Of a DNA stretch of 64,000 nucleotides, positions 1 through 64,000 are shown piece after piece. The notes under the pieces are model-generated. The model worked only from the letters and a program-made list of their open reading frames with translations, ran no database searches and was not told the DNA's origin. This DNA is from Stylophora pistillata. Taxonomy: Eukaryota. The stretch is from contig NW_019217960.1 of NCBI RefSeq assembly GCF_002571385.2, positions 130,308-194,307 on the forward strand, given 5' to 3'. A program made the translations under genes and the position numbers. Position 1 is the stretch's first letter. Each line of letters begins with the position of its first letter.

Positions 1-12200: not shown

Positions 12201-12540
12201 TTCTTAGCAGACCTTGTGGTACAAGTGTAGTTGAGGTTCAATTTACTTTCATCCATTACAGACTTTCAGCCTTCTGCAACGTTTTAAGGACAGAGTGGTA
12301 AGGTCTTGGAAAAGCAAACGAGGCAAATCTCTCAATCGCTACAAGTATCATTCTAAAGCTGATGCCAACTGGAGTATTGCTCTTCAACAGCTACGGACAC
12401 TACTGCCTAAAAACAAAGATGTAGAGGACAAGCCCAAAATAGGAAATGAAGATGAATCTCAGCGTAAAAGTGGTTTACATCATCATCATGCAACAGAACA
12501 TGTTAACCAACATAACAGCAAACCGTCCGCCTATATCTAA
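264..12540 (+). CDS. Ionotropic glutamate receptor subunit (non-NMDA-like), 5' end outside window; 13 exons visible
   Basis: Phase-consistent exons approx. 264-448, 1124-1198, 1571-1708, 3404-3571, 5768-5872, 6159-6296, 6647-6844, 7291-7730, 8310-8637, 9213-9376, 9481-9623, 12262-12540 (12 resolved; boundaries read by eye). Motifs: ATD, S1 GFCMELL..WNGMI..ADLAIGPLSVSSQRQTAVDFTQPF, M1, M2 ..VGQGAD, M3 SYTANLASF, S2 YGCVKDSHT..FISESAVLDY..GYGFALPKNSP, M4 MAGAFY. Confidence 0.95.
2180..2261 (+). mobile_element. 3' end fragment of a non-LTR retroelement with (TTA)n tail
   Basis: Short segment ending in (TTA)7. A clearly related reverse copy lies at ~35494-35596. Confidence 0.55.
2263..2750. mobile_element. 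tRNA-containing fold-back element, copy A (near-perfect 434-bp palindrome plus ~50-nt tail)
   Basis: 2263-2478 is the reverse complement of 2480-2696 apart from one indel in an A/T run. Each arm carries a tRNA-like unit. Related copies at 25381 and 61929. Confidence 0.9.
2553..2625 (+). tRNA. tRNA-like unit (AGT/Thr-like anticodon), probably a repeat-borne pseudo-tRNA; mirror copy on - strand at ~2333-2405
   Basis: A box TAGCTCAATTGG, B box GGTTCGAATCC, acceptor stem GGCTTGT/ACAGGCC, followed by T7. The T-stem has two mismatches and the anticodon varies among family copies. Confidence 0.55.
4030..4606. mobile_element. Non-autonomous split-inverted-repeat element (A..A'B..B')
   Basis: Hairpin 4030-4222. 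Second IR TTTTAGAACATAGC (4220) / GCTATGTTCTAAAA (4593-4606). Confidence 0.75.
4916..5422. mobile_element. Non-autonomous split-inverted-repeat element
   Basis: Hairpin 4916-5103. Second IR TTATAACCCTCCCATTAATTTT / AAAATTAATGGGTGGATTATAA (5401-5422). Confidence 0.75.
10040..12056 (+). mobile_element. 5'-truncated, frameshifted CR1/L2-group LINE (RT domain) in last iGluR intron
   Basis: RT motifs NYRPI, DLSKAFDTV, GIPLGSTLGP, FADDT across broken ORFs 10336-11783. 3' stem-loop ACGGTGTCCAA/TTGGACACCGT at 11888-11928. AATAAA then an (AAAGTTC)n tail. Confidence 0.9.
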
Positions 12541-14062
12541 TGCACATGTCGTGCTAGAGAACGCTCAAAACTAAATAAGCGATTTTTTTCTTATTTCGTA
12601 TCACATGCGGCAGGATAAAAAGCCATCTTGATTTGGTTTTAGTATTTTGCACTGGCACTGGGATTGTTATAAGCGACGTCTTTTAAAGTCATCGTCACTT
12701 TCATTATTCTGAAAGCTATTACTAAATGCTACTCATTTTTTTCTTTATGGTCTTACCTGAACTTTTTTCTCTCTTGCTATATTCAGTATATTCAGTATGA
12801 TACCATTCAACTTCCTGGCCCAATGTTTTTCAATAAAATGCTTTTTGGTTGAAAAACCGCAAAGCAATACTCTTGATTTGCTAAGTTTTACATAGTTCGA
12901 CAAACTAAATGCAAATTATCAATAACTTCATGTTGCAAAGTCATCAATAAACGAAAAAAACCTATATTTTTACCTGTGGATGATAAAAATCAACGAAATT
13001 TTCCTCAGAAGTAAAATTAAATTGAATGAGTTGGATCATTTCATTTCACTTGTTAGGATCACTCTGAAATTGTTATCTTTTCTTTTCACAATTTAGCAAA
13101 CTCGTCAAATTGCTCATTGCACATCACAGGAAATTATGCGCGACTATCATTGCATTATAGTAAATAATAGATCTCCAAGAGTAATCTCTTGTTTATGGCA
13201 TGGACTTACAAATCACCACATAAGTCTCAAACGCTGTCACTTACTAGTGTGAAGTCATTTTTATCACAAAAATTTCAAGCTTCATCTCACCAATTCTATA
13301 CCAAAGCATAGCTACCACCATACGCAACACAAAGTACTGTTGTGCGTGCCAATTATGACAACAGTTCCATCCGGGAAGTCACATCCACATTTCCATTTGC
13401 CTGATTTGATAAATGCAACACTTACTGCATTGGCCATATGGATAACATGGGTCGGAGACCTGCCTTGTTACCTACCTTAAAAGCGATGTTACTGGGAGAA
13501 AATGATAATTCAATCATTCTCTCTCGATGCTACTTCAAACCATCTGCACTCAGGGGCGTAGCAAGTCATTTTTGGCTTGTACGCCCGTTCCATACCTTGT
13601 AAGTATAGTGCAGCAGGGAAAGGTAGGGAAAGTCAAGTATTTCCGAGAAAATTTTGTAAGCCCGGGCTTACTGGCTTAGAGGGAACTACGCGCCTGGCGA
13701 TTTGTCGAACTCATGCAATTGCTGGTTCCATACGTGACGTCATTTCTGGGCTGAAAAAGAGAAGGTAACGTTGACTTGATCAGGTTGTCATAGAAGACGC
13801 ATCTACTATTCCAAAAGTCGCCATATACTGGAGTCCACTCGGGAAAGGAGCTAGAGCAAAACCGAGAAAGACCTCGAAGTGGTAGCGATGGGCAGTGTTA
13901 GCCCAAGGACCCGATAGCGACTGAGAGAGTGAGTGTGTCGCCCCGTTTTAATGTTATTAAGTAGTAGAGACAAGGACATTATGGTGAACTAATTCTGGGG
14001 GAGCGGAGCTCTCTTCGATGCAAATCAGTTACTTTTGTTTCAAGAAACAAATATAACTTGTA

Positions 14063-14240
14063 AATAAAGGCTGATAGTTTCTAGAGAAACTGTTTGGGGC
14101 TGCGTCGGTGGGGGTAACGAAATAATCTGAATATATCAACAAAGTTGAAATGGTAAATTGGCCACCGTTACGATTATAAAAGCTCACGTTTCGAGCCTTA
14201 GCCCTTGGTCGGAGCGAATAGTCGAATTGTGGGATGTGTG
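14063..14240 (-). mobile_element. Repeat with degenerate minimal hammerhead motif (Penelope-associated type)
   Basis: Minus strand CTCCGACCAAGGGCTAAGGCTCGAAACGTGAG. Flanks are homologous to 29411-29585, 46358-46530 and the fragment at ~4662-4712. Confidence 0.65.
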
Positions 14241-14340
14241 TGCTTTTAAAGGCAGAAAAAGGAGTTACGTCATTGGTGGGAACATGGCAACGAGAAAAAC
14301 AGGAATAAATTAATGGAATGGAAAGCGTTCGTTGATCGAC

Positions 14341-14661
14341 GAATGAAAGATCCAAAACAAAAAAGCTAACGATGGTAACAATGGCAATAATTTAGGCATT
14401 ATTTTATTTTTAGTATATTTTCCTCTTCCGGTAAGCCTGGATCGAATTCTGGAGATATAGCTTATAGTCTCGGAAATTTTAATTTTACGAGAGATAATGA
14501 TAACTATATATTCCAATTTAATTCAAAACAGTTATCGTTGAAACCAATTCCTGTGAATGAAAGATCCAAAAAAAGCTAGTGATAGTAACAATGGCAATAA
14601 TTTAGGCATTATGTTATTATTAGTACAATTTCCTCTTCAGGTAAGCCTGGATCAAATTCTG
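14341..14661. repeat. Local direct duplication (~110 bp x2)
   Basis: 14341-14450 and 14555-14661 share GAATGAAAGATCCAAAA..GTAACAATGGCAATAATTTAGGCATT..GGTAAGCCTGGATC. Confidence 0.85.
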
Positions 14662-15433
14662 ATGACAATCATCGGTTTGGATAAGCAAACGTTAAAAGAT
14701 ATTGTGTCGTCATTTTGATTGACAGTGAATTTAACACGAATCCTTTTGCTCGCTTTGCTTAAATCTTTCGTTCCGAAAGATATTTATTATCAACAGAAAG
14801 AACTTGAGTTTCGTGCTCACTGTTTGACTTTCCCCTTCTTAATATAGAATCATATTCTGATTCCATATCAAAATGTACAAAACAAACTTAGAAAACTAAC
14901 GGATCCAAAGATCATATATTGTAGATATCGATTTTATTTGACAAACTTGGAATTCTGCATTTGTTATTTTAAAGTCACAATCAGTTAGTTTTTGATCACG
15001 GCTTTCAATTTTTGCAAACAGGATTAATCTTCTACTGTACCGAGGTTTTTTTTTTTTTTCAAATATTCTTAATTTTAAGTAGTCTTAATCAATTTTATAG
15101 ACACTTGTACGAGGCGGAAAAAGTCAATTATCTCGCGCTTTGAGGCATGTTGATGATTCCATTTAGGCCATCTCGTTTGAAAAAATGAAACAGTCTTGAT
15201 TATTTCGTTACTTTCTTCGTATCACTTTGAAAAGTTTTATTTGAATTCGTGAGACTAAAAATTTCTTTTCATATTCTTAAGATCAAGGACACTAGAGAAA
15301 AGGAAAATAAAACGTTTATTTTCCTCCATGTCAAACTGTGCTCATTCGAGACTTGCTGTGTCAATCGCCCTTTACTTATAGATAACATGGAATATCTGTA
15401 TTACTATCAGAAACTTCAAAGCCTGTCGTATAT

Positions 15434-15493
15434 TGCGTGTGAACATACTGCGTGTGAACATACTGCGTGTGAACATACTGCGTGTGAACATAC
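15434..15493. repeat. 15-bp minisatellite (TGCGTGTGAACATAC)x4
   Basis: Four exact units, flanked by a repeated CTGTCGTATATTGC. Confidence 0.95.
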
Positions 15494-17798
15494 TGTCGTA
15501 TATTGCCTGTTAACCTTACTGAACATTTGCCTTTTTTTTTCCCTCTGCGAGTGTCTACCGTCATGCGACTTTTTTCCTATTCAAGCTGCTGACTACTTGC
15601 AGCCTCAGTCATCGCTAATAGTAACTTGTTCGCCACTAAAAGTAAGTTTTCCTTCCTTACTTTGTTATTCCAAAACGACTCTCATCGCTCTTCGGGGCGC
15701 AAAACAAAAACACGACGATATCTTTCTTTTAATAATAGGGATCAAGCTAAAAATAGAATAGACGTATAATTTGAAATGAGATACTACTTTTCCCTAATTT
15801 GCTTCCTGTAACAATGACTGGTTCATTCAAATCTTCACATGCAGCTTCAGTAAGAAATACTTGAAGAAAGGGTCGGTAGATTTCTCATTTGTTAAGACGT
15901 TTCTTATTCTACAGTAAACGATTCAAATTTAAAAAAGAGAATGAAAAAAAAAACATGAAAAACGCAAAAAGCGCGAACCGGCAAATTAAGGAACGCTTTT
16001 TTCCTTGAAATTTTTGCCTTTAAAAATTGAAGCACAATAATAGCACAAGCAAAACTATTTTCTTATAATACATTTTTACCATTCTATATGAAAGTTTCAG
16101 TTTTGATATTTTTTAAGCACTTGATTACTCGCGGTCTGCTTGTTGTCTTCTTGCTTTGTCTTGCAAAGTTGAAAGAATCAGCAAGCGGCCCGCGCCGGTT
16201 CCACTTGGCCAGTCCATCAATTAGTATTTCTTTTGGACGGGCACGCGTGTTAATTACAGCAAATGAGTTCACCACTTACAGTTCAATATGAAGTCTCTTG
16301 GGAATAGTTATTGTTGATAGTCAAATCCTTTGTGATTGCCTTAACAATACCGTACAAACAACCTGCGCTGTTTTGAACAGCTCCTACATAAAATAGAAAC
16401 ACAACATAAGAAAAACAGAGTGCTCCCCTGTAAAGACTTGCCAGAAGTGGTTTTAGCTCTGTTTTAAATTATGTGCTATGATACCCTTTTTTTCTTTTCA
16501 AATTGGTTTTGTGGAAAGTATATACATTACATCTTGCGTTGAGCTAAATTCCACGTTAAATTGGTTTCAGGTGTTTTTGTTAAGTCATGGATAAAGTGTA
16601 AATGATCTGCCAAGGTCTAATACACGAAAAAAGAAATAGTATTCAGAAAAGGGCCAGTAGGTCGATAACACTTCGATAAATGTTTTCCCTCTTTTCTCCA
16701 GTGTCTCGACGAGCCAACATTTTTTTCATAAAACATCCAAGTGATTTATTTTGATTTCTCTTCGCAGTGCTTAAGAACTGATTTATTTGTTTTTCTAGTT
16801 TTGTTTGGCATCAGGTGAAGATCGTTTGCGAAAACAAAAGTTCAACTTCGTAGTCACTATGGTTCTCAGTTAATATCAATAAATGTCTGGGGAAAATTTT
16901 AAAATATTTTATGACACTCGTGCTCATCAGCATTAAATATAATTTCAGATCGCAAGCAGTTTTCTTTGAATTTTTTTTCTTAAACGCCACATAAATCTGT
17001 CTTTGCGGTCGCCTAGTTATGTTAATGAGTAAGACTGACACTTGTTAATAAGTTATAAGTCTACGTGCTACCTCAAGAAGGCATTTCTAGGATATTCACA
17101 TGTTCTTTTCAACTACGTGTTAAATAGAAATCAAATAGCTGAAATACATGGAGACAAAATCTCAAAGAAAAAAAGTTTGCAACGAATACCACTTTCTAGG
17201 AATGTGCGAAACTTTTGTCCTTATCGTTTACTTAGTTTAACAAGTATCGACCAATACTTTTTCGGTCGCTTTGTTAATAATTATATACCCTTACTAAACA
17301 ACTTGTGCGTTGATTTTGGTCAGCAAAAAAATCAATTTCCAAGAAGAACCTCTAGCGTTTACGCCATTCTGAGCTCTAAATCCAAGAATTTGCAACTACG
17401 TTTAACATTGATGTCTTGTAACGATGAATTAGCTCTCAGGAAAATAAGAAAATGCTATTTCAGTAATGTGGCATTTAGCTTTCCCGTTGTGGTAACTAAA
17501 ATCAAACTCATTAAAGTTGCTTAGGGAATTGAATTTCTATGTCTTTCCCTTGTCTGGCAAGTTATTCAACAAGCCACAAAATAGTGGCTCGTATCTGCGA
17601 TTACATTTTTGGCAGATCTTGGACCATCTATTTAATTTTTTTGATACTCTTCTGTTTTAAGAAGGCAAGTTCATCTAAATTTCTGGCGTCGTCGCCATAA
17701 ATATTTGATCAGCGAACCATCCATTTGCTTTACGTGTTAATGGCGATTAACTGTCACCTAATGCCAACGATGTGGAATTTTTTTGCTTTTTTTCCTCT

Positions 17799-18949
17799 TC
17801 AACGCTGCGGGTTGCACTCGGAGATGTGAAGTTTGAGATCACATCGCCTTGTGAAACAGATCTTGCAGTATCGGCAACGGTATGGGGCGTTATCCGTATG
17901 AACATGCATATGGAACTTCAAATTGGATAGCTTATTGAAGGCTTTTTCGCAGAGATTGCAGCGATACGGCTTCTCTCCTGTGTGGATGAGAACATGGTTA
18001 CGCAGGTTGCCTTTTTGATGAAAACCTTTGCCGCAGATATCACATACGAATTCTTTTAAGTCACTGTGAGTGCGAATATGAGTCTTGAGCGTGGATGAGC
18101 GATTGAAGGCTTTGTCGCAGATGTGGCACTTGTGGGGCTTCTCAGAAGTGTGAATGATTTTGTGACGGCAAAGTGTGCTTGACAATCGAAATCCCTTGCC
18201 GCATATGGCGCACACAAACGGCTTGGCGCCTGTGTGGGATGGCATCTTCAGGTGGATCGTCAGTGTATACTTCGTCTTAAAAATTTTACCGCACTGATCG
18301 CACTTATAGGGTTGTTTGACTGGGCTTGTTTGAAACGACGAAGGCAATCTTTTAGAACCTTCTCGTAGATTCCTTGGCTCTTCAAGCCCTCGGTGTTGAG
18401 ACCTTTTGGAACCTTTTCCCAATCGTGTTTTATCTTTCGTTACTGCGCAGGTAAATTCCTCCTTTTCTGCTCTTGATAATTCTTTATGTTTGCCCATCTT
18501 CAACTTGCTCTCTTTCTGATTTTGACTTGGCGCCAAATCGCTAGTGTAAACACACTCAGCAAAGTATTGCTCATTGTTCGTATGCTTCTCCGAGCGATTT
18601 GCATTCACGTCTGTTGCTTCTTTGAAGGACGGACTTTGTTCTTGGAGAGATAGGCCCAGAGAACCTGTTCTGGGAGCCGATCGATCCCAAAGACCAAATT
18701 GCAAAGATCCTAAAGTATGCACAATCCACAAGTCAGGAATGGGTCTTCGTTAACTCGTTTTGGCCGAAGTTAACTAGAAATAAGTATTCACTTATTTTAT
18801 CAGCAGATTTACAATAGCAAAATAAATGGCAGGGCTGTATGGTTCAGGAGGGATCGTCAATATTTTAGGTGCTTACCTGCAATGGAATAATCCTCTCTGC
18901 TGTTCCATTCCTGCCTCAGATGGCGCCGCAACAGGAATGACTTAGGCAT
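17799..18949 (-). CDS. SNAG-motif, Fez-like six-finger C2H2 transcription factor (327 aa, 2 exons)
   Basis: Exon 1 18949-18877 encodes [24 protein letters not shown](G) and ends CAG|GTAAGC. Exon 2 18709-17799 follows CTTTAG in matching phase 1. Fingers [34 protein letters not shown] and [10 protein letters not shown] closely match the Fezf/earmuff family. Confidence 0.9.
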
Positions 18950-19099
18950 CTTTACTTGATTCCAAATCTATACCGACGGATTTTTGTAAGAACTTCTCGA
19001 TCAGCAGGTAGGAGAGGCGCCTGAACTTGAGCATTAGCAGGTATCTCTCGTTTCCTTGAAATAAGAATCTGTAAAATGTTGCCACTCGTGCCTGCACGG

Positions 19100-19230
19100 G
19101 GTTATAAATCTTCAAACGGTGGTAATGTGTTAATGCAATCAGTTTTTAATTCTTTCGTATCCAATCGGCGTGTGTCACCAGTACGTTTCAGGCTATTGTT
19201 ATTGTTTACAAAGGCGCACTTGATTGGTTA
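19100..19230 (-). promoter_or_regulatory. Putative core promoter of the SNAG/Fez-like gene
   Basis: Minus-strand TTTATAA at ~19108-19102 and CCAATCA at 19227-19221, 150-280 bp upstream of the ATG. Confidence 0.35.
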
Positions 19231-22200
19231 ACAACAGGTTGTTAAGCACAGTCAGAAGGTACTTTTTTTTTCTTTTTTGATTTCCACAAAGGATAAAATA
19301 TTACTTGATAAAATTACCCCACAAACTTGCGCAACTGTCCTTTTACGAGTATTAGAAGAATTTGGAGATTAATAGTTATCGAAAATTTATTTTTGCGTCG
19401 TCTTTCAACTTTCCCCCCGGATCCAAGCCACCTGTCAAATGAGAATATACGAGGTTAGCCCCGTAACAAAACATGGAAAACCGGTTATTGTAGGATGGCA
19501 AAGCGACTTTTCACTCCGAATTGCCATTTTCCCTGACTCAACGTGGGTGAAGATGCGATTTTTGTAATAATCCGAGAAAATTTCTTGAAATTGCAAGCAA
19601 CTTGCTCATTGGCGAACGAATGAAAATAATAATAAGAAAAAGCTTAGTTTTTTTGTACTTGAAGGTCGCAGCTGCGATGAAATTATTACTACAAAGCTCA
19701 GCTGGTAACCACAATGTTTTGGTTTGCTAATGAACCTATCTCGTCCGCCTTTTCATAAATGAGCATTTTATGCTGGCTGACTTCGGTGAGTAATTAATTA
19801 TTAAAGAACTTCATGCGTCGTTTTGAGAAAGCAAACAATACTGCAGAAGACTTAAAGCCACTTTGGTAAATTAACGCCGAGTACTGATTCTTTTCTGAAG
19901 TTCATTAGAACCTGGTAAAGATTAACGAATGTCGTTCCAACTTTATGAGGCGTTTGCGTGTGTATTGTTCATCTTCCGGTCTCTTTGAATTGATAACTAT
20001 CAGTCCAACCTGATTTGCTATTCTTAGAAAATAAATCGTTTTAAAGATTTAAAACGCACAAGAGCCGAAGATATGCCACTTTTGTATCCTGTCGAGCTAT
20101 TGATATCGCAGTCAATTTTCTAAGTACATTGGAGCCTTTTACCTTCTGAGAAAAATTAGTCAATATTACATTGAATAAAGTGGTTTCCATTTTAATCTAC
20201 GAACTTATTATGAATGCTCACTTGAAGACAAGCGTTAACGCCCCACAGGCCAGGAATCATCATTATCAAAAAAGTGTAAATTGACTCGTGGTCGAGTTTG
20301 ACTCAAATTGCAAACAATTTGGTCTTGTTGTTTCGACGAATACGAAGATGCAAGAAAACGACTTGTTTTTGCGAAAAGATTCATCGAGATGTGATGACTT
20401 CCGCTAAACAATGAATAATCTACAGATTTTTTAAAAGTGGTAATCAAAAACCGCAAGTTATTCTCGGAACAAAATCGAAGGGCAGCAGTAAATTTAGACA
20501 GAAAAACCCAGATTAGAGAGCAGGTGTTGTAAATTAAATGGCGCTATGGCTGAAAATTTTGAGGACCCCCGTTTTGCGATGGTAGTTTTTGTAAATTCTG
20601 AAATTCCCCCAACCGCTGTGAAAATTAAGGCCGAAAATTAAAGCGCTAAATTAATGAGACACGAATGCCAAATGACTGCTATTTCCCATTCGTGAACAGT
20701 TCACTTCGAAGGGAAATAGAAATTTGGATTTACTTTTTACTCGTAAAAAGTTTTGGAATTTCTAAAAGAGAAAAAGATTCTTAACTTTACAAGTTTGGAA
20801 TCCCAACACTATACCAAAACAGCAACGAAATTCTAATAGAGGCAATAAAGACTTCGTAAGGGTTAGCTTAACATAAAACGTTTCATGAAATTTTCAGGTC
20901 AAATAAAACTGCCTAGATTCTTTTCACAGATCTGCAAACGCAAACATTGATATAGGGCTAACCTGATGAGTCATTTAAAGGACGTATTGTTTGTAAACAC
21001 AAGCAATTGTTACATGCTTTAGGCGATCATTAAAGTTTTTTCGGCAAGATTTTGTAAGACCAAAATGCACACAGAAATGTCGTTAGCGAAACACATGACC
21101 GAGATATAGGTACATGCAGGTTAAAATATCAGTCTTGAAATGGAAAGTCAAAAATAAATCTAGGAGGAAGATCTACAGTTAAATATTGCAACTTCCTGTA
21201 TTTTGAACTGAAGCAGAAGATGACACTAATTTGAAAAGTTAAATAAGGCTTTAAGGAAATCCAGGCGTGAGAAATTGTTATTTTGTTTTCACACCATGTT
21301 TTATCTGTGGTCATTTCAGGGAATAAATCTGATAAGAATTTCTTCCAGGGTTTAATTCGGCGATTCCCCCACGCAGCGACTGATGAACTATGAAAATAGC
21401 AAAATTTTTTGGCGTCCGTCAAGCGCTAACTATCGCTCAATGAGGGGTCTTACCAACCTTGTCAAGGACCCAGAAACATTCTTTTGGAAGAAATTGCTTA
21501 AAAAAAAATATGCCAAACGATTATTAGAAAAAGGAATAAATTCCCAAAAAATATCTTTAAAGTAGAGGTTCGCGACAATTATTTTGGAGGCGTAGATAGA
21601 TCGCGGCCAATGTTTTGCTTATTCTTATGTTGAAACTAAAATCTCTGCTTTCTGCTCTTGAATATGACAGCTTATTAGCTAGTCAAGTTCTCCTCGTATG
21701 AGCGAATGTGACAGCTTTTCAGGCTTGAGAGAGCCTGCAAGACCGGTGGTGTGTAAAAAATAAACCGAATTTTTGAAGTTCCGCTTTCTTCGTCGAAATT
21801 TTATGCATGCAGTATTTTTGCACCCCCTGTCTACGGTCCAACAACGCCTTCTGAAAGTTCCTGATTACATCCTATAGTTCCAAAATTCCTTTTCTTCGTT
21901 CAAAAGTGAAACGTGATCTCATATTTTTATTGTAAAATCGATCACGATCTTAGCTCTAAAAATAATCCGTCGGATTATGGTGGCGACGTGACTCAGTGGG
22001 AGAGGATTTTGTGTCCGTGAGCAGTCTCAGGATCCGAATCGATCAATTCTCTGTAATGAGCCATTCAATCTATTTACAAAGGACGCCAAAACTGTTATAA
22101 ACAGTGGGTAGGATTTCAAGAAAACACACTGATAGGCTTGATTAACTCAAGATGGCAAGAGAACCTGCTTCACGTAACAGGTACTGAGTTATTTTACAAT

Positions 22201-23468
22201 AGCTTACGATTGCGGTTGATCAAGTTATTTAGAAAATAAAAGCAAATATTTTCTGAAAGCGATTTATATCGTCTAAATAGAACGAGATATTTCCAAACGA
22301 AAAGCAGATGGCACAGCCCTGACTTCGTCGATTTTAGATCTCTCTTTAAAAAGAAGGCAATCTCAACCGCTTTTAGCGGTTCGCTGCTGAGTTCTTGGCC
22401 TTACTCTCGTAGCGGTATTGAACTGTAATTTTAAGAGTGTTTTGACGGCAAAACCAGGGCATTCAAACTGAACAAACAGAACTTGATTAGGTCGACTGAA
22501 CTCACGGATTATGCTTTCTTTTTTGGGATCTTGGGTTCCATTCCCGTCTTTGGAGCCGCAGAATACAATGAGTGCGGGCTTATATACAGGGTTAGTCTAT
22601 GAACCAGTAACTTTGCGCGACCTATACCGCAGGTTATGGTTTTTCAGTTTTTTCGAGCGAAAGGCAAGCCATTTGCCGCAGTAAATGTAAGTCGGCATTC
22701 AATATAACTGGATCAATCCAAGATTTGTTTTTCTTTCACTCTTTTCTTCTTAAACAATGCATAACCATGAACCACTGAGCACGCAAACCGTAAGAACCAA
22801 CGTTTAACCACGCATCTTTTTCGAAAGATCGAGCCTGAGATATATTTCTTGGAATTGTTTAATTCTAAGGGAGGAGAAAATGCATCCTCTCTTGCCAATT
22901 CGATAACAACTGCTCCGATATTTTCCGATAGCTGCAGTTTCTTTCGTAAAATGCACTTTTAAAAATAAAAATTGTGGTATCTGTCCTTTTTAGGAGTCTT
23001 AATTATTACTATATTTTTTTATCTTTTTTCAATCTATTTATCGTATTATTTGAATTGCGTTCGAGCCCTTTTTCATACTCAGCCTAAGGACTCTAGGTGT
23101 ATGAGTCTCCACCAGTTCGATATTTGAGTTGTTTCTGCCCCGTACTACAGTACTTTCACCTTTAAACTGAAACTTAACCTAAAATGCTAAGTTTACTTCT
23201 AAAGGCATTTTAACTCGGTGAAGGAAGCAAGAGTTTGGTCGCAAGAACGGTTGCGGACAGAGGAACTAGCGATGGAATTAAAGAAAAATATTTCAGCCTG
23301 CACTCTGAATTCTAAGATCCATAGAACTTGCTGCTTTAATAACAACAAAGAAGTCACGCATCACGCTCAGACAACATTTTCCGTCTTAAATATCATTAAT
23401 GTCGATATCGATGCCAGTCAAAACAACTGAAATGGAACTCCAAATTAAACCGCTTCAGCACACATCAC

Positions 23469-23918
23469 ATGATCAGCCCTTAAGCTCAACTGAAGTAACC
23501 CATGCAACAAATACTCGGTTACAGTTTCTACTGTCATAGCCCTTTAGCTTTGGTAAAGCAACTTCAAGGTATGAATTTCAACTGAAACTTGCTTTAAACT
23601 GCACTGGATGAAAAGTTCTACATCAATTCGAACTCACATATCATGACTTCCCGTGACACATCATTCATGTTGATCTCTATAACTCATCAGGAACTCGAAA
23701 TACATGTTGCATGATAAGCCCTTGGGCTTAATTGAAGCAACCCAAGCAGCGAATGATCGGTTACAGTTTGTACTGTCACAGCCTTTTAGCCTTGGTATAT
23801 CGACTTCAAGGTATGAATTTCATCTAAATTTTGCTCAAACTGCACTAAATGAAGACTTCGAATCGATTCGGGCTCGAACTTACATTTCATGACTTCCCGT
23901 AGCGCATTCATGTTGACT
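23469..23918. repeat. Diverged tandem duplication (~240-bp unit x2)
   Basis: 23469-23673 and 23712-23918 share CGGTTACAGTTT, ACTTCAAGGTATGAATTTCA, AAACTGCACT and TCATGACTTCCCGT. Confidence 0.85.
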
Positions 23919-24143
23919 TCTACGATTCATTCACCCACAGAATATTTCGTTCGTCTGTTTAATTTCTTTCCATTGTTTTCTTAGTGTCGTGTTTACCTCG
24001 TTTCCTGCAACAATGTTGACATTTTCTTTCTTGCATGTTTCGAACGGACTTATGATAACGTTTAGATCAAAGTCGGGTGCTCAGTTTGACTCAGGTCAGA
24101 TTTCACAAAAATCTTGCTGATGAACAATATCATTTTTGAGCTA

Positions 24144-24425
24144 ACCGCCTTCCGGTTTGCTCAATTGGTTAGAGGGACGGACTGTCTTGTGCGGGAGGTC
24201 GAGGGTTCGAGCCCAGGCCGGACCAATACTCATAAGTGAGGAGAATTTGCTATCTTTTTAAAATCAAGAAATGGATAAATATTCTAGTCTTCTCGAATAA
24301 GGACGAATAAACCGTAGGCCCCGTCTCCTGCAGGGTTAGGGGTAGGAGACGTTAATTTGGGAATTGGCCCTGAAAAGCCCCATGGGGAGTGGTCAATTAA
24401 CCTATGTATGTATGTATGTATGTAT
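24144..24425 (+). mobile_element. tRNA-derived SINE with (TATG)n tail, possibly Deu/Nin-domain type
   Basis: A box TTGCTCAATTGG, B box GGTTCGAGCCC, core ATAAGGACGAATAAACCGTAGGCCCCGTC, 3' stem GCCCCATGGGG, tail (TATG)5. Confidence 0.8.
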
Positions 24426-24788
24426 TTTTAATTTACTAGAACAAAATGTTAAAAAAGGTTTTTTGTACAACATGTATTTTTAAACCCACAAAAAGGTCAA
24501 AATATGTGTATTCCCCTTGGTATTTAAAGAAAGTCAAATGCCTCTAATTGAATATACTGAAACTGTAAATAGCACTGCTTCTCTTGTTGTGGCCATCAGC
24601 AGTATTCAATATTCAGAGACTTTTCTATTAATACAATATGAAGTATTGAGCAGTAATATTGCTTCAATCTACTGATTTCTGACAACTCTACCTGGGTGAA
24701 CATTTAGCAACAAACTATGACTTGGTACCAATAATAGATAAAAAAAATTCCCTTCTCCTTGCAGTTAAAGGCAAATACATTACCTACT

Positions 24789-25088
24789 CAGGGTTCGTAA
24801 AACCCATGAAAGTCCTCGAAGATGCTTGAACTTACAAATTAAAAACTCAAGGACTTGAGGTACTTCACGAATTTGACGACTAAGGCTTGGTTTTTTCAAT
24901 GTTTTTTCTTTAGCAATTTTCAATTTGAAAATTACAGTACTTTCATGGAAAAGCTGAGAAATATTATTAAATAATTCTAAAATCGCTTATGCAAACCTTG
25001 CCAAAAGTTGTTCTTCAATTTTCTAAAAGTTGGCCTTCAAAATCATTGAAAAGTCATTGAATTTCAACCTTTGGCATCTGCAGGAACC
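24789..25088. mobile_element. Decayed hAT-like MITE
   Basis: CAGGGTTCGTA left end, degenerate ..CAGGAACC right end, subterminal TGAAAAGTC(A/C)TTGAA-type repeats. Confidence 0.4.
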
Positions 25089-25380
25089 TACTCCTATATG
25101 TTGATATATTATTTTGATTGTTGTCTAGTACCATAACAACATTAATTACACTCCAGCATACAAAAATAAACACAAGTAGACTTATTCGTTACCGACAATG
25201 ATGAAATTGCGTGACGACAGTAACAATGGCAATATGGCAGTCCCCTAAACAGATAACTCCAGATGTGCGATGTTGAAAGCCCGAGGTCACGCAGATATGC
25301 GTCTAGTTTACTAGAACAAAATGTTAAAAAAGGCGCATTTAAAGAGAAGCGCTAAGACATACCAACTCTTACAACATTCT

Positions 25381-25678
25381 ATATGAATGATGCACGATCC
25401 TCGCAGTAGAGAGCGCTATTTATGCAATAGCGAAAATCAGACCTGAAAAAAATCAGGCCTGTACGGGATTCGAACCACTGACCTCTGCGATAATAGTGCA
25501 GCGCTCTACAAATTGAGCTAACAAGCCAACTGGGAGCAGGCCGTTAAGTTGATTCGTAATAAACCCGTGATGATAAATCAGATACGGTGAATATATGAAG
25601 TTCTCTACTGCGAGGATCGTGCATCATTCGTATCTATAACCGCAGTTCAAAATATATGAACTTCAAATATTCACCGTA
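25381..25678. mobile_element. tRNA-containing fold-back element, copy B (short right arm)
   Basis: Left arm is homologous to copy A with the tRNA-like unit on the - strand. 25602-25633 is the reverse complement of the element start and is followed by the TAACCGCAGTTCA tail. Confidence 0.9.
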
Positions 25679-26658
25679 ACATTTTATATGTTTATCAGTT
25701 GAGATAATTGCGATTATTATCCGCTCGATTGAGGCGATTGCGTAGTTCGCTATAGCGTGTCACGACATCGGCCTTCTGGCAATACAATAGAATAGAAAAT
25801 CCAGTTAATACATGCGAAAAGGTTTCTTGTTTTTGCTTTGTGATTTTGCTTACCACATATGCATGGTTTGGCATGACTTTAAGAATCACGAGCTTGAAGA
25901 AAGCAAGTATTCCTGTTCCTGCATTAGCTTAAGTGTGACACAGCCAACAATGTGACCTAATATAATCTTGTTGTCACAAAACAGGACGTAATGCTACCTT
26001 TTTACGAAAATATCTATCATTCAGCTTAAAGAACTTTGAAAGTACGTGTGTTAAGGACCGTAATCATGGAGTTGTTGCGACCAGCAAAGGTTCCACATGA
26101 TGTAACCTGTACTTTTATCTACGAACCTGTACGATGTACTTTTATCGACGAACTACTTTGATGTATAGCCTTTTTAACATATATTTTCGACAATTGTGAT
26201 TGCGAAAAAACTTCCTTCATTCTGGGCCTTTTAGTTTTCCAAATGTATCATATGCTAGATCCTCTTAAAGGACCACAGGATTTCTATTTGTGATTACCAA
26301 TGAATTAATAGTAAAATAATTATAAGTAAATTGACTATCGAACCATTAGGCTAAATTGACCATCATTTGAAAATTAGATGTCTGATCGACTTAAAATGTA
26401 TCTGAGAGGTGACTAAGTGACGCGAATATGGTATCTCAAAGATTGAATGATTCTACATAAACGAAGCAGAACCCCCTTACTGGGTGACATAGCAATCATC
26501 ATTTTTTTTCGAAAGGGTGCATTTCATCATGGAATAGTCACTTTTGGGTCACTCCCAAAGGTAAAGTATTAGTAGCCTGAACTCTCTTGTAAATGTCTCA
26601 ACTATATTTGAATCGTTTCTTCACCTTCCTTTGTTGTTGTTGTCCTGTACCGCAGATA

Positions 26659-29600
26659 ATGGCGTCTCGCCTGAGCGACGGTGGTCTGCCGCCAATGTAC
26701 GATGAGACAGTGGGCATACAAAGAGAAGGCACATCTTCAAAGAAAACCACTCTTGTTGTCCTATGTATCTTATTTGTGGAACTTTGTGAACGTCTGACAT
26801 TTTACGGTTTAACAGCAAATCTGGTGTTTTACTGTAGAGATGTTCTCAAGCTTTCTTCACCATTACCAAGCACAGTTGCGTTAGCATTTCAAGGTAAGAT
26901 GTCTTCTCAGAATCTACGGCCATTAAAGTGCTTTTCAATTGAGTGTGAAAAAAGAAAGCCCGAGTAAACGCAAAGCCTAATAGGAGAAAGGAAACTAATC
27001 AAAACAAGGATGAACGTCACTCGCTCGAAAACCTGCCCCTCTTTATAAGCCCTACGAAAACCTTACTACGTATCCTCGATTTCCTTCTAATATAACTTGC
27101 GTGCTCTTAAAGAAGTTGACGGCAAAGAGAGGTAGATAGGATATAAGAGGATATAGGATATGGTGTTATTTTTCCCTAATCACTTTTGAGAGAGACATAA
27201 TTCTTATGTCTCTTATGTTATTTACTTCCCGTCAGGGACATGCTTCTTCACTCCTGTTATAGGCGGTTGGCTGGCTGACACCGTAACTGGGAGATACAAC
27301 GTTATATATGGAAGTTCGTTACTCTACATAGTCGGCACCGCTCTTCTTACAGCTACCACTTATAACTACCCAACAGCCTACGCTTTGAGCATTCCAGTTA
27401 AGGGGGCATTCCTAGCTGTCTCGCTTATCCTAATTGCCATAGCAACTGGAGGAATTAAGGCCAATGTGTCCCCGCTAGGAGCAGATCAAGTCAAAGACGA
27501 AGGACAAGAAATGGTCCAGAAATTTTTTGACTGGTTTTACTGGTTTATACAGGTTGGGTCTCTGATCGCTTTCACGGCAGTTGTGTATGTCCAACAGCAA
27601 GTGTCTTTTTTCTACGGCTACTTGCTAACTGCCTTGTCTATGATTTTAGCAACCTTGCTGCTGTTGTTTGGAAGAAACCACTACATAGTTCATTCACCAA
27701 AAGGAAGCTTCCTGACTGACACCCTACGAATTATTGGTGTTGGTATCAAAAACAAACTCCGCTGCAAGAGTTATCATATTCAAAGTCACTGGCTCGATGG
27801 AGCTAAAGATGATATGGGAGGACATTTTTCAGAGGAAGTGGTAGAAGCTGTTAAGTCGTTGGTTCGCCTGGTCCCAATATTCTTAACATTTATCTTCTAC
27901 TGGACAATCTTTGGGCAGGTGAGCAAACAAATACCAATCTTAATATAGATCCTGGACTGTTGAAGCCACAAGTGGCATCCTACATGAAACGTGAGGACCA
28001 TAAGCGTACCGATCTAACCCGTAAACGTCGCTTCACCTCAGGCGCCAGTCGATGGACCATTTACAATGTGACAAAATCCCGAACGAGATAGAACTTTTCC
28101 CATTTATGTTAGCGTGGTACACAGACAGATGCACCATCCATAATAAACTATTATTCAGTTCTTAAATGTACTTCAAAGTGAAATTTATAGACTATAGTAA
28201 CGATAAAAAGTTCCTATCTTGGAAATTTGAGCTTACGAGCTCTTTGAATATTTTTTATGGTTGTGTTCGATTCAAGAAAACATAAAGGTTGCATTGTTTA
28301 GTGTCTTTAAACATGATGGAAAGAGCCGATATGGTTGTTGTAGTTGTTGTTTTGTTATCGTTTTGCCAATGCATGTTTTTTTTCCTCGTAATCTGCCGAG
28401 GAAAACCCACAGATCACATAGCTCCAGTTTCATGGAACGTACCTTCACAACAGGAAATGCTGTTTTATTTTGTTTGTTTGTTTTCCAGTTGTTGGGTTTG
28501 TTTTTTATTTTTCAGATTCATTTTTTCTTCTTTCAGCTCTTCAATTATTCTGTTGTTATCAATGTTTCCAAAACACCCCTCATTTCAATTTTGTGCTTAT
28601 TTTTCCATTTCTCTCAGGGTCTCACCACGTATCTATTGCAAGGCTCTTATATGAAGTTGGAAATCACCGATAAGTTCACATTTCCCGCGGCGTCACTAAG
28701 TGTATTCGAAAATGCGTCTTTATTACTTTTGATTCCCCTTATTGATCGAGTTGTCTACCCAGGCCTCCGACGTCTTGGCTTCAACTTCACTCCTCTGCGC
28801 AGAATTGGCGTTGGATTGATTTTTGCTGCTGGTTCTGTGGCCTTGGCAGGAATCATCGAAATTGTGCGAAAACGTTATGGAAGGGTCAAACAGAATGTTT
28901 TCAATACAACCATTGATGCATCGACTATGAGCGTGTTTTATCAAGTGCCACAATATATACTCCAAGGAGTAAGTGAAGCTCTGGTGTCTGTAACAGGTAA
29001 ATAGCAATGCTGCTGTTGGGAGGACGAAAATATTGGGAAATTTATAATCCTACCACTTTCCTTCCAGGTAATTTGGCGAGTAAGTGCCTGTAATTGTAAC
29101 GATGGCGCACAAAATGAAAGGGCTTTTACCACATAGGGTCTTTCAAGTGTACATCACAATGGTTTCTAACCCATAACACCTGTCAAAGTTGAGCTTCCAT
29201 ATGCATTTAGAGTACCGCTATGCCACTCCATATTTAGACAAGCCGTTGTCTCGTAAATCGTGCCTATTAAATAGATGTTGTTGCTTTAGCTTGATTTCCA
29301 AAGATTATTTTCAAAATGCTTAACCTATAGACCCTTACTCATTACCATCCTTTTCTGGTTTGATATCTCCGTCGTTGGGCAGATCATAATTCCAAGGCGC
29401 ATTTATATTTAGGATAAACGAGTCGGTGATGTAAATTTGCCACCGTTAAGGGTTTCTTGGCTGATATTTGGAGCGTTAGCCCTTCGTTATTCACTCTGAC
29501 GAAGAGCTAACGCTCGAACCGTCAGTTTAACAGTGGCAAATTATTTACATCACCAGCTCAATAACTTGATAAAACCAAATTACTACGTTTAAGGTAGTTT

Positions 29601-30063
29601 TGTGCTTGGTGATGGTGCCTCATGAGGTGAAAAGGTGAAAATTATAACGTATGGTGGATAGACCCCAAACTTATGAATCTCTTTCTTTCCAGGTCTTGAA
29701 TTTGCCTATTCCCAGTCTCCACCCGAGTTGCGTGGCGTGGTAATGGGTTTGTGCTTGGCTATGATTGGCTTGGGTTACTACGTAGCAAGCCTGCTGGCGT
29801 CAATTGTCAAGCACGCTTCACATAGCAAGTGGTATCCTGATGACCTCAATAAAGGCACACTCGAATGCTACTTGTTCCTTCTGGCCGGGCTTATGCTTGT
29901 TAACTTGGCTGTGTTCTTGTATTTAGCATTAAGGTATCACTATGTCGCCGATGATCCAGACAGCCCTGAAGATTATAAGCACGTTAAGAGAAAAAGAAGC
30001 TACAAAAGTGTCAACTCTTCGAGTTTTTCGGATATTTCCCAAAACGATCTCGATACGCGTTAG
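26659..30063 (+). CDS. POT/PTR2 family (SLC15A4-like) proton-coupled oligopeptide transporter, paralog 1
   Basis: Exons 26659-26893, 27236-27918, 28618-28996, 29693-30063. Motifs ELCERLTFYG, GGWLADTVTGRY, GGIKANVSPLGADQ, FFDWFYW, QVPQY..SEAL..GLEFAYSQSP. Confidence 0.93.
29411..29585. mobile_element. Fold-back repeat with two inverted degenerate minimal hammerhead motifs
   Basis: + strand CTGACGA-AGAGC-TAAC-GCTC-GAAC-CGTCAG at 29496-29525, an inverted copy at 29461-29489, and outer IR GGTGATGTAAAT/ATTTACATCACC. Confidence 0.7.
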
Positions 30064-32193
30064 GGAAAAATTATTAATATTCAGTGCAAGTTTTGGTTCA
30101 TTTTTGAACAGTCAAGCTCCTTTCTCACCCCAGATACATTATCACAAGATATTTTTAACTTGTTTACATGGTGCAATTTTATCGTAGCCTCGTGAGTCGT
30201 CATTGTGTGATTGTGTCTGAGCATAGCTACACAGATCTTGCATCCATTCAAATTTGGATTTCCCGATCTTTCAGAGTACGAGAATCGTTCTAGAGCAAAT
30301 GAAGCTGTAAACAGACACTCTCACTGAAGAAAAACTGTAATTGCCTTATGGAATAAAGAGTTAGCGCCCTTTGTGTCATTTGTAAACAGAACTAAAAAAT
30401 ACTCAAAATGTTATTTTCAAAAATCCCTCAATATTGTATCGTTTCTACTTTAATCAATTCCTGAATGTCTGAATTGACGCCTTAGATAATTTACTTCCCA
30501 AAGCTCCATTTTAAGAGCTTGTTTCTGGAAGGATCGGAGGCCTATAACGTCAAATTTAATGAATAGCAGGAAAAAACAATATACTATTTGAAGAACTCAG
30601 AAGGGGTTCCTGTCGATTGACCTCGCTGTGCATATATGCTTGTCAACAAGTCTCGCCAGTACGAGTTTACAGAGAAAACAAGAAAGCATCCTTTATTTTT
30701 GTTAGTTCGCTCTCCAGGAATGGTATCAATAAAGTCTTAATTTACGATTGATTTGTTAGCTATTGAGATTTTCTGAGGTTTCATTGCAAGCAATGAACTT
30801 TAAAGGTACATCGTTTGAATTCGTCTTTGGGGAGCGGTTTCATTTCACATCGTCCTAAAAGCATGTCACGCTCTTCAGCGGCGTTACATCATATTGGCCA
30901 GCAGATGACGACGTTTTCATGTCAGTCTGAGTTCTGTGGCGATGAATTAATCCTGTACTTGTGCGGTCTGGCATGTGGAGGTCTAGTTATTTTGCAGTAT
31001 CAATCAGCGAGGAACTTTATTTCGTGGCTTCAACTTGAATTTACCCTAATTTCACTGTCTCATCGATAGTTTGTCGCCCTAGAAGGTAATTTAGAATTAT
31101 TCAGTGGTGGAGTAGTTTGAAGTCTTGCCATTGTGGGAGAACCAAACTTCCGCCCTTTGTAGAGAGTCGCATACAATTTGCTCGTTGCAGTCGTTCATAA
31201 ACTCCACAGTCATATCTACTTTTCAGCCTTTGCGACTTCTGAAACGCAAACTGCAAGAAACTTAAGATAAATGCAATTTCCTCGAGCGGGTAGAGTACGT
31301 TCTGCTTAGAAGCCGCTCTTGTCACGAGCGAAAGAGAAACATACTACATGAGTTTTCGATAATGGTGAATAAGGGCTAAATATTAGGTTTCTTTTGATAT
31401 TCAGCCTACGATCAATATACGAAGACAAATGTGAAAGAGACCGTCTCGCTGTGATGCCGGCTCGGGTCTTCGCCAATTTTGCCAAGGCTTCAGTTTCAAT
31501 AGCTAGCTTTAACTGTAAGGAGATTTTGTGACAGTCTTCACTCTTTTAACATATTGAGCCAACGGTCGAAGGGATTAGGTAAACAAACACTTTCAAATGT
31601 CTTAGAAATGACTCTACGCCCGTGACAGGATGAAAATATTTTTTCCTTTATCTCATAACCGAGTTAAAGGTTAACTTTCTTCGTTATTCCAGCCAATCTT
31701 GAGTTCTCATTAAGTTCTCAATATTTTTATCTTAAGAGATTTCTATGGTTCGTCGCACGAGGCATTCCGATACCTAACAGGTCATGCGTAAATGTGTAAC
31801 AACCTGAATATCTCGTGTTAGCCCTAACCTGCCAAATGGCTTATATTTGTGCTTACACAGATCCTAAGCAGTTTCTTTGTAGTAGTTTAACTTTATCAAT
31901 GTACAGTTTAAGAAATCTAAAGAAAGAAATCTGACTCGATCAGCGAAGTATTTCTTTAATGATTGCTATCAAGCTATATGTGTGTTCCTTAGACATGTCT
32001 ATTTGCTACGAGTGCACTACTTTGATACTAGTATTTTTCCGTCAGCTAACGCCTTAAAAGCATGGAATTTCAAAGAATAAGGGTCGCTAGGTGCTTTAAG
32101 CCACCTTTTAGACGATGAGAAACAACAGAACAATTGTCTTCCTACATCTGTAGCTAACTCCACGCGTATTGTATTTACTTGCAGAAGTGCCAA

Positions 32194-35100
32194 ATGATGG
32201 ATTCTCCCAGAGATGAAAATGACGAGCTTTGTTCAAATTACGACGATTATGAAGAAAACCCTTCAGAATTGAATGAATCACCATCTGAAGATCTAGTCTC
32301 CAGCAACACTTCTCTTACAGTTGTTTGTATATTATTCGTTACCTTATTTGAACGTCTGTCGTATTATGGGGTGGCTGCAAATCTGGTGTTTTACTGTACT
32401 GATATTCTTAATCTTTCCTCGCCACTATCCAGTTCAATCGTCTTGGCATTTCAAGGTATGAGGACTGTTAATTTTAGAACTTATCTAACATGGTATAAAA
32501 GATACTGTGGCCTACAGCTAAGGAAAGAATGGCCTTAAAATGCCAATACTGTTACCGGAGACACTGACGACGTTAACCCTTTGGCTCCCAGAAGTGATCA
32601 ACATGTAACTTCTCTCTATAATATCCATACACGATCCAGCAAACAGGTAATGAGAATCCACAAGCTCATCAGTAAGAAGTTGGTACCTTGATTGAACACC
32701 AAATTCTTGTAACCAATTTACAAGGAAACGTGTATCAGCTAGAGGGGAGAATTCACAATCAGATCTTGGGAGTTAAAGGGTTAACCAATCAATTCATAAA
32801 AACCGAATCATGTTTAAAACTAAATTTAGTCGCTCCTATTAGCCCGTAGAGGCAAAACAAGCAATGATAGAAAGAATTTGGATGTAACTTAATGAGTGTT
32901 TTTGTAAGTGACACTGGTTGAGACTCGTGAAAAAGTCATGATTTGAAAATTTCTATCAGAAATTCTCAAGCCTGGCTAGTTTAAGTCTTTATTTATTCTG
33001 AATAAGTTAGAAAGTTTGCTACATCTTTACAGCCTAATCTATCAAGTCTAAGTAAGTCATCTATTTATAACAGTAATCGAGGTTATTTCAAAATTACATG
33101 AAATAAATCATGTTTTCGACCTTCGTATGAGATACAGGTAAGGAAACGAACCTCGCAAATGGGCTGCTATTGATATAATTGCAGAGAGAGGTTCTGTCTT
33201 TTTTCTTGCAAGATGTTTACTGAATTCAGTTTATCAAATTTAGCAGAGGCTACCTTTTACCTAGAACTGAGTAGACATTTTTCTCTTCTCTCTGTAAAGG
33301 AACATGCTTCGTTACTCCTATAATCGGGGGTTGGCTGGGGGACACAACAGCTGGGCGTTACAATGCCGTATATGGCAGCTTACTGGCCTACGTTAGCGGC
33401 ACCGCTCTATTCACAGCTACTACTACCTCTAAACATTCAGGAGGTTATGTCTTGAGCAGATTATACCAGGTGTTATTTCTAGCTGCGTCCCTTGTCCTAA
33501 TTGCAATTGCAGTGGGAGGAGTCAAGGCAAATTTGTCATTAATGGGAGCAGACCAAGTGAAAGGCAAAGGACAAAAAGTGGTGGAGAAATTCTTTGTTTG
33601 GTATTACTGGTTCATACAAGTTGGTTCGTTGCTGGCCTTCACAGCTGTGGTATACATCCAACAAAACAAGTCCTATTTCTATGGTTCCCTAATAACTGTG
33701 GCTTCAGTAGCGTGTGGAACTATTATGGTGCTGATGGGAAGAAACCATTACATACTGCATCCCCCTAGAAGCAGTGCCTTGGCCGACGCACGACGAATTT
33801 TTGCGCTTGGTATCAAAAACAAACTCTGCCGCATAAAAGATCCACTTTGGACTCACTGGCTCGACGGAGCTAAGACCACTATGGGCGGTGCCTTCTCTGG
33901 GGAAAAGGTAGAAGCTGTCAAGTCCATGGTTCGTTTTAGTCCAATAATCTTCACGTGTATCTTCTATTGGACGATATACAGTCAGGTAGGAACGGTCATG
34001 TAAACCACAGGCCTTTTAAATAAAAATCTTATTTAGTGCTATCGTAAGACTCAAAGGCTTCAAGGATAATTGTATTTAACAACGACGAAATTAGCAACCA
34101 ATTTGGAAATATAACCAGATTAGGACATTCTTTCTGTCTCTTTTATTACTGAGGGGGTAGGGGAAGGGGGGCAGGTATGATGCTGTAATAAAGCGCATAC
34201 TTCCCACCTCTGTGGTTCACCAAGTTTCTACTGTTTCCCAGACCTGGCGTTATATTCGCGTCAAGGTAGTAAAAATTAAAGGAGCCTGTGAAAAATTAAG
34301 GCTCCAATTAAATTTAATTTCACGTCCCCCTTGAGAAATGGGTAGATCTTTCACTTCACTTTACTTCACACTTTGCTGCGTTTCTATCGATAATCTGAAA
34401 TTGCCAATTCGATTTTGTTCACTTGGATTTTTTTTCCATTTTTTTCGTAGGGTACTACAGCATTTTTATTGCAAGGCTCTTACATGAATTTGAAAGTCAT
34501 TAATACGTTCCCATTTCCCGCGGCTTCACTTTCCATATTTGAAATTTTGTGTGTGTTAGTTTTGATTCCCATTATTGATCGAGTTGTCTACCCGGGCCTC
34601 CGACGCGTTGGCTTCAACTTCACTCCACTTCGTAGAATCGGCGTGGGGATGCTTTTTGCTGCTGGGTCTGTGGCCTTAGCAGGATTGATCGAAATCGAGC
34701 GAAAACGTCGCTTCGGAAGATTCTCGCAAGATGTTTTTGGTGTTAAAAAGAACGCATCGTCAATGAGTGTGTTTTATCAAGTGCCCCAGTATATCCTCCA
34801 AGGAACAAGTGAAGCTTTGGTGCCTGTATCAGGTGCGTAAGTCAACAAATTGAGCACAATTTTCCATTGTCTTAAGCCTTATTGATCATAGAAATGGCGT
34901 AAAAAATATTCAAAACTTTGCAGTGATGCGCTGGCGTAACCACGTGGTTTCACTGCAAAGTTTTTACAATAGCATTGAAATTTCTGTGCGAGCTGAATGC
35001 GCCCAATTTTTTGGAAAAATTACGCACGCATGACATGATCGATTAGCGCTTTGTAGTTTGTTTTAATTTGTGTTATGTACTGACTTCTGCAATGAAATAC

Positions 35101-35494
35101 CAGTAAGGAATGGTTTGCATTGGACTCTCTTACCCTGAGTTGTTTTTTATTGCCCACTTATTTGTAATTTTTGTGCCGTTTGCTTCGGCATCGCAAGTAT
35201 TTCTACGAGGTTGTTCACCTTTCAACTCTGCAAATCGGGAACCGGATTTATATTTCAAAAGATTTTCCTCTGCTTTTTCTTCCATCTCGATTTAACAAAT
35301 GGTAAACACCACAGCCTACGCTATGAATGTACGCTATTGCGTAATGGATGCACGTCGGAGGTTGTTTAGCACGAAAGAAGCGTAAGAGTCGCGAGTCTCT
35401 AGCTTTTTTTCGTGCTTAGCAAACCTCTAAAGCGCACCCTTAACTCAATGGTGTAGGCTGTGGTGTTTACTATTTGTTTTATAACACAACAGTG

Positions 35495-35538
<44 letters not shown>

Positions 35539-38040
35539 GAATATTTATACAGGACAGCCCTTCAGTGCAGGAGCACTGTTATCAATGGGGTCTTGTCTAA
35601 ATAACATAACATAAGGATAAAAACTAGAATAAGATAAGAATGACAACGCACCTAATTAAATGCCCTATGCAAAAAATTGATCTAACGACTCCGTAAATGG
35701 TACCCTACTGCTAATTTGCTTGATTTTTAAAGTAAAAAATTAAAAGCTGATGCTCCTAAAAAATAAAAAATTTTCCCGAGCAAAGTCAAGTCTCACTTTC
35801 GGCAGAGCAACGGTGGTCCCTCTGTTCCTCGTATTAAAATCGTGGGTTAACAATTTAAAATATTCTTTGAAGGACTACAAACATCGCCTTTTAGGCAATC
35901 AAAAACAAATAAACAAGCCTTACATACACTGTAGCAAAAGCCTACATACACTGTAGCAAAATAATTTCTTTTTTTATTTAGCACCGAAATCTTAGGTGAC
36001 CAGAAGAAAAAAAGTCCGCGGAAACTAGTCTTTTCCATTTGCCCACGTCAGCAGCGTACACCCATGGGCATATGGTAGGCACTTAATTGACCAATCAGAG
36101 TGTGCGCTTTGCTTTGGTTATGTTCTAACAGTTCTTCTTCAAACATTTCTCCAAGTATACTGTTCTTAAAAGTCGGAAGTTTGTTACCATCCATATCTTA
36201 GAAATTTGCAACTTTTTTACGGGATAAGTTCTTTCTACGACTAGCGGAGATTTCCGAGCGTTGCGTCACATGATACGTCAATTTTACCATCTGTAGATAG
36301 TCCTCGTCCACTGAAAACGCGAGGATTTCTACAGTTATTGTAAAAGAAAAGAAACAACAACAATTGAGTAGCGCTTGCTTTTCAAACATCTCATTGTTTA
36401 AAAGTTACTACAAAAACCCCTTTCTCGCTTTGGTGGGTTCATGACTAGCATCTATGAGCCATCCGATCATCCCTAGCCATTAGAGATGTAATTATAGACC
36501 TTAAGATTTGAGGACGTCACCTGTCTAGGACGCCACCGGAAGTTCGTTTTCACCTAAAAATGACATTGCGCGTGTCTATACGGCCAACAGGGTTTTTATA
36601 GTTTTGGTATGTATTTAACATGTAAGAAAGTATTCTTAAATAAAAATTGGGTTCTGACGGGTCTTCGCCCTAAAATCGAGCTTTAAACTTCCCACTTTGG
36701 CCACGCCCATTGAAGGTGGCCGTGAGTCGGGGCAAAAAAGAGATTGGGTTCTGAATGGGTCGTGACGTCAAGTCAGGAACGCGCCAAATCCCGCTAGTGG
36801 TTCATTTCACTGTTTTTTTTGTTTTTTTTTCAGTAAAGTAAAGAGTTTTCGGCGACATAAATATGGCTGATAGATGTGTTGTAAAAGTACTGCGTTTGTC
36901 AAGCACTGAGTAACAACGCGACGCTCAAGACGCTCCTGGAGTGACGTCACTCATCACCAATCTTCCCTTACATGGTCAACTTCATTAGGCGTGGCCGAAG
37001 CGGGAACTTTAAAGCTCGATTTTAGGGTGAAGAGGCGTCAGAATCAAATTTCTTTTTGAGAATACTCTTTCACAGGATAAAGAGATACCAAAACAATAAA
37101 AACCCTGTTGGCCGTATAGACTCTTTAAATACTTTCGTTTCTCTCTCAATGTGGATCTTTTCTACTCTGCATACTGCTAGTCATCATGTCTCTAGTCATC
37201 CTCAGACCTTTGAGGTCGACTGGTTACATGATGTCGCTGTTTAGAGCGACTAGTTCAAAGAGTCCATTACGATTTCTACAAACTCAGTAATTCTTACTTC
37301 GTACAATTCACTTTATACTCGTTCTCATCAATCAACTTTTTAAACGCCTACTGAGACAGAATCTCAAAATTTCATCTATCGGGGAAGAATCAGAATAGAA
37401 ATATTTAAACTGTTGTACATCAGATAAGCTTACCTAAAAAGTAAAAGCTTTCGGTTAGACCTCTAGCTTTGATCACTTATTAGTAACCCCGCTAAAGCAG
37501 CTAGGTTGCCGGACGTGTGAGTCCATGTAGGGTCCCTGAATGCTTTTACTTTTTAGGCAAGCTTATCCTGTGTACAAAAGTTTAAATATTTTTCTTCCCT
37601 ACAGAGAGATGTTATAGGGGACAGCTTACTCCAAAGCTTCTCACTTTTCCAAATCACATTTTGCAGGTCTCGAGTTTGCCTATGCTCAATCTCCACCAGA
37701 ATTGCGTGGCTTAGTAATGGGTGTGTGTTGGGCAATGGTTGGCGTGGGTTACTACGTGGCGAGCTTGCTGGTGTCAATCGTCAAATATGCTTCACACGCC
37801 ACTTGGTATCCTGATAACCTCAATAAAGGCACACTTGAAAACTACATGTTCCTATTAGCTGGGCTTATGTTAATCGACTTGGTGGTTTTCCTGTATTTAG
37901 CAGTGAGGTATCGCTATGTTGACCATGGAGAAGGGCCTGGAAATGATGGCCACCGCGCCCCCGGACGTGCCAGAGTTGTATCACTCGCGACAGCTGTACC
38001 CGTGAACAATGACGTCTACCCTCAGTTACTAGTTCGGTGA
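32194..38040 (+). CDS. POT/PTR2 family (SLC15A4-like) transporter, paralog 2
   Basis: Exons 32194-32455, 33300-33985, 34451-34832, 37667-38040 with the same intron positions as paralog 1. Motifs TLFERLSYYG, GGWLGDTTAGRY, GGVKAN..GADQ, GLEFAYAQSP. Confidence 0.92.
32573..32784. mobile_element. piggyBac-type MITE with TTAA target duplication
   Basis: TTAA-CCCTTTGGCTCCCA ... TGGGAGTTAAAGGG-TTAA. Confidence 0.85.
35292..36128. mobile_element. Split-inverted-repeat element (hairpin related to the 4030 element) with nested (AAT)n retro-tail
   Basis: Hairpin 35292-35480 shares AGCACGAAAGAAGCGTAAGAGT with ~4093. IR TTATAACACAAC / GGTTATGTTCTAA. CCAATCAG at 36091. (AAT)14 plus retro 3' end at 35494-35596. 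Confidence 0.65.
36574..37128. mobile_element. MITE with ~150-bp terminal inverted repeats
   Basis: GTCTATACGGCCAACAGGGTTTTTAT..CCCTAAAATCGAGCTTTAAA is mirrored at ~36972-37121. The right end is followed by TCTTTAA. Confidence 0.85.
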
Positions 38041-49149: not shown

Positions 49150-52100
49150 TTGTTAAAGAACTGCTTATAGACACTGTCAGAATAATTATCTGATATTTTA
49201 AGAAAACTTTTAGGATTTATTCTATTTAAGAGAGCTTACAGGCTTTCAGAGCCATTTTCCCTGCTCATGAGCTCAAGTTTCACCTTCTGACCGTTGTGTG
49301 AAGGGAAAACACTAGACAATTCATAAAGCATTACTTAGTTTTGCACTGACTTGTGACTTACCTGAATTTAGCATTTTAAAGATTAAAACTTTAAGAGGAC
49401 ACAAAGGAGAACATTATGATAAAAATAAGATTTACTTGCTCGTGTAACCATAAGTAGTGTCCTTTCTCCACACAACAGTCAGGTATAAGTTGTAAAGACT
49501 TAGCTCCATAAGGCTCTTGCTTTGAGAGGTAAAAATAAGAGGAGGCTGTACTATCGTACAGAGTATACTGTACGGTTTCTTAGAAGTTATGATCGTGTAT
49601 GAAATCTATAAGCGATTCTTTGACACTGATGCTCAAAGATGTTCTTTAGTTGACAAAATACCGGAGGACTGATATCTTCATTTTGTTATTATAGCTTGTT
49701 TGCATCTACTCTCTCCTTAATTTATAGCGCATGTCTAACACTGCTTGGTGTTTGATGTTGCATTGCATGTTGTAGTTGATAGTTAAAGTCAACCAAATGT
49801 GCCCAAGTGCCTGTCAGCTTCTGATATTTTCCTTATAGTTAGCCAGTTATGTTTTAAGACTATGGGTGGCACTTCGTAATTTACACGCATTTTCTCACTA
49901 TAGTAATAAGAAAAATATATATTTCTTGGGCCTCAAATTAGAATTTAAACTCGAGAAGTGTTATGTTACTGCCATAGAATTAGATAACAACTTTTACTTT
50001 TCATTTGCAAGGGTTGATTAGATTAGGTCTTCATACATTATTTTAAGTTGTGATTACATAATGGTAATGTTCTATGCCCTAATAATTCGATTACTTGAAC
50101 AAAAGTTTGTATTCAAGAGACAACCTATCCGTTTAAATTTTCCTTTACCCCTCCGGGGTTGGTTTTGATATTTTTTGAGGAACCTTGCTGGTCCTTGGAA
50201 ACAAACTTAACGGCCGCTTTCATGTTTATATTTTTGGATTATTCAAAGTGATTATCTTTTAGAGCCTGTGACTTTGTAGGAGAACAAAAGTGAAACAATT
50301 TCCATTTTTAAACAAAAGTGAAACAGACTTATTTAAATCTTAGAAGTGAGTTGAAATAAACTTTAAACGATACTGTGTGATCCAACCGTGACCGAGCCTC
50401 GGTTCAAGAGGGTAGGATACTGAGCACATAACTCCAAACTCTTTCGCGTTATAGTTCAAACTATTTCGAAAGATTGCCTTATTATTAAATTATGCATAGA
50501 CGCTTTCGTGTAGGTGTCAGTTAAACCACTGTTTATGAAAAAGAACATGTACCGTATTCTATACAGCCTTGGATAGAATGTAATCTTTGCATGCAAGTGA
50601 TTTATATTAATTTAAATTTAGAGTAAGTAATCGTTTTATTGAGTCTGTGTGTAAAATTATTTTGAACAATTAACGCGATTTAATTTCGAGGCTCGTTTGC
50701 CGGATTCTTGAAGAAGACTAAACTAGTCTAGTGTTTTGTTTCATCTCTGGGCATATAATTAGCTTTGTTGTTGAAATAAGGCGTCATGGTCGTAGTATTT
50801 GCTATTAAAATTTTTAAATAGCTGTTCTTAGTGAGAAGTGCTTGAGTTTCTTCATCTCATCAATTGATACCCAGGTCGTTCCAGTCTCCCCAGTTTTCGA
50901 GACCTTGAGAGGGATCATCTCCCTCACAGCCGTTATTTGGTTACGCTGGGAAAGGTGCTCAAAACGAGATTAACTATATTAGAAGCAGTAAAAAAAAAAA
51001 CCGCCAACGAATTGTGACGCGCTGCTGTCCAAAATTGACCAATTTGCGAATTTCCTCTTCCGCTGGTTGACTTAGGTGGATTGTAGTCGTGCGGTCGTTG
51101 AATTGGTGACCCTTCATAATGGATTTCATTTAATCCTCTCGACCACAAGAGCATTATATATTTTGGACTAAAGGGGTGGTGATCAGGACGGTCATATACG
51201 TGCAAAGAATAGAGGACAGCATCTGTCTTAATTATTTCATCCTTTCACGCCAATGAGTGATCAATATTGTTTTAGGAGAAAGATGAAACATGCGACGGTA
51301 GATTGTTATTCGGTGTTTATTGACATCTTTCGTCCTGAAAGGGACCTTGTGTAAAATTACATAGAAACGAGAAGAGTAATGCTAATTGTCAGATTGCACT
51401 AGAATTGATACATTGATGGATCTTGAACTGCGAATTCAGGCTACATCTCTGTAAATTTCTCATCTGAAAACTCATACTCGTCTATAGGGTAAGTCATCTA
51501 TTAAAAATCAAGATATACTACATATGTGAAAGTGTGAATAGGACAAGCAATTTTAAGCGTTGCGTTTACGAAAATGGTGAACGGTAAGAATGACCTCTGA
51601 AATTGCTCACTCACCATTAATTCCCCAATCAATCCAACAGGGAAATATAAACAATGTCTTGCTCACGGTTAATGCAAATGATTTTGTTTTAGTACACAAA
51701 CAGCCAAATCCAAGAAGGTCAATTTTTTGCCGTTTACCGTACATGTTTTGCTTAACTTCTCCTACATCGTCATGAGAACTTGAACTATTTTTACGGTATC
51801 TACAATGAAAAAAGGCAGTTGCTTTGTAAGTCCTTTTTAGTTCGTTAACTAAAAAAAACTAGTGAAACAAATCAAAGCCGGTGCAGTCAACTATCAAAAG
51901 TTGTTTTTACAAAATCAACTAGTGTTGACAGTTCACTCTTTGCTCTTATGGATGGTACACAAAGTCGTAAGTTTTTTTCTGAAAAAAAAAAGGAAGAATA
52001 ATAGATTTGTTAAAATCTGTGAGTATGCTATCTGGATAAACTGGTTCAGTCTATTTTGATGCATATTTTTAATCAAATTATTTAGGTTTGGGTATAACAA

Positions 52101-52513
52101 CGTATAAAGATTAGCCTCAGTAACATGAAATATTTTTTTAGCAATTAGTGGAGTCTCAAGGTAAACATGGAGTAATAACATTTCTTGGCTTAGAATTACA
52201 TTCTAGTTCTCAACTGCTCTATCTTTGCAGGTGTGACTGCCTTTGTGGTACGTATCGTTGAGACAATTACCAACTAATAGGATTAACGCCGCAGACCGTA
52301 AAGTTAGTTCGCATATTCTCGATACTGCTCCCTATACACTTCCCATGGTACTGAAAAAGAGAACTTGTTTAATTCTGAAGATTTCCTTTATTCTCACAGT
52401 GGACTTAATGTTTGATTCAGGGACGATGCTGTGGGCGGAAACTAGCTGCTATTCTCTCTTAGGGGTTATGATGTTCAAGAAGACCCCTTTATAACCATGA
52501 CTTTATGGGAGGT

Positions 52514-55500
52514 TTATATTGAAGCACTGAAAAATGCTTCGTTTTTTTTGTTTGTTTGTTTTGTTGTCGTTTCTGATTTAACTACCTTTTCTCTCTCTTC
52601 TTCGTCCTTTTTGCCCTTGTGGAAGTCCCACATCTGCAAAGAAAACATCGAAAATATAGTTTGATTTGGTGTGTTACCCTCAACATTCACTACTATCTGT
52701 GGCTTGGACTGGGGAGGCTCCTTAATTCTGGCCAAATGCTTCATGTGAGTTATACGTTGCCGTTTCCGTAACAAAAAGGTTTTCACATGACAGGGTTGTT
52801 AGCTCTGTGCAAAACCCAAAAGCCCGGGGGTTACCCACCGATGTGAAGGAGCACGTTGCTGCCATACATGCCATGATTTGGCTACGAGATTAGATACCAA
52901 CATAAAAATTCAAAAAAGTACTTTGTTGTCCAACCATACCAACTCACTGATATCTAGTGACAAGAACTTAAATAGATGCATCCCGGATTACTTCTCCTCT
53001 CGATTGTGCGTTTCAACGTCTTTTGTGCGCCATTTGGGAAGCAGAGAGACAAAGGGAACAGAATAACCTTGACTAGCGTCAAGATAAATAATGATACTTA
53101 CTTCCTGGTTGCGGACACAGTAAAAAAGTAGAACCAGTAAGCCCTTCAAAGTAAGTAAAATATAAAGTAAAATAAAATATAAGGTAAAAAATAAGTAGAA
53201 TATCTGGATTTATTATCGTAGTAGAAAACAAATTACGTGTACTCTTGTGTTGAATAGCTTTCTAACTGACAAGAACACTGTATTGCGATGTCCATCAATG
53301 ATAAAATTGAAATGTTTGAAACAGTGAAGCAGTCCTCTTCATAATAAACGGGAGAACATTGAATTCAGTAATAGTTGATGTCTAACTGTGCAACCACATA
53401 ACGGGCAGTCAACCCGGCATTTCATCAGGGATAGTTTCCCCTTGATTCAATACTTTTATCATTTTGGTTATTTGATGTTTCTTTGGTTGTCTGAGACAAA
53501 TTAAAAGTAAACCTTTAGCCAAGCGTGTGGGAACGTTGTAGCCTGCAGCGCAAGCGTATTTTCTGCGAGCGAGTATTCAGTATTTTCGTAACAAAAAATG
53601 GTCGCCATCATTGATTTAAAAGGCAGCGGAAGATTGGGTAGAGAAAGAAATTTGTAATAAGGGGGTGAGTGACTGTCAATTATTTCTCCTTACATTTTCA
53701 ATTCAAATTGAAGCAGAAAAGTGAAGAGAAAAAGGAAAAATATCAATTGAGGGATTATTAGTTGATCAAATACCAGATTCTCCAAAGTAACATCATGAAA
53801 ATGGCGGACTTTAAGAATAAACAATAATGAGATCTAGGGAATGGAACGGCTATTAAGAGAAGAGATTGAGACGATTATCCATCGCTCCTACCTGGAATGT
53901 GTAGAAAACAATGAAGACGTAATGGAAGATCTTCTTGTCCGTGTTGTTCATAGCCAAGATACCAAAAAGCCACGTCATCACAATCACCATCATTAACACT
54001 AATGACGTCATCATCCGACCCCTGCATCGCGTTTGACAATAATTAGTTCTTTAAAAACTTACTTAATATTGCTTTCATTGGCTACTCTGGTTACTCTCAT
54101 AAGGTTGGATAATAGCTTGTGATAGGTCTTTGTGGCTTACCTGGCTTGTTCGATTCTGATGTCATCCGGATCATCTTCCCAGTAAGCGATCTCCTTCGCG
54201 ATAAACGCACGGGCGGCAAGATTCAACTTAAAAAAAAGATTATCAAATAAGTGGAAGTTGATTGAAAGCCTTCCGAGAGGCTTCCGAGAACATGATAAGT
54301 CAATGAGTCAGCAGCTGGTTATTGTGATTGTTGCTAATGCTAACGAAATATTCTTTTAGGATTTAACTATGCAGTGATCGAAAGATAATCCAATTTAATA
54401 TTATCATTATTATTAACACATCCATAGAAGTCAAACTCATATCTTACGAGTAGGCCCTAGTTTTCAGAGCCTAAATAAGCGTGTTTCTTCGCCTTTGAGA
54501 AATTTCCAGGCTTTGAGCAACACGAACCGCCGGGAGGTCTGCAGCACTGCCACCACTGATAATTATTAGTGCCAGGCCCCCCGGCAAACCTCTCACCAAC
54601 TTGTCTCTAATCTCGCCGAAGGCGGAGATTCGCTCTTCCTGTTGCACTGATAATGATGGGCTGCAAGATATTAAACTCACCACTAGAAGAATCAACACTT
54701 GTGTTCCAAAAAACCACGCCTCACCTCCGCGAATAGACATCCAACAACTACAAAGGGTGAAATAAAGATTAGACGGGCGCCCGAGTCTTTCAAATACTTC
54801 CGGTCAGTGCATTTGTGCTCATGGATCGGATTTCTTCGTTCTTATCTTGGAGTCCATCCCATGGTAGTTTCAAAGAAAAGAAAAAAAGCAGACTGTGCGC
54901 GGTGCATTTTATTATATCTGACGAGGTTCTACGCTGGTCGCAATCGTGATGGTCATCGTGTTCCTAGTCTTAAACGTTTATATCATTGGTGTTCAAGTTA
55001 GCGATAGGCGAGATGCTAAATCTGCAAATTGTAATTGTCATTCTCATTAAGTCTAATTTGAAAATTCCTTTAAACCATCAATCAGCAAGTACAATTGAAA
55101 GAACTTACAACTCACTCCTCCCTGGCACACCAAAGTGAGGGTAGGCGAAGTCTGCGCATGCGCTTGCAAAGGCTACAGGTACTCCTGAAAGAACAAGGAT
55201 TTCGAAAGCAAACAGTTTTTTAAGATCAGTCATGCCGCAGTGTAACCAACCGATGCTGATGGCTTATGACTTTATTCTCTTGAAAGATATTCTATAACTC
55301 TTGGTCTTTCGAAGTAAGATTTCGATTTCTGTAGATCTAAAGACACCTAATTCGTCGGATTTCTCGTGAACTCTCCCAAAAATTCCATCCAAACGCCTTT
55401 AATCACCGAAAAACGATGAAGATATAACAAAGCAGATAACAACTCAGTCAGTATGTTGTTCAGATTTGTTATCGTGTTAAAAATTGCATCCAAATTGAAA

Positions 55501-56097
55501 GGTTTAGTCACAGGGTTAAAAAATGAAGAAAATTGAAGGATTCTGTGTAGAACCCTGTAATGAGCTTTTTCAGTCAAAAATCCAATTAACATTTTAATAA
55601 CTTACCCCATCTCACAGCGAAACATTTTAACAACTCACCCCATCCCACAGCGAAATAAAACACGATGGGTACAGTGTTTTTCTCGTTGAACAGCGGCTTG
55701 AGTGTGGAGTAGTAGTACATTGCTTCCATCAGTAACCAAGACAGAGCTGCCAGCTCAAAAAAGTGCACGAAAGGATTGACCACGTCACATGTTTTGGGAT
55801 TGGCGAAATACTATAAGGAGAGTTGCAACGACATTATTTGGTAAAAAGTATGTCGGCATGCTCGGAAAACGAAAAAACGCATCAGTGCGAATGGGGCCTT
55901 GGGGTCCACAAGTCATTAAACGAAGGAAGTTCAGTCGTCGCCAGTCATTATTTGTCAACGTGGGGCGATGGGAGGAGGAGAATTTTTGGGAGGATTACAG
56001 TTTTCAGTGGACCATTTGTAGCCAACAGAGGATGAAGAGAGGACTATAGAAAGTTGATTGCCAATGAGGGGAATACTTAACAATTATTCCACTCGCA

Positions 56098-56137
<40 letters not shown>

Positions 56138-56301
56138 AGCGCTGAGTTGGCTATAATCATCTCATGTCCAACAAGCACGAGTGGAATAATTGTTTTATTT
56201 AAAACGCCCCCAAGATATTAGACAAATCTTACCAAATCTTAAATTTTTTCGCTCCCTTTTAATTTTAAGCTGACGTGTATGCTTACCATATTTGTAGTTT
56301 G

Positions 56302-56335
<34 letters not shown>

Positions 56336-59300
56336 TAATAAAAAGTCTTGAATTGCATTATACAATGATCCAGTTTTTAATCATTCAAATTAAACCTTAA
56401 GGGGTTCAGATGATTTTATCATGACGTTAACAAACACCTCTAAACCCTTTCCTTCGAGGGAGTAATGATCGGTTTCTTAGCGCGGAGAGGATTGGAGTCA
56501 AATTGTGCTCACCGAGTTATGGCCGGTAGATAAACCAATGAAGAAAACCAGCTGACTGAGCAAAAGAGACACGTCAATGTTAAGAGCAATGCGCATGTTG
56601 TCCCTCTGATGATAGCTGAAGTAAAGAATTGCATATCCAATGAGCAGTGAAGCAATGTAAGAATGAAATCACCGTCTATTTTACACAAGTTTACTTTTTA
56701 ATCTTCCTTTCTTTGGTTTTGCTTTTTCTGTTCGGATCATTAAGTTTTCCCCTTGATTATGAGCATATTTCTTGACGAGGCAAATCCAAAATTCTGAAGT
56801 GATAGCTTTAGTGCTATTTATTTCTGCTAGTTAAGGTTGCAAAGCATTTTATGCTTGTATTTAAGGGCCTGTATCAGTTTCCATATCCAATATCGTAGGT
56901 ATTGGATAAGACCTTTGTTAAGACTGGGCGGTAATTTAAAAGAAGAAATGAAACTCTTCTTGACCCTTATTGAGTTTCCTATAAGCTGGTCACGCAACAC
57001 AGTATTTGGTGCTTTTTCCATGTGATAATGGTATTAATGCTTTCTGAAAAAACAGCAGTGTCACGAAAAACTTTCTTACTTGATAACAATGGCGACAATA
57101 GCGCAGATCAGCAAAGCAAGCAAGGAGAATGATCCTAATACAGTAGCCACAGTAACGACCATTTTGCGATCCGCGTCATCCACCTAAGAAGATGAATACA
57201 TGACAAAAAAATTACTTCGCAGCTATTAGCACAGCTTTCAAATTATCGCTTCACACTGATGCAAAAATAAAACCAAATATCCACTGTCCCTCCGGCAATT
57301 CAATTATGAAAACAACAACAATCCCCGAAATGCAGAATCCCAGTGGAGTTTTAAAGAAACCTCCCCTCTTTTAACAAATAGCGCTCAAAATGTTGCGAAT
57401 GTACTTCTCAATGAAAATTTGCCTCACTATACGATTTGCTTTTTTTTTTATTGTTTTCCAAGAAGGTTCTAGCAGTCACTTCGAATTTCCCGCGGCCGCC
57501 ATCTTGAATAGTGCGCAATGCACTCTGGAACGATGACTGGTAATGGTTGCTCGGAGCTCGCGGTGTAGTTTTTCCCTTTTGTTGATGCTATATTGCCGTC
57601 GTTTAAAGAAAGTTTTGGTGAATATGTCACAGATCCTCCCCATTAAAAAAAACACATTTGGAAAGTTTCGAGCGCTATTTATAAAAGAGTCGAGGTTCGA
57701 AATTCCCTTTCCGTTGAAAACAAGGTTGAAGGTTCACCATGGCACTTTCTTCCATGTCCCATAACTTGATTGCCGTAATCGTGCAACCGAACATCATACT
57801 GATTGCACTAATTCATCGCATAAATGCAACTTAATGCAAGCGGTATGGTTCACAGGAGAAGTGCACCAAACTGTCGAATTGCGATAAAACGTGTATCTCA
57901 GAACAGACGTTCAAGTTGTCCCTTTGCTTTTAAACGAGAATAGCGCGCGTGGTCTTTTTCAGCATTGCAGGAGGTTTAAAAGTGGCTCTAGTTGGGATCA
58001 ATGACCAGTTTTACCAGTTTAACAGTTACCTTGAAGATTCGAACAGCCCAAGTGACGGTACGATCAAACCCTCTTTACATTGTATTAAACCACTAACCTT
58101 CTCATTTACACTCATTACCAGCGCGAATGTTGAAAAATGCGTGCATTCACAGACGGTTTCTGATTTGCTGGTTTTTCCAACTTTACAACCATCATTGGAC
58201 CACGCTTTGAGACTAAAATAAAGAAGGTGAAATATTTTTATGTCAAAGGTTCAAGACTCAAAACTCTTCAGCACCACATTATGTTATAAACTTCGACTTT
58301 AGTTTTCCTTTAGTAACAAGCTATGGCGGAAACATTGACGTTTCAGCTAACAGTCATCTTTCATAATGGTGGAGAAAAATCGTTTTCGACTGCCGCATTA
58401 CGACTAGGACAATATATCTTTTTTTAATTCTTTCCCACCCCTACTCACTGGATAACTTGTATGCCTTAGAGAGGATCCGCCGTCAATTGACTGATAACGT
58501 TTTTCTTCGCATATAAAAGGCAACAACAGCGTTCATTTGAGCGAACTCTCATAGATTACGACATGAAATATTACGTTATAAAAAGCACTCATTCCTCTTA
58601 CCTTCTATTCCAGTAAACGCATTTTGGATCAAAATGATCTTCAGTGATCTGTAGAAAATAAAGATTTAGGTCGAGTTCCATAAAATGTATGAAGTTAACC
58701 TCAACGAAATGTTCATAAATCACAGGATCTATTTGATCCTACCAACCATACCGTTCTGATTGGGACTTTCTCTTGTAGTGTCCTAATTCTTACTTTGGCG
58801 CGATTTATTTAAGGAAAATGAAAAACTCAGTTAAACGACATAAAGAAAAAAAGCTGACATGTTATTTAGAAGACGTCCTTAAGCAATAAATGCTGGCATG
58901 CAGTGTCTGGGTGGCGAGCAGGCGCTGGCCAAAATCACTCCTGCCCGGCAGGCTCGGTAAATGCTAGAAGTGCATGACCACAGTTAGGGTAGAGTATATT
59001 AGTATATACTAAAACAGTGGATAGCGTTGAAGGCGCGCTCTGATTGGCTAGTCAAACTCCGAATATCCTTTGCTATTTACCTCCGAGCAACTCGGGAAAA
59101 AATGGCGCCCCGTTTGCATCCGTGACAAGCGAAGAAATCACTCAAATTAACGACGGTAGTGTATATTGTCTCACTGTTTTAGTATATACTAAAACAACTA
59201 TTCACCGAAGTGGAGGTGGTTAGTGGTGGATATTTACCGAGCTGCGAAGCGGCTCGGTAAATATCCACCACTAACCACCTCCACTTCGGTGAATAGTTGT

Positions 59301-62046
59301 TAACTGTTCTTGTAAATCCTTTACCACACATTGACGTATCGATGTTTTATTGAAAGAGCTTACATGAAGATGTTGCAGCGTGATCAAGACTGGTTTTGTC
59401 ATTGGTCCACGCAGCATTCTACTTTTGTCTTTATGAAGAAATTTCGCGGACAGCAAGTTGCTGTTGATTCGTCTCTTTGGAACTTTCTTTCGGGTCATGA
59501 GTTTGTCACCAATCACGTACAGTTCAGACATAGCTGAACCTGGAATATGGCTACAAACCGAAAATAGATGACTTTATTTAATGGAGCTTCTTCACGATAT
59601 CTAAATTTGGTGTTAAGGAGGGGCTAGGGGAGTTGGGAGTGACGTACAAAACTTACATGTATTCAACTAAATATTAGCGCGATAAAATGAAAAAAAAAAG
59701 AAAAAATTCCAAGAATCAAGAAGAAACAAGGATACAGCTTGTAATGGAGAAAATGAAAACAGATTGCCAATACAAATCAAACTTTTAAAATTAAAGCATT
59801 TTCCATTTCATAAGGAAGTAGAACGTAGCAGCAACAAAAGGCGATGGAACCCAGTTTAACCGATCATATAGATTATCAATCCAATGCTCAACAAGCCTGT
59901 GTAACAAAAAAAGTAAGCTTACTTGTCCTGCCAAGCCATCATGTCTTTATCCAGATATGATCCTCCCATGACATCTGGTAAAATGGCGACAGAATACATG
60001 ACATCCCCTGTACAGAAAATAAGATCTATTAGAGCATGTGAAATGCAATGCCTGAATTTCGGTAGTCCGGTCAGAAATTGCCTTTGTTGGAACATGCTTT
60101 GTACTGTTCCATGTAAATATTTCTTCAGACTCACCGAAGAAAAGTAAAGAAAATGTAATATCTTATTGCTCATGCACAAATTTTGGTCTTTTGCCAATCT
60201 TTCGTGGGAAACCAATTCGTCACGTAGAATAACTGACGCAAAATAATTCTCAAAGTAAAATTCTGTTGAAGATTGCAGTAGCTCCAAAGTTATGAGCCCA
60301 CAAAGAGGAGAAGAACCTGGAATCTTGAAAAGTGGCCGAGGCAACCGGATTTCTCGCTCAGAAAACTTGGTTGGGAAAACATTGTTTAAGAGTCTAGATC
60401 TGTTTTTAATGCTCTTTGGTTGAGTGAATTGATCAAAATAGAATAACATAATGCTTTTAATATATTTAAATAACACTGTTTTCGCCGTCCCTTTCTCTTC
60501 TAGCGTTTTTACCGGATAGAGGAAGCTCTTCCAATGGGAAAGCAACCGAATCACCCATAGCCTTCCACTTGTCAGTGAATTCTGGGTGAGAGTAGCTGGG
60601 AAATATGAGTGCAGGTTTCTCGGTGCTGTTTTTCTTTTCTCCACAGTTAAAAAGACCGACCTCCATAGCTGAAAGCAAAAAATAAATCAATTAATTATTA
60701 TTTTGTGCTGGTAGATATATCATGGACGCATTTCCTTTGCTTATCCTTTACAGCTGGCTCGTTCGAAATTAAATGAAGGGCATCTCAAATAGCTTCCTCA
60801 ATACAACAGCATGATACGACTGCCACGCTGTTGTTGAAAAACAATCGATGATCACATGATATCAAATAACCAATTTGATAGGTCAGTTCACACATGAACG
60901 GAGAAACAGCTTCAACAGTAGGGTGGTTACAGGCTCAGTATTTTATCGCACTCCTCTTCTCGCATGTGACTCGCGCTTCTGGAGGCTCCAACACGCTCTT
61001 GCTCGTTGTCTTGAGCGTAAATAAAAAAACAAAAGGTCCGCAATGCGTATTTTAAACCGCTCCTTTACTCCTTTACGGAACTAGATCAACAGTGATGACA
61101 TATAGCACTGTCATTAAGAGAATTTTCTACTTGTTAAGTATTAAGAAGTATATCTAGATTTTTTTCTCAAGGTCTCAGGGGCTGAGATCCTTACCCATAT
61201 TATCCGTGATGATTACTTCAGTCTTGTTTACATCATTAGCCTTTATTGTCTTTGCGAGGGACATTCCCAGGTCCATGACATGTTCTGGGACGTCCATGTT
61301 TGGAAAAGAAAAATTTTCTGGCTTGTCCTAAAAAAAGCAGAAAGGGGAGAGTCGCAAAATCCTTCCCTTCCAAATTAATTGGATGATTTTACGAATGTAG
61401 CTCCCATTGCTTGCCTATATTCGTACGTAAGCATCCGAGAAATCTACCATGCGCTCATTAAAGGAGAACTGTCCTATTCGTACTAGCACATTTTTTGTTA
61501 CCGTAAATTGTCCTTGTTGGACGCTCTAAGCTCGAAACAGTCGGTAAGTTTTGTTGTGTTTCATGTGCATTGTAACTTCGCTTGCTAAAGTGCACTTTCT
61601 GTCCGCAGAAAACCTACCTTATTGGTTCGATTATGGAAACATTTGTGAAAATAAATGGTTGAGTTTTTGAATTCAAAGCAAGATCTTATGTGTTTCTGCG
61701 AAATACGTAATAACGAAGTTGTTGTTGTAGAAATGAACGGCAGCTATGTATTGATCCTTTGAACTTTTAAAATTTTCTTGTGATATTTTAAGCGAATCTT
61801 AAACTTAAATAACGAGGAGTTGGCCAAAGCATGGCGGGCATCTCCCAATAGTGTCAGTAAAGTTAAAAGAAGATTTATTCCTATAGGGAATAGATTATTT
61901 CATGCAGCTAGCAACGCCAGTTAATGTTTAAGAAATGTATGAAAGCGATCCTCGCAGTAATGAACACTTCTTAAGTAGTAATGAAAATAAGGTCTGAAGA
62001 AAATTCAGACCTCTGCGATACCGGTGCAGTGCTCTACCAACTGAGC

Positions 62047-62079
<33 letters not shown>

Positions 62080-64000
62080 ATTCAATTCCCGTTGAGGCCA
62101 GAATTTTTTTCAGGCCCTATTTTCACTAATGCTTAAGTAGTTTTCATTACTGCGAGGATCGCTTTCATACATTTCTTAAATAACCGCGGTAGAGAAATAT
62201 GATTTTCATATATTCAAATTCATTAGTTGATATTTAATTAGTTAGGGTCAGTCTACATACGGAACTCTTAGTTATGAGGGCTTAAATCCATGCAGACCAG
62301 GTTTCGGTCCTCTAATTTTCCAGCTTCAGATCTGAAACGTTTTCCTACCCACTTCCCTCCCGTGGTAGTGTGTTTGTGTAGGGGTATCATCGGGTTCACG
62401 AGGCAGTTTTGCCTTCACCTTTGCTAGAAATAAATCACATTTCTAGACAATGTAATTTAGTTGAGGTGTTAGCAAATAAACGGCGCTAGGGTTGTGGCCA
62501 AAACGTAGCAAAATCTTGATCTCATTTACATAACAAACAGAGCTAAGCCTTGGCAATGCGCTCTATTAGTTAAAATTACTTTTTCATTGGTGTCACTCTC
62601 CAAATATAGCTTTGAAACAAACAGGAGAGTGGTAAAAATAATCATTCTTTGTTTCAGCTGGTTTTTGATCAATTAGTTCGTTATTTATTCAAAAGTAAGA
62701 GCACGTTACCTTCATACAGTTAGAAACGGCCATCATCTGATCCTAAAAGAAGAATTAAATTAAAAAAAAATCCAGTTTTATTTACGTTCCAAACAAAGAT
62801 GGGTTTGGATGGCAGATCTGTACGTGCCCGCTTTTTATGCAAATCAGTCCTTCCCCGATCGCAGTTTCGGTTAAATCATATCAAACCGGAAGTGACACTC
62901 ACATCTTCACTGTAGCCTAAATTAAAAGCCTCTGTGCTTCTCGACTGTGTAAGGTTTTAAGGTTCTATGGTAATGGGTTTCTCGAGTCTAGCTTCAACAG
63001 AACATATAATGTAATTTGAACAGAGTCTCTTTCTGGAGTGGAAATGTCTTCAACAGTGTTTTAGCAGGTTTGGTGCGCGCTCTTAAATATCATTACGAAC
63101 CCTATATATCTTTTAAAGTTACACGTACACACAAACGAAGCACCGACCTATTTCTCCCTTCCTGAGTTCTTAATGCTAATTTGTCTCAAAAAAAATTCTC
63201 CTTTTCATTCTCATCAAAAATTTCCCGCCCGCCTTATGTAAGAAATCTTGGAAACCTATGCACGTGTTTGTTAACCTACCTTTACGCACTTTGGATCCTG
63301 ACATACGGGGTTATTCCAGTTGACATTCATACAGCCCAGCTTGGGGGCAGCTGAAATTTTAGTGGTATGGTAATTAATTAAACAAAATAACGTCTCAGTT
63401 GTGCGTATAATTACTGGTAAATTTTTCACGGTTGACTACGACGCATGTAACTGTTACAAAATTAATAGAGGATCCCCAAGTGCACAGGTAGAGTTAAGAT
63501 AAGATAAGATAAAAACTTTATTAACGGGTCGGGTAGTTCTAGCTTACATTTACGTAAACTATTTGTGGACACCTTACTAATAGTGAATTAAAAGTTAAGA
63601 ATTATGATTAAAATCCTAAATCCTATAAGTCCCTCACTGTAGGATGCTTAATTAACTAGAGGTTTCAATTTACGTCAGTTCAGTTCTCTAGGTTGTGAAC
63701 GATATATTCCAGTTGTAACACTGCATTCGATGCAAGATGTCACACTGATAACATTTATTCCATCTACGGAAAAACAAGCTGACTTTTACCTCCCAAAATA
63801 TTAAACTAAAATACACTCGTGAACATAGCTATGTAATTGAGTAGATGGAGAATTAAACTCGACTTTAAAGATAAACAAAATTGAATTTACACAGAGCGTA
63901 GAGAAGTACCTGTTGCAGGTGCATTTACAGTCTGCGAAGTTTGCTGCGAGTCAGCGGTTGCCGACGGTTGAATATTATTTCCAGATATATTGCCAAATAT
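52514..64000 (-). CDS. Adhesion GPCR (GAIN/GPS + 7TM); 5' end outside window, last exon uncertain
   Basis: Exons approx. 64000-63910, 63350-63280, 62742-62710, 61327-61195, 60668-60513, 60007-59923, 59550-59364, 58648-58602, 58212-58098, 57183-57080, 56615-56513, 55810-55639, 55184-55109, 54747-54681, 54226-54141, 54021-53892, 53143-53102, 52633-. GPS PKCVYW..WSNDGC..CECTHFSTFALVM. 7TM HFFELAALSWLLMEA, VGWGVP, CWMS, TWLFG, TFQGLLVLLFYC. Confidence 0.92.
56077..56381. mobile_element. Split-inverted-repeat element
   Basis: Hairpin 56077-56196 (TTAACAATTATTCCACTCG / CGAGTGGAATAATTGTTTT, apex GCGCGTAGCGC). Short second IR ATTTAAAAC / GTTTTTAAT. Confidence 0.7.
58999..59303. mobile_element. Split-inverted-repeat element (reverse orientation, near-perfect)
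   Basis: IR TTAGTATATACTAAAACAGTG / CACTGTTTTAGTATATACTAA, CTGATTGG at 59040, and a ~50-bp-arm hairpin 59193-59303 with apex GCGAAGC. Confidence 0.88.
61929..62226. mobile_element. tRNA-containing fold-back element, copy C (centre deleted)
   Basis: TTAAGAAATGTATGAAAGCGATCCTCGCAGTAATGAA is mirrored at ~62143-62178. Two partial tRNA-like units are fused at the centre, followed by a TAACCGCGG tail. Confidence 0.88.

Follow-up and report, generated by a model that had tools for sequence, protein, structure and literature searches.

A non-coding 247-bp tandem unit with a tRNA-like segment, probably mobilised by Penelope-like elements in a coral genome

Copy B, an inverted element in the coral Stylophora pistillata, is a single insertion of a 247-bp unit made up of a tRNA-like gene, a T-run and hairpins. 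We consider it very probable that this non-coding tandem unit was moved in trans by a Penelope-like element (PLE), whose reverse transcriptase-endonuclease copied it from a multimeric RNA. The insertion layout is already known for PLEs. A tRNA-carrying, hammerhead-free PLE passenger found no description in the literature searched; Repbase, Dfam, supplementary repeat libraries and subscription papers may contain the family, and Repbase or Dfam may list the unit as a SINE or an unknown repeat.

Copy B, the 247-bp unit and its arrays

Throughout, the window is the whole 64,000-nt stretch of DNA that was analysed, and unit coordinates (u) follow a natural array monomer (L020:1330-1576) in which the tRNA-like gene starts at u1. 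On the tRNA-sense strand, the tRNA-like gene (u1-73) is followed by a T7 run inside a hairpin, by three further predicted hairpins (u96-183) and by a leader that extends to u247 and into the next tRNA. The features of copies A, B and C in the window are as follows.

25373..25385, no strand: left target-site duplication of copy B, 13 bp with 1 mismatch; its last bases match the element end too
25381..25603, minus strand: left arm of copy B, u172-u247 and then u1-u147, 98% identical to the natural array monomer; its outer end is the short fixed end S (u144-147), its inner end a 5' truncation at u172
25455..25527, minus strand: tRNA-like gene of copy B, u1-u73, called by ARAGORN and matched by the Rfam tRNA model at 46.3 bits, and followed by the T7 run
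25583..25603, minus strand: first junction word, u172-u192, the left arm's inner end
25602..25603, no strand: head-to-head inversion point, where the arms overlap by 2 nt
25602..25678, plus strand: right arm of copy B, u116-u192; its outer end is the long fixed end T
25633..25678, plus strand: tail of copy B, 46 nt, u147-u192, lying between the two fixed 3' ends
25658-25678, plus strand: second junction word, the last 21 nt of the tail
25678..25690, no strand: right target-site duplication of copy B, which pairs with 25373-25385
2250..2753, no strand: copy A (A subfamily), with a 14-bp duplication (2250-2263 / 2740-2753) in an (ATT)n tract
2264-2479 and 2480-2739: left arm of copy A, ending at S, and right arm, ending at T, with a near-perfect fold-back at the centre
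2333-2405 (minus strand) and 2553-2625 (plus strand): tRNA-like genes of copy A
about 61927..62216, no strand: copy C, a more ancient relative of about 76% identity that shares the inverted layout and whose right arm ends near T

A preliminary description of this DNA had proposed that copy B preserves a junction joining the end of its left arm to its start. The junction is real: the 21-nt word TACGGTGAATATATGAAGTTC (window 25583-25603) shares 20/21 bases with the reverse complement of 25658-25678, whereas shuffling the 104-bp region 200 times gave best identities of 11-15 of 21 for inverted 21-mers. A 46-nt inverted match also links 25381-25426 with 25588-25633 (31/32 in a second alignment), and, when copy B is read on the minus strand, the right arm and tail lead into the junction word and then into the left arm's outer-end sequence. 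The labels given to the left arm fared differently from the junction itself. On account of the PLE insertion signature of the copies, the supposed start is the fixed 3' end S and the supposed end is a random 5' truncation point; that known signature, comprising fixed ends, a tail, an inversion and a target duplication, had been overlooked. Jointly, the arms of copy B cover the entire 247-nt unit and overlap at u172-u192, the outer limit of the left arm falling at about u141-147, and the tRNA-like gene bears motifs that we take to be A-box-like and B-box-like.

Copy A, as had been claimed, exhibits the same relation, in that its tail (u176-u190), once reverse-complemented, is similar to its centre (inner end u175/176). 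The two passes over u176-u190 differ by a segregating variant (a 2-nt indel and 1 substitution), and the final letters of the tail merge into the target-site duplication. Given its near-perfect fold-back and the variants shared by its arms, copy A may have formed by self-priming instead. Rfam miRNA family matches on copy A lie below the gathering score.

A multimeric template for copy B is supported by the genome itself, in which the head-to-tail arrays sought by the preliminary description do occur. With copy B as the query against the 398-Mb genome, arrays with a 247-bp period and 97-99% identity were found among the 40 of 1096 candidates that were scored; copy A has arrays of its own, 99-100% identical, and altogether 130 complete units were cut out from 38 loci. 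N gaps often border the arrays, leaving their lengths and inner sequence uncertain. The join of u247 to u1 also occurs in contigs of all four public runs searched (8, 5, 8 and 20 contigs), three of which are RNA libraries in which DNA carry-over is possible, and these contigs do not allow strand, ends or circularity to be read; the run labels include coral metagenome. Pieces crossing the T end are likewise found in contigs of 4/4 independent runs, and loose ends at u146 were counted in 15, 7, 20 and 51 contigs. The family is abundant (254-2575 first-look candidates per query) and very young, with copies 99-100% identical.

The A and B subfamilies are identical across the tRNA part (73/73), while the remainder agrees at 146/174 positions (28 differences; p 4e-5). 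From sequence comparison, this pattern suggests a maintained polymerase III promoter, and recombination between subfamilies could also cause it. RNA polymerase III is expected to terminate at a T7 run placed immediately behind the tRNA-like gene; a maintained promoter would require this run to be read through. In two insertions (L138:2230-3749 and L139:856-1316), an A-type array changes to B-like sequence within a stretch common to both subfamilies, for which template switching, a mixed source array or misassembly may account. A C-type copy with the same flanks lies inside another dispersed repeat at L207, L216, L217, L219 and L220 (about 1330-1900).

With regard to folding, pairing in the four hairpins that lie 3' of the tRNA amounts to 90% across 18 copies, and 3/24 pairs have changed on both sides. 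Their covariation score exceeds that of 500/500 shuffles, and a pair-count measure was reached by 192 of 500; a conserved four-hairpin structure is thus weakly supported by the modelling. Covariation of the cloverleaf is borderline (28 of 500 shuffles). Partial complementarity exists between the tRNA and the leader upstream of it (L020:1283-1404, u200-u66); on this ground, the leader may be an old inverted copy of the tRNA. A 47-nt upstream fold-back onto the tRNA (-40 versus -18 kcal/mol for the cloverleaf) was not adopted: compared with shuffled sequences its duplex is borderline (26 and 52 of 500), and no covariation was detected in it (491 of 500 shuffles as high).

Several neighbouring features were recorded in the window. 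A POT/PTR2 peptide-transporter gene lies about 1 kb downstream of copy B (26659 onward), with a Pfam PF00854 match on the exon at 27238-27492. The gene is duplicated about 5.6-8 kb downstream, where exon-sized direct repeats (D1-D4, D8 and D13) indicate, at the sequence level, tandem POT/PTR2 paralogues. Nine further palindromic elements, unrelated to the tRNA unit (36574-37121, 46113-46362, 37393-37597, 59193-59301, 4054-4197, 4940-5079, 40078-40178, 56079-56194 and 35294-35478), may likewise be PLE passengers built of two arms. At about 24150-24225, a decayed tRNA-like sequence displays promoter-box-like motifs by eye and received no call from ARAGORN or Rfam. Finally, two 126-bp direct copies, 242 bp apart and 83% identical (D7, 23468-23835), constitute a different tandem repeat of similar period.

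Insertion anatomy and a Penelope-like mechanism

About 76 distinct places were mapped, and 50 two-arm insertions were tabulated by hand after the exclusion of places that were one-armed, cut by N gaps or duplicated. All loci are top-scoring matches, as opposed to a random sample, the B set having been chosen with a two-arm query and the A set with a single-arm query. In these 50 insertions the arms stand head to head, forming an adjacent inverted 5'-truncated copy, with the tRNA-sense 3' ends outward. The outer ends fall at S (u144-147) or T (u190-195), about 46 nt apart, where ends at u178-198 were counted as T because a near-end variant shortens the alignments. Forty-one insertions combine S with T, 3 are T+T, 1 is S+S and 5 have one end hidden. 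One end of each kind is therefore present in 41/45 insertions with both ends visible (binomial p about 1e-8) and in 20/20 of the A subfamily, so that the 46-nt tail occurs at one end only. Both 3' ends lie within unique sequence.

The inner ends are scattered, only 1/100 lying within 5 nt of the tRNA start, and form no pile-up at any RNA 5' end; those of T arms do not stop at S. More than half of the arms (63/100) run >10 nt past the tRNA start and 47/100 are longer than one unit, a proportion that the search biases upward. Arm lengths range from 27 to >2000 bp with unequal ends, and at the join the arms either overlap by 0-9 nt or are separated by short fillers. Of 44 insertions tested, 33 carry target duplications of 10-15 bp, with 32/44 above the score cut-off and 12/44 failing it, compared with 53/1892 mismatched flank pairs above the same cut-off. 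Many arms longer than one unit are flanked by clean target duplications.

Minority variants are common to the arms of one insertion more often than to arms of different insertions (A, 29% versus 2%; B, 12% versus 2%), and 0/1000 permutations were as high in either subfamily. Arms of one insertion therefore often derive from one template or source array, and arm-to-arm conversion or assembly mixing could also account for the sharing. At overlapping arm positions, 122 variants were unshared versus 23 shared, and in two insertions, L022 and L138, the arms belong to different variants or subfamilies. In another instance, a T+T insertion without duplication (L006:1430-1820) is bordered by host flanks that are inverted copies of each other, which suggests a fold-back that took in target DNA.

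These properties correspond to four of the six features used here to recognise a PLE passenger, namely the inverted 5'-truncated copy, the two fixed 3' ends, tandem or partial-tandem copies, and target-site duplication within about 8-15 bp. In the passages cited, copies of PLEs form partial tandems, next to which lies an inverted copy truncated at its 5' side, and one end bears a tail of 30-40 bp (PMC8557442); duplications measure 8-10 bp, and the junction of the inversion contains palindromes (PMC3846280). For an anole PLE, the portion of the source cited presents the tail as the span between two internal reverse-transcription start sites, reports that both target strands are cut and extended, and predicts a dimer (PMC11167929). 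Against the PLE reading, the 46-nt tail of the unit exceeds the published 30-40 nt.

We propose the following course of events. Transcription of the arrays would cross unit boundaries, probably starting from the tRNA A and B boxes and reading through the T-run, or else driven by promoters outside. Both target strands would then be nicked, about 12 bp apart, by a dimeric PLE protein, and each nick would prime reverse transcription at one internal RNA start site, either S near u146 or T near u193. The two cDNAs would extend inward, stop at random points and become joined, often over a few shared bases. Since the units of the template would follow one another head to tail, a cDNA extending beyond the tRNA start would enter the tail of the previous unit, which is the junction observed in copy B.

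GIY-YIG PLEs are present in the same genome, most clusters of which carry hammerhead-like 3' repeats. They provide an internal control: in one young C-terminal GIY-YIG family the 3' ends fall into two classes, about 92 nt apart, and the autonomous elements L060 and L042 are head-to-head S+T insertions with 10-11 bp duplications. From 1590 candidates in the partner search, 150 were scored, 90 matched and 70 loci were compared. In none of these 70 GIY-YIG loci (13 clusters) was a PLE reading frame found joined to the 3' part of the unit, and unit matches there were neighbouring insertions only. In the window itself, an autonomous PLE family (L182, L184, L191 and L194) is represented by copies of its 3' repeat at 14051-14337, 29431-29543 and 46351-46528 with 75-92% identity, and this repeat bears a minimal hammerhead-like motif.

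The later steps of PLE insertion are described as still unvalidated in a published account (PMC11167929). As the family is short, very young and abundant, it records the start point of each cDNA at many loci, and the two-nick, two-start-site model becomes directly testable through the expectation of one short and one tailed end per insertion. In addition, each unit scores as a tRNA gene and will inflate tRNA and miRNA-hairpin predictions in coral genomes.

Form of the template and alternative origins

The preliminary description had left open a head-to-tail multimer or a circle, and between the two we moderately favour a linear multimer over a monomer circle. It is nevertheless possible, if rather less probable, that the same PLE mechanism used a circular monomer RNA with rolling-circle reverse transcription, as proposed for retrozymes. 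The unit size of 247 nt matches that of coral retrozymes (220-245 nt in the section cited of PMC7229834). In predicted folds, the sense strand is strongly structured (z -4.5 when linear), with circular-fold z values of -4.8 and -6.9 versus -4.4 and -3.2 for the antisense, and the lack of an inner-end pile-up at any RNA 5' end would also suit a circle. Among A-type arms with at least 2 complete units, 11/20 are homogeneous for the scored variant, compared with 4.1 expected (0/10000 permutations), but 9/20 mix variant units; neither count is decisive, since array interiors beside N gaps may be assembler consensus, and both are subject to possible assembler collapse and query bias. The difference between the two passes of copy A over u176-u190 also argues against a circle.

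A further difficulty for a circle is that neither a hammerhead nor another Rfam ribozyme was found on either strand, leaving no known mechanism for cutting and closing. The hammerhead core motif with a downstream GAAA, scanned with a general consensus, was absent from both strands of natural A and B monomers even with 1 mismatch. An Rfam search of four loci at E values up to 10 returned no ribozyme and only the tRNA and weak unrelated matches. Twister-like and HDV-like readings of the hairpins were rejected by eye against consensus features. Rfam did score a hammerhead elsewhere in the window, a type I match at 43972-44024 (minus strand; 29.7 bits against a gathering score of 34; E 0.0028). 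This match sits in a segment of ~260 bp flanked by TA runs (43940-44260), which is probably a true retrozyme monomer.

A more elaborate version, which we regard as doubtful, would make the unit a ribozyme-free counterpart of retrozymes: a tRNA-promoter-driven 247-nt RNA would be cleaved and closed into a circle, either by the host's tRNA-processing enzymes or by an unrecognised ribozyme within its conserved hairpins, and then rolling-circle copied by a dimeric Penelope enzyme from the two fixed start sites. Two mismatches in the T-stem of A and B weaken the idea of host tRNA processing, and the weak support for tRNA-like processing counts against the circle in general. If true, this version would represent a tRNA-SINE-like PLE partner and a new circular-RNA route in corals.

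Origins outside the PLE mechanism fare worse. Canonical tRNA SINEs (SINE2) possess a tRNA 5' head with A and B boxes, an A-rich or simple-repeat 3' tail and target duplications. A LINE-driven tRNA SINE, with inversions from twin priming and arrays from later unequal crossing-over, is very unlikely here. The unit does resemble SINE2 in its tRNA-derived segment with conserved promoter-like boxes and in its target duplications, whose 10-15 bp fit target-primed insertion in general. However, its tRNA lies away from the 5' end, an A-rich or simple-repeat tail is lacking, and its insertions are circularly permuted, inverted and multimeric. The arms, moreover, share unit coordinates and terminate at either of two fixed internal sites, the inner ends of T arms do not stop at S, and the unit boundary is already crossed in single, short insertions, copy B among them.

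We assign an equally slight chance to a DNA-level element, whether a satellite or extrachromosomal circle reinserted by repair or an element of MITE or Helitron type. The arrays are indeed present as DNA and copy A forms an almost perfect palindrome, but unequal arms with random inner ends are unlike terminal inverted repeats, and the equal repeats, uniform length and short fixed duplication of MITEs are not seen. Repair capture, in turn, would not yield two fixed ends, one of each, plus ~12-bp duplications, and reverse transcriptase-encoding PLEs of the same genome show the same layout. Lastly, it is scarcely credible that the 21-nt match reflects a short direct repeat inside a linear element, the case that the preliminary description had itself raised as a refutation, or that the arrays are assembly artefacts: N gaps do often border arrays of uncertain length and inner sequence, but the junction word (u172-u192) occurs once per 247-nt unit and so is no internal repeat of a linear consensus, and the boundary-crossing contigs of all four runs and the long arms between clean target duplications speak against an artefact.

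Comparison with retrozymes, Schistosoma elements and PLEs

Metazoan non-LTR retrozymes are built, like the unit, of tandem repeats, with monomers of 150-450 bp and coral examples of 220-245 bp in the excerpts cited (PMC7229834; bioRxiv 10.64898/2026.07.22.740005). The same excerpts describe a self-paired predicted fold, a proposed mobilisation by PLEs and larger target duplications, all of which the unit resembles, and its sequence is also present in RNA libraries, where it is known from assembled contigs. In contrast to retrozymes, for which the type I hammerhead is defining in these excerpts, the unit was found to have no hammerhead and is thus by definition not a retrozyme. The unit also carries a tRNA-like segment, whereas the word 'tRNA' has 0 occurrences in the available retrozyme text (bioRxiv 10.64898/2026.07.22.740005).

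The Schistosoma elements Sm-alpha and Sj-alpha share with the unit a tRNA-derived pol III-type promoter in tandem units, and in the portions cited an upstream unit transcribes the next one (PMC6765202, PMC2770079). According to these portions, Sm-alpha frees monomers with a hammerhead, and none was found in the coral unit. Two-end, head-to-head insertions of PLE type are absent from the descriptions compared for Sm-alpha and Sj-alpha. Therefore, despite its tRNA-like segment, the hammerhead-free unit is not of Sm-alpha type.

PLEs and the non-autonomous MRC1/Chlamys elements provide the remaining comparison (PMC8557442, PMC3846280, PMC11167929, in the parts cited). Unlike them, the unit has no reading frame and no hammerhead, contains an internal tRNA-like segment and bears a 46-nt tail. 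No sequence was found in common between its 3' ends and those of the 70 PLE loci tested. In their cited descriptions, however, these elements have in common with the unit partial tandems, an inverted 5'-truncated copy, a tail at one end, two internal 3' ends, target duplications and fold-back junctions, and the non-autonomous Chlamys elements, like the unit, form multicopy head-to-tail insertions.
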